NCBI GenBank assembly: GCA_000182565.2
Contig: KQ257459.1
From: Spizellomyces punctatus DAOM BR117
Lineage: Eukaryota
Direction: 5' to 3' (one strand)
DNA: 64,000 nucleotides
Part shown: in pieces, positions 1-64,000 of the stretch
How positions within the stretch are numbered: the first letter of the stretch is position 1
Layout of the letters: each line of letters begins with the position of its first letter
The notes under the pieces: generated by a model
What the model saw: only the letters and a program-made list of their open reading frames with translations
What the model was told of the DNA's origin: nothing
Databases searched by the model: none
Made by a program: the position numbers and the translations under genes

Positions 1-3000
1 CCCTGCAATGATATTCATATGTATTCGTAGTTGGAGCACGTTTGAAACGCCGACTTGCTCAATTGACGGAGCACGCACGTCCGTCATCCATGTCTAGCGA
101 TACATCTGATGATACTTCAGAATCATCACATCCAACAACTAGATTTAGCCGTCCGTCGGAAGCGACGGATGACTCTGGCCTCAAACCACCATCTACGCGA
201 CCAACCAGCTTGGACGTACCCCGTCGGGGTAAGAGTGTGGATATACCTCGTCAACCGCGGACCCGTGGCACACAGTATCCTGTGGGTAGGTCGAGCCTGG
301 ACGCATTGAGGCCAAAACTTCGATCGAGATCCAGTGGCGATATGTCGCGCAATAAATTGGAGCCTGCGCCATCGACTCTGAAAAGGTCGATATCCGCTCG
401 TCACTCGTCTTCCTTGGATGTGCCAGTGCTGCCAGAGATCTCCTTCGGAACGGCAAAGGCTACTGAGTGGCTGAATGAAGTTTTAAGAAACGATGAGGAG
501 GAGGTTGGTCAATATGTTTCTGTTATCAAGTTGTAGTCTTTTACTGACATATTTCTTCAGAGTGCTGGATGCCGCATATCGTCTCCGGAACACGAGCCTG
601 AGACACGTCCTAATCACGAAATCCAAACATCGGAAGAACGTGCACCCCCGACAGTTCCCCACCAGCATCACTTTCCGCACCACCACCATTCTCGATCTCT
701 TTCTGCATCTGCACCCATCATTCCCCCCCTTACAACACCTGCTAAGCGGCCCACTCATAGCCGAACACATTCATCATCGTCCCTTCCTTCGACAAGAGTG
801 CAACTCCTCCAAGCCGAAGACTGGAAAGTCAGACTACCTACCGATGCTGGACAGAGTTACGAAGGAGGGCATTCAGATCGATGGTCTAGAATGATGGAGA
901 GTGTGGTTGGGGTGGCCGAGGGAGAAACGGGGGAAAATGGCCGACAGGAATGGAAAGATGGGATGGAGAAGAAGCCAGGGCTGGCAGTAGATGTCGAGAA
1001 GATCGACGATGGAGCCGATGGAAACAACCGCTTTGAGAGGTTGGTCAGCACAACAGACAACATAGACGGCAGTGCCCAGAAGATAACGTCATTTGGGTTT
1101 TTTTTTAGTTTGAAAAAACTTGGTTTCAAAGCTGCACAACGGATTCCTACGTATGACAGCCAGGTGCGTGCGTGACGGTGCCAGTTTTCAGTTTTCGCAT
1201 CCATCCAGCAGCGGGAAATAGTAACGTCGTCTTCACAGGGCAATCGGATTGGCATACTGGACCATGGTCGGTTCCTTTCTGGCACAGGTAGGATTTCTCA
1301 TGACCCTCCTAGTCGTTATCGGAAACTGATAATTGTGATATATAGATGAAGCAGGGGACGCCAATGCGACCGAGTTCATTTCCGTGCGAGGAAACCTTCT
1401 TCATCTTAGCGAAGATGATCGAGATGTCCTCGTGATGGAGATGGTGAATGGTAAATTACAGATTGTGGCCGGAACGGTGGAAAAATTGGTGCTGAGATTA
1501 GCAGATGAGAATGGACAAGGTGATTGTTTTTCCACTTTCACCAAAGATGGTGATGATACATGAAAACACCCATAATGCTGACCCACTGCTACCAGATATG
1601 GACTTTGTTGACATGTTTATCCAGACACATCCCTTCTATCTGTCATCTCGGGATCTCTTGAGCAACCTCATCATGAGGTATTATTGCGAGGTTTCCGAGG
1701 ATACCAGTGCTGAAGAGCTCGAGTACTTTGCCAAGTGGCAAAGACCTATACGCACCAAGTACGTTGCAAACGTCATTGTCATGGAGAAGATGCGGTTGGT
1801 AAACTGACATTTTCAATCTGATGATAGAGTATTATCTGTTCTCGCTCGATGGGTTAAGCTGAGATTTGAAGATTTCGAAGGGGATGGCAAGCTTCGGGAA
1901 GGATTTGAGGATTTTTTGGCGGAAATCGAATCAGGAGGAGACAGCTTCCAGACTGAAGTGGAAAGAATTCGTCGTGTCGCGGCCGTTCAGGTACTTTTTA
2001 TTCTGCTTAGTTGGAAGATGCTGTATGTAACTGAGCAAGCCCCAATGTTAGGCTATGTCGATATGTGCGCGGACAAAACAAGCCCCGTTCTCGGCGCACG
2101 TTCGCATTGAACAATCCAGTTCAAATCCTTTCCCGACTCACATCTCTCAACCGCTCGCTGAGTCGTCTCCTCTGTTAATGTTTGAAGCGAAGGACGTGGC
2201 ACGATATTTAACATTGGCCGATGCACGAGCGTTTAAAAGTATCACTATGTGCGATTTTGTTGGAAAATTGAGACGAGGGTCGAGTTCCAGTGGAAGGATT
2301 GACTGGTTTGCGGGACGCGCTAATATGGTAATATCGTCTTTCCTTGGCTGTATATTATCGAAGTTGGTCTATTTTACTTATGGGATTTCTGTGTCGTTGC
2401 GTGGTTCCGAACAGATTCGAAATTGGGTTGCGCTGGAACTATGCACACTCTTTCCCCGCAAACCTCGCCGCAAGCTTCTGGAGAAGTTCATTGCTATCGC
2501 CTGGTATTGTCGTACCCAGCGCAATTTCCACACCTCCCTTTTCATCCTGTCCGGTCTTCATTCGCCTGCTGTGCAGCGCCTCAAGAAGACTTGGGATGGC
2601 CTCTCAAGTTCTACGCTTGAGAAAATGCGATCTTTGGAACGGTTGATGGACCTCAGCGGTAACATGCGCGAACTTCGACGAGCTGTGGAGGAAGAAGCAG
2701 AAGGAGGCGTTGTTCCTTTTTTACCTGTCGTTATGAAGGATGCCACCTTTGTGGTCGAAGGAAATCCAGAATTCATAGCTCCTACCACACTTCACCCCAC
2801 CGATGCATCCCAATCGTCATTGCAAGAAGATGGCAATGATGATGACCGAGCCTCGTCTGATCCGACATTAATCAATTTTGACAAATACCGTACTCTCACC
2901 CGCATCCTGGGTCGTTACATGTCCTCTGTCCGCGCGCACATGTGGATCGATCCCACAAGTCCAGCTGAGGGACTGCAGATTATAACCAACGTTGTAGAAT

Positions 3001-3104
3001 CTCGGCTCCGGTTTGCGGACGATGAAGGGGTTGGACGCGGAGAAGGGTATTGTATGCGATGGGCTTGGGAATGTTCCGGAAGATGTGCTGGAGAGGACGA
3101 ATGA
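1..3104 (+). CDS. Ras guanine nucleotide exchange factor (REM + CDC25/RasGEF domain), 5' partial, multi-exon
   Basis: REM motif IVAGTVEKLVLRLAD..DMDFVDMFIQTHPFYLSSRDLL; CDC25 motifs RNWVALELC, KFIAIAWYCRTQRNFHTSLFILSGLHSPAVQRLKKTW, VPFLPVVMKDATFVVEGNP, LINFDKYR; stop at 3104. Confidence 0.85.
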
Positions 3105-3560
3105 TCATATTTACCCTCATTGATACTGTCACGAAGAAAAGATCCGTCAGATAGAACGTGATAGATTGTCAGCGGACGAGTTCGTAGTTATTTTTGTGTA
3201 ATGTAGATCATTGGTTTCGAATTGTTCCTTCTAGTAAAGAATACTGTAAATTACTGTCAAGAGTTGTGTGTGTTTTTTCATCGACAGCAATCTGTTGAAG
3301 TTGAAGCGCTTGAAACATTCATTACCCGGTCACGTGGCTATATCATGAAAGCGACCTGGGACCGCAACTGCCACCGTGGAGTGAAATCTGACCTCACAGA
3401 CCTTCCTTTTGCGCGACCCGGACGACAGAGAGGGAAGGACATTCCTAATATAGTCGAAGGGGGAAGTCAAGAGCAGGACTTGGTCCGTACCTTCGGAGTA
3501 TTACCTTCGACACTCTACCGCCATTGTTTTCACTATGTCTCAGCCAAGATCACGAGTGTC

Positions 3561-6500
3561 ATGTCGAAAAGGGCCTCTCTTGAGATGGCGTTCCACTGGT
3601 ATGATCATGCATCTCCACCTTGGGTATTTTCTTTTAACTAACAGTAATCCAGTAGCTTCTATTTTTATTCTGTTAATTTTCTGTCTGCATTTTGTGGCGG
3701 GAACACCCAAAAATGCACCCTCTAATGACCTAATGGTAAGGTGCATTGAGAAACTGTACAGAAACTTCCTGGGCGTGCCGGCAGGCAAGATTTGCACCGA
3801 GGAATTAACTTGAAAATCTTGTTCAAGAATGTTCCTGAACCGCCCGCGGAGGAGCAACACCTTCCTGGTGGGAAGTCGGAAGACCCACTTGATGTATCGC
3901 CCCCGCCAGCTGAAGGTAGTGTTAATCTCCCTTTTTCAGGGCTAGATCAAAATAACACGCTGTACTTATGTTTCCGGCCACGTTCAGACGAGCGCAGCGA
4001 CAAGCTTTACCAAGATACGATCCGACATCTGTCAGCAATAGCACGAAAGCGTGGCCTGCGTTCCTCGAATGCGGAAACCCGGGACCTCCTTTATATTCTG
4101 ACCCGATTGATCACGCGAAGCATTCTGCCAAGACCACTTAGTGATCGACTAGAAAATCTGCGTCGGCGACATGGACCAGCGGAAGAAGATCTGGGGGCCT
4201 TGCCGATAGAAAGTGAACAGGAATTGGATAGTATACCGGTGATAGAGGAGGGAGATGAACCTGCAGTTAAAAGGATAAAGGCAACCCAAATTTTACGCAA
4301 GTTGGGATATGACGAAGGGCATCAGGATTCCTTAGCTACACTGGGTGACATGTTCCTGGTATGTATGGCGATGTTATGATCCATAAATGGGCACCTTTCC
4401 GACTTGTGTGTTGGGTTATCTAGTACGGTAAATATTCCCATCCCCGAAATACGACCGAGGCATTCAAGCACTATCATACTCTGGCTCGAAAACATGGCAG
4501 CGCAATTGGTCAACGAACAGTAGGACTTATGTACGCTACGGGAGTAGGCGTCGATAGAGATTATGCAAAGGTAAATACCGCAGATATGATACATTGCTGA
4601 ATGGGAAGTTAACGTGAGGAAATTCCCCAGGCTTTGCTCTATTTAAGTTTTGCTGCATTAGCAGATGACACCATTGCAGAACAGGCACTTGGGTATTGGC
4701 ATTGGGCTGGTATCGCTACCACGAAGAGCTGCGACGATGCCTCGTTTTATTTCAAGCGGGTTGCTGAAAAAGCCGTTGAAAAGTTCAGATCCGGTCCACC
4801 ACTCGGTTTGGCAATGCCCCTCCCAAAGCTCCGTCTCCCAGATCAGGAGGGTGGTGTCTATGGTTATGGAGCCAGCGGACCTGGCGATCCGAATGTGCCT
4901 ACACGTGGACAGGGTGGTCAGAATGGTGCTTTGACAACGGAAGATATTCTGCAGTATTACCGACTGCAGGCTGACGCTGGCGATCCACTCGCACAGGTCT
5001 GTTACAATATGTGAAAGTCGACATATTGATGGCGATGTATTGATGTATTATATAGCTTTTGATAGGAAAGCTGTTTTACTTGGGGACCAACAACGTGAAG
5101 CAGAATTTTCGAAAAGCGATGGAGTACTTTCTAGCTGCTGCCTCTAAGCATCCAGGATTGGAGGCGGTTCGAGCGCCTGATGCCACGGAAGGTATAAAAC
5201 AAGCTGCCTCTGCTTCCGCGCAGGCGATGGGATTGTTGGGGCAGATGTATTGGCGTGGTGAAGGCGTAGAACAGGATAATGCAACCGCTCGTCAGTGGTT
5301 TGAGCGTGGTGCAATTGATGACAACGCCGCGTGTCTGCATGCCCTTGGCGTTATGAACATGGAGGGGATTGCGGGTCCCAAGGTGAGCCCGTACGGCTGT
5401 TATCATTGAAGATGCTTAGTTTAGACCTTGACGCCTTTGCCACATGTCCGTAGGACCCTAGTAAAGGATTTAAATTTATCCAACAAGCGGCACATAAGGA
5501 GAATCCGGATGCCCAAGCCTACCTGGGTGAGCTGTATCTCGGTATGTCACAGGAACGATTTTTTACGTTGCATGGAGATGTCATCTAAATGGGTTCGCAT
5601 AGGCTATGGAAAGAAGGAGTATCAAAATGCTCTGAAGTGGCTTCAACAGGCTTCTTCCCGCGGGCACATCGTTGCGTTATACAACCTTGCGAATATGTAC
5701 ACTGAAGGATTGGGTGTTGCACTGCCTAACTGTGACGTTGGGGTCCGGGTAAGTCTTGGGAGCGGGCACTGAGTGACCTTGGATTGTTCTTGCTAATGTG
5801 TCGTTGTCCAGCTGTATAAGAGCGTTGCCGAAAAGGGCGATTGGCACGACCCAATTGTACATCAGGCTCAGGCAGATTTGAATGCAGGAGATATGGAAGG
5901 AGCATTCTTACGGTATCTGTTCGCTGCCGAGAGAGGGTACGAGATTGCACAGACCAATGCCGCGTGGATGCTGGATCGAGGTGCGAATAAAGTAGTGCCA
6001 ATATCAATCAGATGTCCTTGCTGAAGATCTATTTTCAACAGGAATGTATTCTCCTTCACACTCTCGTATCTACCGGGAGAAGCAAGATCCGTACAAGACA
6101 GCCTTGTACCTATGGAACCGGGCAGCAAATCAAGGAAATGTCAATGCGAGGGTGAAAATGGGGGATTACTACTATTACGGATTAGGTACGACACCAGATC
6201 CCGCAAATGAGGAGTCAGAGGCCCCAAAGGGGAGCCAAGAAGAGACGTCTCTACTATCGCGATTACTTGGAACTGGGCTCAGAGGAAAAGGAGATCCGGA
6301 GCGGGCGGCAATATATTACCAAGTTGCAGCAGATAAGGAATGGAGTAGTATTGCAATGTGGAATCTGGGGTGGATGCATGAGACCGGAATTGGAGTCCAG
6401 AAGGTACAATTGCCATTTACTGTTTGGGTCATTTCGTTAAGCTTAAACTCTTGAGCATGCAGGATTATCACCTGGCGAAACGTAATTACGATATGTGCCT

Positions 6501-6930
6501 TGATACAAACCCAGAGGCGTATCTCCCAGTGAACCTTGCTTTGGTCAAGCTTCGAATCAAAATACTCTGGGATGAACTATTGAGGAGACGCACCTCCAGT
6601 GACTCGTCATCATCTCGTCCTGATGAGACATTGGCAGCAGAAAAATCGGAAAAGCGGGATAAAGAATCTTGGAGACAGGCAGAGGCTCCACTGGGACTCA
6701 TGAGAGATGAAGATAACAATGAATTTTGGGAGTTTGAGCATGTGCCCCCCACGGAAGGGGATGTAGCGGAAACGATAGGAATATTGGTACTCTGTGCTGT
6801 TGCAGCTGGATTGGTCCTGTGGCGACAGGGTGTGTTGAGGAGGGTGGCAGAGCAAGCTCCGCCTGTGGGAGCTGTTAGGGAGGGGGATCGAAGACAAGAA
6901 CAAGAGCATGAAGGAGGGCTTGGACGATGA
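3561..6930 (+). CDS. HRD3: Sel1-repeat ERAD component Hrd3/SEL1L, multi-exon (start approximate)
   Basis: Hydrophobic N-terminal signal; many Sel1 repeats ([67 protein letters not shown]); C-terminal TM helix. Confidence 0.88.
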
Positions 6931-7746
6931 GTGTAGTTCAGAATGTTTCCTCTAAAATTTCATGAATTGCTATGATTTGCACTTGTAAATAGTCATTTTT
7001 TGCTGCACTGTTTTCAAAATGCAGAGACCGACGGCCCATAGACTGCGTCCCATCCTACAATCACTGGATCTTTCTTTTGTATGGCCAGACAGCGCTTATG
7101 CAAGGTCGAACAGGAAAGGTCCAAAGCAGTTGCCGCCATGACTTTTTGGTTTTCACAACTGGTTTGTGCACCTTCCCTGTCCGACCTTTCAGAGCGCAGT
7201 AGACGGATATTGAGCTGGAGGAAATGGAGCGTCGGTCGCCCTTTTATGCACTTTGCGGGCTAGGGTGTCTTCGTCCAAGGGGCCTTGAGCGGAGTTTCCT
7301 CCATGGAATATGATCAGGGATCACCCCGTGCTTGTCGTTGTTCAACGTGCCGCGGTGAAAGGAGGTTGTTGTTCAGTATCTCCATGGTAAATTCCGCAGC
7401 GGAGAAGATTCCCAACTTTGGGGGATGGATGCCCTTTGCCTGTTGCTGCACCGTTGCACGCCAGGGGATCAAGGGCAAGGGAGAACGATGACGGCGATAT
7501 TCGCGAACGCCCAAAGGTGTTTAGGAAGCCTTTCAATGGTTTGTAAGCACATGAACGGAGAGCCTGGAATTTGACATCCCACCTCCCCTTGCTTAATGGC
7601 CATATGGTGGGTATATCGAACAGAAAGAACACTGTCAGTTTGATATTACATAATCGATAATCGATGAGTCAGGCACGATATGCCACTTCACCCCACTCCA
7701 AGATCTACGAATTGCCCTCTGATTGTGACCGTTGACGAGGTACGAC

Positions 7747-10126
7747 ATGACCTTGCAGAAAGGAACTAGAGCCAAGAATTCTCTAGGAGCATTGCCAGAA
7801 GATCTTGTAGAGGAAATACTGCACGTGGGTCATGCATTGTCGGATTCTGACTCCTGGCGAATAGTTGGCATCAACCAGTTCTTGCAATAGTTTGTCGAAC
7901 CAAAGGATATTGCGGGGTTCTGCTCCGTATCAAAAGTATGGGAAAAGCTATGTAATGATAATAGGTTGTGGAAGAAAAACGTCATCGCCCATGGGTAAGT
8001 GGATGCCCAGTCCTTTTACCAGGCTGGTGCTGACAGAGTATAAATATTCCCAACACAGTTGGAAGTGGTGGAATAGCCCCCCTATCGACCCACCGTCATG
8101 GAAAAAGATCTATATGCATAGGACCGTAACGGATCGTGTTGTACTTGAACATTTGCAAAACGTATTGGACAGTCCGCGTGGAAGAATCGCCAATATGCTG
8201 AAAATTGCACAACATGGATCAGATGCCGTGGATGTACTTATTGGGACGATTGATGAGAAAAAGAAGGTAAACTAGGGCTGGTATTAGGTCATAAAATCAG
8301 CAGCGCTTAGACTTTCCGATTGCTATCGCTCAGGACCATCTTACGCGAACATATTACGCTCGCAAAATATTACGATTGCTCAGCAGACAATGGGTGGTCT
8401 CGCAGTGGCGCTTACTTATGCCAATGTTGGGTTCGTTCCATGCGCAGCACATCCAAACTCGTCACTCAACTGCTTGTTCCATTGCGGGTGTACGACCTAC
8501 CACATATGCCCCACCCTTTCCGCTCGAATATGGTGCCTTCCTCCTGTCTAAATTCCATAGCTACACATTGGATGTAGCAGATGTCATGGGACAACTTGAC
8601 GCACTAGCAGATGAAGCCAGACTGCATGTTATAGATCCTGGTTCGACGGGCTCTGGTATTGAAACGCGGGCAAGACAACTCTACGATTTTCTCTTCGTTG
8701 TAAAAGGGTTTACCGGTGCCGTTCAGGATTACTATAATGTGGAGAACTCCTTAATTGACAAGGTAACTAGAATAGCTGAAGCGGCCATGCTGATGACGCT
8801 TATAACGGCTTACAGGTGCTATCCCGGCGAAAAGGAATACCGATCACTTTGGCCTTATTGTACCATGCGGTGGGACGTCGTTTGGGACTCCAGATTGACA
8901 TGATTGGGTTTCCTCAACATTTTCTGGCGCGTATTGTAACAGAGGATGGAAGCCAATGGTTTGTGGACTGTTTTCAACAGGGACGCAACGGGGGATTTCG
9001 TACGAGAGAAGAGTGTATAGACTTGCTCTCGGATATGCGACTGGTGACCCGAGAGGAATACCTGTCTCCTACAACAGATCAGGATTTTTATACACGGGTA
9101 AGGTTCTGAAATCTGGGTGGTCAAACCTTCAGGGACCCTGGTCAAATCCTGTGTTCGTTGCTCTGCTAGATTTGAGCTAATAAGCCGTTCGCATGCTCCT
9201 GCCCAGATGGCGTCCAACATTGTTGCAGCGGTTCATCACGCGCCGGATCTTGAACAATCTACAGACATACATATTCACGCTTACGGAGCAATGATTGTTC
9301 TTCTGTTACTTTCCGGAGACCATACCCAAATCAGCACTCGCCATCCACATCGGCGGATTTTGTATGGCATTCTACGCGCTGATGTACCCGAAGATGTATG
9401 GTTTGCCGAGGCTGATTTGGCTATGCTGAGAGCCAGACAAACTACTGGTGACTCTGGAATGCGCGGGACGCAGGCAACCTTGGAGATTGCAGCTTTAGAG
9501 AATGAGGTGGCAGAAATTTGGACCGTGGATGGCGCTAGTGCCCCTCAAAACGTTAAACGGCGGGATCCAGACATGGGTCGAGGATCGGGTTCTTCGAAGA
9601 GGATTCCGCGGTTTCATGTGGGCGAGACCTTTAGTCATTCGCGCTATCATTATAGTGGGGTGATGTATGTATGCCAATCGTGGTTTATTTTTTTTTTTTG
9701 ATTGTCTCACCGCCTCATTTCCTGACGTCGCTGTTAGCTATGGTTGGGACTTGGTTTGCTCAGCGGACGAGGAATGGATATTACGCATGGGAGTTGACAG
9801 GTGCGTAGATTGCGCCTCTCTTGTGTCCCCCTGATCTTGCTCTCAAATGTCTTCAAATCTCATCGTATTGTAGGCTGGAGCACGGAAGACGGCAGCCGTT
9901 TTACAATGTTTTTGCCCTTGGACCCGACGGAGCTCGAACGTATCGTTATGTTGCAGAGCAAAATATCATTCCGGGAAATGGTGATCCTGCAATGTTCCTG
10001 GCCCATGAAGAAATTGGAAAGTGGTTTGAAAGGTGGGATAATGAAAGAATGGTATTTGTTCCAAACAAGGAGTTGAGGGAAGAATATCCAGATGATTTGG
10101 GTCCGCGTGGAGCGGAAGCGCAATAG
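7747..10126 (+). CDS. FBXO21: F-box protein with transglutaminase-like (SirB1) and YccV/HspQ-like domains (FBXO21-like)
   Basis: N-terminal LGALPEDLVEEIL F-box; GFTGAVQDYYNVENSLIDKVLSRRKGIPITLALLY..GFPQHFL; C-terminal FHVGETFSHSRYHYSGV..GWD..QPFYNV..RYVAEQNI. Confidence 0.8.
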
Positions 10127-10294
10127 CGTCAGCAAGCGCGATGCGCAGCAATTTCATGTAACCATATTTGTGCAAATGAATGGGCGTTCGGGGAAGATTT
10201 TCCCAAAGCCTCGTTGTTAAACCTGCCAACGTTGTAGAAAGCTTAAAAGACAGTTCTTGGCAATGAAATGCTTCACGACCTCAATAGATTCGCT

Positions 10295-12120
10295 ATGCCT
10301 GTGAGATTGCATTCTCCTTTGTATACCCTCATAGTGGTCTTCACATGGTGGGCTGCTTTCACACTCAAACCTGTGCAAGCTGAAAGTGATGCGTCCGAGG
10401 TCAACCTAGGTATACAGTTTTGCGACCCTATAATAGGGTAGAAGTGTCTCGCCGGTGGCTTACATTTGAAAACATTCCTCCTGCAGGTCCTATTGGTGTC
10501 CTACCCGTTTGGCTAGTTATCATCATAGCCATTATTCTTGCTGCTCTCGTGAGCGGCTTTGGCTATCTTCTTTGGAGACGATATCGCGGCGACAGGGTGG
10601 ACCCGGAGATTGGGTTGAGCCGATTTCGAGAAAGTGGCAACTGGAAAAAAAGATGGAGCCGTGCTGTCAAACCATCCCCCAGCAGTCCCTTCCGTGCTGG
10701 AACCATACTAGGCGGCGATCCAGTTGATGGCGGCCGTGGCGAGTCTTCACACGGGAAGAGCCAGATCCGGATTGGAAGTGCAAAGTTGGGGAAGGCGAAT
10801 GGTGAGGTGCATTCTGAAACTGGTCCTGCAAAGCCCTCGGACTCTCTATCGCGCGGAAGATCGCGACGTAGACGGAGTCTGGAAAGGGCAGCTTCGCGGA
10901 AAGGGGCACCTCAAGGTGGGGAAGTGACCTCCCCGGCTTACTTGCAGCGCCAGAGGACTGCTGCTTCCTCCCATGGTATGTCTGACAGGGACATAGCGCT
11001 TGTGGCGGCCACTACAAATTTTAGAGATTCTACCGAGACCCTGGAGCCCGATGAGGATATTTTGTCTATGATGAAGGCGAGCGGCCGTGGTGATTTGGGA
11101 CTTGGATCCGGATTTGTTGATTTGCCTACTGCATCCGTCGTCGCAATCGAGGAAGAGAAGATCGAAGTTTCAGCAACTATGAGATCGGCTCGTACAGGTG
11201 CGGATGGCTTGACTCGCTCTAACACGAGCAAGTCGAATATTTCTCGGAAAGATACAAAGCGCGCATCCTCGCGACGACGAGGCGGTAACGACATATCCCT
11301 GCGGGGATCTCCACCTAATGGAGAAGGATATCTTTCTTCAAGCGGAACCGATGGACGCAACGACCTCATCCTCCCACCAGCCGCTCACTCGACAGGTCGG
11401 GAACGCACTTTTGATGGGGAGGACCTCGTGAGGAGCCGATCAGCAGGACGAGAAGAGCGCCATGAACGGTCCTCTCGAGCCAGATCGTCATCTCGATCTC
11501 GTACTACATATCGAGGTGACCGGGTTGCTCGCGACGCTCGAGACGACAGTACTACTGACGAATATGAAGCAGATCGCTCAAGACAAAGGCAACGCAGCAT
11601 GCGTAAAGGTGCGCGTGGACACAGCAACCCACGAGAAGAATCTGCAATGGAAGAAAATGAAGCGGATCGCTCAAGACGCAGAGGCACTTCCCGTTCGCGT
11701 ACACGGAACCGTTCCTCGTCTCGTGCAGGTCGCCCACGTGTTCATGGACAGTCCAGTGATTCGGAGGGTAGCGATTCGAAATTACCCATACAGCGTTCTG
11801 TAAACCGCCACAGATCATTATATGAATCCGAGTCTCAGTGCCGATCCTCCAGTGTTGATCCATCAAGGAGAAGGACAGGGACAGGCAAGAAGGCAGCGTC
11901 CCGATCTCAGTCAATAGCGCCACAACGAAATAGACGTCGACACGGGGACCAATTAGCAGGAGATGATACTCCTCTTGCTACCGTTGCCTTGCAAGTGTTG
12001 CAGCAGAATTTGACTAGGGACCCTTCCCGAGGACGAGCTAGAGAACATAGCGGAAGGGAGCGATACAATGGAAGTGGGCGACCGACATCGACGTCTACCG
12101 AGGTGTTGGTGATTGATTGA
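10295..12120 (+). CDS. Single-pass membrane protein: signal peptide, tiny ectodomain, long Ser/Arg-rich cytoplasmic tail
   Basis: Exon 1 MPVRLHSPLYTLIVVFTWWAAFTLKPVQAES spliced (GT ~10410, AG ~10487) to GPIGVLPVWLVIIIAIILAALVSGFGYLLWRRYR and a long low-complexity ORF ending at 12120. Confidence 0.7.
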
Positions 12121-12331
12121 GTGGCATAGAAAGAGTACAATGGAGAGCTTTGCATTGGCGGAATGATGCCGCGAAGAAAATATAGAGATTGATAGATGGT
12201 GTTTGAATCTATACGGAGCAGGAAATATGATACATTGGGGCTGTGCGAGATAGCTTTAGGCACATTTAGACACAGGATAGAAATCCTAGATGAAACAAAA
12301 AAAAACTATTCCCTACACCCAAAATCGCTTT

Positions 12332-14816
12332 TCACAGTCTAGGCCTAACAAGTCTTTGCACGACATCTAACACCCCCTCATCTTCGATGGTGGCGGGAAC
12401 CACCACTTTCCTTCCCTCAACAATGTCCCTCAAAGATCTTCTCAATATTTTACCCGACCGTGTTTTTGGCAGTTTTGGGACGATATAAATTTCTTTTAAT
12501 GAGGCGATAGGACCTAGGGAGGTTCTGATACGGGTTTGGAGTACTTTTGGTAGAGACTCATGCAGCGAATGTGAGTTTGCAATTTGAACGACGAACTGGA
12601 TATTCAGAAACGAGGTAAATATCAACAAAGGACATCTAAAGGCATTAACTCACTTTGTACTTACCCCGACAGGAACCTGCCCCTTCATGTCGTCCTTCAC
12701 CCCTACAACAGCACATTCCGCAACGTCTGGATGTGCCGCCAGCACTTCTTCCATGCTCCCAGTGCTGAGACGGTGTCCAGCTACGTTAATGACATCGTCT
12801 GTGCGGGACATGATGGATATGTACCCATCGTCATCAATGAACCCGGCATCTGTCAAATCGAAATACCCGTCAAACTTGTCCAGATATTTCCAAAACCCGG
12901 CAGGGTTCTTCCACAGTGATGAAAAGCAGCCCGGTGGAAGAGGTAGTTTGACAACTACCGCCCCCAGGGTGTTGCGAGTAACCTCTTGTTTGGTCGAGGC
13001 ATCAAGGACACGGACGTCGTAACCGGGTATGGCTGGGCCTGCTGACCCTGCCCGTGTTGGGGTTGGCTTTCCGGGGAGACAGCACGCAGCTGCAAGCGGC
13101 CATCCAGTTTCGGTTTGCCAGTAATTATCGCTGTACGAGACTGTCTGTAATTAATCAAGGGATGCCAAATGAGCCGAAAGAGATAGCACTAACCGAATTG
13201 GGACGCCAAGGACTTTTTCAAAGTGGCGCACCGTCTCTGGATCTGATCGTTCGCCTGCCAAGAACAAGCTCCGGAGAGAGGAAATATCATGTCGCTTCAA
13301 CAATGCTCCAGTCGGATCTTCTCTCTGTCATCGCATCATAAACATCAAATCACGCAGCTGCAATTCCTACGTTCAAAAATATGCCCACCTTAATAGCCCT
13401 AACGGCAGTTGGCGCAGTGAACAGTACATTCACCTTCCATTCATTCACGATTCGCCAAAAGGCACCCGCGTCAGGTGTTCCAACCGGCTTTCCTTCGTAA
13501 AGGATAGTAGTGCATCCATGCAGTAATGGACCATAGACAATATAGCTATGGCCAACAACCCATCTGCCAACATTTTATCAATTGCAGATTAAAAGTAGTG
13601 AGGCAACGGTACGGCATACCCTATGTCACTGGCGGCAAAGAAGACATCTCCAGGTGAAACTCCAAAGACGTTTTGCATGGACCAGGTTAAAGCCACGGCC
13701 TATCGAGTAGTATTAGTCATTGGGTGTGATCGCTTACAACACTAGCAATCGTACGAACATGACCCGCGTTGTCTCGTACTACTCCCTGCGGTAAGTTGAT
13801 GTCAGACGCAAACCCGAGCCATGAGCATGAGACAGAAATCGTACCTTTGGTACACCAGTACTCCCTGACGTATAAATGACATACAAAGGATCATCCCCTT
13901 TTAGGACTTTCCATCCAGCTCTCCGTCCCTCCCTCCGCGCCTTGCAAACCTCCTCATCCCAATCCAACATCCCCGCCAGCTCCGCGCGATACTCGGGTCG
14001 CTGGAGAAGGATCGTTGCAGACGGCTTATATGATGTGAGCGTGAGCGCTTCTTGAAGTAGCGGTCTTCTCGGTATTAGAGTACAGCGTACTGAAAACAGA
14101 GGACAACTGCAGGAACCACTCACTGGTAAGCAACGATCCTTGCTGGTTCTATACCACAGGATGCAGTAAGGATGACTTCCGGTTGGCAATCTGTTATGCG
14201 TTTCGCTCTAAACACAGCATAAGAACCGACGCTTATCAATCGCGGACTTGATATTTCGCATCAACATACTTGTAACACTTACAGTTCTCCAGCTGCAAAT
14301 CCGCCAAAGACAACGGAATGCACTGCGCCCAACCTTGCACAAGCCAACATGCCAATGACAGCTTGAGGCACCATGGGCATATAAATCAATACGACCGTTC
14401 CCTTTCCAACTCCAGCCCCTTCCAAAACGGCAGCAAACACTTCGACTTCGTCCAACAAGTCTCCATACGTATATGTTTTCTTTGTACCAGTCACGGCCGA
14501 ATCGTAAATTAAAGCTGGTCGTGAGCCATGGCCGCTTTCTATATGGCGGTCAAGTGCATTGTAACATGTATTCAACTTTTACGTGCGTCAAGTTCTGCGT
14601 ATATTTGACACATGCTAGGAAAAACCATATTACTACCTCGCTCCCTGCAAACCACTGCCAATTCACTCCGCGTTCAGGCGTGCATTTTTCCGCCGTTTTT
14701 TGGAAGATTTGGTCCGGCTTGCGGTACCAAGTTATGGCATTGGCGGCGGCTGACCAGAATGCTGTTGGTTCACGAAGAGAGTGAGCGTGCAGATGTGCTT
14801 GGAGATGGGTTGGCAT
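12332..14816 (-). CDS. ACSS3: Short-chain acyl-CoA synthetase (propionate-CoA ligase PrpE/ACSS3 family)
   Basis: [32 protein letters not shown]-binding [42 protein letters not shown]; start codon approximate. Confidence 0.9.
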
Positions 14817-15133
14817 TCTATCCAAGTTTCTGGTTTTTTACGACTGACAAGTAATAGGCGATAATAACCGTAGTCAACTATGCTCTGGTTGCTCACACGC
14901 TGAACCCATTACTTGCTACAACTCGTCGAGACAAACCCGCGATCAGTACCGGTCTGACTCAGCAATCCTACCAAGCAATTCAGCCTAAAATGGTCTTATT
15001 GCACAGAATAATCACGTGGACGTCGACAGCCCGCTTACAGAAATGTTTCAAACCGATTTTTTAAAATTCATACATATTAGAAGCATCTCTCCTCAAATGA
15101 TCCAGTCTAAACCCACACCCCTGACTGCCAGGT

Positions 15134-17454
15134 CTAGTATACACGCTTCACAGGAGGTACAGTCTGGCACTCGTTCTGGTCTAGGGTCTCGTGGATGACT
15201 GGGCGGTATTCCAATTTCGTGGCTTGCGTCTTAGGGTCCCAGTATGATAGGGTGTGCTTCATCCAGGTCTTGTCCTCACGATCCTTGAAGTCCTCACGGG
15301 CGTGGGCTCCTCGGGATTCCTTACGGGCTTCAGCAGAGTACATAGTTTGCACAGCATTTGCCATCAAGTTTTGCAATTCAAGGGTCTCCACCAGATCCGT
15401 GTTCCTACAAAGTGGAAAATTAGTCTTACTAGTAATGTCACTTCCAAGTGTCCGCCACCTACCAGATCAAACCTCGATCGGTTGTCTTCAAGTCATTGAG
15501 CTTCTTTGCAACCTTATCAATCTTTTGTACTCCCTCCTCCAATGATGATTGGGTCCTGAACACAGCCGCGTCGCTCTGCATAACCTTTTGCATTTCCAAA
15601 CGGACCTGAGCGGTGGGGTTTGCGCCATTAGCGTAACGCATTTTATCGAGGTTGGCAATGGTTTCGGCACCGGCATCCTTAGGGAGAGGTTTGTGGGGAG
15701 TATCCGGTTTCAGCGTGTCCTTTAATGTGAAGGCGCAAGCACGGCCGAAGACGACGATGTCGAGAAGGGAATTGGCACCGAGGCGGTTCGCGCCGTGGAC
15801 AGACACACAGGCGGCCTCACCGGCGGCGTAAAGACCAGGCACCACCTGGTCTTTTCCGTCTTTGTGGGAAATCACCTGTCCGTGGTAGTTGGTCGGGATA
15901 CCACCCATGTTGTAGTGCACAGTGGGGAGGACGGGGATAGGCTCTTTGGTAACATCGACGCCGGCGAAAATGGCGGCAGTTTCAGAGATACCTGGCAGGC
16001 GCTCTTTCAACACCTCCTTTGGAAGGTGGCTGAGTTGGAGGTAGATGTGGTCCTTCTCTGGTCCTACACCACGTCCCTCACGGATCTCAATGGTCATCGA
16101 ACGGGACACAACGTCACGGGAAGCAAGATCTTTTGCAGTGGGGGCGTAACGTTCCATAAAACGTTCTCCTTCAGAGTTCAGCAAGTATCCTCCCTCACCA
16201 CGCGAGCCCTCCGTAATAAGACACCCTGCACCGTAGATACCAGTGGGGTGGAACTGGACGAACTCCAGGTCCTGAAGAGGCAGACCCGCACGCGTGACCA
16301 TGGCGTTACCGTCACCAGTGCAAGTATGAGCGGAAGTGCAAGAGAAGTACGCACGACCGTATCCACCCGTGGCCAGAACGGTTTTGTGGGCGCGGAATCG
16401 ATGAAGGGTACCGTCCTCCATACTCAAAGCAATGACACCACGGCACTCACCTAGATGTATCGCGTTAACCATAGAAATCATTTCTTCAGATGGATCTCTG
16501 ATAAAGTCTTACCATCTTCCATAATCAAGTCCAGGGCGAAATATTCAATGAAGTAGGTGGTGTTGTACCGCAGCGATTGACCGTACAAAGTGTGCAAAAT
16601 GGCGTGTCCAGTACGGTCGGCCACAGCAGCACAACGATGAGCTTGCCCACCCTTTCCAAACTTCAAACTTTGCCCACCGAAAGCCCTCTGGTAAATTTTA
16701 CCCTCCTCAGTACGCGAGAATGGTACACCATAATGCTCGAGCTCGATCACAGTCTGTGGCGCTTCACGACACATGTAGTGAATCGCATCCTGATCACCTG
16801 ATATTGGTCAAGACATTGACGGACGTAAGATATATGACCTCCTTATCGTGGGTCGCGGCAAGGAACATACCCAACCAGTCAGAACCCTTCACGGTGTCAT
16901 ACATATGCCACCTCCAGTCGTCCTCCGACATATTTCCAAGAGCAGCGTTGATACCACCCTGAGCAGCGACGGTGTGTGAACGAGTAGGGAAAAGTTTGGT
17001 GATACATGCGGTGTTGAACCCTTCTTTTGCGAGACCGAACGCGGCCCGAAGACCCGCACCGCCAGCACCAACGACGATAGCATCGTAAGTGTGGTCAATA
17101 ATTGGGTATGCACTTGACAATGGAGTCTAAACAGAAAGTATTAAGAAGCGCGTTGAGAGTGGGAACTCCTCAGTACACGCCGAGAGATCACAACGCATTC
17201 ACCTCGGCAGCTGTTGCTCGTAGCGGCTGGTTAGAAGCAAGTCGTTGTGCAACGGATGAGCTATGAAATCCTCGACTGGACAGAGAACCACGGCTCTATC
17301 AGACATAGGTAGCAAGAATAACATGTTTAGTTATGAATCAAAAGTTAAACCGCTAGCCAATCCCAATCCCGTTTTCTGACGATGATGAAAGTCGAAAATC
17401 TAATCCAGCTACACTCACCAAGGCATTCCTTGACTTTGCAGCGAAGCGAAACAT
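15134..17454 (-). CDS. SDH1: Succinate dehydrogenase flavoprotein subunit, mitochondrial
   Basis: Presequence [27 protein letters not shown]-attachment [44 protein letters not shown]-terminal PPVKRVY. Confidence 0.97.
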
Positions 17455-18708
17455 GGTTCCAGCAAGTGCGGACGGATATCAAGAGGCAATGAAACTGGGG
17501 GATGCGTAGGGGGATGTGGACGTCGTCGCCCTGTGGTCAGTTGCTCCGAGTGGGAAGCATTCCGTTTGCTGCCATGGTGTGGATTCTTCCGCTGGCGATT
17601 TCAAAGTGGCACAGCAACTGCGTGAACTGCAATTATTGTCACGTGAGATAGAGGTGAACGGGCATTATCGGAAGGATGAAGTTCACATCTGCCAACGACT
17701 ATCACTATCGAAAATCCGTTATTCGATGCCCAAGTCCTACATTTGTATATGTCGTTCAGCCGTCTGAAAGAGTATTTTTTTTTCGAGCTTTATGTTCTGC
17801 AACGCTGAGGTGGATCGTTCTGAGAGGAGAATTCCTGTCAGTGTGTGAACGGATATTTGGGATTTTTCGTCGACAAAAACCATATGTCAATATCTACCAA
17901 GGCAAAGATCTGAATCAAACTTGTTGCACATTAAACGCTGAATCCATAATTTATCTATGAACTCTGTCCCTCCCAGATTAGAAGAGGAAATTTGAGCGGC
18001 CAATCTTGCCATACAATGAGCTAGCTAATCAGGATACAAGAATAAGCTTTTCTTAATTCCCTTTTCACATCTAGCAATTAGCTACACATTGATGAATGCA
18101 ATCATCTTCGCTTGTACCTGGGATTCTTGTTGGTAACCGAATTGGGGCCGTTGTTCTGGTATCCATCATTCCCACGGGCGGGTCATGTCCTTCATCTCCA
18201 TTCCACTCCGTTTAGTATTTTCTTTCCCCGCCAGCAGCTGCATTCCACAGTTAGGATGGCTCACACGCGATTATATAGTGCAGAAAATTGAAAATTCCAT
18301 CTGAAATGTTCGTATTTCTACAATAAAATAAGACATCCAATGTCACACGCTGATTATCAAGAAACACCGGCTTTCATGGCCTACCCTGCAGCATCTTGTC
18401 ACCATGCAATCAGACACTGAGCATAAGGCGGTTGCGGCAGGGTCAGATCAAGTCAGTGTACTTCACGAAGATGCTACAGGACTTGCGATATTAATACGAC
18501 AAACAGAAATGTAGACAAACGAGAAACATATGCAAATGTATGGATGCTATGCTACAACTTTTCTCTTCCTCTTTGCTCTACTTCTTGAGTTGGATTAGTT
18601 GAAACGAGCAGTGAGAGGAGGTGCGGCCAGAACGCCACAAGACGGCCCCAAAAGAGACTCGTCCCACCAAAACACAAATACTGACGGGACTCTCGTATAT
18701 TCACGAGT

Positions 18709-21203
18709 TCATGACGCCCCAGGTATGTCCATCCGGAAAAACTGATGTTGTAGTGCTTGCCGTGCGGTTATCCGTTCTCTGGGATCATAGACAAGCATCT
18801 GCTGCACAAGGTCCAAAAACGATTCCATGATGTCGTCTTGTGGTCGAATGATGTCCTTTTGGGGTGTGAAGAGAATATACTTAACATCCAGAAATGCTCC
18901 GCTCTCTCCAGGCAATGCACAACGTACCCGCAAAGGCTTCATGTTCTTTACAAAACGCTTACTCTGCTTTTGCGTTTCTGAATTTGGCCAGTCGAGACGG
19001 TTGTTTCGGAAATATTTTTGAGAGGCTTTTCTGTATGTTTGATCCCATATGACCATCAGATACATTTCACGTTTCGATATTTACCAAAACTAATAATGCC
19101 ACTTACCCTACGCTACGAATAATCTTCTCAGGAAACTTTCCAAGTACAGCCTCCATCATGGCGAGATGTTCAAGGCTAAGGTTTCATGTCAAAAGAAATT
19201 AGTGACCATCCACACAGAAGAACTGCACACGTGAAACTGACACGTACTTGTCATGCGTCTGGAACAAAGCATCTCCAGTGCAAAACTCAACCAAAATACA
19301 CCCGACCGACCACTGTCCCAGTGATGTCAGCAATCCGAGACAACTTACCAGAGCACGATGATAATGAGTAACTTACCATATCGCACGGGAAGGACCATCC
19401 AGTACAAAGGATTATCTCCGGGGCGCGATAATGACGGGTGCTAACGACGGAGCTGTGATAATCCTCTTCAAAAATAGCGCTCCCGAAATCGATAAGCCGT
19501 ATACTCGTACATAGTAGTTCTTTACGGGCTTTCGCAGATCGCTACCATGAGTTAAGCGTCAGCACCTTTGGTCAAGTTATCAATCCGAAGAAAAGGCTTA
19601 CCCTTGACCCTCCCACTACCCGAGTCTGATTATCCACGAGCATTAGGTTTTCTAAACACCCATGGTTTAGCACCCTAACCAATATCGTACAAACGAAGGC
19701 TTCATACCAGGCTTCAAATCAGTGTGCACTAAACCCAAATCGTGTAAGAAAGCCACCGCCTCCAATATTTGTGTAGCAAACGCTTTGATCTGCCATGGTG
19801 GAAAAGGAGCGAAGGCGTTTTCTTTCAAGAAATCAAACACGCTTTGACTCAGTAGTTCGAAGACCATGCATATATGATTTCGGTAGTCAAAAGTCTCTTG
19901 CAGATGGATGCATCGCCTGTTCGAAATAGACGTCAAGAAACTGCCATTGTGTACTAAAGAAAGGAAACATACTTTCGATTCTCCGGGTCATGCGTTTTCA
20001 GCGCATTCAAGACTCGTATCTCGACCTTCGATGCATCCCGATACTTCTGGACTGCCCGGATAACTTTGATGGCCACGCGTTGCCTGGTCTGTCGGTCATA
20101 AGCTTCAACTACTTTGCCGAAGGTCCCCTGCCCCAGAAGCCGCATGATTTTATCTAACACAAATCAGAACGGTAAGTAACTCTGACCACGGCAGAAAGAG
20201 AAGCTGTGCACGTACATCGTGATGTAAGATCACTGTTCACTGTTACAATGAAGTGGCCTTCTTTGTCTGCACATGAAGGTAGATCTTGCTATCGTGTTGA
20301 CGGGACAACAATCAATAACCATACTGAGGACACATACGGGATGAACGGTTCATTGAGTACTAACCTCACGGTAATATGGCCCGTCATTGTACCGGACTGG
20401 AGAAACCCTTGGGGGTGGTGGCAAGAACTGTTGCGGGGGATACGATATAATGGGTTGTTGGGGTTGAGGTTGCTGCTGCTGCTGAGGTTCATAGTAGTTG
20501 TCTTTCTTTCGTCTTTTTGGCGCGGAGACTCCTATTGATCCTGGTGGGGAATTGGTTAGGTCGATGTAATCGGTAGCTACTGGGGGATGCTGTCGGGTGA
20601 CGCGTTGGGTGTAGGAGTTTGTAGGAGGCAGGCGGCGGCCGGCGCTGTTGGGTCTTGAGGATGCTTCTGTAGTCGGATAACTTCGCGAGCTATCCGCGGG
20701 TGAGGATGAGTGGTAATACGCGCTGTTGATGTGATTTGCGGGTGGTGGAAAGGCAGTGACAGGCGGTAGATATGCGGCGGTTGGTATAGGTAATTGCGGA
20801 TACGTTGGTATAAACTCTGTGGTAAAGGCCGGTGGGTGCATGGCCGTGGACATATCTGAAACATGAATCGTTCAGCTTAAAGGTCAAAAGAGTCGAGCAC
20901 AAAGCTGATAGGGACATCTTCCATCACTTGCAATGTCGAACAGTACTCAACTGACTCACCTGTGGTATAGCAAGTGGGGAGCCCATAAGCGAACCGTTCT
21001 CCAGGTACAGCAGCAGCAACTGAAACATGGTTGTTATAACGAGCAGGCTGTTGATAGGACGTAGACGCGTATGGCGGCGGTGATTGAGAATGGACCACTA
21101 TAACTTCAATGGGCTTCTTCTGTGCAGAGATAGGTGCAAGCTCCGCCGGCGGATAGTGCATGTCCTCATCATTGAATCTCCGTTTGCGGCTTCTCGTCGC
21201 CAT
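18709..21203 (-). CDS. LKH1: LAMMER dual-specificity kinase (Lkh1/Kns1/CLK family)
   Basis: [34 protein letters not shown] and signature [11 protein letters not shown] (~19140-19170); Pro/Gln-rich N-terminus. Confidence 0.93.
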
Positions 21204-22903
21204 TTCGACGGTGGTGAGAGCTGACGGGCAAGGAGGATGTCCCCAAGCCAGCGGAGTTGGAAGTCACTTTTCTGATAGCGGCAATGCGGGTGAAAGGGGG
21301 GCAGAGTCTAAGACAGTTCGATGTTGACAAGAATCCTGTCGAAACAATTGTCGGTCAACCGAATTTCAACATACTCAAGAAAACCTTGGACGAGAGTCCG
21401 TGTATGAGAACGGAACCCACATAACCACATACGTGAGGTTCTAGTAGCCAACTGCGGCCCAGCGCTCCTTGTCTAAATATACTTTGTAACGTGATAACCC
21501 GTCCGCTGACAGTTGCTCCGTCTCACGCCACCTTCTAGAAACTGTACACTTCGTGGAGGGGGGAGCGGCGGGACGAGGAAGGTACTGTTGCTCTCTCGTG
21601 CGTCCTATTTCTGTAATGACTCTCGGGAAGAAGGAAGGAAATGGTCGTTGTGGGCTGCTATGGGAATTACTACCATTACAATCGCGATTGATGAGGGGGC
21701 GAAGGCAGGGGCGCTTCATCCGGTTCGGGCTGCAGTGCAATTGGAATGTGATTGGAGTCAATGCATGTTCGAGGCAAGAAATAAAGGGTGAAAGATTCCA
21801 ATGGGTTTCAAATGTAAGTGTGGCTCGTCGCTCGGAGTGGACCACATGAAGTCTCAACCCCACAAACACGATTTCTGCTGCTCACGAACCCAAACCTGCC
21901 TACATGGATGTTGAACACAATGATAACTGATTTTGAAGATACTTATTTAGGACACAAGAATCAGAAATTGTTGGTTTCGGGCGTTCACTATGTTTAAGCG
22001 CACTGAGCAAAGATGTAGCAGCAATTGGTTCTATTTAACCAACTAAACGAGATGTCGCAGTTTCTTTCCGATAAGCCCATCTCAGCATCTGTAAGCTCCC
22101 CATCATAGCCGTATGTATTGCGATACTCGGTGGCAATGTGAGTAGCTGCTTTGCGATCAGCACTGGTTGCACCTGAGCTTGTGACTGTTGATTGTAGCCA
22201 TATCGTTTCGCATCCTGCGACCCACGTAATAAAGGTAGGTGAACCTTCATCGACAACAACGACATATGCTTTCTTGAAAGTGGCGGGAATGCTAAATCTT
22301 TAGGGGGTGGCCTGCGTTGTTGGTTATATGACAATTGTTCAGTCCCTCTTGCGACCAACTACAGCCAATGATGGCAGCAGACCCGCAACAAATGGAAACG
22401 ACCAGCTCTACAATCAGCACGACCGCCAGGGCATCTTGTCCAATGGAAACCCTTGCTTCATTCCTGATCAAACTTCAACACCTTTCTTGACTGATTGCGG
22501 CCTATCGTCATGACCCATAGCATACATACTGCAGCTATTCTATAGCCATGCTCCAACGGCGGCAGCCGGGGGAGGGATTTTGCTGACCCGCACTCTTCGA
22601 AACTCGCTCAAATCATTAATGAATCTATTTTGTATTGGACATGCTAGGAAAAATCCTACTGTGTTGAAGAAGGACGATTGCTTGTATAATCAGCTATATA
22701 TTTATAGACCTGAGTGCTAAACGTAAATTTATTTCCGGAGCAGTCGCTTAACACTTTTTCGAGCTCCGCTTTGCGCTTCCAGAGATCGCAGACAGCTAAA
22801 CGTTTTCAACCCGCCGGACTTCTATCAGGGTCACCGAAAGACCCGATATCCTTGCCGAAACTAGCCCAACCTTTTCCGCTGTGAAATACTTCAAGAGACG
22901 GAT

Positions 22904-23221
22904 ATGACCTCCTTCTATGACGAAGTGGAGATCGAAGACATGGACTATGATGCGGAGACTAAAACGTACTACTATCCATGTCCGTGTGGGGACAAATTTC
23001 AGATAACAGAGGTATGCGCCATGTACCTTTTATATTGGGAACTTTCTGCCACGTCAGTGTGCTCAACTATCTGCTTGCCGCAGGACGAGTTGCAGGACGG
23101 TGAAGAAATTGCACGGTGTCCGAGCTGCTCGCTTATCATACGAGTCATATACGACCCGGAGGACTTCCTGGAAGGAGGCATAGGGGATACGATCGATTTG
23201 GGTGTTACTGTTCGTGTGTAG
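22904..23221 (+). CDS. DPH3: Diphthamide biosynthesis protein 3 / Kti11 (CSL zinc finger), one intron ~23012-23083
   Basis: [36 protein letters not shown]. Confidence 0.95.
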
Positions 23222-23515
23222 ACACCAATTTGAAGATGGGAGGCAGAGCGTTAAGGGGTTGGATGAAGGACGGCCCAATTTTCTACATAGTAATTTACCG
23301 TCGTACTGTCGCCAGTAGCGTAGCTTGAGAGATAGCCGTTAGTGAGCCATTGCTGTACATTAATTTCGTTTGCATATATACATAGAAGCGTTCATCCATT
23401 GTTATTGTCGTTATTGTCTCAATGAATTTTCAGACTTGTGCGATCGTTTATTTGCACACAATAATATATAAACACAATGAATATTGCCCATCTATAAATA
23501 AGTTGCCAATTTTTC

Positions 23516-24992
23516 TTACGACCGTTCATGCACACCCAAGGCCCGAGCCGTCAGAATCAGAGTAGTCATCGATGCGATCTCCTCCAAGGGGAGACCAGTG
23601 GTGGTTAATTGAGGCTCGTTTCGCGACGACGCAGCACGGCTTCGTCTAGAGATCACGTCGCTAGCGGTTTTGGTAAATCTCAAGTGCTCTGCCAACATCG
23701 TCCTTAGTCGCCCGGTTTTCTGGCCGCTGATGTTAATAAACCCTTTTTTGCATGGATGGTTATATCATCGGCGGACTTCAAAATTATTGACCTTAGCAGC
23801 CAAGAATACCTCGTTCCTCCAGGGCTTCCAACAACTCGTATTCAGTCAGAGCTTGAACTCCTTGTTGGCGCAACAGCTATAGGTAGCGAGAAAGGGGTCT
23901 TTTTTAGGATTACGGTTGTCCCTGACACAATTTATGTCCGCCCGCACCTCATCGTCCTTCAGAATCCAATCCACCCAACCATATAGCCTCGACTGCGATG
24001 CTATCCACGGTAATGCGAGGCCCACAAACTGTCCCATTACGCGAAGCTGGCTGCTGGACAGATCGAGAATATTCACGTTGTCACGTATCACAGGTTGCAA
24101 CGCAATTAGATCTCCTTCCGATGGGCGACTATTGTTGTTGAACTGAATAAAGTGACTACAAGTCAGTAGTTATTAGAATTAGAGACTGTGTGAAAAGTAA
24201 ATACCATGTTTTTCCATCTTCGTTCCAACGCTTGCGTTACTGATGAATTCTTTGCGTTCCCTCGGCTTGCTCGCGCCTCCAATGCCTGACCTAATGAGGC
24301 CAACAGGATTGGTGCGAGTTCCGCACGTTTAGTTTGAGTCACATGCATCTTCTTGGCCTAAACATCTTTCAAGGTGAGCACGCAATTGCCGAATCCTAGA
24401 ATTCGCTCAATGGCATACCAGAATCTCGTCTGTTATAAAGACACTGGGGAGGAACGATGGCGCTTTGCGGAATACGAAAGGTAACATAGGGATGGCAAAT
24501 GGCAAGGCCAGAAAAATGGTCGCAGGGAAGACTCTTGCTAGATCTCGCTTATTCCTCTGTACATGGCGTATTTCGCTTCGCGTTCTTACAGGCTTCCCCT
24601 TCTGGTGATAGTCAACCCAAAGCTGCAGCGACTGCATACTTCCGTTGTATAGCAGTCCTAAACCCGATAATAGGACCATAGTGGGCTCCGTAAAAGTTTT
24701 GGCAAACCATCGCTTGGGGTAAGATAACAAATTTGGAGGGGGCTGGGCTTCTTCCAAGGCTTTTGTGATGTGGTCTTTTGCTGGATTGAGGGCCTGTAAA
24801 CTCTACTGTCAGTGGGACATTTAGCGGACAGCGAGTTCTTGTGGGACATACGTGCTTAGATGGTGCATGTGTCAGCAAGCTCCTCAAGCCTCGCCTCCGG
24901 TACAGTGGCCGGCACCGAAGCCCGTTGATCAACAGAGCCATTGGAGGTTCAACTGTAAATGAGTAGGAAGAGCTTGCCTGAACTTTGGTCAT
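23516..24992 (-). CDS. LETM1 ribosome-binding-domain protein, mitochondrial inner membrane
   Basis: RTRSEIRHVQRNKRDLARVFPATIFLALPFAIPMLP..PSFLPSVF; spliced WILKDDE|LLRQQGVQALTEYELLEALEERG; Arg-rich presequence. Confidence 0.75.
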
Positions 24993-25126
24993 AGGCTGTT
25001 GCCTGGCAATGGCTAGATGACTTCCAGTGGCACAGTCAATGATCGTACACGTGAGGTTATGTTCACCACCGCAACATGGTGAATAAAGTTTCCTGAAGTC
25101 CAGTTGCGCATTTACACCACATCATA

Positions 25127-25553
25127 ATGGCCACGATAGTGCGGGAGCTTTGGGGTGCGCACCCAAGTTTTCTAAAGGCACCCTCGAAGAGAAACCTTTT
25201 AGAGCTTATTGCACATCGACCTGAAGGCGGGGCTGGGTTACGAGTTGTGCCGACAATTTGGTACGCCAAGGGATGGCATGACTGCTACTGGACGGTGACA
25301 GAGACGAAGTTGAAAAATGTAAGATGTTACTCCTTGTCGCATTTTGAGTTTTCTGTTGACTTATGGAGGTCAATGTCAGGACATGGCGCATGGGAAGGTG
25401 TACGGACGACTGACATGGCGAGGGACGGAGGTCGAGAAGAATGGTCAGATTCGGACCGCATTGAAACATAAATGGCACATTTACGAACCACCACATGAGT
25501 TGGGGACTCTGGAGGAAAAGTTAGGGATCCCAAGAGATGCACCATCGGCGTGA
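25127..25553 (+). CDS. MRPS34: Mitochondrial ribosomal small-subunit protein mS34-like, one intron
   Basis: NLLELIAHRPEGGAGLRVVPTIW..CYWTVTETK..HGKVYGRLTWRG matches the mS34 pattern. Confidence 0.7.
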
Positions 25554-26529
25554 TTTTGTTGTAGATAGAGACGGAGATGTTCGACATTCAACTATTTAAA
25601 AATATCTTCTTCATGGTCTGGCGGTGATCCATTGGCCATTGCTGGTTTGGGGCCTAGAGGCGAAGTTTGCTCTCCACATGGTGGGATACCGCTCCCTAAA
25701 AGGACATCTGGAACTCCCCGATCAGTTTGACTTCATCGCTACGCTTAAAGGGTTGCATCGTGCAAAGACTGACTATCTGAGACCAGCAAAGATCCTTGTA
25801 TCATTTGATAGCAAAAGGCCACATAGCATTTTCCGGACGAGCCTCTCTGAGAGGAACGGTGATTGTACGGGCTCATTCGCGGACGTTTTCATCTGGGAAG
25901 ATCAAGATGTCTTGCACTGTTGAAACATTCTGTAGCAGATCTCCCTCAGCTGTTGAAGAATTTCTCAAAAGCCCGACCACTGTCTATTGCAGTAGAGTAA
26001 GTTAAAACAAGTTCGCCCGCCTTGTCCATCTGGAAGCGATTGTTGTTGCTAAGTGCGGCCCATCTGCGTCGACCAAAATGTTCAGTTATTTAGTCTCAAT
26101 CTTATCACTTCTGTCTAGCGCAACTACTTGCTCAAATGCAAGGTTTCTAGTTTGTCTTGGACCGGTGACAAGATTGGCCATTCTTGATTACTGAGCCGTT
26201 TTCCACTCTATAATTCGTGCAAACGAAGGTCATACGTCATCGCAAGGCAGACTCATGTATCTACCTCACTGCAACAGTGCCGAGAACACAGTGGGGTGAT
26301 CAAAGTCAAAGTGGACTGCGCCGCTATCTTCGAAACCAATTTCCAAGGTATGGTTGATCGGCTGGTTTTTGGGGACGGAATGCCTGATTACGTGATCGTG
26401 GACTCCGATTGACTTTGGTACCAGTGCATATATTGTGAACTGAATGCGTAGACTACGCGCATATACATAAAGCCTTCCGTGGTTGATAGACACATTGACA
26501 ACGCAATAACCGCGAGTGCCGGTCTCGAC

Positions 26530-28561
26530 ATGCTGGGACTAAACACGTTTCGCTCTACTGTCCTCCTGCTGGTCGGGATTGTAGCATATTTGTATCTTTC
26601 CCCAGATACCAGTATTCTCAGACAGCGAGCAGTGCGTGCACCGCTCCCTTCGACCGACCGGGTTATCTTTCCGGCATTGGCAGAACAACTTGCCCGTGGG
26701 GGAACATATGATATCCAATTTCAGTGCGGCGTTGAGCTTGCGTATGTGAATATCGACCTGTATGTGGTCCAGGTGCGTCGTTTTGATGGTACTGTAAGCC
26801 TAAGTTGGTTTTTAATTCAACACTGAAGCCTCTCATGCACAGGGTGAGACAACCTATGTGACTTATCTGGCTACAAACGTCACCGCCCCCGCGGCGGGTA
26901 TAGGCAGTATTCCTATCAAAATTGGAGACAATATGAGAACAGGATCCAGTTTTGTTCTGAAAGTATGGGGACCGCGAAAAGACGGAAATGGCACATATGA
27001 AGTTCCCAACAGCGATCATTTCGCCATCATTGACCCTTCCGCTGGTATATGCTGCAATGATGAATTCAGTGAACCTAATTAGCACTGACGTGAACCAATA
27101 GGGGAATGGAACAATCCTGGACTCTCGTTGAAGGGCGGTACCCAATTCTTTACAGGGCGCCAAGCGACGCTCAACTATACTTTGGGCTCCGCCTTTGATG
27201 GTGTCAAGAGGTGATTGCCCAGCATTTCGTGGATTACACGGATTATTGGCTAATTGAGAGAATTTCTATAGCATTCGGATCGATCTACTTTCAGCCGAGT
27301 GGAAAGACATATATACCATTGCTGACGGCATACCAGCCTCCGGCCATGCTGATACATACACGTTGGTCTGGCATATTCCAGCCTCTTTGCGCTTATCCCA
27401 GTTCTATCATCTGCGCATCACTGCCTCGGCTGCTACTTTGGTGAAGAAGAATGCCGTTAATGCTCCAGTTGATGATAACGGTGCCATGCTCAGTTCCCCC
27501 GAATTTGCCATTTTCCCGCACACCGCCGTCATGCATCCGGCTATGACCATCAATGTACAGACATTTTGCTTTATCCTATTACAGTCTATTTACTAATCAG
27601 TTGATGCAAGGCTCCTACGAAGTGGGTCACCAATAGTACCGTTGTTATTACGTGGGCATTTCAACCATCTCCGCTTGCGAACGTTGGCCAGTGGAATATT
27701 GAGCTATACAACACCGCTTTAGGCACTGGACGGTCCCTGGGTGTTTGTCTTGGGATATTACCCAACCAAGGATATGGCGGCCAATTTAGCTATGTGGTTC
27801 CTCAGGATCTACCTAGCGGAATCTATTTCCTACGCTTGTGGGGATGGGGAACTACTCAACAGGCGTCTGACAACGTCGATCCCGTCAGTGGAACCAGCGC
27901 CCTTATATACGTTACAGATCAGGCTACTGCGTCAGCATATAGTGAGTTCCTTTGTGGTGCTGGTGACTGGTCTCCATTTTTAACCGCCCGGGGTAATGAA
28001 TGATTTGTTTTATTAGCGCTCTCGGTCAATGCACCTGCGCAATGGCCACAAACTAAAAACGTCTCTATCTCGTGGAATTATAAGTCTGACCTGCTGAACG
28101 TCAGTGGGTGGAATATTGACTTGTTCAGAGATAGTGGTATGTATGTCTTTTACAAAGATAATCGCACTTTTTCTCATCGCTCACACGATTTATTTTTTGC
28201 AGTGGTGTACAAGCTGTACAAAGGGCTGACTACAAGTAGTTTACCTGCTAATGCCACGAACTATGGCTTGGTGGTCCCGAGCGACTGGCTTCTCGGTCAT
28301 GATTATGTTGTCCGCGTGTATGGGTTGGTGCAAACGGGAAACCAAACTCAGGAGATTGGGGCATTTAGTGCCATATTTTCCGTTGTCGAACCAAACGGTA
28401 GTCAGACTACAACACGCAAAGGCATTCCTGCCGGTCCCACCGCTAGTTCAGGGATGCTGGCAAATGCTGGAGGTCGGACAGTGGATGTGGATAAGAATAT
28501 GGCGCTCACCACTGCCGCAGCTTTGGTTGGTATGGGTCTTGTGGTGGTATTGGCGTTGTAA
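26530..28561 (+). CDS. Secreted/GPI-type surface protein with about four tandem Ig-like (Kre9/KNH N-terminal-like) repeats
   Basis: N-terminal hydrophobic segment; repeated modules (..ITW..WNIELY..W.VP.DLPSG.YFLRLWG..S..F.V); Ser/Thr linker; terminal hydrophobic tail ALTTAAALVGMGLVVVLAL. Confidence 0.65.
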
Positions 28562-28824
28562 ATCTGACCCAGAGAGAGACTGAGGGAATATAAACATAGG
28601 ATTACATATAATGTTAATGTCTGTTAATTCTCGTTCTGGTCATCAAGACCGCCCTATATATACCAGTGCATGACGTGCGGTTGTGATGCCAGAAAAATGG
28701 CATAACTGCCGACAGTCACCAGCTGCGACTCGCGTCGGATTATGAAAGCGTACGAGCACGTAATCGCCTCACTTGCTGCGCATCAGTAGCCAGAAGCATC
28801 TCAGCTCCAACTGCACTGTCAATA

Positions 28825-31457
<2,633 letters not shown>

Positions 31458-31508
31458 GAGTAATGATTACGTGCATATAATGAGACCCCTCAGCTACGTT
31501 AAGCACCT

Positions 31509-32939
31509 CTACATCATGATTTTCACTCGACTTCTGACCTCTCTTGCCACCTCATGCACGGGCACCACCGCAAACTCCCCCTTGACAGACAGCCGATGCC
31601 ATGCAATGCCGTATAGCTTGGCGCATTCCTCGGCCTTCACTAACAAATCTCTTGCAGCTGCTCCCACCTTGTCCTCCGCATGCGCGCCGTTACCAGCCCC
31701 TCTGGTCCATCCTTCAAACCCCCAGGTGCGCATGCTTAAGCAATATGCCCATGGGCCAAGAGGATCGTTGAAAGCTGCGTCAAGTAGCACTAGGATAACG
31801 TCCATTGGCACACGACGCCCCACACGATCGCTTGCCTGAGCAGCTTGTATTCCCTTTTCTACTGTTGTCCATAGGCAACCGTAAATACGTGCTGCATCGA
31901 GGCAGGCCGCAAGGGTCTCCGGGCGGTGGCAACGGACCGATAAGTCCGAACCTTGCGTGAGGGTTGTTTGCGGGTCTTCAACGTCACAAAGTGGTGGGAG
32001 ATTGAAAGGATGGCCGTGCATAGCTGCGAGTCGGAAGAGTTCAGAATTCAATCTAACCCAGTTGAGATCTTTCACAGCTGGAGTGACTGATTCTGGCATT
32101 GATGTGGTCGGTACCCGTTCGATTCTGACCGACCGCAAGCTTACACCGTCCGACACATCCCGCTCAGATTGATCGTCTGGTATAATTACCGGTGGAGCCA
32201 CACCAGCGTCGCTGATTGGTCCTCCACTAGTATAGTGTAATGCATGCCTAACTATAAAGTCCCTAATGACCTTCACCGCAGCCCAGCAGCCCTCCTCATA
32301 ACGGTCCAATGTTTCCCGAAAAGCCGCAAATATGACTCTTCGCATTGTCTCACGCCGAATCGTGCGAACAGTCTGTGGTCGGCCTTTACGCGGAAAGTCC
32401 CCATCCTCTGTTTGGACTTCTTCATCTGCATCTATTTCACTGACTGGGCCTCTCTCGGAGGCGTCACCTGCCATGCTGTCTCCAGACGGTCCCGCTAGTC
32501 TGGCCGCATAGTGAACATTCAATATGTTGTCGAGAGTTAGAGGATCCAGATGAACGACGTCGGGAAGAGATGGAGGACGGTGGCCCCAACACTCTGCCTC
32601 CTCGATTGATTCTTGGAAACGCTTTGTTCGCTTGGCAATGTACCTTTCCACAAGCTCACGATACCCGTGAGATATATTGCGAACATTGGCCAATTCTGGA
32701 GAGCAGACATGAACTATTTTAAGAAGAATCGAGCTGGGAAGCATCTCCAGGGTTCCCAGATTTGAGGAAGGTGGGAGAACAGGCGTTTGCAATGCTGGGG
32801 AGCTGGGGACACTTCCTAGCATCTGGGCCATTGACGTCTTTTTGCCCAGGCGACTGAAGGCACTTTTGCTTTCGGCCACAGGACTGGGGAGGACGGCTTT
32901 GGCGTCCTCAGTTACGCGGGAGTCACCACGTATACGCAT
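31509..32939 (-). CDS. Intronless hypothetical protein (476 aa) with F-box-like segment
   Basis: Long uninterrupted ORF; LEMLPSSILLKIVHVC resembles an F-box start. Confidence 0.6.
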   Translation of the reverse strand: MRIRGDSRVTEDAKAVLPSPVAESKSAFSRLGKKTSMAQMLGSVPSSPALQTPVLPPSSNLGTLEMLPSSILLKIVHVCSPELANVRNISHGYRELVERYIAKRTKRFQESIEEAECWGHRPPSLPDVVHLDPLTLDNILNVHYAARLAGPSGDSMAGDASERGPVSEIDADEEVQTEDGDFPRKGRPQTVRTIRRETMRRVIFAAFRETLDRYEEGCWAAVKVIRDFIVRHALHYTSGGPISDAGVAPPVIIPDDQSERDVSDGVSLRSVRIERVPTTSMPESVTPAVKDLNWVRLNSELFRLAAMHGHPFNLPPLCDVEDPQTTLTQGSDLSVRCHRPETLAACLDAARIYGCLWTTVEKGIQAAQASDRVGRRVPMDVILVLLDAAFNDPLGPWAYCLSMRTWGFEGWTRGAGNGAHAEDKVGAAARDLLVKAEECAKLYGIAWHRLSVKGEFAVVPVHEVAREVRSRVKIMM

Positions 32940-33329
32940 CCTTGCAATGGCAAGAGGTAAGGGTCACGACGCTAACAGAAGGAGAGAGAGCTTTTGATGA
33001 AAAAGTTGGGCCACCGGAAGGTATTAATGAATGCTCCTTACGCCCACCAAAGCAATGTTTATCGCGACAGGTAGACATTCTTAGTCTACACGTGGAGTGT
33101 GGCTAAAAAAAGCCATACGGAGTGGTAGGTGCCGAAGCTGGCAAGGCGCCAGCCCCGATGCTTACGCGAAGCTTAGTTGCGTGTACTGGTATCGAGATGC
33201 GATGAGTCACGGCAGGATTGCGCCAGTTCTTTGATGAAAGGTGCTAGGTTCCATCTACTTGCTCCTCGCTGGAACGCTTCGCTCCTAGGGTCACTTCGGT
33301 TTTCCGCCCCTATCCGTACTATATCTGCC

Positions 33330-34676
33330 ATGACTAACCAACAGGCACCTACCGGCGGAAGTCCGCGTGTAATTCTTGGGACTATGACCTTTGGGACAGG
33401 TCAGGCAGCCATTGGTTGAATGTTAGCAAGCAGTGCACTGAATAAGAACTTAGGCGTTGGTGGTCGTATCAATGATTTGAAAGAGATTCGCCGAATTCTG
33501 GACCTCTTTCATTCGCATGGACACACTGAACTTGACACTGCTCGCATGTATTGGTAAGATCGCAAAGGTTCTTACTCATGGTGCGATCTCTAACTCGCTT
33601 GCGTTATGTATAGTGATGGAAATACCGAGCAAGTCCTTGGTGAACTGCAAGTGCAAACCACTCCTCCACATTTTAGCGTGGCGACCAAGGCATTTCCCTT
33701 CGAACCGGGCATGCATGAACCTGAGCGCCTGAAGGCACAATTTCGCGCTTCCTTGAAAGCGCTGAATACAAAGCGCGTAGACATTTTTTACCTGCATGCA
33801 CCCGATCATGCCACTCCGTTCAGCCAAACATTGAAAGCGGTTCAGGAACTATATGAAGAAGGAACCTTCGGAGAGCTTGCCTTAAGTAATTATGCTGCCT
33901 GGGAGGTTATGCAGATTTGGTGGATTTGCAAATCTCAGGGATACGTGCTACCAACTTTGTACCAGGTATGCAAAGCAGCTCGGATTTCAGGCCAGCTACA
34001 TATCAACCAAATTGTATGCGTAGGGCATGTACAATGCCATAACTCGGGCAGTCGAGGTAGGTTTCATTGATTTTGGGCAAATTGATACACGGCTCATAAT
34101 ATGTGTGTAATCAGCCGGAACTTTTCCCTTGTCTACGTGAATTGGGAATTCGATTTTACGCATACAACCCATTGTGTGGAGGGCTGCTCTCCGGTCACTA
34201 CAAATTCCAAGATGCCCCCAAAGAAGGACGATTCGATCCTACACACACGCAAGGCGAAAGATATCGCCAACGCTATTGGAACGAGGTACATGCTGACAGA
34301 TCGGAATCTGTATATGACGGCTCATTAATGGAATTCCATTTCATAGACGTATTTTCAAGCCGTGGAGTCCATCAAAGCCGCCTGTGCGGCCAATAACCTA
34401 ACCCCGGTAGAAGCAGCGCATAGATGGCTGGTGCATCATTCGAAATTGGACAAAAGCAAAGGGGATGGTACGTGGGGTTTGCGTAACATCCATTTATCAC
34501 GCGCATAGGTCCTTACTACAGTGCTGTTAGGAATAATCATTGGCGCATCCTCCTATGATCATGCAAAGCAGAATTTGGAAGATTGCGAGAAGGGACCCTT
34601 GCCCGATCAAGTGATAGCTGCCTTGGATGATGCATGGGCTAAGACGAAGAGCATTGCACCTTCATATAACCGTTAA
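33330..34676 (+). CDS. Aldo-keto reductase, aflatoxin B1 aldehyde reductase (AKR7)-like
   Basis: ILGTMTFG, GHTELDTARMY, ATKAFP, VDIFYLHAPDH, LSNYAAWEV, YQGMYNAITR, FYAYNPLCGGLL, IIIGASS; an in-frame upstream ATG at 33234 is possible. Confidence 0.9.
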
Positions 34677-35071
34677 TGGTAGCAGATAGTGGTAGATCGC
34701 TAGCTAGTGTGGACAACACCAGAAGTGGCTTAGTGTAGCCTTATCATATTTAAAATCGCCTTCAACATACACGTGCAATTTGCGGTCAATGACGATGTTA
34801 AGGAAGGAATTTCTCTCTAACTCAAATGGACGCAAAACCGTACATATAAAAGAGAAACTAAAATGTATAGGACGAGGAAGAACAAAATAAATCACACAGA
34901 AGTGTCCAGGGACGCCGACAAGGAAACAACAAGCAAATAGCCGTCCCTAACCAGCTATATAAACTAGACTAACAACCCCTGCGGGCTACAGACATCCTAC
35001 ATTGGAAAGGAAGGAAACGTTTTCCCACGCCGCTGCATACGCCCGCACATGCTAGTCAATACGCCACCTCA

Positions 35072-36370
35072 TCACATCAATCCCGCATCTCGAAGGTTAG
35101 TTTGAATGATGATATCATTTACCGCGGCCATCACAAACTTAATTTGTGTCGTATCCGTAGCACAGGTGAAGTGAGTATAAATCTGCTTCTGATCGGATTG
35201 ATTCAAGGAGACAAATCGATTGAGGATGTATTCGCAAGCAGAGTCGTAGTCTTGACCTGTGTAGAAAGTAAGGAATCGTGGCATCGAAGATGTTGTTTCT
35301 AAAAATACACACCAGCATAGTCCGGGAAATATTTCGACATTGGGGAAGTGGGCAGTTTGTCTCGGAAGAGATCAATTTTGTTTAGGAAAAGGATAATGGA
35401 AGTTTTGATAAACCACCTGCTGTTGCAGATCGAGTCAAAAAGTGTGAGAGCCTCTTGCATGCGGTTCTGAAATAAGATCTTTAATGACGACGCTCGCGAG
35501 AAACTCTCAGTGCAACTAGAGGACGTACCACAGTCTCATCCTCTACTAGCACTTGATCGTACTCGCTAATTGCAACCAAGAACACAATAGCAGTAACATT
35601 TTCAAAGCAATGAATCCATTTTTTTCGCTCAGACCGCTGACCGCCAACGTCGAACATGCGGTAAGTGAGATCGCCGATGTGGAAAGTGGTTTCGGTGATA
35701 CCAGTAGTTTTCACTCGTGAACGGAGCACGTCCTGATCAGTAGGAAGATAATCAGGAGCAGCAATACGCTCGATAGAGTCGAAATAGCTACAAGGTGACC
35801 AAAGGTGAGAAGGTGTGCGGGAACAGGAGCATTGTATGAGAACTCACTATTTGGCTGAGTCGTTCAGCTGAAACTCCCGGGACCTGGCAAAAACCGCTTG
35901 CACGCCATCGTCTGTCCACAGAGATTTCACGGCCAGCGCGACCTCAGGTGGAAAGATTTCGGCTTCAAGCTGGTTAGGTAAGTCCAGAATAACCGCGCGA
36001 TGCTTCTCGTTTTCCGTTTTTGCCAACCGAATCCCCATCGTAGCCATAGCTTCAAGGATGACCCGCATCGACTGAACAGTGTTTGAGAAGATTATTTCTT
36101 TGAAGGCTTCACGCTCTTCAAAGCTATAACCATTGTCATGGATGAGCTTCATTTGCTTGAGAATTGTACTTTTCCCTGATTCACCCGCACCTAGCACACA
36201 AGATGCTTATTAATCGCCAAAACAACGTATGCTCAAATGCAATTATGCGTACCCAGTAGCAGCATCTTCACTTCATTCCTCAGATTCATCTTTTCTTTTT
36301 TCAAAGCCATGTCAATTTCGTCATTACGGCGCTTGGACTCTGAGTCCTCGGCACTCTGACAGCAACCCAT
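35072..36370 (-). CDS. Heterotrimeric G protein alpha subunit (Gi-like, group I)
   Basis: MGCCQS N-terminus; [56 protein letters not shown]. Confidence 0.96.
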
Positions 36371-37484
36371 GTTTGTCCGACCCTCCAATCACTACAAAGA
36401 GAAAGCATATGTGAGTCATTTAGAGCTAATGAAACCTGCTCGTTGACGGTGCATGGGATTGTCTTGCAGATGCTTGTAGGATGCAGCTTTGTCAGACCTT
36501 CCGGCCAACTAGCCACATCCCTCACAAGACAATGCATCGTGCACAACGCCCACATCATCTCCAAGCAAGAAAGCCTACCTGAATCAACTGTGCGGGACGG
36601 AAGGATACCACCCTCGGGCGCCTAACGGGTGGGTAGAGGTATGAAAAAGATAGCGACCGCACCAACCAAATAGAGGGCGGAGAAAAGGCGAAGAAGCCGA
36701 AAGAGGTCTGATACTACCGCGGCTCGGATGTGACTGATGATGCGTCGGCTACCAGAGGATCACCCTGTGATGGTGCAAATTGTCGAATCTTGGGACGCTG
36801 TCCTAGTATGCAAAAAGAAATGTAGGTCACTTACCAATGAGATTTCGTAGCGCCTGCACAATGGGAGAATCCAGAGGCGGAGTCTGGTTTAGCTGGCTGT
36901 GAAAGCAGGAGGAGAAAAAGCGTGATCAAGTTTTTGGGCGATAGTGTTCCAACGGGGAGGCCGCCAAAGTTCCAGGGAGTAGTACCCTCCACAGCGGCCA
37001 GTTTTTAACCAAAAAGGTATCATTACGCACGTGACGAGACGCAGCGATGTGACGGCAACACGAATGCATGCATTTTTGATGTACTTTAGTCCTTGAAATT
37101 ACCTGACGGGGAAATCACCCTTTACGGAGATGTTTGTCTCATCCACTTGTACCCCCCAGCCATGCCAATGTCTCTTTTTGGGCGGGGGGAGTGCGTGGTG
37201 GATGGGCGGAGTATGAATGGACGCTTGCATAACGCCATGCATAGAATTTACAAATAGCCATCATTATAATAATACATTGCATATCTGTGGTACGGCGTCA
37301 GACGAGGATTTTTGTTCATGACAAGGAAGCCCTTCAGATGCAAATGTTTGAATCCTGGCTGAATCGCTTCAATATCACGTGATAGTCTGCGCCACATGAC
37401 ATTTGGCACGTAGCAACCTAATCCTGGTGTCGGGGAGATAGTGGGTGGTTGACTGCTTGTCCCAAGGGCGACGTACCGACCATA

Positions 37485-38480
37485 ATGCAGTCGCAGCCTT
37501 CACTTGCGACCTTATTTACCCGCCTGCGGGTGGGCGCTACGACTTCCCAGGGAGCCTCGTTGGTTTCTCGTAGATGCCTTACAAGTGGACGTGGTGTCCA
37601 CCAGCGAGGGTCCGTTGCGTCACCCGTCACAAAAGCCATTCCCGGTGCTCCAGACAGGAATGGCAGATCACTGGCTCATACCGCCTTCTTTGCGGAACAC
37701 CGTCCGTTGGTACCCGAGGCAGAGGTCATGCTTGCGAGGGAAACAGCGTCAATGAAGGCGGAGGCTAGCTTGAAGAAATCCGATAGTATCGACGACATTG
37801 GTACGTTCTCTTTGAATCCAAATCAGACCTTTTCAAAATTATAAACTTACCGATGTGTGGTGGGAACAGCGCGCTACAACGACGAGTACGCAAAAATCTT
37901 CAATGCCTTTACACCTTTCCTTCCTCCGTCCGAGCACGCTTACACCCACGCCCACGAGTCTGCTATCAGGGCCTCCCCGCCAAAAGCGGCTCACTCCTAT
38001 ACCATTGCAGACTACCTAAATTATAAGGCTATTTCCAAGGGTGTGCCCTCCACTGTCACACCGCCTGTCCGCAACACAGTCAAAGCAGAGGAAAGTGTTA
38101 TGGAATCAACCGACGAACTTCTTCTGGGTGCCTTCTTTGCTTCCGCGAAATCACCTTCATTGGGGCTGACCGCGGCGTCGCGAAAATATCTGGCAGATAT
38201 GCACGGCAGTGGGATCTTTGGGGATCTGGCGTTGGAGAAAGCTTCGCATTCGGGTGGTATTGCGCTCAAGGGGATGGGCAGACGGAGGCGCATGATACGG
38301 GTACCTGGATCGGATGAAAAGAAAGGTCAGATGATGGAAGCTATTAGCATTTTGAAGCGGAGAAGAAAGAAGATGAAGAAGCACAAGTGGAAAAAGCAGA
38401 GAAAAGAAGTCAGGGATTCGACTAGGTACAATAAAGAGCGGAGAAAGAAAGGTGGTGTGCAAAGGGAGAAACAAGAATAG
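37485..38480 (+). CDS. COX24: Mitochondrial mS38/Cox24 (AURKAIP1/DUF1713) family protein, one intron
   Basis: Arg-rich presequence; C-terminal EAISILKRRRKKMKKHKWKKQRK. Confidence 0.75.
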
Positions 38481-38704
38481 GATCATTGGCGGGTGTCTTG
38501 GTGCTTGGGCATGGTTGGGCTACGTACGGCGCGCATTCAAAGGGTCAACAACGCTTGACAATTATGATCCGATGTTAACATGATAGGCATTACAGTAATT
38601 TACTTCATAAGAGACTGCTCTATTCTGTATTTGGATGCGTTGAATGAGCTAATAGTTGACGCATGCACAATGTCACACCTGGCGATGAAAACAGGGAACC
38701 AAGA

Positions 38705-39922
38705 CTAATCCAGTAACTGATATAACTCTAATTCCTCGTTATAACTGCAACGCTGTCAGTATGAGAGCCACAATATTCGCTTGGTTGCCTACCTTTCCAG
38801 TTCGTCTAGTTCCCGTTGCAGCTCCGCAGCATGAGTTTCAGATCGATAGAGTTCCTGTTCTAAACTTGCAAATCTTGCTGCCGAGACAGACGTGAGGTAC
38901 TCATTGGTAACATCAGAAGGCGGTCGACGACGGTGTTCAGTAGACTGAGGCTCGGTATTCCGCGGGCGTCCTTGACAGGTATGGTACTTCAGATATGACT
39001 GCTCGTTAGTGGCTATAGCGCTGGTACCTTGGATCAGAGTTTTTGAATCTAGGAGTGCTTCCAGTTGAATGGAAAGTGATCCTGAATCCGGATTTTGCAT
39101 GGCTGTCAAAGAAAGGTCCATCATCTTTTATGTTTCCGCAACCAAGAAAATACACCAATCCATACCGTCTCCTTCTAGATCTTCGAAGATTTTAATGACA
39201 TTTCCATACATTTCATCCAGGTCTCCATTGTCACAATCTTCAACTGCGCCGTAAATTGAGTCCAGGATCTTTAGACGCAGACGCAAGATGTTGACGTCCA
39301 CAGAAAACTGGCAGCTTTACCGCGCCTACGATTATCATGTGCACACGTGTAGAAGCCATAAGGAATATACATACAGGAGCGACTCTTCTTCCAGCTTATA
39401 TTTCGCAAGCCAATAATCGATGTGACGCTTGTCACGCTCTTTCGATTGCGTGAATGTACGGAGTCTTTTTTTGCTATAGGATGTGAGAGGAAGTTATGTA
39501 CGATGAAGGCCACAACTTAAATGCCTTTCAATTTCGGAGCGTTGGCCCTCGTTTTGCGCTCTCAAGCTTATAACAGCGGATTCCACAGAGCCAATCTCGT
39601 TTTCAGTTTCTGTGATACTGTTGCAGGCTTATGAAATTTAGAGTGAGAAGCAAGAAGGGGGAACTATCACTATATTATTACGTCCAAAAAGGAGTATTAG
39701 TCAAGTACTTTGCCTTAATCGATCTTCCAGAAATTCCAACTCCCCTCGCTCTGCCAGATGGCCTTTAACGGGAGATCGCACTGAAATGGTATGTACAGCA
39801 GGCTTGAGAAGTCGGATAAATAAGCTACGTGTACGGACCTAGCCTACCGGAAAGTTCATTCCTTTTGTTTGCAGCTATCAGAGACATGGGGTAAAACCTT
39901 ACAAAACGAGACTTGGAGGCAT
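38705..39922 (-). CDS. Multi-exon coiled-coil protein, possibly CCDC122-like
   Basis: Spliced exons give ELEFLEDRLRQ, SITETENEIGSVESAVISLRAQNEGQRSEIE, YWLAKYKLEEESL, MQNPDSGSL, ETHAAELQRELDELE; boundaries approximate. Confidence 0.5.
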
Positions 39923-39973
39923 GGGAGAGGTAGAGATCTATGCGTGGTGGCTGGTTAATCTATAATTGAGTTC

Positions 39974-39985
39974 GCTGAGTCAGCA
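39974..39985. promoter_or_regulatory. Palindromic bZIP (AP-1/MARE/ARE-like) element upstream of RPT5
   Basis: GCTGAGTCAGCA about 190 nt upstream of the RPT5 ATG, close to GTCACGTG at 40011. Confidence 0.4.
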
Positions 39986-40170
39986 ACTCTCAACGTAGAT
40001 GACGAGTACAGTCACGTGGCTTGACACTGAAGGAGGAGAGAACCACCAGGACGGGACCGCGCGACAACGGTAGACTGCTCAATCATCTTCAACAACGTTC
40101 CAGCACTTTTAATCGTGTGTCTGTTACCTGCCAAGTCCTCGACTTCAAGTGAATCACATACCTACACAAA

Positions 40171-42145
<1,975 letters not shown>

Positions 42146-42844
42146 TTTTGTATATGGCCTTTTAATACCACCATATTCTGCTGGAGATCCTTTTTTTGGC
42201 TATCATATTTAAAGTTTCCTATTCCCTAATGGCAAGCAACCCCATTGTCACGTGGATTTGGCCAAGGCTCCATACCTACATTTTATGGTTTAAGCAGAAA
42301 GAAAACCATGTTAGTTACTATTTCGACTGATTGCAGCGGGAACGATGTTCAAAAGAAGGACCGCTGTGAAATCAAAAATAACAGCGAAAGGAAAGAATTG
42401 CCTGCAAGCGAACGTGAGTTTACGGGATATATCTGCACCAAACTTGCGTCAGTGGTACAATTTTGCCTGTATTTGTCCGAATTGGAAAATCAAAAATCTC
42501 TCAACGGACAGGGCACTTTCCTCCAGCCGAACGGCAAAAGAGCTATTTAACAATCTCTGTTTTCGACAGCTCGCCGTCTTGGCATCAGCATCTCATCTGC
42601 GAAGAGAGGACATTAGTGTTTTGTAGTGGTGTGGTATTCCCCCCAACACAGTAACTTTTTTAGAAACGGGTGACTGTTGAATTTCATACAAGGTTGCGAC
42701 GAGTCGGTTTCCAAAGCCGTTCCTTTTTTTTTTTGGTAGGTTACTACTCTGGTTTTATCTCTGTGGTTTCTGTCTAGAAAGGAGAGTGTCCCTCATCTCT
42801 ATCTTCCTGTTTTTTGTTGGACAAATTCCCATCTCAGTTACCCA

Positions 42845-44504
42845 ATGACCATGACTGAGGGCGGCGTGCATAATTTCGAGGTCACGACCTATAATAGGCC
42901 AACATACTGTGATGCTTGTGACAAGTTCTTGTGGGGGCTTGTAAAGCAAGGTGCTCAGTGTAAAAGTAGGTATCCTAAAGTATTTAGGCATGACGCTACC
43001 GTTAAGCGCTGAAGCGGTGACTTATTCCCAATTCTCATTGCAGACTGTGGATTCAACGTCCACAAAAAGTGCCAGCACTTGGTGTCAACTGCTTGTAGTG
43101 GCGACTTCGCCCCTGGTAGATACCGGGAGCGGTCAAGCTCAGATCTGGTTCCGAACGGCACGTACATAGATGCCGGTGATTCGGAGCGTACTCTCGTCAA
43201 GCGGAGACAAAGTGACGTGGCTGGGAAAGCGATCACGGCTCCTCGCAAACCCCCAATGAAGCGGTCGGTCACCGCCGGCCCTACGGAGAAAGAAATGAGC
43301 ATTGTTCAGGAATTGATCACAAATACTGCAATGAACTCTGCGGCAATGGAGAAAGCGGCAAAGGATGCTGCTCCACCACTGAACCTCCTGACTACTACAC
43401 CCAAGAACTTTACTCGGTTTGTCGCACGCCTTGGTCCTGCTGTCAACTTCCAAGATGACATTGCAGAAGTGCTGACCTGGCAGAATCCGCCCAAGACTAT
43501 TATCGTGATGGTCACGTACATTTTTCTTTGTGAGTTCATCATCGGCATCCGCAAAAGTCATTCATATTTTGACTCACTCTTACTATTCAGGTATATACCC
43601 AACCCTCCTCATCGTTGCACCTCAAATGCTTCTCATCTACATCATCATGCGCAACTACTACAAGAAGACAAAGAAGGAAGTTGTTGGCCGCAAGACGAGC
43701 GGGAACGTCCAGTACCTCAAAAATATGCAATTCATCCAGAACTCAATGGGGATGTTCTGCGATGTTTACGAAGATGTTAAAAAGAACTCGAAGGCTCTTG
43801 ACTGGTCCAACGAAGAAGAAACGATCCGCCTTCTAAAGCTTGCCGTTGGTTCCATGTTCGGTGTCATCTTTGTCATCCGTGTCATCCCCTTCAACTACCT
43901 CATGCTCCTCGGTGGTGTAAGCGTGTTCCTACAGAACACTGCTCTCTTTCGCGCAGCCTCCACCACCCTCCCCCCGGTGTTGATAAAGAAACTTCAGAAC
44001 CAGGTCGACAACATCCGCGAGGCCATCCGGGAAGCTCGTCGAACTGGAGATGGCAGTGTTGTCACAGTTACTCTGTTTGAAAATCAGAGGTGGTGGGCTG
44101 GTGAGTAAATCTGTCCGCGTCCTGTAGATGGCAGTATTTCGATATTGAATCTTTTGTGTAATGCAGGTCTTGGATGGATTCCTCATCTTCTTCGTTCTGA
44201 ACGTGGCCCCTGGAGTGACGAAACTGGTCAGATCACACGAGCTCCCAAGGAAGTATTCGAGCTGCCAGAAGACGGTGGTGTTTGGCAATGGATGGACGAA
44301 GACTGGCGTCTGGATGTTGGCTGGGCGGATGTGGATGAACAAGGATGGCAGTATACGGACCATGTCTGGGCGAATGCCAAGAGTAAAGCTGCAATGTCGT
44401 CCCTAACTCGTCGTCGAATGTGGGTGCGTAAAATGAGACTCATCAAGCCCCAAGTACCAGCAATTGCTGGAAGTGTCCCAGTTAAGGCGATCAAAGCGCA
44501 ATAA
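42845..44504 (+). CDS. Pex23/Pex30-family peroxin (reticulon-like + DysF) with N-terminal C1 domain
   Basis: C1: HNFEVTTYNRPTYCDACDKFLWGLVKQGAQCK|DCGFNVHKKC; NFTRFVARLGP..EVLTWQNP; DysF: LFENQRWWAGLGWIP..WQWMDEDWRLD..GWQY..LTRRRMWVR. Confidence 0.85.
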
Positions 44505-45100
44505 GCCCGCACGCACCATGTGGCAAGGGTGAGTGGATTCTGGTGATGCCCCATATATGGGAGAGATTGTGGAGTGTTAGAGCTTCTGCGCGTAGACAGG
44601 CCTCATATACGAGCAACTGGCGATAGACAACCTAGACCTCATTAGATCAACTGCCAGAGGGCGTGGGAGAGTTTTTCTTGTACAAATGTTTCGGACGTTT
44701 ATATCTTAGTGCAGGGTCATCATATTTGGTAGTGGTTAAGGCGATGTTGTAGGTTTTAATATTATCGGCGCTCTTTACATTATACTTCGTAGGCGCAGAT
44801 GGTAGGCGCTCTAATAGATATGCCCTTGAATTATACAACTCCTTCCAACTTCATTTGAAATAGCCAGTCCATATTATCCTCCATATTTCTATGCAGACAG
44901 GTTCAGGCTCTTGGATCTGTCTAGGACAATTGTGGTCGACACCAAACATGGCGAAGAACAGATTCAATTTTCACACCAGTTTGAGACATGAATTTATTCT
45001 TTCCCACATACAACATAATTTCTAAACTAGAGACTGTGCACACCACCGCCTTCTTCTCTACAGGCTGCGAAGGTCGCGGTCGAATCTATCGAAAAGAAAG

Positions 45101-45660
45101 CTAAAAAATAGTGAGGGTCAGTAAAACACGCAAACATTTGAAATACGAAAACGCATCCCAAATGGAACCGTCTGCGACCACGTTCTAAGTTGCCTCCCGT
45201 CCCAGCCAGGTCCCAGCAGGTCCCCCCTACCACAGGAACCCCGTAGATACCTGGGCGTCACTATTGGGACAACCCAAACACAGTACACTCAGAGCAGTAC
45301 CCATCTACCCATTCATCGACGATCGAGCACTAGACTCCGATGTTGCAAGGCCCCAGCAGGTTCCACTACCACAAGAACTACCACACACAGGAACCCCGAA
45401 GATACCAGGAACACCTATTGACCTAGTCTCAAATCGCTCGGTGGGTTACTCTTGGCAGGTAGGACAAACCGTAAGATCCCGTAGGCTGCTAGACTCCCGC
45501 CGTAGCACCCAAGTGCCCAGTCAATACTGACAATACTGATATTGGGCCTAGCCGTCGTCCGGGTCGCAGCGAATGCCCCTCCTGTGAAGGAAGCCTTGCA
45601 ATGTCCTCCCGCCCTCACCTTAGTGTAGTATGAGTCGCGTCTTGAAGGATCGGTTGGTGA
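45101..45660 (-). ncRNA. Putative structured non-coding RNA of unknown family (~510-nt folded core 45111-45618)
   Basis: TATAAAAA about 30 nt upstream; no credible ORF; 5' and 3' ends pair over ~23 bp; nested helices rich in G-U pairs on this strand; three hairpins with a repeated module; followed by T6-AG. Confidence 0.6.
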
Positions 45661-45687
45661 GAAGGGGGGCAAGCGCGAGAGGGCCCC

Positions 45688-45695
45688 TTTTTATA
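45688..45695 (-). promoter_or_regulatory. TATA box of the putative ncRNA locus
   Basis: TATAAAAA followed ~30 nt later by a pyrimidine-rich CTTCTCA initiator-like site. Confidence 0.55.
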
Positions 45696-45884
45696 GCGCG
45701 TAATTTGCTACGCCATGCGATTGGAATTATTTGTTGTCATGGTTCCCAAAAAGTTGATATGCCCAAATTTAAATATGTCATGTGATATGTTGAATTGACT
45801 TACCTCAGCGGCCCCACATATTTGACTCACTCGGGATGAGGTCACCCTAACCTTCACCATTTTGCAGCGGAAAGTGCAACCAAG

Positions 45885-47073
45885 ATGTCTTTCATTAGCG
45901 GGCAAACTCAGTGGTTTCAAAAGGTAAGTAAGAATGCCGGAGTACGGACGAGGTGTCGACGCTCTCTGTTCCGGCTTGTCTTCACCAAGGCCGATTTGAC
46001 GGACAGGTGTTGGCACTATAGGTGATCACCCTCCCAGCAAAACCTCGAGGCTGTCATTTAGTTACGTGAGTTCGTGTTACTCTTATATTCTTGCGGAATC
46101 AGGCTAATACTAGCGCTCAGGCAAGATGTGTTGAGGTACACAGAAGTGCAACTTAAGTTCTGGGTGTTATGACTAACGACGCGTGCGACATGGCGGAAAC
46201 GGATATCAGACAGGTGTGTCAGTTGGGGAATACTAAGCGTGCCGTAGTAGCATATTTAATGTATGGTACTTTCCTTAGATTCCAGAACTCAAATCCTTCA
46301 AAGTCGGTATGGCGAACTTCTTCCGTGAGTTGAACCCTAGTGACGATCTAGTTGTCGAACTTCTTATCGATTCATCGGTATTACTAGTGCAACACACTTC
46401 CGCAGCTTTAACTATCAACGAGAATTATGGTACGTTCTATCAGGAAGCGTGGGGTTATGGTTGCTGACAGGGATACTTTTTGTGCAAAAAGATTCAGATG
46501 TAAGGTAAAGGACGTTGTGACCACGCTGTGCGGTCGGTCTTTGATGAAGATGTTGTATTAGGGTTGATATGGAAATGATGCTGAACCGATTGGCACCGGA
46601 GGAGGCACCCTACTGCCATACGGTATGTAGTACGTTCTGTACCCCTTTTTGATACGCGTGATCTAATGTGATATCTATTAGATGGAAGGTGACATAGGCT
46701 GTTATATATTGATTGGTCTTTCCGCTATATTCACACGACCACTCCGGAAACGTGTTGACAGGTTCTGATGACATGGTAAGATTATTCAAACTGGCAATCA
46801 TGGAAGCAGTATCTGCTGGCACAGACATTTGCTAATGCCCAACTCAAAAGCCGGGCCATGTGAAGTCCTCCTTGCTGGGAGTATCTTTGAACATTCCAGT
46901 CAGCAAAGGATCGCTTGCTCTTGGGTAAGCAACATACCCATGTCTTTACTGACGGGAAGAAATTGACCGCGTCGTTTATCAGAACTTGGCAAGGGATCTG
47001 GTTTTGTGAAGCGAGGAATCACGGAGGAGCAAGACAATGTGTGGTGACTATTCAAGGCGTAGCAGATAAATAG
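45885..47073 (+). CDS. yjbQ: YjbQ/UPF0047 family protein, 149 aa in 12 exons
   Basis: Exons 45885-45923, 46022-46065, 46121-46135, 46210-46213, 46279-46324, 46388-46429, 46492-46504, 46562-46622, 46682-46688, 46762-46775, 46851-46924, 46983-47073 sum to 450 nt and give WFQKVITLPAKPRGCHLVT..QHTSAALTINENYDSDVRVD..HTMEGSDDMPGHVKSSL..LGTWQGIWFCE. Confidence 0.9.
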
Positions 47074-47308
47074 ACCATCAGTGGCTTATTTATGAAGGGT
47101 CAAATGTCCCTTCTTTTGGAACCCACCTCTGCGTTTCTGCTGTATGTTACAGTCTAAGAAGCTCAGATGTTTTTTTTTTATTGGGCCGTAATGTCCTAGA
47201 GAAATGCTTAGTAAGCCGATCTCAGGTTACACCATTAGTAAGCCAGAAATAGGATAATATGGAGGCCTGTGGAGAGGCACTTGGCTTTACAAGGTCCCAC
47301 GCATAATA

Positions 47309-48838
47309 ATGCCGCCTCCAAAACCCGCCTTCCTCAAGTCGCTGACACTGCCGGTTATCTGTGCACCTATGTTCCTTGTCTCTGGAACTAGGCTTGTCAT
47401 CAACGCTTGCAAGCAAGGTCCGTGATGGAGTTTCCCGACTGTATGTAGTAGTATCATGTGCTGATCTCCACACAGGCATCGTGGGGACGTTTCCAGCGTT
47501 AAACACCCGGAACGACGAGATTCTCGACGATTGGTTGACGGAAATAAGAGAGTCGCTGAGACAAGCTAAGGAAGAGCGAGCACAAGCTCGAAATCTGCCG
47601 CCACCGGCGCCCTATGGCGTCAACTTGATTGTTCACAAAACGAATAAGCGGTTGAGTCAAAATTTGGATAGGATAGTGAAACACCAGGTTTGGAGAAGGA
47701 TTGCTCTTTCTATTCCGCTTATGCTGTTACTTAGAAATCCATCTATAGGTTCCAGTAAGTTTGGATGTCTTCATAGGCCGAACACAGTCCCAGTAATTTA
47801 TAGAAACTGTTGTCAACCAGCTAGTTATTACTTCACTTGGTGCCGCGCGAGATGTAGTCGATGCGGTCCATTCGTACGGTGGTGCAGTTTTCCACGATGT
47901 GAGACTCTTATCTCAGTGTGCTGCAAGTTCCATTGGATCTCAGAGATCTGACCGGTTTTCTTCCAGGTTACGAACGTTCGACATGCACAGAAGGCTGCGG
48001 AGGTTGCTGTGCCTTTGTTGCTTGGTAGTCAACAAGCTGGTGTACTAATGCTCTGACACCTCTGTACAGGCCGGCGTTGATGGATTGATTGCAGTTTGCG
48101 CAGGCGCTGGTGGTCATGCAGGGGTAGCAAGCCCTTTCGCTCTGATACCGAAAGTAAGAGAACGTAGATACCACTGGAGCTCCCAGTTTGACCAGCGAGC
48201 CAACTTAATTCGGACGAATGAAATGTTAATTTCTTCCCGCCTGCATAGCTTCGCGAGTTCTTTCCGGGAGTGATATGCCTTGCGGGGGCCATATCGGATG
48301 GAGCGTCTATCCGAGCCGCTCAAACCCTGGGTGCTGATGTGGCTTACATAGGCACACGCTTCATTGCAACTCAGGAAAGTATGGCCCCAGATGCATACAA
48401 GCAGATGCTGCTTACTAGTAACGAAGGTCCCTCCCCGTCCTTCCTTCCGACAGTTTACACTGACAAAATAAGGTATGGTAAATGACTCAAAATTATGTTT
48501 CTGACACCTCGCTAAAATACTACATTGAAGTGGGGTAAATGCCAACTTCTTGCGGAGTAGTCTTGAACGGGCGGGTCTTGATCCAGAGAATCCGGCCCAC
48601 CCTTCACTGGGCACGGAAGACTTCAGCAAGCTTGGTAAGGACGGACAACATCTTCATACCCGATTGGTTTCTGATCATATTTGTAGATCCATCCGCAAAA
48701 GAAAGCAAGGCGTGGAGAGATATATGGTCGGCAGGCCATTCGGTCATCAACATTCACGATATTCCAACGGTAGAAACTTTGGTGGCCCGATGGAAGGACG
48801 AATACGCGGCTGCGATTCGCCGAGTAAAGGACCTATAG
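47309..48838 (+). CDS. Nitronate monooxygenase / 2-nitropropane dioxygenase family flavoprotein
   Basis: LPVICAPMFLVSG, GIVGTFPALN, PYGVNLIVHKTNKRL, GVDGLIAVCAGAGGHAG, LAGAISDG..LGADVAYIGTRFIATQES, KAWRDIWSAGH. Confidence 0.9.
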
Positions 48839-48887
48839 CCCAACTTTCGGGTGTAAGACAGGGGATCTGCTAATGTCTTTCAGTTTT

Positions 48888-49796
48888 CTATTGAGATCCT
48901 GTTTCTATAATCTCTGAAGAGAGGGTGATATTTGCTGCTTTCTTTAGTGTAGCGTGCACACCACAATATTTTTCCGCAGCGAGTTCGATTGCGCGGTCAA
49001 CCTAGATGTAGCGTATAGAGTTGGACATTGGTCGATAATCATTGAGATTTAAGACAATCGTTACCTTCTTCTTGTCCAGTCCTTTTCCTGAAATAATAAA
49101 CGTCATGTGGATGTTTTCGTATGGTCGTGGCATCTCTTCAGCACGCTGACCCTCAATTCGAATCTACAGTGCCTGTTAATGATGAAAATTCACATGTTCT
49201 CAACCACAAGGCTTGTGCATATGTGCATACCTTTACTCCTTCTAAACTCTGCCTTTGCTTTTGTAGTATTCCTACAATGTCAACAGCTGAGCAGCCCCCT
49301 AAACCCATCAGCAGCATGGCCATTGGACCAACCCCTGGAGCTTTTGATGCCTTAGGATCAACGTTATCCCACCGCATTCACTCACGGCCGCGAACCTCTC
49401 TGACATGCGAGCACTCACCGACATCAATACTTCGTTGCTGTTTAGACCAGAATATATTTCTTTAATAATCCAGGGCCGTCTGGACAATATGACCACTATT
49501 TTCTTACCCACTGGCATCCTGGCCGAGAAACTGTAATGAATCCGTTCCTGTCCAAGCAACCTGCTCGCATAACAGAGGAATGAGAGACTTTTAACCGGTA
49601 CAACCACGAGAGCAGGTGGGTTGCTAACCTGTACTTCTGCAACCGGACGGTTTGGGTCAAACGTGCGAGCTTTGGAGTTCACGGGTGAACCAAATACTGA
49701 GCTTGTAAAGAAAGACTGTGAGATTGGAATCAACCGTCGAACTGGCAGAGACGCTCCAAGTGACAGGCTTTTGCGAAGGTGACGAAAATGGTGCAT
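48888..49796 (-). CDS. OsmC/Ohr superfamily protein, YhfA type, with mitochondrial-like presequence
   Basis: Spliced VAWTGTDSLQFLGQDASGNEVLMS..GPMAMLLMGLGGCSAVDIVGILQKQRQ..PRPYENIHMTF..VDRAIELAAEKYCGVHATL; both catalytic-type Cys present. Confidence 0.85.
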
Positions 49797-50068
49797 TTTG
49801 ACGATTAATCATGTGCTTGGGTTTGTGGATGATGTGCGATCGTCGCTCTGATGTCGGTTTGCCATGGTTCAAACCATCATTTTGCTGACTAAGCAATTTT
49901 CATGATGTCTGCAGAAGAGTCGCCCAACCCAATTTTTGTAGCATTTACGAGGATTTTCTATCCTTGCAGTTTCTCTCACCACTTTTGATATACTTGTCTA
50001 GAGCCCTACGGCTAGTGCACTTCGGATAATTGTGGCAGAGGTGTCACCGACCGCTCCTCAAACAGAAT

Positions 50069-51912
50069 ATGGTTGACAAGACGTTGTCCAAACAAAGCTT
50101 CAAAGACTTGGGCTTAGACCCCTGGCTGGTTGAGGCCCTCAAGTCGTTGTCTATTCGAGAGCCAACCGAAATTCAGCGTGCGTGCATACAACCAATTCTG
50201 TCGGGAAGGGACGTTATCGGAAGTGCAACGACTGGTAGCGGTAAAACTGCTGCTTTTGCGCTTCCAATACTCCAAAAGCTGGCAGAAGATCCCTATGGTA
50301 TATTTGCACTGGTGCTGACACCAACAAGGTATGCTTCATTGGTTGGAATACGAGGCCGCTCATATTTCGGGCTCATATTTTTCTTCCCTAAAGGGAGCTT
50401 GCCTTTCAGATCGCCGAACAGTTTCGAGTTTTGGGAACTGGGATAAATTTAAAGCAGTCAGTTGTTGTCGGCGGGTTGGGTAAGTGTTGTTTAAGAGTTT
50501 GCAATGCAAGAAATATCTCGGGGTGGGTGAGTAAATATATCATGTTTCTCCTGGCCAGATATGATGACACAAGCCTTGGAGCTTTCTCGACGACCCCATG
50601 TTATTGTGGCGACGCCAGGGCGACTTGTTGATCATATCAACAGCAGCACAAATGCGGTGAATCTGAAGAGACTGCGCTTTCTTGTAAGTAAAAAGCATGA
50701 CATGTGGAAAGTGCCTGTCAAATTGCATTCCAACATGACACGCAATCAGGTTCTTGACGAGGCAGATAGATTACTCGACGATACTTTTGCGGATGATCTG
50801 GCTTGCATTCTTGACCAACTACCGAAGCAACGGCAAACCTTGCTCTTTAGTGCCACGATGACACCTGAGATCGAGTCACTGAACTTCTCGACAACAGCAA
50901 AGCCTTTCACCTATCAGTGTAATACAAGGTCAGCATCAATGAAAGGGTTCATTTCGAAGAAATCCCTCACAAGAGGTTATCATCTTCAGGTTTGACACCG
51001 TGGACAAGTTGGACCAACGATATCTCTTCATATCGTCGACAGTCAGGGATGCCTATCTCGCGTATCTCCTAAGGAGCAGGTTCGAGGGAAAAACAATGAT
51101 CATATTCACCGGAAAATGCCGGTAAGGAAACTGGTTTTCAAAGGATAACCGAGTGATTTTCTGACCAACCAACGTCAGAACGTGCGAGCGGTTGCGGATT
51201 ATGTTGCGCGAATTGGGGTTCAAATCTACGGCACTGCATGCCCAGATGTCTCAAAATGATCGGATAGGATCTCTGGCGAAGTTCAAAGGTGGGATTGTTC
51301 CCATTCTTCTGGCGACCGACGTCGGTAGTCGGTATGTAGGATGAGTTTATGAATTGGCGGACACTGTAGTTATATGCTTATGGGCGCTTCTCTAGTGGTC
51401 TTGACATTCCGACAGTTCAAGTTGTATTGAATTACGAGTTACCCGCGGATGCAACTGACTATATCCACCGTGTCGGTCGTACCGCACGAGCAGGTATGCG
51501 TCGAATGGCACTCATACAATGTCTGCTTTTTCTTATACACAAGATATCTTTCAGGACGAGGCGGTTTGTCTTTGTCGCTTGTAACGCAGCACGATATCAA
51601 TGTTCTGCTCAATATCGAGACAAAAATGAATAAAAAGATGCAAGAACTGGAGGTTGAGGAGAATGATGTCTTGGAAATGCTGAATGAAGTATCATTGGCA
51701 CAACGAGTCGCCAATATGGTATGTATTAGCCCTTCATGTGGGATGTACTCGTTTCGATGTTGATCTTTTTGCCACGTCCCATCCATTAGCATTTGGTGGA
51801 CACAAATTTTGGACAGAAACGGAATATAAATCGGGAGAAGGGTCAGGTCAGGGCTCCATATTCAAAACGACGGAAAACGGCGGAGACAGACCAAGCTCCA
51901 AAGAGAACATAG
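50069..51912 (+). CDS. DBP8: DEAD-box RNA helicase Dbp8/DDX49
   Basis: Q motif, [61 protein letters not shown]. Confidence 0.92.
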
Positions 51913-52058
51913 GCTACTTGGAGAGGTGTAAATTAGCACTATATAGAGTACTTGCCATGTAGATATTATTTTCCGTGGGAAAGTGACGCGGGACCATGTA
52001 GCACAGGATTTCAATGCATATACTAATAGAATAGATCTATGTTGGTGGTGCAGTAGAT

Positions 52059-53014
52059 TTACGGTTTTCTTTTCGCACCCAATGACTTGCAAACTTCGAG
52101 AACATCTAGGAAAGGGGGTTCTTAGTTAAGAGCAACATCATTTTGTAGAAACATGGATGCCGTAGCTACCTTGGATGGGAGCATGGTCACCCCACTCTTT
52201 CTCGGCAAACTCATAATGGGTCCCATCTTTCGACATAATGAACAGACCTCCCAGAATCCTGACAAGCTAGCCTCAGTATTCTTCTCCATTGCTTATTCAC
52301 AGAGCAAACGCTTACCGTCCTTCACCCTTTATATTTCCCTCAAACCCAGCGCTGCGGGCCCGGAACAGGGCCTTGTAGGCGTTCAAGGAGACTAGACCAT
52401 CGAGTCCCATCCAGTTGAATTTTCCGCGTCTAATGTGCGTCTTTAAGTCAAGCTAATAGTTGCAAGATAGCAGAGCACGTCGTTGAAAACACACCCGAGA
52501 ATCTTGTACATGTCCTTTTTCTCATCAAAATAAAGTGGCAGGCCAGACCAATGCTTCTCTCCAAAATCCTTTGCCCCGAACCGTTCATGAACGACAGCGG
52601 CCAAGCTTACACCTTGGCTCTAATTTTACGAGCAATTAGACGGGATATAGTCAAACTTCAGAGCACAAGATCATCAGAGACGCTCACCTGGATCTGCTCC
52701 TTGTATTTTGCAACATTGGAAGCCTCCTCCCTGCACAACAGACATCCAGGCCGTCGAATGACGACAATCAAGCAAGGCCCATTCTCCCACAATTTCTCAG
52801 CCTGAATACCCCCATCATTTTCGTCCAACGTCTTTAGAATGACTTTATTGATGTCCGGAATATCGTCAGTTTTGCTTGGAGCCGGTTGAATCTTGAGCAA
52901 CAAGGCGCGAATTGGAACATCCAGATGCAGGAGCGTCAGGATTCGAGTTACGAAAAACCCTGTATAAAGGAATGCCGCCTCAAATGCAGCTGCAAGGCTA
53001 CTTTTCTGAGCCAT
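52059..53014 (-). CDS. PRXL2A: Peroxiredoxin-like 2A (FAM213A/SELENOU family; AhpC-TSA_2), Cys form
   Basis: LWENGPCLIVVIRRPGCLLCREEA; PLYFDEKK; GDGRILGGLFIM..EKEWGDHA. Confidence 0.82.
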
Positions 53015-53528
53015 GTCGATAGTAGATTAATGAGGTATGGAAAGGCGAGTAGGCAGCGACTGATGAGTTATATCCACGTGAAGCATACCCACGTGAAGTT
53101 GCGGAAATCGACGGTCTGGGTAATCTCCTCGCCGACTCTCATGAACAAAAAGGATGCCGATATCAGGAGGGCGGCCAAAAAAGGATGATTACCACTAATT
53201 CCTTTTGGAGAAACATTTGAATCAGCAGACCGCAAGCGTACTTTTTCATGGCCTTGCTAAATCCGATGCAAGTAACTGCAAGGGAGTCGTTCGCCCAGCG
53301 TTAGCTATCGTACCCTAGCTTGTAGCAAAACCGGAACCAACAACACTCTAGGTGATAACTAGATTTTGCTGCGATGAGCAAATTGAATACTCTTGTGCAA
53401 AATGACACATGAAAACGTGTCCAAAAACGATGACTTTTCTAATACAAGAGCAGCCAGGGCGTAAATTATGGGTGCTATCAATGTCTTTGTTAAACACATC
53501 TCGCATTCTTTCTTTCATAAATTACAGG

Positions 53529-56500
53529 TCAGAGCTGTTTCCGTTGCGGTAAAAGTGCCCCTCCACTTTCGATAAATCGCTGAGATAAAGACCAAATCAG
53601 CAGGCTTTACCAAGTAACTTCAATTAGGGGGCACTGTTTTGCAATCTCACCTTCAGTTCGGGAATTGATTGAACTATGTCAGTTGGCAACGTAAATAGTA
53701 ACCAGACAATGCTACCCAGCTCCCCTTTGATCTTCTCCATTATGCGTCTGAAGACCAAGATGTATGAGAGACCAAATATCGCGAGCGACAAAGCAAAAAT
53801 GAAAACGTTAATGGCTTTTTGTGTTGAGCTCGTTTTTTCTACGTGATCGACGATCAAATTATTCATCATCGCTGCAGCACCAGATATATCGTCGCCCAGA
53901 GAGATCGCAAGTTGCAGCTGCTCATTAGCGAAGGTTTGCTGCAAAGGAGGGCTGCTCAGGAATTGTCGCATCGATTCGTACCATTTGTGAACTGCAGAAG
54001 CGCGTACGGTGAGCATCCGACCGATTCATTTTCTATGCCCCCCTTCCTACTATGCGAATAACTCACTAATGAACTCGGAGGAACTTGTGACAAGGCCTTT
54101 GGTGAAGCCTATCGTTGCATTATATTCTCTAGGGAAATATCAATATCTAATGAACACCGTACCTAAGAGCCATCCACACTCACCGCTTATCATCGTCACA
54201 TCCATTTGGGTCTTGCAGCAGACAGAATCCGCCGGTCTTCAGGACTACCTGAGTCTCAGGAAAGTCGTACAAGCTCGGAGCATCAGATGTGGTGATCAGA
54301 AGCGCTCGATTTGCCGCGTCGTATCTATCCAGATAGTACTCTAGCCATAAAGTTTGCATCCCGGGCATCCAGCAAGTGTTATCTTGTGCGGCTACTTCCA
54401 CAGCGATAGTCGAACTTAGGCCCACATAGAATGTCCGATCACTAAGATAACGAATCGTGTTGACGGCATTCCGCGCATACTAAAGGCAGAAAGATCAGTC
54501 GCGGCGCATTTTGAAGCATACCCAGATGGATGGTTGCCCTGAACCTACTTGGCCTTGTTGAATAGGAGGAATGAACATGAGCGTCCCGGTTAATCCGACC
54601 AAGGACAAGCACATGGTCAAGAGCTGTGAAGAATAGAAAGCTTGGTACAATTGTGTTCACAGAGACGCCCCAACCTACCCACCTTTATCATGCGTTTAGG
54701 GCTATGTCGAGCCATTACGACTTCTCTTGGCAAGGTGATGTTGAAGGATTTTGGCGCACTTTCAGCCACCGCCCCGTCGGTGTCCGCCTCCAGCTCTTCC
54801 ATAATCGCTTCAATTTCAATTTCTAAGTCATCAAGCTTTTGATTCGCGTATTTTTTGGGAAAGCTTCCAAAAAGACTGAGGATTTGAAGCTGCTTTTCGT
54901 ATGCCCTCTCGATTATTGGACGGAACAGAACGACGCCAATTAGAAAGCATAAAAGCGGCAAGGCGACCAGGATGGCCACTAGAGAGGACAATTCATGTGA
55001 ATATAGGCGCCTCCTGTTTGACACCGCTATATATTGAAACAAACCCATTGCCATTGTGTTGTTCCGTTGATAACTGAGATAAGAAGTCATGGCTCCATCG
55101 GTCAGGGAGTCATAGGATTGAGCAATTGACAAAATATTGTCCAGGAATATGCGGATGTCCGTGCGGGCGCTGATTTCTGGAGCAGTGAACGTACTCAGAG
55201 AACTGTTTACGAGGGATTGTGCATACTCTGCAATGAGTTGGCCCAGAAAGTAAGGACTGAACACTTCCAGGCGACCTGCGGGCATGCGGGGAACGTGTAA
55301 GTACAGGTGGTGCAAGACATTTGCATATCAGCACACTTGCTTCCAGAACCGCGAGACATTTTGATGATGATACGCGGCTCATCGTCCAGATGATTCCGTT
55401 GCAGAATAGGTAAGATGGTGGGTATCCAGACTCCGTTCACATATTGAGAAAGTGTTGCCACACGGGTTTCAAGTGCCGTCTGCGTACTCCGTACTGGTAG
55501 AATTCCCTGTGTGATGGCCACAATTTCACGAATGACCCGACATACTTTAGCGAGAGGAACGTGTCAGCTATATTTGCATCTCCTTGTGACTAGAGCGTTG
55601 CATACTTCGCATAAATGTTCCTCGTGGTCTTAGACGTGCGTAAGCATCCTGTAGCGCTTCAGTTATTGCAGAATATCCGAGGACCGAGACGGTACACCCC
55701 GCAATCAGAATTCCAAGGAGGCAAAGCAAAGCGATGTTGATAAGATATCGATATTGCTGAACAGGGGCAAAGAGCTTAAATTCAATTAGCTCTCGATAAT
55801 ATTTCTGTTGGCGTATTTCTCGTTGCGAACTCGCAGTTGAGTCAACCACACTCGGCTGCTTGATTGCCATCATCGGCACAGGAGTAACAGGCGACGGCAT
55901 TCTCTCCAGGTTCATTTTTTTCTCACGCCTTTCACCCCCCAGTGACCCCTCCTCTTCAATCCTCACACTTCGACGACGGCCAGATGACGTATCCACTCCG
56001 CTTCGACGGGGAAGGTCAGGTGCTCCCAGGGCATTGAGATCCAAATCCGTCACCTGGACTATATCCGCACAATCTTGCCTTGGCAAGCTGAGCTCTTCAG
56101 CCTGTACATACGCTGAGCTATTTTCAATATCAAATTCTTCGTTGCCAAACTGATTCTCTTTCCGCAGACGTTCATTGGCACTGCGCATGGAACTCTCGCG
56201 AACTTCCTGGTTTTCAATATCTTCTGCACGCTGTGCAATGGTAAGCAAAGACCACGAGATATTCAGAAAAGATCCCATGGCACACCTCAAGAAGCTTCCT
56301 TGCTTTTTCGTGGTCCCCGCAAACATTGATAAGAAAATTGCTGTACCGTCTCAATACTTGCTTCGATTTCTGCAAGAAATTTAGCTATCCATCCAATGGT
56401 GTTGTCAGATCATAAGCCAAAACGTACTGGATATTTGCTGATAATGCTTTGATAGTGTAAATCAGCAATTTTACGATTTTTCTCTACTGCCTCAAGCAAA

Positions 56501-58633
56501 TACGGGATGCATGAAATAACAATTTTTTCATTTTTTAGGTACTGCCATAGTAGTTTTAGCGAGAGGAGCGAATTTAAATGGTATCGCTGTGCACCTGTCG
56601 TCAGGTAACAAATATTAATTGTACGGTCACCAAACCGTTGTGACGCTACTCACCGTGCTCCATCGCGGTAATTTCTGCATACTCCGTTACATTGAGTGTC
56701 GAAATCATTAGCTCTTCTTTCCGGTCTTCCTGTTCCATGGTTCTTTCTTCGAAGAATATAAAGAAGCGGGTGTCAAATGCTGGCTTCAATTTCTGACAGA
56801 AACTTTAGCACAATGTTCCCGAAAACCAAAACTGCAAATTTTTTTCCTTACTTTGGCCGCAATAAGGCAATCAAAAACCTCATCAATGTGCGATATATCG
56901 TACAAAGCAATGTAATATGCTGAGATCAAGGGTCGATTAGCCATTGTATGCGGCACCAGTAGCAATGTAGCCTACCTTGCATTAGTCTTAACCTTGGCGA
57001 CTTTGGAAACTGTCGAACTCCGGCCGCAAAGATTGCTTTTGCAAGGTGGAGAGCCTCTGGATCACGATTGTATTGCAGAAAGCGACATGCGATCTCCACA
57101 TCCTAGTCGTCTCCGTTAGCGACATTTCTGGGATTCGGATACAATTATAATGGTCACGCACTTGAAACTGAGAAAACACTACCAACGGCTGTACGTAGCG
57201 CTTTCGGATGATCTTGCCAGCGTTTTCAAGGACTTTCCCAGTTACAGCGCCCTTTTCCGCATCCTCAGGCATAACCGTGCTCCCCATCACACAATTCTTG
57301 GCTTCCAAAGCGCTTAAAGATTTTTTTGACAAAATTGACGTAGCAGGCAACGGTTGATCTTCCGGATTAAGGCCTTCCTCCACCTGCTTCTGTCGTGCTA
57401 TTGCAGACGGTCGGTCAAATATTTTCATATGACTAAATCACTAAATGCAACCTTGTAGTTTCTGAATGACTCCATTTGCAATCCAGGATCTTGCATAGAA
57501 GGACATTGCAAATCCGCAAGCAAACTCTGGGACTAACAGCACGCAGATGATTACAAAAGCTGAAACGTTGTCTGTTCCACCCATCCCATAGACGACACCG
57601 GTATGAATACTCGAGCAAAAACTAGCAAAAAGTATTCCGCACCGCAGGTCGTTCATGTGCTTAGAGAAAAAGGGCTGTTGTCGCGCTGTCATGTAAAATA
57701 TCGTGAAGCAACAGATAGCAAGAACAGCCAAAACAACTGCGGGGCTGTCTTCGGCAATCTCAATGCAAACGACAAGCACAATCCGAAATAGTTGATAAAT
57801 TGCGTCGATACGGCCGGTAGTCTTCGCATGCAAGTCATCCCCCCTCGGATTAATGGGAAAGAATACCAGACTGGTAATCGGGACTTGCAACACCAGATAT
57901 AGAATGCCAGGTATTGATAAAATGAATGTAGGCAAAAAGTCCTTGTGAAAGCACTGTGTGGAATTGGACACGAGTAGTGCATCGTTTGTCGTACTCTCAT
58001 AACATGCGAACGCGTGCATGAAGATTTCCATCATGGGAATAAACAGAACGGTAGAGATAAGGGTTGTTAGGATTCGTAATACCTGCAGCGGCCAGACAAC
58101 TTTACTCCAATTAGTGATTCATTTTAAAAAGAATTACGAAGGAATAGCCCAACCTTTCAATTTAGATCCTTTCATGGAAAACGCTACCACGCACGTGAGT
58201 AGCACTGTTATCACGGCGGCGGTATACGCACAGTAGAAAAGCACGTGGAAGGATGCTAGTCCCTTGGGTTTCCAGCTCAAAGGATTGAAAACATAAGGTA
58301 TCCACGTTGGCATAGAGCGAAATCCATTTTCTTGGCGAAAACTGAATGAAAAAAGTTGAATATCCTCCAAAACTTGAAGACAAAGCGCGAGGGTTGGATT
58401 GATATGATTCCCTTGGGTCATTGCAAAGAGCAAGCCAAACTTTAATATCGCAGCGTACAAAGCATTAGGGTTTGTGCCTTTCATTGTCAGATAGGGTCCA
58501 AGGACATGTAAAAAAGTGGAATAAAACGTACCGTCGCATCCAGCAACTTGGCATCCCGCTGGTTCGCGTCAGCAAGCCCAATGGTATTGCGACGAAGACC
58601 TGTCGTCTTTCTTGAAATACTGGACGAGAGCAT
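53529..58633 (-). CDS. Large polytopic membrane protein, TmcB/TmcC ('tiny macrocysts')-like
   Basis: FGLLFAMT..QVLEDIQLFSFSF, multi-TM N-terminal region, FSQFQVEIATRFL helical region, PAFDTRFFIF, C-terminal repeated TM/helical blocks ending LLFTLPTDIVQSIPELKRFIESG; family assignment from memory. Confidence 0.6.
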
Positions 58634-58973
58634 TATAGTTCTGTTGGGGTATTTGATGGCAAGTGTAAGTTTGGGAAGTTGGTCATTCAGAAGGACAACA
58701 GTAAGTCCCGACGCTGACGTAAAGCTCCGGGGGATGACAGATCACCATCACGTGCCAGATGATTGAAACTTGTTCCCAAGCATTTAAGTTAAGACTAAAT
58801 CTGTTGCTCCCACGGTCTAGCTCCCAGGGCGACACATCGTTCTTTTTCCTTCTGCAATATTTCAGCTTCACTTACAGTAGCATAGTGTCGTCCGGTGCTC
58901 CTGTTTGCTGCTTTTCAAAACACACTCTCTACATCTCAACCGAACGCGGCTGTACTCTGTTCCTTCTGTCAAG

Positions 58974-60612
58974 ATGACGGATATGCAAGATCAACTGGTT
59001 GCCGATGAGGAGTTCGAAGAGGAATTTGAGGTGAGTTTTTGGGTGACAATACGTGTGGAATCACATTAAACGCTGGTGCATCGTAAAAGCACGAGTCGGA
59101 AATCTCATATGCTGTTATAAAAATGGTGGTGGGAAAGGATGGCGAATGAGGCATGTTCGCTTAGACAGTTCAGGTGGTCAAGGACAAGGGGCTGACTAGT
59201 ACATATGAATAATATGGATGAATCGAAATGCATGCCATCATCTTAAAGTTTCCTCCAACCTCACAGGTCTCCCCGGTAATACTATGTCCTGTTGCACTCT
59301 AATGGTTATTCTTCTCTCATCACCCGATATTGATTGGATGCTCTCAGGATTTTATGGAGGTAAGCGAGTGTACAGAATTCTGCGCTGGATACTGGATACT
59401 ATTTCTGACGGACATTGGGTAAGGTGGAGAAGCTCCAAGACGCTGGAATCAATAGTGCAGACATTCAAAAATTGAAAGGGAATGGTATCACCACCGTTAG
59501 GGTAATTTGAGAATTGCCTTCTCTGTAACTAGGAAATTGGCTATTTACCTTCGCGACCGCTAGGCCGTCCAGATGACAACGTGTCGCAATCTCGCGAAAA
59601 TTAAGGGCTTATCTGAAGCCAAGATTGAAAAGATGAAAGAAGCCGCGAACAAGCTGCTCCCTTGCAGCTTTATGACGGGAACTGAGCTTGAATCGAAGCG
59701 GAAAAGTGTAGTTCGCATATCCACAGGCTGCAAGGAGTTTGACACTCTCCTTGGGGGAGGCGTACAGACCATGTCAATCACGGAGGCATTCGGCGAGTTC
59801 CGTACAGGAAAGACGCAGTTGTCTCACACTCTCTGTGTCATGGCGCAACTGCCAACGTCTATGGGTGGCGGTAATGGGAAGGCAAGTTGCTTCCTCTCTT
59901 ATAGTAAAGTTCCCTGCAGAGCACTCACATGTGCACATTAGGCCGCGTTCATCGACACCGAAGGCACCTTCCGTCCAGAGCGTATCAAGGCCATCGCAAC
60001 CCGCTTTGGAGTTGATGGAGAAGCGGCACTTGATAATATTGCAGTGGCTCGGGCGCACAATAGCGAGCACCAAATGGAGCTCTTGAACCACCTGGCTGCG
60101 CGACTTTGTGAAGAACGGCAGTATCGCTTAGTAGTCATTGACTCGATCATTGCCTTATTCAGGACAGACTATAGTGGCCGTGGAGAGCTTGCCGAGCGTC
60201 AACAGCGTCTTAATCAGATGATGGCGAAGCTGATGCGTATTGCGGAAGAGTTCAATGTTGCCATATTTATCACGAATCAGGTATGCATTGTGCTGACCGT
60301 AAGAACATGCACTCCAAGCTAACGACATAAGCTTTTGACAGATGTGCGCGGACCCCGGAGCAGGATTGACGTTCGTTGCTGATCCCAAGAAGCCTATTGG
60401 TGGACACGTTTTGGCTCACGCTTCGACCACTCGCCTTTATCTTCGCAAAGGGAGAGGAGAAACAAGGATTTGCAAGATTTATGATTCACCAGACGTACCG
60501 GAATCGGAAGCGGGTAATGTTTACTAGTCTTTCCTGCCTGCGTTTAATCTAATGTTAGAACATTTCAGTGTATCAAATCACCGAAGGTGGTATTGCGGAT
60601 GCTAAAGACTAG
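58974..60612 (+). CDS. DMC1: Meiotic recombinase Dmc1
   Basis: [90 protein letters not shown] (Dmc1-type rather than Rad51-type motifs). Confidence 0.92.
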
Positions 60613-60966
60613 TTGTTCCAACCGTTACCTATATCTTGGACTGGCCTATTCAGATAACATCGTTAGAAAGCATAGAGTTGAAGGTTGTTTGACATTTCTG
60701 TGGCCATAGCCTATTATTTCGCGGTTTGTTTGGGACATGTTACGTTGCTTCTCTTTGCATGCAATAACCAGCGAATGTAGTACACTTGACCTATTTAGCC
60801 TACGTCAATAGATTCACTGTCAAGTATAGAAAACTGTCTATACTTAGCCCTTGGATCATCTGTACACCATCGAACTTCCTGTAGCACGTGCTACATTGCA
60901 TTTAACCATATCTAGGTGCAGGAGCCATTCGGACAACAGAGTACTTAGTTCGGACAACCCCCGACA

Positions 60967-60974
60967 TATAAAAA
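60967..60974 (+). promoter_or_regulatory. TATA box of CHZ1
   Basis: TATAAAAA about 115 nt upstream of ATG 61083. Confidence 0.45.
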
Positions 60975-61082
60975 GGTGCCCTTTCGTTGGTTCCTCACTA
61001 ACTCATCTTCAAAAGACGTTCATCAGCCCCGTCCAACTTCTTTACTCTTTCTTTATAACATTTTCTCCATTACACCGTCACT

Positions 61083-61756
61083 ATGCTTGCTACCACCGAA
61101 CCCGAGGTGAAAGATGCTTCACTGGAGGTTGATGAGTAAGTAGATCTAGATATCTGAACGATCCATTCCGGGCGTTCTTTGAAACAATCTTACCTTGGGG
61201 TGCAAAAGAAAGGGAAGGGGGGCAAGAGGGATATCGGATGCACTTGGCGCAAACACTTTTAACTAGGACATTTTTGCTGATCGCATTCTTTCCCACACCC
61301 ACGGCAGATCCACAAAACCTACCATCGAATCCCTCAAAGCCGCTGCAGCTCCCGCCATCCAACAAGAGGTACCTAAAGGTATGCCTTGCATTCTATCGTT
61401 ATATGCAATAACCGGAAACTGATTTGTATTGGAATCTTTAGACGAAGAGCAGCCCAAGGCTGGCGAATCAGAGCAAGAAGAAGAGAGCGAGGAGGATGAG
61501 GACAAGATGGAAGTAGATGACGAGGACAATGTTGATTTTGGTGAGTGAGAATTGTGATGATTGTGGGAAGTGCCATGTATTGATCTTGGTTGCTGAAACA
61601 GAGGAAGAGGATTTGGTCGAAATTGACGCTGCCAACATTATTGAAACCCGTACACGAGGGGTCAAGATTGATTTTGCTAATCTGCCAGAGGAAGAGAAGA
61701 TGGAAGGTGAAGAGGATGATGAGGATGATGAGGATGTGGTGTTGGAGGACGAGTAA
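61083..61756 (+). CDS. CHZ1: Histone H2A.Z chaperone Chz1 (CHZ domain), 4 exons
   Basis: Acidic protein with EEDLVEIDAANIIETRTRGVKIDF motif. Confidence 0.8.
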
Positions 61757-62025
61757 TCGTTTCGGCGAGATGGGTTGTTTGATGGTTCTTGTTGGTAATT
61801 CGGCTTAAAAATGTCTGTGAAATATAGTCTTATTTTCCTTTATGAGACCCATGGCTTCTGTCTGGTGTTGGTCCAAAAGTAACATAAAATATGGTTATAT
61901 TCGCTTTACAATGGAAGGAGTTACAAGCCCTTTCCTGGATAATCTATGCACGGAGCTCGCTTACTCTCCTAAATACAATCTATGACATAATAAAAAACGA
62001 CTTATGATAGGACACCTTTAACAAC

Positions 62026-64000
62026 TCAATCATCAACCTTTGCCCACACACACAACCTTCCAACACACATATCCTTGCAGATGATCCAATCTTCTTCATC
62101 TGTAACAGTAATCATGTGGTCCTCGGCATCCTTGTAAGTCACTCCGACAACCTTGACTTCCTTTCCTACAACCATGGAAAACTTTCGACTCAATCTGTCG
62201 AGCACGTCGGGCAACGGCACAGTTCGCGAGATTTTCAACAAAATAATGTGAGGATCATACAGTGCCTTCAGTTGAATGAAATGGGACGGAAGTTCTGCTT
62301 GGGTGGACAAGGAGTGAGACCGGAAGAGGAGGGAGGACCGTTTTGCCTTGTTGGGCGGAATGCCTGGGATTGGAGACAAGATGTCTTGATTTGGTTTTTG
62401 GATTCTGGTGATTATTTCGGGTTTACGTGTAGGGGCTATAGTAGTATTACTTCTGTACAGTGGAGCCACCGATGGAGGATCGTCGTGCGTGACGACACCC
62501 AATCTGACGGATCCTTGGCGTTGGAGAACTTTCAGATCGCGGTTCCAAGGGGGAACAGTGGACATGTCTTCAAGTTCTTTGGGAATTACTGGTTTCGGAG
62601 CGGGTTTCAGCCGCGTGCCTATGGTTTTGGCCCGTTTGAGGAGAGAGCGTTCGCGTTTGACTTCGACCCCAACCGTTGCTGTTCGCTGTAGAGTTTGAAG
62701 AGAGGGTTCAGACAGGTTGCGGTGGAGCTCTGGTGGTGGAGGGGCCGAGGAGACAGAGGGGTCTTGAAAGGAGGGCATGAGGTTTGGACCGGCACTGGAT
62801 GGAGGGGGACTGACGGGAGAGACAGGAATCGTTGGATTTTTCTCGTTGGATGGACTTGCGATCCTGTCCAAACTGGGTGTACTGTAATGTCGAGTTAACG
62901 TCAAGCTACGTTGAAGCGATGAGTTGACAAGAAGGTTCTTCCTTCCCTGGGGTGGTGAAGGGTCTCGTCGTCCTTCCGTGACAGTTCCGGTGCGCTTGGC
63001 CATGGGATGACGAAGGGGACCAGATTGGACAGTGGCGGCGCGAGCGAGGGTTCTCTGTCTCTCGCTCGATTTCATACCAATGGGACGCGGGCTAGTAAGA
63101 CCGGGAGACTGTAACGATGTGGGTGACGGAGTGCGTAACATGCGGAATTGGGCGGTGGAGGGTGAAGGGAGTGCTGATGACTCGTCGCCTCCTGACGCCG
63201 CACCTGCTTCCGCTTCAGTCGAAGTAGCTGATGAATTGGAAAGCGTAGGCGAAGGAGGAACGGGACTTGATGACGAGCTCGCCCATCCGTGAGACTGTGC
63301 CCTTTTAGGGATCTCAGGAGGTGGACCAGAGTAGTCCAGAGGTTGGTTCCTCTCATTTTGTCCGCGCTCTAATGTCGTAAGCACTGGCCCAGCACTTTTG
63401 ACCTCCTGTTGAAGCTGACGAGTTTTGGCCATGGTGTTCGTCCTCAATTCATCCTCCTGGGCCGATTTTACTTCGCCAGCCAGCACAGCAGCGACAAAGG
63501 CTTGTGCATAGTCTTCCATTTCGGCGGTGTTGTTACTACCTGCACTGTCTCGAGATTTGCGGGCCGGCTTGGCCGATCCTGCTGAGGGCGACCGACTGTG
63601 CTCTGGAGACTTTGGAGGAGTCGGGGGCCCCAGAACCGCAGCGAATTCTGCACTTGTTGATCTAAGGAGAGTGTTGAGTCCGCGACCGAGAGATCGCATT
63701 TCAAGCTTTCTGGACATTCGTTTTTCTTCTACGGACTTCAACCAAGGCTCGTCCAAAGGAATGTCTTCATCATCCTCTGGCTTTGCACCTGTCTTCAAAT
63801 CGTTCAAGTCTCGCCCCGGTTCAATGTCTTTGATCCACAGCCCAAAGAATTCGCCAAAGAGGAGATTTCTCGTCACACGCTCTGGCATGGTCAACAGCTC
63901 TCTAGTGTAAGCATCTAACCTTGTTACGCGCTCCTCGCAGACTGCACGAGTGACAAAAAATCTGCTTTTCGGGAGCTGGGGCAATCTCCGGCCGGCGGCC
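62026..64000 (-). CDS. PX + PB1 domain scaffold (Bem1/p40phox-like), 5' partial
   Basis: PX end PQLPKSRFFVTRAVCEERVTRLDAYTRELL..FGEFF; Pro/Ser-rich linker; PB1 IQLKALY..VTYKDAEDHMITVTDEEDW. Confidence 0.75.
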   Translation of the reverse strand, partial: AAGRRLPQLPKSRFFVTRAVCEERVTRLDAYTRELLTMPERVTRNLLFGEFFGLWIKDIEPGRDLNDLKTGAKPEDDEDIPLDEPWLKSVEEKRMSRKLEMRSLGRGLNTLLRSTSAEFAAVLGPPTPPKSPEHSRSPSAGSAKPARKSRDSAGSNNTAEMEDYAQAFVAAVLAGEVKSAQEDELRTNTMAKTRQLQQEVKSAGPVLTTLERGQNERNQPLDYSGPPPEIPKRAQSHGWASSSSSPVPPSPTLSNSSATSTEAEAGAASGGDESSALPSPSTAQFRMLRTPSPTSLQSPGLTSPRPIGMKSSERQRTLARAATVQSGPLRHPMAKRTGTVTEGRRDPSPPQGRKNLLVNSSLQRSLTLTRHYSTPSLDRIASPSNEKNPTIPVSPVSPPPSSAGPNLMPSFQDPSVSSAPPPPELHRNLSEPSLQTLQRTATVGVEVKRERSLLKRAKTIGTRLKPAPKPVIPKELEDMSTVPPWNRDLKVLQRQGSVRLGVVTHDDPPSVAPLYRSNTTIAPTRKPEIITRIQKPNQDILSPIPGIPPNKAKRSSLLFRSHSLSTQAELPSHFIQLKALYDPHIILLKISRTVPLPDVLDRLSRKFSMVVGKEVKVVGVTYKDAEDHMITVTDEEDWIICKDMCVGRLCVWAKVDD

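Follow-up and report, generated by a model that had tools for sequence, protein, structure and literature searches.

A Spliced Non-Coding Gene of a Chytrid Fungus with a Long Intron Whose Ends Are Predicted to Pair

Gene Organization and Transcription

Analysis of a 64-kb stretch of Spizellomyces DNA (the window) reveals a separate Pol II gene, encoded on the minus strand and flanked by two plus-strand protein genes of the chytrid, one of them a Pex24p/C1 gene. Proteins encoded nearby assign the window to the order Spizellomycetales. The minus-strand gene comprises a TATA box, two short non-coding exons, a single long intron and a poly(A) signal (Table 1). Both the gene and its intron are real; any function ascribed to them here is putative.

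Table 1. Coordinates of the gene and of predicted elements within its intron (window positions; intron positions, p, are counted from 45618)
Feature	Position	Strand	Basis
TATA box, TATAAAAA	45688..45695	-	Sequence; ~50 nt upstream of mapped RNA 5′ end
Exon 1, 26 nt, non-coding	45619..45644	-	5′ end 45644, minor start 45641
Intron, 518 nt, U2-type, GUGAGG ... UACUGAC ... UUUUUUAG	45101..45618	-	RNA-seq joint
Predicted clasp, 5′ strand, p1-24, includes 5′ splice site	45595..45618	-	Fold
Competing-helix arm (partner 45343-45354)	45589..45601	-	11 bp, -18.6 kcal/mol
Predicted long-range 8-bp helix, 5′ strand CUGCGACC (partner GGUCGCAG, 45172-45179)	45562..45569	-	Mean P 0.65
Hairpin unit A, longer copy of duplicated unit	45345..45409	-	Repeat families
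Hairpin unit B, 18-bp irregular stem, internal duplicate of unit A	45205..45254	-	P 0.80-0.89
Predicted 13-bp hairpin CAUUUGGGAUGCG UUUU CGUAUUUCAAAUG, just inside clasp	45135..45164	-	Mean P 0.96
Predicted clasp, 3′ strand, p485-508, overlaps branch motif and the 7 nt after it	45111..45134	-	Fold
Best branch-site motif, UACUGAC (putative branch A 45118, 17 nt from 3′ splice site)	45117..45123	-	Sequence
U6 tract and AG of 3′ splice site, UUUUUUAG	45101..45108	-	Sequence; RNA-seq joint (run X19) ends here
Exon 2, 121 nt, non-coding	44980..45100	-	Depth 58-121 and poly(A) loose end at 44980
AAUAAA poly(A) signal	44993..44998	-	13 nt upstream of poly(A) site

The transcript evidence consists of the raw RNA reads of run X19, which bears the same species label and looks like a poly(A)-based library. 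A joint from 45100 to 45619 skips 518 bases in 102 reads with 15 starts, all on the minus-strand side, and its ends read CT..AC on the plus strand, equivalent to GT..AG on the minus strand; the intron proposed in the initial annotation is thereby confirmed. An untemplated T16 precedes 44980 in 30 reads (agreement 1), representing the poly(A) tail of a minus-strand RNA. The RNA starts at 45644 (46 reads) or 45641 (17 reads), where reads begin to match after an untemplated prefix; this 5′ end was inferred from loose read ends, no formal start peak being listed in the run. First mates from the plus-strand neighbor lie on the plus strand and those from this gene on the minus strand, so that the first mate represents the RNA's own strand.

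The intron is spliced out of most poly(A)+ molecules. X19 shows no sign of the excised intron itself: depth is ~4 inside the intron versus 58-121 over exon 2, a pattern that cDNA made from poly(A) RNA would give in any case. By a very rough estimate, one in five reads at the 5′ end continues into the intron, and the mean depth of 26.9 across 45571-45621, set against 102 joint reads, indicates a sizeable unspliced fraction.

No usable reading frame was found in the 147-nt spliced RNA, where each of the three frames is either closed or without a start codon, in agreement with the earlier description of the host as non-coding. Exon 1 contains no AUG, and the sole AUGs of the spliced RNA lie in its last 35 nt and run without a stop into the poly(A) tail; a credible reading frame is absent from the unspliced RNA as well. 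Exon 2 begins with a predicted 10-bp helix (CUUUCUUUUC/GAGAAGAAGG).

Splice Signals, Size, and Composition of the Intron

The signals on which the initial annotation was built are all in place on the minus strand: a donor (AAG/GUGAGG) with its first intron base at 45618, the UACUGAC motif (45123-45117), the 3′ splice site (45108-45101) and AAUAAA (44998-44993). Weaker candidates for the branch site are CUCAC (A at 45112) and UUUAC (A at 45122). An RNA 3′ end at the U6 tract, which would have pointed to Pol III, had been named among the observations that would count against the annotation. Reads of X19 cross the tract into exon 2, so the tract is not the transcript end in that run; it also provides the 3′ splice site with its polypyrimidine tract. 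The data support a genuine spliceosomal intron (GT..AG), hosted by a Pol II transcript that is polyadenylated and non-coding.

At 518 nt the intron is, as first noted, several times the local norm, the two fixed introns of the neighboring gene measuring 63 and 66 nt. The gene on the other side has a possible first intron of ~355 nt (a candidate). In being longer than the nearby introns and in the stability of its predicted fold (z -2.0 to -2.5), the intron is of introner-type size and fold. Its composition (G169 U145 C110 A94) is G/U-rich, with 54% G+C versus 44-53% in 2-kb windows of the 64 kb, and an intron-like composition is absent. The intron opens GU-rich (GUGAGGG), and a C-rich stretch (CUGACCCUCAC) is located at the branch site, where it falls in the lariat tail, downstream of the putative branch A.

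Predicted Pairing of the Intron Ends

In the predicted fold, the first 24 and last 34 bases of the intron pair as an interrupted 21-bp clasp (P 0.83-1.0), which runs from intron base 1 to 1 nt from the putative branch A. Its segments are p1-10 with p498-508 (mean P 1.0/0.98), p13-18 with p490-495 (0.90) and p20-24 with p485-489 (0.83). Within the first, G1-G7 pair with C508-C502 at P ~1.0, and C8-G500, G9-U499 and G10-C498 follow at P 0.98, leaving A501 (45118) bulged; folding the intron by itself or within the complete pre-RNA gives the same result. The pairing of the 5′ splice site with the branch region around a bulged branch A, which was the core of the initial annotation, thus recurs in every fold. 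Opening p1-10 by force is calculated to cost 16 kcal/mol.

The predicted pairing of the intron ends is more than expected by chance. A duplex of the first 12 nt with the last 35 nt has an energy of -17.2 kcal/mol, a value matched by 0.2% of 5000 tail shuffles and by 1.2% of 9138 natural 35-nt windows; for the first 27 nt with the last 40 nt the energy is -27.9 kcal/mol, matched by 0.04% and 0.08% of shuffles (5000 each) and by 0.6% of 12792 natural windows. The 21 pairs of the clasp include five G-U pairs and no A-C pair, as expected of symmetry at the RNA rather than the DNA level, and the complementarity is present only on the transcribed strand.

Because the clasp spans the region from base 1 to the branch A, it would have to melt before U1 and U2 could bind. 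The terminal helix also appears incompatible with a 2′-5′ branch: with G1 joined to A45118, the same base would need to pair with C45111 at the opposite end of the helix, so that helix and branch could not co-exist. A stable product that depended on the helix would accordingly be the debranched linear intron and not the lariat.

Overall Fold and the Competing Helix

Excess folding is modest and, in these predictions, restricted to the transcribed strand, with a z of -2.52 on the minus strand (1 of 100 shuffles as good) and -0.49 on the plus strand (32 of 100). The intron (z -2.0, 60 shuffles) has the lowest value among 19 segments, the other 18 being random 518-nt segments of the window that range from -1.83 to +2.09. 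Numerous helices in its interior are predicted at P 0.06-0.3 only. Hairpin units A and B (Table 1) form an internal duplication (repeat families D1, D3, and D4, 85-92% alike).

The initial annotation also described a second helix that would compete with the clasp and disrupt its 5′ arm. This helix exists; it occupies only ~5% of the ensemble, and shuffled sequences contain on average 5.2 helices of at least 11 bp each versus 4 in the real intron, which places it at chance level. The proposal of structure-switched splicing, which rested on this helix, is not supported.

Search for Known RNA Classes

No match to Rfam was obtained over the window at the gathering threshold; when E values up to 10 were admitted, a 1.5-kb piece gave one spurious match and the intron alone gave none. 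The single match, to the TCL6_3 lncRNA, is regarded as noise (12.8 bits versus a gathering score of 40, E 7.2, on the other strand). ARAGORN detected no tRNA-like element, and Rfam gave no match to a TPP riboswitch aptamer. Chytrid RNAs are sparsely covered by family libraries.

Features of the snoRNA classes were sought directly. For box C/D RNAs, the intron has no RUGAUGA, its sole GAUGA (45317) lies 25 nt from a CUGA, and Rfam gave no match; the CUGA that precedes the terminal stem coincides with the branch site, and what lies opposite it is GGGAGGA instead of a box C. A k-turn formed by GGGAGGA and CUGA at the clasp is possible on paper, but was rejected, having no box C and no support. 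For H/ACA RNAs, the ACA triplets of the intron are confined to positions 15, 34, and 276, none of them near the 3′ end; folding of positions 100-281 gives no hairpin-hinge-hairpin, and the duplicated hairpins are predicted to be continuous stems without pockets. These hairpins were also rejected as H/ACA candidates in their own right: an ACA follows unit A by 16 nt, yet the lower stem and the H-box hairpin fail to form, and unit B is boxless.

For other classes, consensus patterns were scanned for (CR-I, CR-V, MRP, Sm site, A and B boxes, telomere repeat). One CR-I-like match lies mid-intron (45346-45335) and lacks a P4 partner; neither CR-V nor an MRP motif was found, and the Rfam models RNaseP_nuc and RNase_MRP remained without a match when E values as high as 10 were admitted. 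None of the Sm site, A box, or B box consensuses occurs. A telomerase template would be represented by a single UAACCC (6 nt, no repeat), assuming a telomere of the TTAGGG type. A group II-like intron, suggested by the GUGAG start and the bulged A, was rejected because there is no domain V and no Rfam match, and the donor G and bulged A are 7 bp apart. A MITE was likewise rejected, the DNA-level terminal repeat being just 7 bp, with no target-site duplication seen and with G-U-rich pairing.

A Second Copy and the Search for Relatives

A second, related copy (~90% similar) is transcribed and spliced, and is seen as variant reads in X19. In this comparison, from which reads of less than 90% likeness are excluded, the second copy differs at no fewer than 10 positions within the final ~100 bases of the intron and at only 1-2 in exon 2. 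Intron variants occur at 45119 (21 of 49 reads), 45122 (21 of 48), and 45144 (16 of 39), and a diverged patch extends beyond 45180 in 29 reads; exon 2 varies at 45091 (16 of 170 reads) and 45044 (3 of 85). With more changes in the intron than in exon 2, the intron does not look the better conserved part. Fifteen loose-end reads at 45102 bear exon-1-like sequence with two differences. The second copy thus appears to share the exons, as a duplicated gene would, and does not look like the same intron in an unrelated gene.

The predicted hairpin at 45135-45164 is nearly unchanged in the second copy, the T>C change at 45144 keeping its pair as U-G and the changes at 45147 being minor. Six variant sites fall in predicted pairs. 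Three of them keep pairing (G-U to A-U, A-U to G-U, and C-G to U-G) and three break it (45119 and 45268, both well supported, and 45147, minor, with 3 of 39 reads); none of the six is a compensatory change.

No further copy of the intron is present in the 64-kb window, and metagenome contigs gave no match to a 23-base piece of the best-kept part of the intron. The last exon of the neighboring gene, used as a protein query, matched 265 stretches and yielded just one relative (L001, 36% identity), which accounts for one match among all window ORF pieces of at least 50 aa; L001 was rejected as a comparator, having no DNA likeness to the locus and no shared neighbors. A chance ORF that runs across the intron was compared with mis-called "proteins" of relatives, and none of the 13 candidates matched.

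Intronic RNA Outside the Host Transcript

Two other data sets contain sequence from the intron. A random-primed root metatranscriptome (X7) includes one 365-nt contig covering 45230-45594 with 1 mismatch, and X9 includes one 156-nt contig (45148-45303); neither shows any cover of exons or flanks, and depth is ~3. These intron-only contigs are a weak hint of a stable intronic RNA, and could also represent pre-RNA or DNA. A 147-nt spliced RNA would be lost in standard libraries, so the missing exons say little. RRNA-depleted RNA with the same species label (X23) contains next to none of the words of this stretch, which argues against a very high abundance. No lariat back-joints are listed in X19, a poly(A)-like library that would not catch lariats.

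Discussion

The reading toward which we lean, while stopping short of calling it probable, is that the intron is the main product of the gene and that the tiny exons merely host it. In such a scheme, U1 would reach the 5′ splice site co-transcriptionally, long before the 3′ partner of the clasp exists, and splicing would proceed. Upon excision and debranching, the free 5′ end might snap onto positions 485-508; the blunt, paired 5′ end would block 5′-3′ exonucleases, and trimming from the 3′ side would halt at the helix. What remained would be a linear structured RNA of ~508 nt (45618 to ~45111) that could outlive ordinary introns. Where U1 or U2 arrived late, the clasp would conceal donor and branch site alike and so explain why a fraction of the RNA retains the intron.

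A fuller form of this proposal, which we consider unlikely in its entirety, is that the intron represents a new kind of structured chytrid RNA of ~0.5 kb, spliced from a dedicated host with two mini-exons and thus made without a promoter and terminator of its own. The splice sites would set its ends, a clasp built from the donor and branch sequences would hold them together, and this clasp would also act as a brake on the intron's own splicing. If the intron is such an RNA, the expression of at least two copies would make it a small gene family. The route would be mirtron-like. Mirtrons are hairpins of ~60-100 nt that are released by splicing and debranching, with ends set by the splice sites, and are fed to Dicer; splice-site-defined ends would be common to both, and the chytrid intron differs in being a 518-nt multi-helix RNA with no sign of small-RNA production.

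Excised introns that persist as linear RNAs are known from Saccharomyces cerevisiae, where the defining feature is reported to be a distance from branch point to 3′ splice site of ~25 nt or less (bioRxiv 10.1101/426049). Together with the sisRNAs (reviewed in PMC7565381), these provide a precedent for a debranched, full-length intron that would persist in the same way, and the short distance is shared, at 17 nt from the putative branch A here. As described in that preprint, the yeast introns have no common structure, reside in protein genes, are stabilized according to growth state and are bound to parts of the spliceosome; the chytrid locus, in contrast, has a dedicated non-coding host and a predicted end-to-end helix, and accumulation of its intron is putative. 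The host itself resembles the snoRNA host genes (UHG/GAS5/SNHG, and those described in Neurospora, PMC2780460), which are likewise TATA-driven, spliced and polyadenylated, with short non-coding exons and with the intron as the longest and most structured part. In contrast to these, searches of the chytrid intron found no box C/D, H/ACA or other known family, and the candidate product is the whole ~0.5-kb intron with ends taken from the splice sites, not a bound snoRNP. The zipper stems of long yeast introns (RPS17B type; PMC12350175; PMC2536676), for which a linker limit of 85 nt was used, also join distant parts of an intron. The clasp is not a stem of that type: it begins at intron base 1 and ends beside the branch A, and by containing the GUGAGG donor it would compete with U1 and U2 and not simply bridge the intron, as zipper stems are described to do (PMC12350175).

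Several alternatives to the intron as main product have to be weighed. The clasp may act in the pre-RNA only and the intron be waste; in one version the clasp would cover both signals and determine how the RNA is divided between spliced and retained forms, and the working product would be the 147-nt poly(A) RNA or the act of transcription beside the divergent neighbor gene. This account, which we judge somewhat unlikely, draws on the sizeable unspliced fraction (mean depth 26.9 versus 102 joint reads), on exon 2, which seems better kept than the intron between the two copies, and on the 10-bp helix that exon 2 has of its own. It is opposed by the extent of the clasp, which would have to melt for U1 and U2; by the next helix (p50-57 with p440-447, P 0.65), whose linker of ~96 nt exceeds the 85-nt zipper limit; and by the 147-nt RNA, which, having no frame and belonging to no known family, is no better explained. 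It is distinctly unlikely, in our view, that the long intron is instead a young selfish or neutral insertion (introner-like, a symmetrical proliferating intron, or a recent segmental duplicate), with fold and paired ends a legacy of its spread. Fungal introner-like elements are described as canonical introns of about twice the regular length with unusually stable predicted folds (PMC3609843), and the proliferating introns of Hypoxylaceae as having their donor and branch regions within terminal inverted repeats (PMC8469720). Length, stable fold, complementary termini that include the splice signals and presence in more than one genome copy are all shared with the chytrid intron, whose second copy (~90% similar) is expressed and which contains an internal duplication. 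Those elements are, however, reported in tens to hundreds of copies in unrelated protein genes (PMC3609843, PMC8469720), whereas the one further copy here seemingly carries the exons too (the loose ends at 45102 and the variant at 45091) and no other lies in the 64-kb window. Rich in G-U and confined to the RNA strand, the pairing also differs from that of a terminal repeat at the DNA level. The host, for its part, is a dedicated unit without coding capacity that has a TATA box and a poly(A) signal to itself.

Two further explanations would assign the RNA to a familiar category. That the intron hosts a known class missed by the searches (snoRNA, RNase P, MRP, telomerase, or SRP RNA) is very improbable. 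The sparse coverage of chytrid RNAs in family libraries and the one CR-I-like match (45346-45335) speak in its favor, the latter offset by the missing P4 partner. A spliced non-coding host with tiny exons is moreover the classic layout of a snoRNA host gene, as described for a filamentous fungus (PMC2780460). Against it, Rfam is negative, RUGAUGA, CR-V, the MRP motif, the Sm site and the A and B boxes were not found, and the telomere template amounts to a single 6-nt piece. It seems hardly credible that Pol III makes a separate RNA from near 45618 to the U6 tract, overlapping the Pol II unit. The T6 run does follow directly after the terminal helix, and the ends of such an RNA would be paired, as in many Pol III RNAs. 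However, X19 reads cross the T6 run, which acts at the same time as polypyrimidine tract, and are spliced exactly at its end (although a further Pol III product could escape a library of the poly(A) type); the TATA box lies ~70 nt, not ~30 nt, from 45618; and neither an A nor a B box of the consensus type was found, nor a tRNA-like head.

Non-coding RNA genes have hardly been described in early-diverging fungi, and a search of one literature collection on Spizellomyces and lncRNA found no report of such chytrid non-coding genes. Laboratory strains exist in the group to which the organism belongs, which opens the clasp to mutational analysis. The locus makes it possible to ask how an organism with introns of ~65 nt copes with one of 518 nt. 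Should the intron turn out to be ordinary waste, it would be an example of complementarity between donor and branch site, clearly above chance, that arose without function. As a well-expressed gene in which the intron is the only sizeable structured part, it offers a clean test of whether an excised intron can be the product of a gene.

Gene Structure and Transcript Ends

The sequence contains a compact transcription unit on the minus strand, spanning 45695 to 44980; every coordinate that the initial annotation had assigned to elements of the locus proved correct. A search of public sequencing runs found part of the stretch in 10 of the 24 runs listed, and four were aligned to 44500-46000. The run X19 consists of raw RNA reads and carries the species label of the DNA run that covers the stretch best; 822 of its reads aligned, with a threshold of at least 90% likeness. 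Its sole joint, 45100 to 45619, skips 518 nt in 102 reads (15 starts) and has the ends CT..AC on the plus strand, equivalent to GT..AG on the minus strand. First mates are in plus orientation for the plus-strand neighbour gene and in minus orientation for this unit, so read orientation in X19 follows the RNA itself, which puts the unit on the minus strand. An untemplated T16 before 44980 (30 reads) is the poly(A) tail, 13 nt past AAUAAA. Matching starts at 45644 (46 reads) and 45641 (17 reads), with a few untemplated letters ahead, are read here as the RNA 5′ end; the table of start and end peaks has none.

Features of the locus and its neighbours
Feature	Position	Strand	Basis
TATAAAAA (TATA box)	45695-45688	-	sequence
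Exon 1, 26 nt	45644-45619	-	X19 read starts and joint
Intron, begins GUGAGG	45618-45101	-	X19 joint
Near heptamer CCUUCAC	45584-45590	-	
Hairpin unit, longer copy	45345-45409	-	
Hairpin unit, compact copy	45205-45254	-	
UACUGAC (branch motif)	45123-45117	-	sequence
Far heptamer CCCUCAC	45111-45117	-	
UUUUUUAG (intron 3′ end)	45108-45101	-	sequence
Exon 2, 121 nt	45100-44980	-	X19 reads
Exon 2 helix	45050-45100	-	folding
AAUAAA	44998-44993	-	sequence
Upstream neighbour gene	42740-44504	+	
Divergent neighbour	45886-46290	+	

All three frames of the spliced 147-nt RNA are closed and its AUGs all lie close to the poly(A) site; the intron-retaining form offers about 25-36 codons at most. Longer chance frames on either strand lack a start codon, and one that was searched for relatives gave none. 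The initial observation is confirmed: the reads bear out its main prediction, that a non-coding poly(A) RNA is made by splicing out an intron of 518 nt.

Minus-strand depth in X19 is 58-121 over exon 2, ~64 over the last 100 bases of the intron, 13-18 over the adjoining 100, ~4 in the interior and 27 over the first 50. Taken with the pile-ups at both RNA ends, this profile is consistent with poly(A)+ cDNA and with intron retention in, as a very rough estimate, one-fifth of the molecules. No back-joint (lariat) reads are listed in X19, poly(A)+ cDNA being uninformative on an excised, tail-less intron RNA.

The upstream gene encodes a protein joining C1 (phorbol-ester/diacylglycerol-binding) and Pex24p-type peroxisomal membrane domains, a pairing common to chytrid relatives. 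Its closest relatives (among 20 proteins at E ≤ 0.001, from 1090 candidates) come from a Spizellomyces (98% identity) and from Geranomyces, Powellomyces and Thoreauomyces (85-88%), which places the window in a chytrid of the Spizellomycetales. Two introns of this gene measure 63 and 66 nt; the 518-nt intron is thus about eight times the local size, in line with the several-fold excess first noticed. In the divergent neighbour, a first exon of 13 codons apparently leads to a GTAAGT donor at 45923, and coding seems to resume at ~46279; a first intron of ~355 nt is possible, read depth there being ~1.

Pairing of the Intron Ends

In partition-function folding, the isolated intron and the complete pre-RNA close in the same way, by a clasp between the two intron ends (position 1 being 45618). 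G1-G7 pair with C508-C502 (P 1.0) and C8-G10 with G500-C498 (P 0.98); the sole base bulged between them is A501 (45118), which is the putative branch A in the UACUGAC motif and is unpaired in both folds as the initial annotation had it. Positions 13-18 pair with 490-495 (P 0.90) and 20-24 with 485-489 (P 0.83), which brings the total to 21 pairs, including five G-U; forcing open the first ten bases costs 16 kcal/mol. Between the first 27 and the last 40 bases, the duplex energy is -27.9 kcal/mol, a value attained in 0.04% and 0.08% of 5000 shuffles of one or the other partner and in 0.6% of 12792 natural 40-nt windows. When the first 12 bases are set against the last 35, the corresponding shares are 0.2% (shuffles) and 1.2% (natural windows). 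Because of these figures, the end complementarity is real and unlikely to be of chance origin.

Directly inside the clasp, a 13-bp hairpin (P 0.96) and a long-range 8-bp helix (P 0.65) are predicted, the interior being largely poorly determined (P 0.06-0.3). Against dinucleotide shuffles, the intron has a fold z of -2.52 (1 of 100 as good; -2.0 in a separate 60-shuffle run), while 18 random 518-nt segments of the window range from -1.83 to +2.09; the opposite strand gives -0.49 (32 of 100 as good), so the excess is modest yet specific to the transcribed strand.

Two heptamers are complementary to the 5′ splice site, one 28 nt downstream and the other past the branch motif. While the RNA is being transcribed, pairing with the near heptamer could give a short-lived hairpin (-8.6 kcal/mol), which has P ~0 once the far one exists. 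The competing helix (45601-45589 with 45354-45343) from which structure-switched splicing had been proposed is present (11 bp, -18.6 kcal/mol); the switch is not borne out, since the helix occupies ~5% of the ensemble and its length occurs at shuffle frequency (a mean of 5.2 such helices per shuffled intron, against 4 in the real one), and in our view nothing here calls for a designed switch. A hairpin unit of ~50 nt is duplicated within the intron, the copies being 85-92% alike; the compact copy forms an 18-bp irregular stem (P 0.8-0.9), conceivably a Dicer-type substrate. Exon 2 opens with a 10-bp helix, CUUUCUUUUC/GAGAAGAAGG, immediately after the 3′ splice site.

A lariat would tie G1 to the 2′-O of the branch nucleotide, putatively A45118 here. 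This base adjoins C45117, the partner of G7, at one helix end, and C45111, the partner of G1, lies at the other; G1 would be needed at both, so the full helix and the branch should not co-exist. That would leave two settings for the clasp: unspliced RNA, in which it would hide both donor and branch site, and the linear intron after debranching, in which the 5′ end would be paired and a 3′ tail of 10 nt left.

A Probable Second Copy

About 40% of X19 intron reads carry consistent differences (45119, 21/49; 45122, 21/48; 45144, 16/39; 45268, 9/17; 45283, 12/22; 45600, 6/19; 45605, 6/16), and a 6-nt patch past 45180 is diverged in 29 reads; the 3′ UTR of the neighbour has a single minor variant (3/64). 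We take the variant reads to represent a probable paralogous locus, as opposed to a different allele or strain. At 45102, where their match ends, fifteen reads run on into exon-1-like sequence that departs from exon 1 at two positions, and a single variant is clear in exon 2 (45091, 16/170). The second copy thus seems to be built of the same exons and intron and to undergo splicing. To judge from these reads, it is a transcribed and apparently spliced copy, roughly 90% similar. Its branch motif reads UCCUCAC for UACUGAC, with the A at 45118 kept. Six variant sites of the second copy fall in predicted pairs; three keep the pair by a wobble change, three break it (45119 and 45268 well supported, 45147 minor at 3/39 reads), and none is compensatory. 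Its share of the reads is ~40% in the intron and only ~10% in exon 2, the pattern that poorer splicing of this copy would give. The window itself has no other copy of the locus.

Nature of the Product

Rfam gave no match over the window at gathering scores, one noise match at E up to 10 and none for the intron alone; searches found no tRNA-like element, no box C/D or H/ACA arrangement in the intron, and, with consensus patterns, nothing for CR-V, MRP, Sm, the A/B boxes or a telomere template and one isolated CR-I-like match. The layout resembles that of non-coding snoRNA host genes, although the locus lacks a snoRNA. That the locus is a Pol III gene, or belongs to a known RNA class that these searches overlooked, is very unlikely even with both readings taken together.

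A clasp relevant only to splicing of the pre-RNA is somewhat unlikely. Yeast zipper stems are described as bridging donor and branch point from minimum distances of 10 and 20 nt, respectively, which they must keep (PMC12350175), whereas the clasp contains both sites. Between the copies, 45050-45100 differs by one variant only, and exon 2 looks better conserved than the intron end, among reads at least 90% alike, which counts against the intron as product. A neutral or selfish origin is less likely still. Introner-like elements (PMC3609843) and symmetrical proliferating introns (PMC8469720) are portrayed as long, stably folded and multi-copy, in unrelated protein genes. Six variant sites of the second copy fall in predicted pairs; three keep the pair by a wobble change, three break it (45119 and 45268 well supported, 45147 minor at 3/39 reads), and none is compensatory.

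Other runs bear on the stable intronic RNA that had been suggested. X7 (a random-primed root metatranscriptome) yields one 365-nt contig (45230-45594, one mismatch) and X9 one of 156 nt (45148-45303), both entirely intronic at a depth of ~3, with exons and flanks uncovered. They fit, as a hint, an intron outlasting its exons, but at so low a depth they may also stem from DNA or pre-RNA; the absent exons are little telling, since libraries of this kind would in any case miss a spliced RNA of 147 nt. X23 (rRNA-depleted RNA, same species label) contains next to none of the stretch's words, which argues against high abundance. Human lariat-derived circular intron RNAs, which are described as GU-rich at the start and C-rich around the branch (PMC7565381), resemble this intron in sequence, but its helix should be unable to form in a lariat. 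Yeast stable linear introns are reported to have in common only a short branch-to-acceptor distance (10.1101/426049); here the putative branch A lies 17 nt from the acceptor. As to how the locus works, we tentatively suggest that the real product of the gene may be the debranched intron, closed by its clasp.

Follow-up and report, generated by a model that had tools for sequence, protein, structure and literature searches.

The element on the minus strand at 45618–45101 of the window, by which we mean the whole 64-kb stretch of DNA that was analysed, is a canonical GT-AG spliceosomal intron, and of this identification we are close to certain. The fuller reading that we favour, with a probability of roughly 0.85, places this intron inside a small, single-intron, non-coding gene transcribed by RNA polymerase II (Pol II), and takes the helix predicted between the two ends of the intron to be a precursor-level structure that would gate splicing. 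An earlier note, made from the letters of the DNA, had proposed a new class of RNA at this place, so that the locus is mainly a correction: the supposed new RNA class is an intron.

The element is removed from a minus-sense RNA by splicing

RNA reads were mapped over 44000–46700. Run X10 consists of raw reads from a 3'-biased library whose species label is that of the best-matching DNA runs, and run X1 is a random-primed root-metagenome library kept as contigs. The RNA-seq reads with the same species label contain a splice joint from 45100 to 45619, carried by 102 reads with 15 start places, at which exactly 45101–45618 (518 nt) is skipped. The skipped segment ends in CT..AC on the plus strand, i.e. 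GT..AG on the minus strand, and all 102 junction reads lie in the minus-sense orientation (first mate on the minus strand). The neighbouring Pex24p-like gene is on the plus strand, and the reads on its 3' UTR are oriented the opposite way (first mate on the plus strand); the spliced RNA is therefore minus-sense.

On the minus strand the letters at the upstream junction are ACUAAG followed by GUGAGGGCGGG (45619/45618), and those at the downstream junction are UUUUACUGACCCUCACUAUUUUUUAG followed by CUUUC (45101/45100). The 5' splice site, GUGAGG, occupies 45618–45613 and the branch-site motif, UACUGAC, 45123–45117, with the presumed branch A, as judged from the motif, at 45118. The 3' end of the intron has the form UACUGAC-N8-UUUUUUAG, comprising a U-rich tract and a terminal UAG that ends at 45101, and 17 nt separate A45118 from the terminal G45101. 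Exact removal with joining of the exons, GU and AG ends, a branch motif of the CURAY type and a pyrimidine tract are together the marks of a U2-type GT-AG intron. Splice signals of a similar kind are present in the introns of the neighbouring yjbQ-like gene, which have GTGAGT and GTACGT as 5' sites and CTGAC. As the core opens with GUGAGG and closes with UACUGAC, a U-tract and UAG, an intron was suggested from the letters alone.

The earlier note had taken the same letters for an autonomous, structured RNA of ~510 nt, of the Pol III or Sm class and under its own TATA box. The upstream TATA box, the 3' U-run and the lack of a match to a known family would all suit such an RNA; against it, its borders are the GT..AG junction used by the 102 reads, and the U-run is followed by another 120 nt of transcript, with poly(A) added downstream of an AAUAAA. 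Splicing at GT..AG from a polyadenylated Pol II transcript refutes a Pol III or Sm-type RNA, and we give the autonomous RNA practically no credence. The letters AUUUUUUAG, which had been seen to follow the core immediately, are the pyrimidine tract and 3' splice site, neither an Sm site nor a Pol III terminator.

The statement that the element resembles no known family is confirmed. At the gathering score Rfam gave 0 matches in the whole 64-kb window, a search that covers RNase P/MRP, SRP, the snRNAs, U3, telomerase RNA, ribozymes and group I/II introns, and at E ≤ 10 the sole match within 44600–46100 was to TCL6_3 (E 7.2), on the other strand and meaningless. ARAGORN found no tRNA, and a bacterial promoter/terminator scan, which is unsuited to a eukaryote, gave nothing.

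The host gene is small, non-coding and polyadenylated

The TATA box TATAAAAA is present on the minus strand at 45695–45688, as had been claimed, and precedes the RNA 5' ends seen in the reads by about 44–51 nt and the border of exon 1 and the intron by ~70 nt. The 5' ends are marked by 17 reads with a loose end at 45641 and 46 with one at 45644; upstream of about 45644 the read depth is close to zero, and the mean depth of 9.84 in the bin 45638–45728 fits coverage of its first few bases only. What had been described as a leader of ~40 nt is in fact a first exon of 23–26 nt (45619–45644, minus strand), which is non-coding and bounded by the splice joint at 45619, its 5' end being approximate. 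Reads at the RNA 5' end (45641–45644) also carry ~9 extra letters that are G-rich on the plus strand, agree among the reads at 0.44–0.52 and are absent from the upstream genome; these could be adapter or template-switch letters, a deletion allele or a tiny upstream exon.

Exon 2, delimited by read depth and sequence, is ~120 nt long (44981–45100, minus strand), is likewise non-coding and folds at the level of its shuffles (z +0.35). An AAUAAA polyadenylation signal at 44993–44998 precedes by 10–13 nt the site of cleavage and poly(A) addition (44980–44982), which is ambiguous within a run of three A, and in 30 reads a loose run of T16 stands before 44980 on the plus strand, corresponding to poly(A) on the minus strand. 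The spliced RNA thus begins near 45644, ends near 44981 and measures ~146 nt (about 25 + 120) plus poly(A), while the intron makes up ~78% of the primary transcript. There is no usable reading frame in the spliced RNA, exon 1 having no ATG and the single ATG of exon 2 (45016–45014) opening a frame of 12 codons with no stop before the poly(A) tail; an upstream ORF of 105 aa had no Pfam match. The host RNA is therefore non-coding and polyadenylated, and a TATA-driven, AAUAAA-dependent, polyadenylated transcript is the product of Pol II. It reaches a depth of 101 in the exon 2 bin 45001–45091 and of 170 at 45091, above the 21–45 seen on the 3' UTR of its Pex24p-like neighbour in this 3'-biased library. 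The possibility that the intron belongs to the 5' UTR of a downstream minus-strand gene was considered and ruled out, as poly(A) addition at 44981 ends the RNA, and the Pex24p-like gene, on the other strand, takes up the 2 kb that follow.

The gene sits between this Pex24p/Pex30-like gene, with which it is convergent, and the yjbQ-like gene, from which it diverges. The "Pex30-like" neighbour of the earlier note is borne out by ORFs on the plus strand at 43596–44501, which match Pfam Pex24p (E 1e-6 and 4e-12). Directly upstream of these frames, on the same strand, is a C1 domain (phorbol-ester/diacylglycerol-binding; Pfam C1_1, E 2e-10; 42740–43009); the two may form a fusion protein or belong to separate genes. 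An Atlas search with the Pex24p-like exon returned weak eukaryotic/fungal leads, the best with a score of 0.82, and a scan of metagenome contigs with the 165-aa exon found one locus, of 26% identity and with 235 nt of downstream flank, which is too remote and too short to serve for synteny.

The other neighbour we take to be yjbQ-like on the strength of the earlier reader's reading and of its HTSAALTINEN motif; one exon-plus-intron stretch of it, used as query, had no Pfam match. A root-metagenome RNA contig supports introns of 63, 62 and 57 nt in this gene, and the 518-nt intron is 8–9 times the length of these neighbours, the sample being the three RNA-supported introns. The gene, which is on the plus strand, also includes a micro-exon of 13 nt, ATTCAGATGTAAG, at 46492–46504, flanked by introns of 62 nt (46430–46491) and 57 nt (46505–46561), and the root-metagenome contig joins 46429 to the letters of the micro-exon and these to 46562 onward; a placement of the joint as 11 letters between 46429 and 46560 is equivalent. 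Just upstream of the 5' part of the yjbQ-like gene, or overlapping it, minus-sense reads of run X10 cover 46093–46274 at a depth of 4–6.6 and could represent an antisense transcript or the 3' end of another minus-strand unit.

The folding excess of the intron lies in a helix between its ends

The first and last 24 nt of the core, which the earlier note had paired with each other, are predicted to form a terminal helix of ~20 bp at pair probabilities of 0.92–1.0. Its 5' arm (45595–45618, minus strand) holds the 5' splice site and its 3' arm (45111–45134, minus strand) the branch-site motif; the core reads GUGAGGGCGGGAGGACAUUGCAAG from 45618 and, at its other end, UUUGCGUGUUUUACUGACCCUCAC up to 45111, followed by UAUUUUUUAG to 45101. 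A duplex of the first and last 30 nt of the intron has an energy of −23.1 kcal/mol (z −4.4), equalled by 1 of 1000 dinucleotide shuffles, and with 60 nt from each end the energy is −41.7 kcal/mol, equalled by 0 of 1000. As a native control, which keeps the real sequence statistics of the genome, 414 GT..AG segments of 518 nt were taken from elsewhere in the window on both strands; two of these matched the end pairing of the intron at N = 30, placing it in the top 0.5%, and three did so at N = 60. Further in, CUGCGACC at 45569–45562 and GGUCGCAG at 45179–45172 stand on the minus strand where they had been placed (predicted probability about 0.66), and with their neighbours form an inner helix in which 45562–45572 is predicted to pair with 45168–45179 at a probability of about 0.64–0.66.

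Over its whole length the intron folds at −202.4 kcal/mol on the minus strand (z −2.34; 3 of 100 shuffles as good), whereas the plus strand gives −135.6 kcal/mol with a z of only −0.49, so that the folding excess is specific to the strand, as had been argued. The interior (nt 25–484), once the terminal arms are removed, has a z of −1.09, with 15 of 100 shuffles as good. Nearly all of the folding excess therefore sits in the terminal helix, and we infer that the interior multibranch and the low energy mostly reflect a G+U-rich composition. The comparison with shuffles thus divides the earlier picture: the whole intron is modestly better than chance, but the "highly structured" interior with its "multibranch of long hairpins" is not, and with interior structure at chance level the proposal of a new fungal ncRNA class is unsupported. 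Nor is the partner drawn for the 5' arm the sole option, as the G-rich first 45 nt of the intron pair about equally well with nt 377–421 (−37.4 kcal/mol).

Within the predicted helix the 5' splice site, G1–G7, pairs with C502–C508, and the nucleotide just before these, the branch-site A (nt 501, 45118), is predicted to be bulged between G45612-C45117 (G7-C502) and C45611-G45119 (C8-G500). A bulged branch A in a helix with the 5' splice site led us to consider self-splicing of the group II domain VI type. This was rejected: the bulged A lies 7 bp from the phosphate of the 5' splice site, no group II model matches, and in the second allele described below G>C at 45119 turns the bulge into a mismatch.

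The intron contains an imperfect direct duplication of ~50–65 nt, identified from repeat families and self-BLAST. The two copies (45345–45409 and 45205–45254, minus strand), each of which holds a hairpin of the GGUUCC/GGAACC type, share 85–92% identity over blocks of 16–24 nt (families D1–D3) at a spacing of 139–155, and no further copies are present in the 64-kb window. Self-BLAST also finds no second copy of the locus as a whole in the window, and the contig depth in the DNA run, a crude test of copy number, is 2.6–2.8 across the locus and about 2 in the flanks. A multi-copy transposon or LTR is ruled out as far as the window and this flank-like depth show.

These hairpins bear on whether the intron hosts a processed small RNA, i.e. 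a box C/D or H/ACA snoRNA or a microRNA-like RNA cut from a hairpin. In fungi, UHG-like genes that host snoRNAs have this layout of non-coding exons and one long intron, and one may speculate that Dicer could act on the two repeated GGUUCC/GGAACC hairpins. Set against this, the features of a box C/D snoRNA (C box RUGAUGA, D box CUGA and terminal stem) are not found in the intron, which has 0 matches to RUGAUGA even with 1 mismatch and only two CUGA, one of them inside the branch site. Those of an H/ACA snoRNA are missing too: only 3 ACA occur, none of them in the standard layout of hairpin, H box (ANANNA), hairpin and an ACA 3 nt from the 3' end, and upstream of the only interior one (nt 276) lies a fold that is branched or has two hairpins instead of one. 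Within 44600–46100 Rfam reports no snoRNA family at E ≤ 10, and we consider a hosted small RNA very improbable.

Unspliced RNA and a second allele or paralogue

In run X10 the 3' part of the intron is covered at a depth of 39–52 over 45108–45147, which falls to 25, 10 and 4 in the bins toward the 5' end, and the 5' end itself at a depth of 16–19 (45600–45605). From these depths, the 102 spliced reads and the depth of 170 in exon 2, we estimate that roughly 15–30% of the polyadenylated molecules are unspliced.

The estimate is complicated by sequence variation among the intronic reads. Variants occur at 45119 (C>G, 21/49), 45122 (T>G, 21/48) and 45144 (T>C, 16/39); ~40% of the intronic reads carry linked differences (45108–45307 and 45600–45605), and some diverge with indels, having loose ends at 45148 and 45180 while a block matching 45187–45199 (+) is kept. 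Linked differences together with indels indicate that a second allele or paralogue is expressed in the X10 strain. In the terminal helix the changes fall at 45600 and 45605 in the 5' arm and at 45119 and 45122 in the 3' arm. Of the exon 2 reads only 16 of 170 show a variant, at 45091, and the second copy is perhaps spliced less well or less expressed.

In the second allele the predicted pairing is mostly kept: G-U becomes A-U at 45605, A-U becomes G-U at 45144 and C-G becomes U-G at 45283, while the change at 45119 is a shift of register in which G9-C500 replaces C8-G500. Of six changes that fall on predicted pairs, two disrupt the pairing. The variants would be compatible with selection on the helix but are far too few to show it.

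These results can be set against an alternative, namely that the transcript is an ordinary, possibly functionless ncRNA from a TATA-containing intergenic promoter, in which the length of the intron and the pairing of its ends are incidental, the complementarity being for example a leftover of the internal duplication or of G+U-rich composition. The chance-level interior, a whole-intron z of only −2.34, the alternative partners of the 5' arm, the lack of a family match and the internal duplication itself all speak for this reading. It accounts less well for an RNA expressed more highly than the 3' UTR of the adjacent gene within one library, for a TATA box, splice signals and AAUAAA that are all well formed, for an end pairing in the top 0.5% of native controls, and for second-allele variants that mostly keep the pairing, even though 2 of 6 break a pair. 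We regard this reading as a serious but unlikely explanation, and retain the intron with a gating terminal helix as the preferred one.

In the random-primed run X1 the sole piece in 44000–46290 is a 365-nt contig that lies within the intron (45230–45594, depth 3.1, 1 mismatch). The same run has a yjbQ contig that is correctly spliced (depth 3.48), which shows that RNA of the organism is present in the root-metagenome library, and by these contig depths, which are low, RNA containing the intron is about as abundant in total RNA as the mRNA of a neighbour. Run X1 carries 0.13 of the sampled words of 44300–46300. The shares of runs X2 and X3 (0.07) and of X11 and X12 (0.00) carry no weight, and mapping of X11 on 44000–46700 found nothing. 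As RNA ends are not visible in the X1 contigs, whose depth is low, and gaps between them are uninformative, an excised intron and a precursor are indistinguishable in this run. A contig of the intron interior without host exons is thus a weak hint of a stable excised RNA. The suggestion of a "stable intron" in the earlier note is accordingly correct as to the intron, by virtue of the 102 junction reads, while its stability is hinted at only by this one low-depth contig of 365 nt.

A possible gate on splicing

We propose that the ~20-bp helix formed by the first and last 24 nt would act as a precursor-level structure that draws together both reactive ends of an intron of unusual length. As it contains the binding sites of both U1 and U2, it should compete with both, and it may thus be a gate that slows splicing after the 3' arm has been transcribed rather than a plain helper. 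The sizeable unspliced fraction fits a gating helix. That fraction may, however, equate to ordinary inefficient splicing of an ncRNA or to the 3' bias of the library, the near-equal pairing of the first 45 nt with nt 377–421 also speaks against gating, and the X1 contig of the intron interior without host exon fits the intron as a product at least as well. A role of the helix in splicing is what we infer from its predicted position, and we put at about even the chances that the helix matters for splicing or for the fate of the intron.

In a lariat both strands of the outer 7 bp of the helix would leave the branch in the same direction, so that by geometric reasoning these pairs should not form there and the helix would be that of the precursor or else of a linear intron after debranching. 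The second option leads to another reading of the locus, in which the tiny non-coding exons serve as host only and the intron is the product: excised and debranched, it would persist in a stable linear form (a "stable intronic sequence RNA"), and its host would resemble a snoRNA host gene without the snoRNA. With its 5' end paired from nt 1 and a 3' tail of 10 nt, such a molecule would be expected to hinder exonucleases.

Several observations speak for this reading. The exons, ~146 nt in all, are non-coding and unstructured (exon 2 z +0.35), the intron takes up ~78% of the primary transcript and is 8–9 times as long as its three RNA-supported neighbours, the sole X1 piece in 44000–46290 is the 365-nt intron contig, and a helix whose terminal 7 bp should not form in the lariat fits the linear form. 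The distance of 17 nt from branch to 3' splice site is also in keeping with it, as short distances mark the stable linear introns of Saccharomyces cerevisiae (10.1101/426049), although short distances are normal for the neighbouring introns here too and so do not discriminate. The X1 evidence is moreover one contig of depth 3 from one run, and an unspliced precursor gives the same contig; a spliced RNA of 146 nt may be lost by size selection of the library, and the interior of the intron folds at chance level. We therefore think it rather unlikely that the intron is the product. Somewhat less probable still is a stronger version, that of an "intron-delivery" gene, in which a strongly expressed, TATA-driven host with a meaningless exon of ~146 nt would exist to release the 518-nt intron as its real product, which after debranching would be a closed, exonuclease-resistant rod.

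Relation to known introns

The closest known counterparts of a gating terminal helix are the zipper stems of long S. cerevisiae introns, described for RPS17B, RPL7A/B, RPL28 and others (PMC12350175) and, for RPL7B, in a preprint (10.1101/2025.03.14.643126). As in those introns (PMC12350175), an intron of ~400–500 nt occurs among short ones and has complementary segments near its 5' end and its branch site, and the helix, like the yeast stems, would shorten the effective distance between the reactive sites. The helix of the present intron differs in beginning at intron nt 1 and containing the branch-site motif, which would make it more inhibitory or gating, and its host is non-coding rather than a ribosomal-protein gene. 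By the positional definition of PMC12350175, which includes a total linker of 42–85 nt between the stem and both signals, a range derived for the yeast A complex, none of the three stacked helices of the intron qualifies as a zipper stem. Helix 1–10/498–508 contains both splice signals, and helix 13–24/485–495 comes within 5 nt of nt 501, the presumed branch A. Helix 47–59/437–451 has both single distances within bounds, but its linkers of ~95 nt (46 + 49) lie marginally over the limit.

If the intron were instead the product, the comparison would be with the stable linear introns of S. cerevisiae, (10.1101/426049; 10.64898/2026.01.21.700889). According to 10.1101/426049, a distance of 25 nt from branch to 3' splice site goes with stability and one of 45 nt does not; the stable introns share "no common predicted structures", owe their protection to the spliceosome and accumulate only under stress. 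The intron described here has a short distance (17 nt) as they do, and a total-RNA library hints at its presence as RNA; unlike theirs, its protection would come from the terminal helix.

With regard to host genes, introns contain 45 of the 55 C/D snoRNAs of Neurospora crassa, and some of these snoRNAs have non-coding hosts (PMC2780460). The present gene resembles fungal UHG/GAS5-like snoRNA hosts in producing a spliced, polyadenylated Pol II RNA of little or no coding potential with an intron much longer than its exons (PMC2780460). It differs from such hosts in that the intron has neither snoRNA boxes nor an Rfam snoRNA match and is a single intron rather than one of a cluster.

Significance

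The locus serves as a reminder that an element of the form GUGAGG...UACUGAC...U-tract...AG should be read as splice signals first. As a gene it is of modest interest, being a highly expressed non-coding gene that consists mostly of one intron, 8–9 times the local intron length. Were the intron itself the product, it would be a stable intron protected by structure and not by the spliceosome, in an early-diverging fungus. If the terminal helix gates splicing or protects the intron, the gene would offer a compact natural test case for intron structure outside Saccharomyces.

What the first reader, a model, noticed from the sequence alone, without database searches (positions are those of the whole stretch)
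45184..45553. Three hairpins repeat one internal-loop module inside the RNA
Hairpins at 45553-45484, 45436-45320 and 45278-45184 each show stem-(C)CAAUA...(G)GGA-stem with different but complementary flanking stems (CUAGGC/GUCUAG, CUAGGU/GUCUAG, GUUGUC/GGCAAC). The last two also share GGUAUCUnCGGGGUUCCUGUG...GUGGUAG..GGrACCUGCUGGG. Conserved loops on varying stems suggest multivalent protein- or ligand-binding sites (sponge or scaffold).
Basis: partly seen in the sequence, partly recalled or inferred. Interest (0 to 1): 0.75.

Follow-up and report, generated by a model that had tools for sequence, protein, structure and literature searches.

The report
Repeated hairpins inside a long fungal intron
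The three look-alike RNA hairpins are real, but they lie inside an unusually long, often unremoved intron of a small non-coding fungal gene that matches no known RNA family, and what they do is still unknown.

Summary
Three minus-strand hairpins each carry stem-CAAUA...GGA-stem (3 sites in 518 nt; 0 of 5000 shuffles gave 2 or more). HP2 and HP3 share long identical blocks. New here: RNA reads show that all three lie inside a 518-nt GT..AG intron (45618-45101, minus strand; 102 junction reads). The host is a short polyadenylated transcript with no ORF: TATA-like box ~45695-45688, 5' end ~45646, poly(A) at 44980, exons ~28 and 121 nt. The intron is often retained, since intronic depth next to exon 2 is 71.5 against 90 on the exon, and intron-only contigs occur in other runs. 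The intron ends are strongly complementary (ddG -27.0 against -5.6 +/- 3.1 for shuffles, 0 of 300). This helix pairs the 5' splice site with the stretch just after the branch point, so the hairpins form a closed, extruded domain. No Rfam family matches, there are no snoRNA boxes, and the window holds no other copy. No orthologues could be fetched, so function is inferred only. Best reading: a tandemly multiplied structured unit in a facultative, zipper-closed intron of a host-like lncRNA, possibly a multivalent binding platform. An introner-like relic or neutral repeats remain live rivals.

The parts
45688..45695 (-). TATA-like box (TATAAAAA), about 42-49 nt upstream of the mapped 5' end
   Evidence: Read from the sequence. 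The 5' end is placed.
45619..45646 (-). Exon 1, about 28 nt. The 5' end is approximate.
   Evidence: depth rises at 45648-45578, the X3 contig ends at 45646, there are loose ends at 45641 and 45644, and the joint lies at 45619.
45101..45618 (-). 518-nt spliceosomal intron (GUGAGG...UUUUUUAG). It is often retained and contains all the hairpins.
   Evidence: the joint 45100<->45619 skips 518 nt, with ends CT..AC on the plus strand (GT..AG on the minus strand), seen in 102 reads from 15 start positions. One search confirms length and ends.
44980..45100 (-). Exon 2, 121 nt, ending at the poly(A) site. An AAUAAA lies at 44998-44993.
   Evidence: 30 reads carry a loose T16 run before 44980.
45484..45553 (-). 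Hairpin 1 (HP1): module CUAGGC-CCAAUA...GGGA-GUCUAG. It is the most decayed copy.
   Evidence: model R1: 48.3 bits.
45320..45436 (-). Hairpin 2 (HP2): module CUAGGU-CAAUA...GGA-GUCUAG plus the shared apical blocks.
   Evidence: 81.8 bits.
45184..45278 (-). Hairpin 3 (HP3): module GUUGUC-CCAAUA...GGGA-GGCAAC plus the shared apical blocks.
   Evidence: z -2.2; 95.3 bits.
45135..45164 (-). Fourth hairpin (HP4): a 13-bp stem with a UUUU loop, a branch of the closing helix. It lacks the module.
   Evidence: mean pair probability 0.96. In the second copy the changes at 45144 and 45147 keep the stem (mapped by hand).
45562..45619 (-). 5' arm of the intron-closing (zipper) helix. It includes the 5' splice site GGUGAGGG (45619-45612).
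   Evidence: helices 45619-12:45117-10 (p 0.99), 45606-01:45129-24, 45599-95:45134-30 and 45569-62:45179-72. Searches show the complementarity is far beyond shuffles.
45110..45179 (-). 3' arm of the intron-closing helix. [quoted passage not shown]
45117..45123 (-). Branch-point-like UACUGAC, with its A 17 nt upstream of the 3' splice site.
   Evidence: Read from the sequence. The match to the fungal branch consensus is from recall. The branch itself was not mapped.

Best explanation
SHOWN
- The window is fungal-like. The Pfam families found in its ORFs are Pex24p, RasGEF, an AAA ATPase and a succinate dehydrogenase-type flavoprotein.
- The three hairpins lie in the middle of a 518-nt GT..AG intron of a small gene on the minus strand.
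- That gene has a TATA-like box, a 5' end near 45646 and a poly(A) site at 44980.
- Its two exons (about 28 and 121 nt) contain no usable ORF.
- Both the spliced RNA (about 149 nt) and the unspliced polyadenylated RNA (667 nt) exist.

SHOWN BY COMPUTATION ONLY
- The first ~60 nt and the last ~80 nt of the intron are mutually complementary far beyond chance.
- The resulting interrupted helix pairs the 5' splice site GUGAGGG with CCCUCAC, which lies just after the branch point.
- The helix also carries a fourth, 13-bp hairpin.
- HP1-HP3 therefore form a closed domain extruded from a zipper-like stem.

INFERRED
- HP1-HP3 are paralogous copies of one structured unit. HP2 and HP3 are clearly paralogous; HP1 looks like an older, truncated copy.
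- The unit has been kept at the RNA level. The loop letters CAAUA/GGA and several apical blocks are identical between copies. The basal stem has changed on both sides while staying paired. The linkers retain no similarity.
- The gene works like a non-coding host gene whose payload is the intron.
- The outer part of the closing helix acts as a zipper that makes such a long intron spliceable.
- The innermost part of that helix masks the 5' splice site and the region next to the branch point, which favours retention.
- The repeated internal loops are most likely multivalent binding sites for an unidentified protein. Splicing then decides whether this platform stays on a capped, polyadenylated RNA or is released as an intron.
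For: Anatomy
- 102 junction reads support the joint 45100<->45619, with GT..AG ends on the minus strand.
- 30 reads carry a poly(A) tail at 44980.
- First mates are sense. This was calibrated on the plus-strand Pex24p-like gene and on the orientation of the splice sites.
- There is no ORF.

Retention
- Minus-sense depth is 71.5 at 45152-45222, against 90 on exon 2, in a 3'-biased library.
- An X3 contig runs unspliced from 45646 to 45151.
- The contigs of X6 (45230-45594) and X8 (45148-45303) are intron-only.

Closing helix
- Pair probabilities are 0.83-0.99 for the inner helices and 0.65 for CUGCGACC/GGUCGCAG.
- Intron 5' end against intron 3' end: ddG -27.0 against -5.6 +/- 3.1 for shuffles, 0 of 300.
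- Wider segments: ddG -34.9 against -11.3 and -12.9, 0 of 300 in each control.
- 10 of the 53 pairs are G-U, and the signal is weaker on the plus strand (z -3.65).
- The intron alone has z -2.13, with 2 of 100 shuffles as low.

Repeated unit
- 0 of 5000 shuffles gave two or more module sites.
- 3 of 6 basal pairs changed on both sides, and all cells are paired.
- HP2 and HP3 are identical in 60 of 82 columns with clustered matches, and no linker pair scores above its shuffle mean.

Precedents
- Zipper stems and extruded multi-helix domains are established in long yeast introns (PMC12350175, passages read).
- Non-coding host genes exist in a filamentous fungus (PMC2780460, passages read).
Against: - No orthologue was available, so conservation of the loops and true phylogenetic covariation are untested.
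- All 'covariation' comes from three paralogous copies within one molecule, and the structure was derived from those same copies.
- The 667-nt RNA as a whole is no more stable than its shuffles (z -0.30, 37 of 100).
- The fold proposed for HP1 is disfavoured, and the basal stem of HP2 loses to a competing local hairpin in the full-length fold.
- A second co-expressed copy or allele carries C-to-G (minus strand) at 45268. This breaks the closing pair of the HP3 basal stem (10 of 18 reads).
- A loose-end consensus at 45180 hints that the second copy may differ strongly within HP3 (29 reads, agreement 0.63).
- The plus strand also shows significant end complementarity, so part of the signal is a DNA-level inverted repeat.
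- No binding protein, ligand or processed product is known.
- Expression is moderate, not sponge-like (depth about 90 against about 50 on the neighbouring 3' UTR).
- The 3'-biased library cannot give a splicing ratio.
Confidence: 0.4

Rival explanations
1. Introner-like or transposon-derived intron. On this reading the 518-nt intron is, or descends from, a mobile structured intron, with terminal inverted repeats and internal repeats as relics of the element. The hairpins would then have no function of their own.
For: - The intron is very long for a filamentous fungus. The neighbouring intron at 46212-46276 is 65 nt.
- It is more stable than shuffles (z -2.13).
- Its ends are inverted repeats, significant on both strands.
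- Introner-like elements are described as longer than regular introns and as having stable predicted structures (PMC3609843, passages read).
- Hypoxylaceae sister stwintrons have terminal inverted repeats of 45-55 nt (PMC8469720, abstract read).
- A second copy about 97-98% identical is expressed.
Against: - The window holds no other copy (blastn; model R1 with filters off).
- The second copy also shares exon 1 and the first 29 nt of exon 2. This looks like duplication of the gene, or an allele, rather than mobility of the intron.
- The host is a tiny non-coding gene, whereas introner-like elements were described in protein-coding genes.
- 10 of the 53 closing pairs are G-U, and the minus strand scores much better.
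- I saw no target-site duplication at the ends of the inverted repeat (reading).
Confidence: 0.2
2. Neutral tandem duplications. On this reading replication slippage or unequal exchange multiplied a segment of a long intron. The similarity reflects recency or gene conversion, and the hairpins are what any G+U-rich sequence folds into.
For: - HP2 and HP3 are plain direct repeats spaced 139-155 nt apart.
- The whole RNA is not unusually stable (z -0.30), and HP2 alone has z -0.38.
- HP1 and HP2 have almost the same stem, as expected for simple copies.
- The second copy tolerates a broken pair at 45268.
Against: - Divergence is not uniform. Perfect blocks alternate with unalignable stretches (199 of 10000 permutations).
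- The linkers between the units show no similarity at all.
- The HP3 basal stem has three double-sided changes and still pairs 6 of 6.
- Three modules in the same register are not expected by chance.
Confidence: 0.2
3. Precursor of processed small RNAs. On this reading the host-gene layout exists to deliver intron-derived small RNAs, either microRNA-like RNAs cut from the hairpins or a non-canonical snoRNA-like RNA.
For: - The layout is that of a non-coding host gene, with tiny exons and a large structured intron.
- Such hosts are known in Neurospora crassa (PMC2780460).
- Hairpin-derived small RNAs are reported in many fungi (search listing only).
- Intron-only contigs occur in two other RNA-type runs (X6, X8).
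Against: - No C box is found even with one mismatch. CUGA occurs only at 45292 and 45121. No ACA follows any hairpin at the required place.
- No Rfam family scores at E up to 10.
- The hairpins are interrupted by many loops.
- No small-RNA data could be examined.
Confidence: 0.12
4. DNA-level regulatory repeats. On this reading the repeated blocks, which include CCAAT-containing motifs, are transcription-factor sites of an intronic or downstream promoter element. They could serve this gene or the divergent plus-strand gene that starts near 46127.
For: - Two of the three modules contain CCAAT on the minus strand.
- The repeats lie 100-460 bp downstream of one 5' end and about 600-950 bp from a divergent one.
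Against: - The third module has TCAAT.
- Compensated G-U-containing stems flanking each motif have no meaning for DNA binding.
- The pairing signal is asymmetric between the strands.
Confidence: 0.05

Closest known systems
Zipper stems and extruded structured domains of long Saccharomyces cerevisiae introns (PMC12350175; the RPS17B and RPL7B examples are named in the listings)
   Same: Complementary segments downstream of the 5' splice site and upstream of the branch point shorten the effective distance between them, and multi-helix domains are extruded between the two segments. Here CUGCGACC (45569-62) pairs with GGUCGCAG (45179-72), and two further helices do the same.
   Different: The helix here runs on over the 5' splice site itself and over the stretch after the branch point, which a splicing-enhancing zipper should not do. 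The host is a non-coding gene of a filamentous-type fungus, not a ribosomal protein gene. The structure is predicted, not probed.
Introner-like elements and symmetrical sister (stw)introns of fungi (PMC3609843, PMC8469720)
   Same: A canonical spliceosomal intron that is much longer than its neighbours, has a stable predicted structure, and has terminal inverted repeats able to make the intron double-stranded at its ends.
   Different: The defining high copy number could not be tested. There is no further copy in the 64-kb window. The intron lies in a non-coding gene. It carries an internal array of three related hairpins, which the passages I read do not describe for those elements.
Non-coding snoRNA host genes (UHG/gas5-like), as found in Neurospora crassa (PMC2780460)
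   Same: A Pol II gene with a TATA-like box, small exons without coding potential, splicing and polyadenylation, and alternative processing. The intron looks like the part that matters.
   Different: No C/D or H/ACA boxes are present and no Rfam snoRNA family matches. There are three related hairpins in one intron, rather than one snoRNA per intron.
Multivalent repeat lncRNAs that bind one protein many times (for example the Mmi1-binding meiRNA of fission yeast; recalled, not looked up)
   Same: A short motif repeated several times in one non-coding RNA.
   Different: The motifs here are structured internal loops rather than linear motifs. There are only three. They are intronic. No binding partner is known.

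Membership tests
Spliceosomal (U2-type) intron | GT..AG ends with spliced reads across the joint | tested here: met
   the joint 45100<->45619 has GT..AG ends on the minus strand, with 102 reads from 15 start positions. A further 15 loose-end reads carry exon-1-like sequence.
Spliceosomal (U2-type) intron | Branch-point motif and pyrimidine tract before the 3' splice site | tested here: met
   UACUGAC lies at 45123-45117 and UAUUUUUUAG at 45110-45101. The consensus is recalled, and the branch itself was not mapped.
Box C/D snoRNA | C box (RUGAUGA) near the 5' end and D box (CUGA) near the 3' end, joined by a terminal stem | tested here: not met
   no C-box candidate even with one mismatch anywhere in the 667-nt RNA. 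CUGA occurs only at 45292 and 45121.
Box H/ACA snoRNA | Hairpin, H box (ANANNA), hairpin, then ACA three nt from the 3' end, with large guide pockets | tested here: not met
   ACA occurs only at 45626, 45604, 45585, 45343 and 45037, and none follows a hairpin. The internal loops are only about 4-7 nt per strand.
Any Rfam family (TPP riboswitch, self-cleaving ribozymes, RNase P/MRP, SRP, snRNAs and others) | Covariance-model score | tested here: not met
   No hit at gathering score in the whole window. No hit at E up to 10 within 44970-45660.
Introner-like elements | Tens to hundreds of near-identical copies in unrelated genes of one genome | not testable with these tools
   No genome is held for this window. 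Within the window there are no other copies. One further expressed copy or allele is seen in the reads.
Introner-like elements | Longer than regular introns, with a stable predicted secondary structure | tested here: met
   The intron is 518 nt against 65 nt for its neighbour. Its z-score is -2.13, and the pairing of its ends has z -6.9.
Zipper-stem intron | A stem of at least 6 bp linking the region after the 5' splice site to the region before the branch point | tested here: inconclusive
   Such stems are predicted with probability 0.65-0.90 and are far beyond shuffles. There is no probing data, and the linker-length rule of PMC12350175 (42-85 nt) was estimated by hand only.
Kink-turn (L7Ae/Snu13 site) | Tandem sheared G-A pairs, meaning GA on both strands next to a 3-nt bulge | tested here: not met
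   The 3' strand has GA before the stem. The 5' strand (CCAAUAG or CCAAUAU) has no GA in the required place (reading). The consensus is recalled.
MicroRNA-like RNA precursor | Discrete Dicer-sized small RNAs from one arm of the hairpin | not testable with these tools
   No small-RNA library was available, and the single read-laying run was used on other runs.

The most novel reading that the evidence does not exclude
The intron is a new class of eukaryotic riboregulator. Three tandem copies of one internal-loop aptamer, held in a closed domain by a helix that masks the 5' splice site, would sense a protein or small ligand cooperatively. That would switch the RNA between splicing, which destroys the platform, and retention, which keeps a stable polyadenylated scaffold. 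It would be a splicing-gated, multivalent sensor in a fungal non-coding gene, with no relative in Rfam.
Probability: 0.08. Interest if true: 0.85.

Novelty: new variant of a known kind. Interest (0 to 1): 0.45.

Why it matters
Introns in filamentous fungi are normally very short. A 518-nt intron with paired ends, sitting in a gene that has no coding capacity, suggests that the intron itself is the product. If the repeated loops are kept in related species, this would be a new structured RNA element in fungi. It would also be a compact model for how RNA structure gates intron retention, and a defined bait for finding the protein that binds it. If it turns out to be an introner-type relic instead, it documents such an element in a non-coding gene with an internal hairpin array. 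That bears on how new introns arise. Either outcome can be decided with a few genome searches and one probing experiment.

Tried and rejected
- Known RNA families. Rfam gave nothing at gathering score and nothing at E up to 10 inside the locus. ARAGORN found no tRNA or tmRNA.
- snoRNAs. No boxes were found.
- Coding. The spliced RNA has no ORF. The first AUG of the unspliced RNA is at 45316. Pfam finds nothing in the ORFs that overlap the locus on either strand. Plus-sense read depth across the locus is about 0.
- Relatives elsewhere.
  - No genome is held for this window.
Its similarity to the window is confined to the 21-nt pattern, and the sequence around it reads as an ordinary protein-coding stretch. 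I took it for a chance match.
  - Earlier findings of this scan, looked up by place and by sequence, returned nothing.
  - The collections of prokaryotic genomes, phages and plasmids were not searched, because they cannot hold a fungal orthologue.
Model R1, built from the three copies, finds only those three in the window (next best E 1.3).
- Pairing of exon 1 with exon 2. It is predicted in the MFE but is no better than shuffles (z -1.0, 46 of 300), so I make no claim on it.
- Telomerase RNA, U3 with an intron, a Pol III transcript ending at the T-run, and kink-turn or TPP-like motifs. I considered these from recall while reading the sequence. I dropped them because the defining boxes are missing and Rfam is silent.
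- Runs X3, X6 and X8 show essentially the window's own sequence (0-1 differences within the intron interior). They give no comparative information.

Full report
**1. The observation**

I coded the module as follows: a 6-bp stem with G-U allowed, 0-2 nt, CAAUA, 30-130 nt, GGA, 0-1 nt, then the complementary arm.

- It occurs three times, with CAAUA at 45544, 45420 and 45266. The arms are CUAGGC/GUCUAG, CUAGGU/GUCUAG and GUUGUC/GGCAAC.
- Of 5000 dinucleotide shuffles of the 518-nt segment, 41 had one site and none had two or more.
- CAAUA itself occurs 3 times against about 0.55 expected.
- The other ~127 kb of both strands of the window hold three such sites, which is chance level. The pattern was chosen after seeing the data.

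HP2 and HP3 share long direct-repeat blocks (families D1, D3, D4; alignments). In a global alignment 60 of 82 ungapped columns are identical and the matches are clustered (199 of 10000 permutations reach the run statistic). HP1 shares little beyond the module. The linkers between the hairpins share nothing: every local score is at or below its shuffle mean.

The basal helix pairs in 18 of 18 cells, and 3 of its 6 pairs are changed on both sides. All of these changes are in HP3 compared with HP1/HP2. HP1 and HP2 have nearly the same stem (20 of 500 shuffles reach the values; the structure was derived from these same sequences).

Folding support is mixed:

| Hairpin | Result |
|---|---|
Pair probability is 0.56-0.74 inside the whole RNA. 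|
| HP2 | Five of the six basal pairs have probability 0.75-0.99 when folded alone (the sixth 0.03); about 0 in the whole RNA, where its 3' arm prefers a local hairpin. |
| HP1 | The proposed stem is 4.3 kcal/mol worse than its MFE. |

**2. What the locus is**

The window looks fungal. Pfam finds Pex24p, RasGEF, an AAA ATPase and a succinate dehydrogenase-type flavoprotein in its ORFs. No genome is held for it.

I laid four public runs on 44300-46400 (runs chosen). In RNA run X19, first mates are sense. They lie on the plus strand over the 3' end of the plus-strand Pex24p-like gene, and coverage there is confined to the last ~400 nt, so the library is 3'-biased.

Over the finding, the reads are minus-sense and show the following:

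- A joint between 45100 and 45619 skips 518 nt. Its ends are CT..AC on the plus strand, which is GT..AG on the minus strand. It is seen in 102 reads from 15 start positions.
- 30 reads carry a T16 run before 44980, which is a poly(A) tail on a minus-strand RNA. AAUAAA lies at 44998-44993.
- Depth collapses upstream of about 45648, and an X3 contig ends at 45646.
- TATAAAAA lies at 45695-45688.

The gene is therefore: exon 1 about 45646-45619, intron 45618-45101, exon 2 45100-44980. The intron begins GUGAGG, has UACUGAC at 45123-45117, and ends UAUUUUUUAG. The spliced ~149-nt RNA has no ORF. All three hairpins are intronic.

**3. The intron is often retained**

Minus-sense depth by segment:

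| Segment | Depth |
|---|---|
| Exon 2 | about 90 |
| 45152-45222 (intron) | 71.5 |
| 45223-45293 (intron) | 16 |
| Further into the intron | 4-10 |
| Bin containing exon 1 | 54.5 |

In a poly(A)-anchored library this means that polyadenylated molecules still carry the intron. The fall in depth with distance from the tail is at least partly the library's 3' bias, so no splicing ratio can be given.

An X3 contig covers 45646-45151 unspliced. The tool labels X3 'DNA?'. I think it is cDNA, because one of its contigs skips a 65-nt GT..AG segment at 46212-46276 and another ends at 44866, where the Pex24p-like mRNA ends.

X6, a random-primed root metatranscriptome, has a 365-nt contig covering only 45230-45594. 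X8 has a 156-nt contig covering only 45148-45303. Holes in contig data prove nothing, but neither X6 nor X8 shows the exons.

**4. Architecture of the intron**

The MFE of the 667-nt unspliced RNA contains a nested series of long-range helices:

| 5' arm | 3' arm | Probability |
|---|---|---|
| 45606-01 | 45129-24 | 0.90 |
| 45599-95 | 45134-30 | 0.83 |
| CUGCGACC, 45569-62 | GGUCGCAG, 45179-72 | 0.65 |

A 13-bp hairpin (45164-52 with 45147-35, p 0.96) branches off this series.

Tests of the complementarity:

- Cofolding the first 63 nt of the intron with its last 82 nt gains -27.0 kcal/mol. Shuffles gain -5.6 +/- 3.1, and 0 of 300 reach the observed value.
- Wider segments give -34.9 against -11.3 +/- 3.6 and -12.9 +/- 4.0, with 0 of 300 in each control.
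- Pairing of exon 1 with exon 2 is not significant (46 of 300).
- The plus strand gives a weaker but still significant signal (-21.7 against -10.1 +/- 3.2, 0 of 150). 10 of the 53 pairs are G-U. Part of the signal is therefore a DNA-level inverted repeat, improved on the transcribed strand.
- The intron alone has z -2.13 (2 of 100). The whole RNA has z -0.30.

The intron is thus predicted to be a closed unit: a zipper-like stem from which HP1-HP3 are extruded.

**5. What it is not**

- Rfam: nothing at gathering score, and nothing at E up to 10 in the locus.
- No tRNA.
- No C box even with one mismatch. CUGA occurs only at 45292 and 45121. No ACA follows a hairpin.
- Pfam finds nothing in the overlapping ORFs.
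- No second copy in the window, by blastn or by covariance model R1 built from the three hairpins and run with filters off (next best E 1.3).

**6. Relatives**

None could be obtained.

- The one metagenome scan gave a single hit, L001. Its similarity to the window is confined to the 21-nt pattern, and the flanks read as ordinary coding sequence. I took it for a chance match.
- Earlier notes of this scan hold nothing.
- X3, X6 and X8 carry essentially the window's own sequence.

X19 does contain a second copy or allele, in about 25-55% of reads at the variant places. It differs at 45109, 45119, 45122, 45144, +1 nt after 45147, 45181, 45183-45186, 45268, 45283, 45306-7, 45600 and 45605. I mapped these onto the prediction by hand:

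- 45144 (U-A to U-G) and 45605 (G-U to A-U) keep their pairs.
- The insertion falls in the loop of the 13-bp hairpin.
- 45600 is a bulge.
- 45122 creates a pair, and 45119 breaks one.
- 45268 breaks the closing pair of the HP3 basal stem.

This is too little to decide anything.

**7. Explanation**

The anatomy in sections 2-3 is shown by reads. The closed fold is computed, not probed.

My best reading has confidence about 0.4 as a whole; the anatomy alone is above 0.9. It is a host-like non-coding gene whose long intron is the payload. The outer closing helices act like the zipper stems known from long yeast introns (PMC12350175, passages). The innermost helix masks the 5' splice site and so favours retention. 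The three paralogous hairpins present one internal-loop motif three times to an unknown binder.

Rivals:

| Rival | Weight | Basis |
|---|---|---|
| Introner-like or otherwise mobile structured intron | 0.2 | PMC3609843 passages; PMC8469720 abstract, |
| Neutral tandem repeats | 0.2 | |
| Small-RNA precursor | 0.12 | |
| DNA-level motifs | 0.05 | |

Non-coding host genes with alternative splicing are documented in Neurospora crassa (PMC2780460, passages). Here, however, the snoRNA boxes are absent.

**8. Verdict**

The main correction is that the hairpins belong to a facultative intron, not to the mature RNA. The element matches no curated family and has an unusual, statistically solid closed architecture. 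Evidence for function is confined to one locus in one species. Interest is moderate (0.45). In kind it is a new variant of structured long fungal introns and non-coding host genes.

Noticed in passing
window 45110-45117 with 45612-45619 (minus strand): The 5' splice site GUGAGGG is perfectly complementary to CCCUCAC, which lies immediately after the branch-point-like motif and 10 nt before the 3' splice site. Predicted pair probability is 0.99. This helix would have to open for U1 to bind.
   Followed up: partly
window 45119 and 45122 (minus strand G to C and A to C): In the second expressed copy or allele, two changes turn the branch-point-like UACUGAC into UCCUCAC (23 of 51 and 23 of 50 reads). 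This creates a second CCUCAC. Spliced reads carrying the variant exon 1 are fewer (15 loose-end reads against 102 junction reads). The second copy may therefore splice less well.
   Followed up: partly
window 45072 and 45180 (loose ends): An X3 contig follows the variant form from 45180 to 45072 and then continues for 96 nt unlike the window. 29 X19 reads have an upstream part at 45180 that differs from the window. Its consensus suggests that the CCAAU and CGGGAGG halves of the module may be adjacent in that copy, which would mean a truncated HP3. Agreement is only 0.63.
   Followed up: no
window 46127-46324 (plus strand): A divergent, well-expressed plus-strand gene starts near 46127, about 480 bp from the 5' end of the non-coding gene. 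It has a 65-nt GT..AG intron at 46212-46276 (X3 contig at depth 157; 1 read in X19). A 62-aa ORF piece has no Pfam hit. From recall it resembles the UPF0047/YjbQ family; this was not verified.
   Followed up: partly
window 43013-44866 (plus strand): A Pex24p-like peroxin gene lies in three ORF pieces in different frames, which implies introns (Pfam). Its mRNA 3' end is near 44866, about 115 nt from the poly(A) site of the convergent non-coding gene.
   Followed up: partly
window 45646-45317 (minus strand): The unspliced RNA has no AUG in its first ~330 nt (the first is at 45316). The spliced RNA has none until about 35 nt before the poly(A) site. This fits an RNA that is not meant to be translated.
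   Followed up: no
window 45048-45101 (minus strand): The 3' splice site and the first 10 nt of exon 2 (GCUUUCUUUUC) are predicted to pair with GAGAAGAAGGC within exon 2, giving an 11-bp helix with probability 1.0. The spliced RNA as a whole is not unusually stable (z -0.9).
   Followed up: no
window 46146-46216 (minus-sense reads): Minus-sense depth is 12 in X19, antisense to the start of the divergent plus-strand gene. The origin of these reads is unknown.
   Followed up: no
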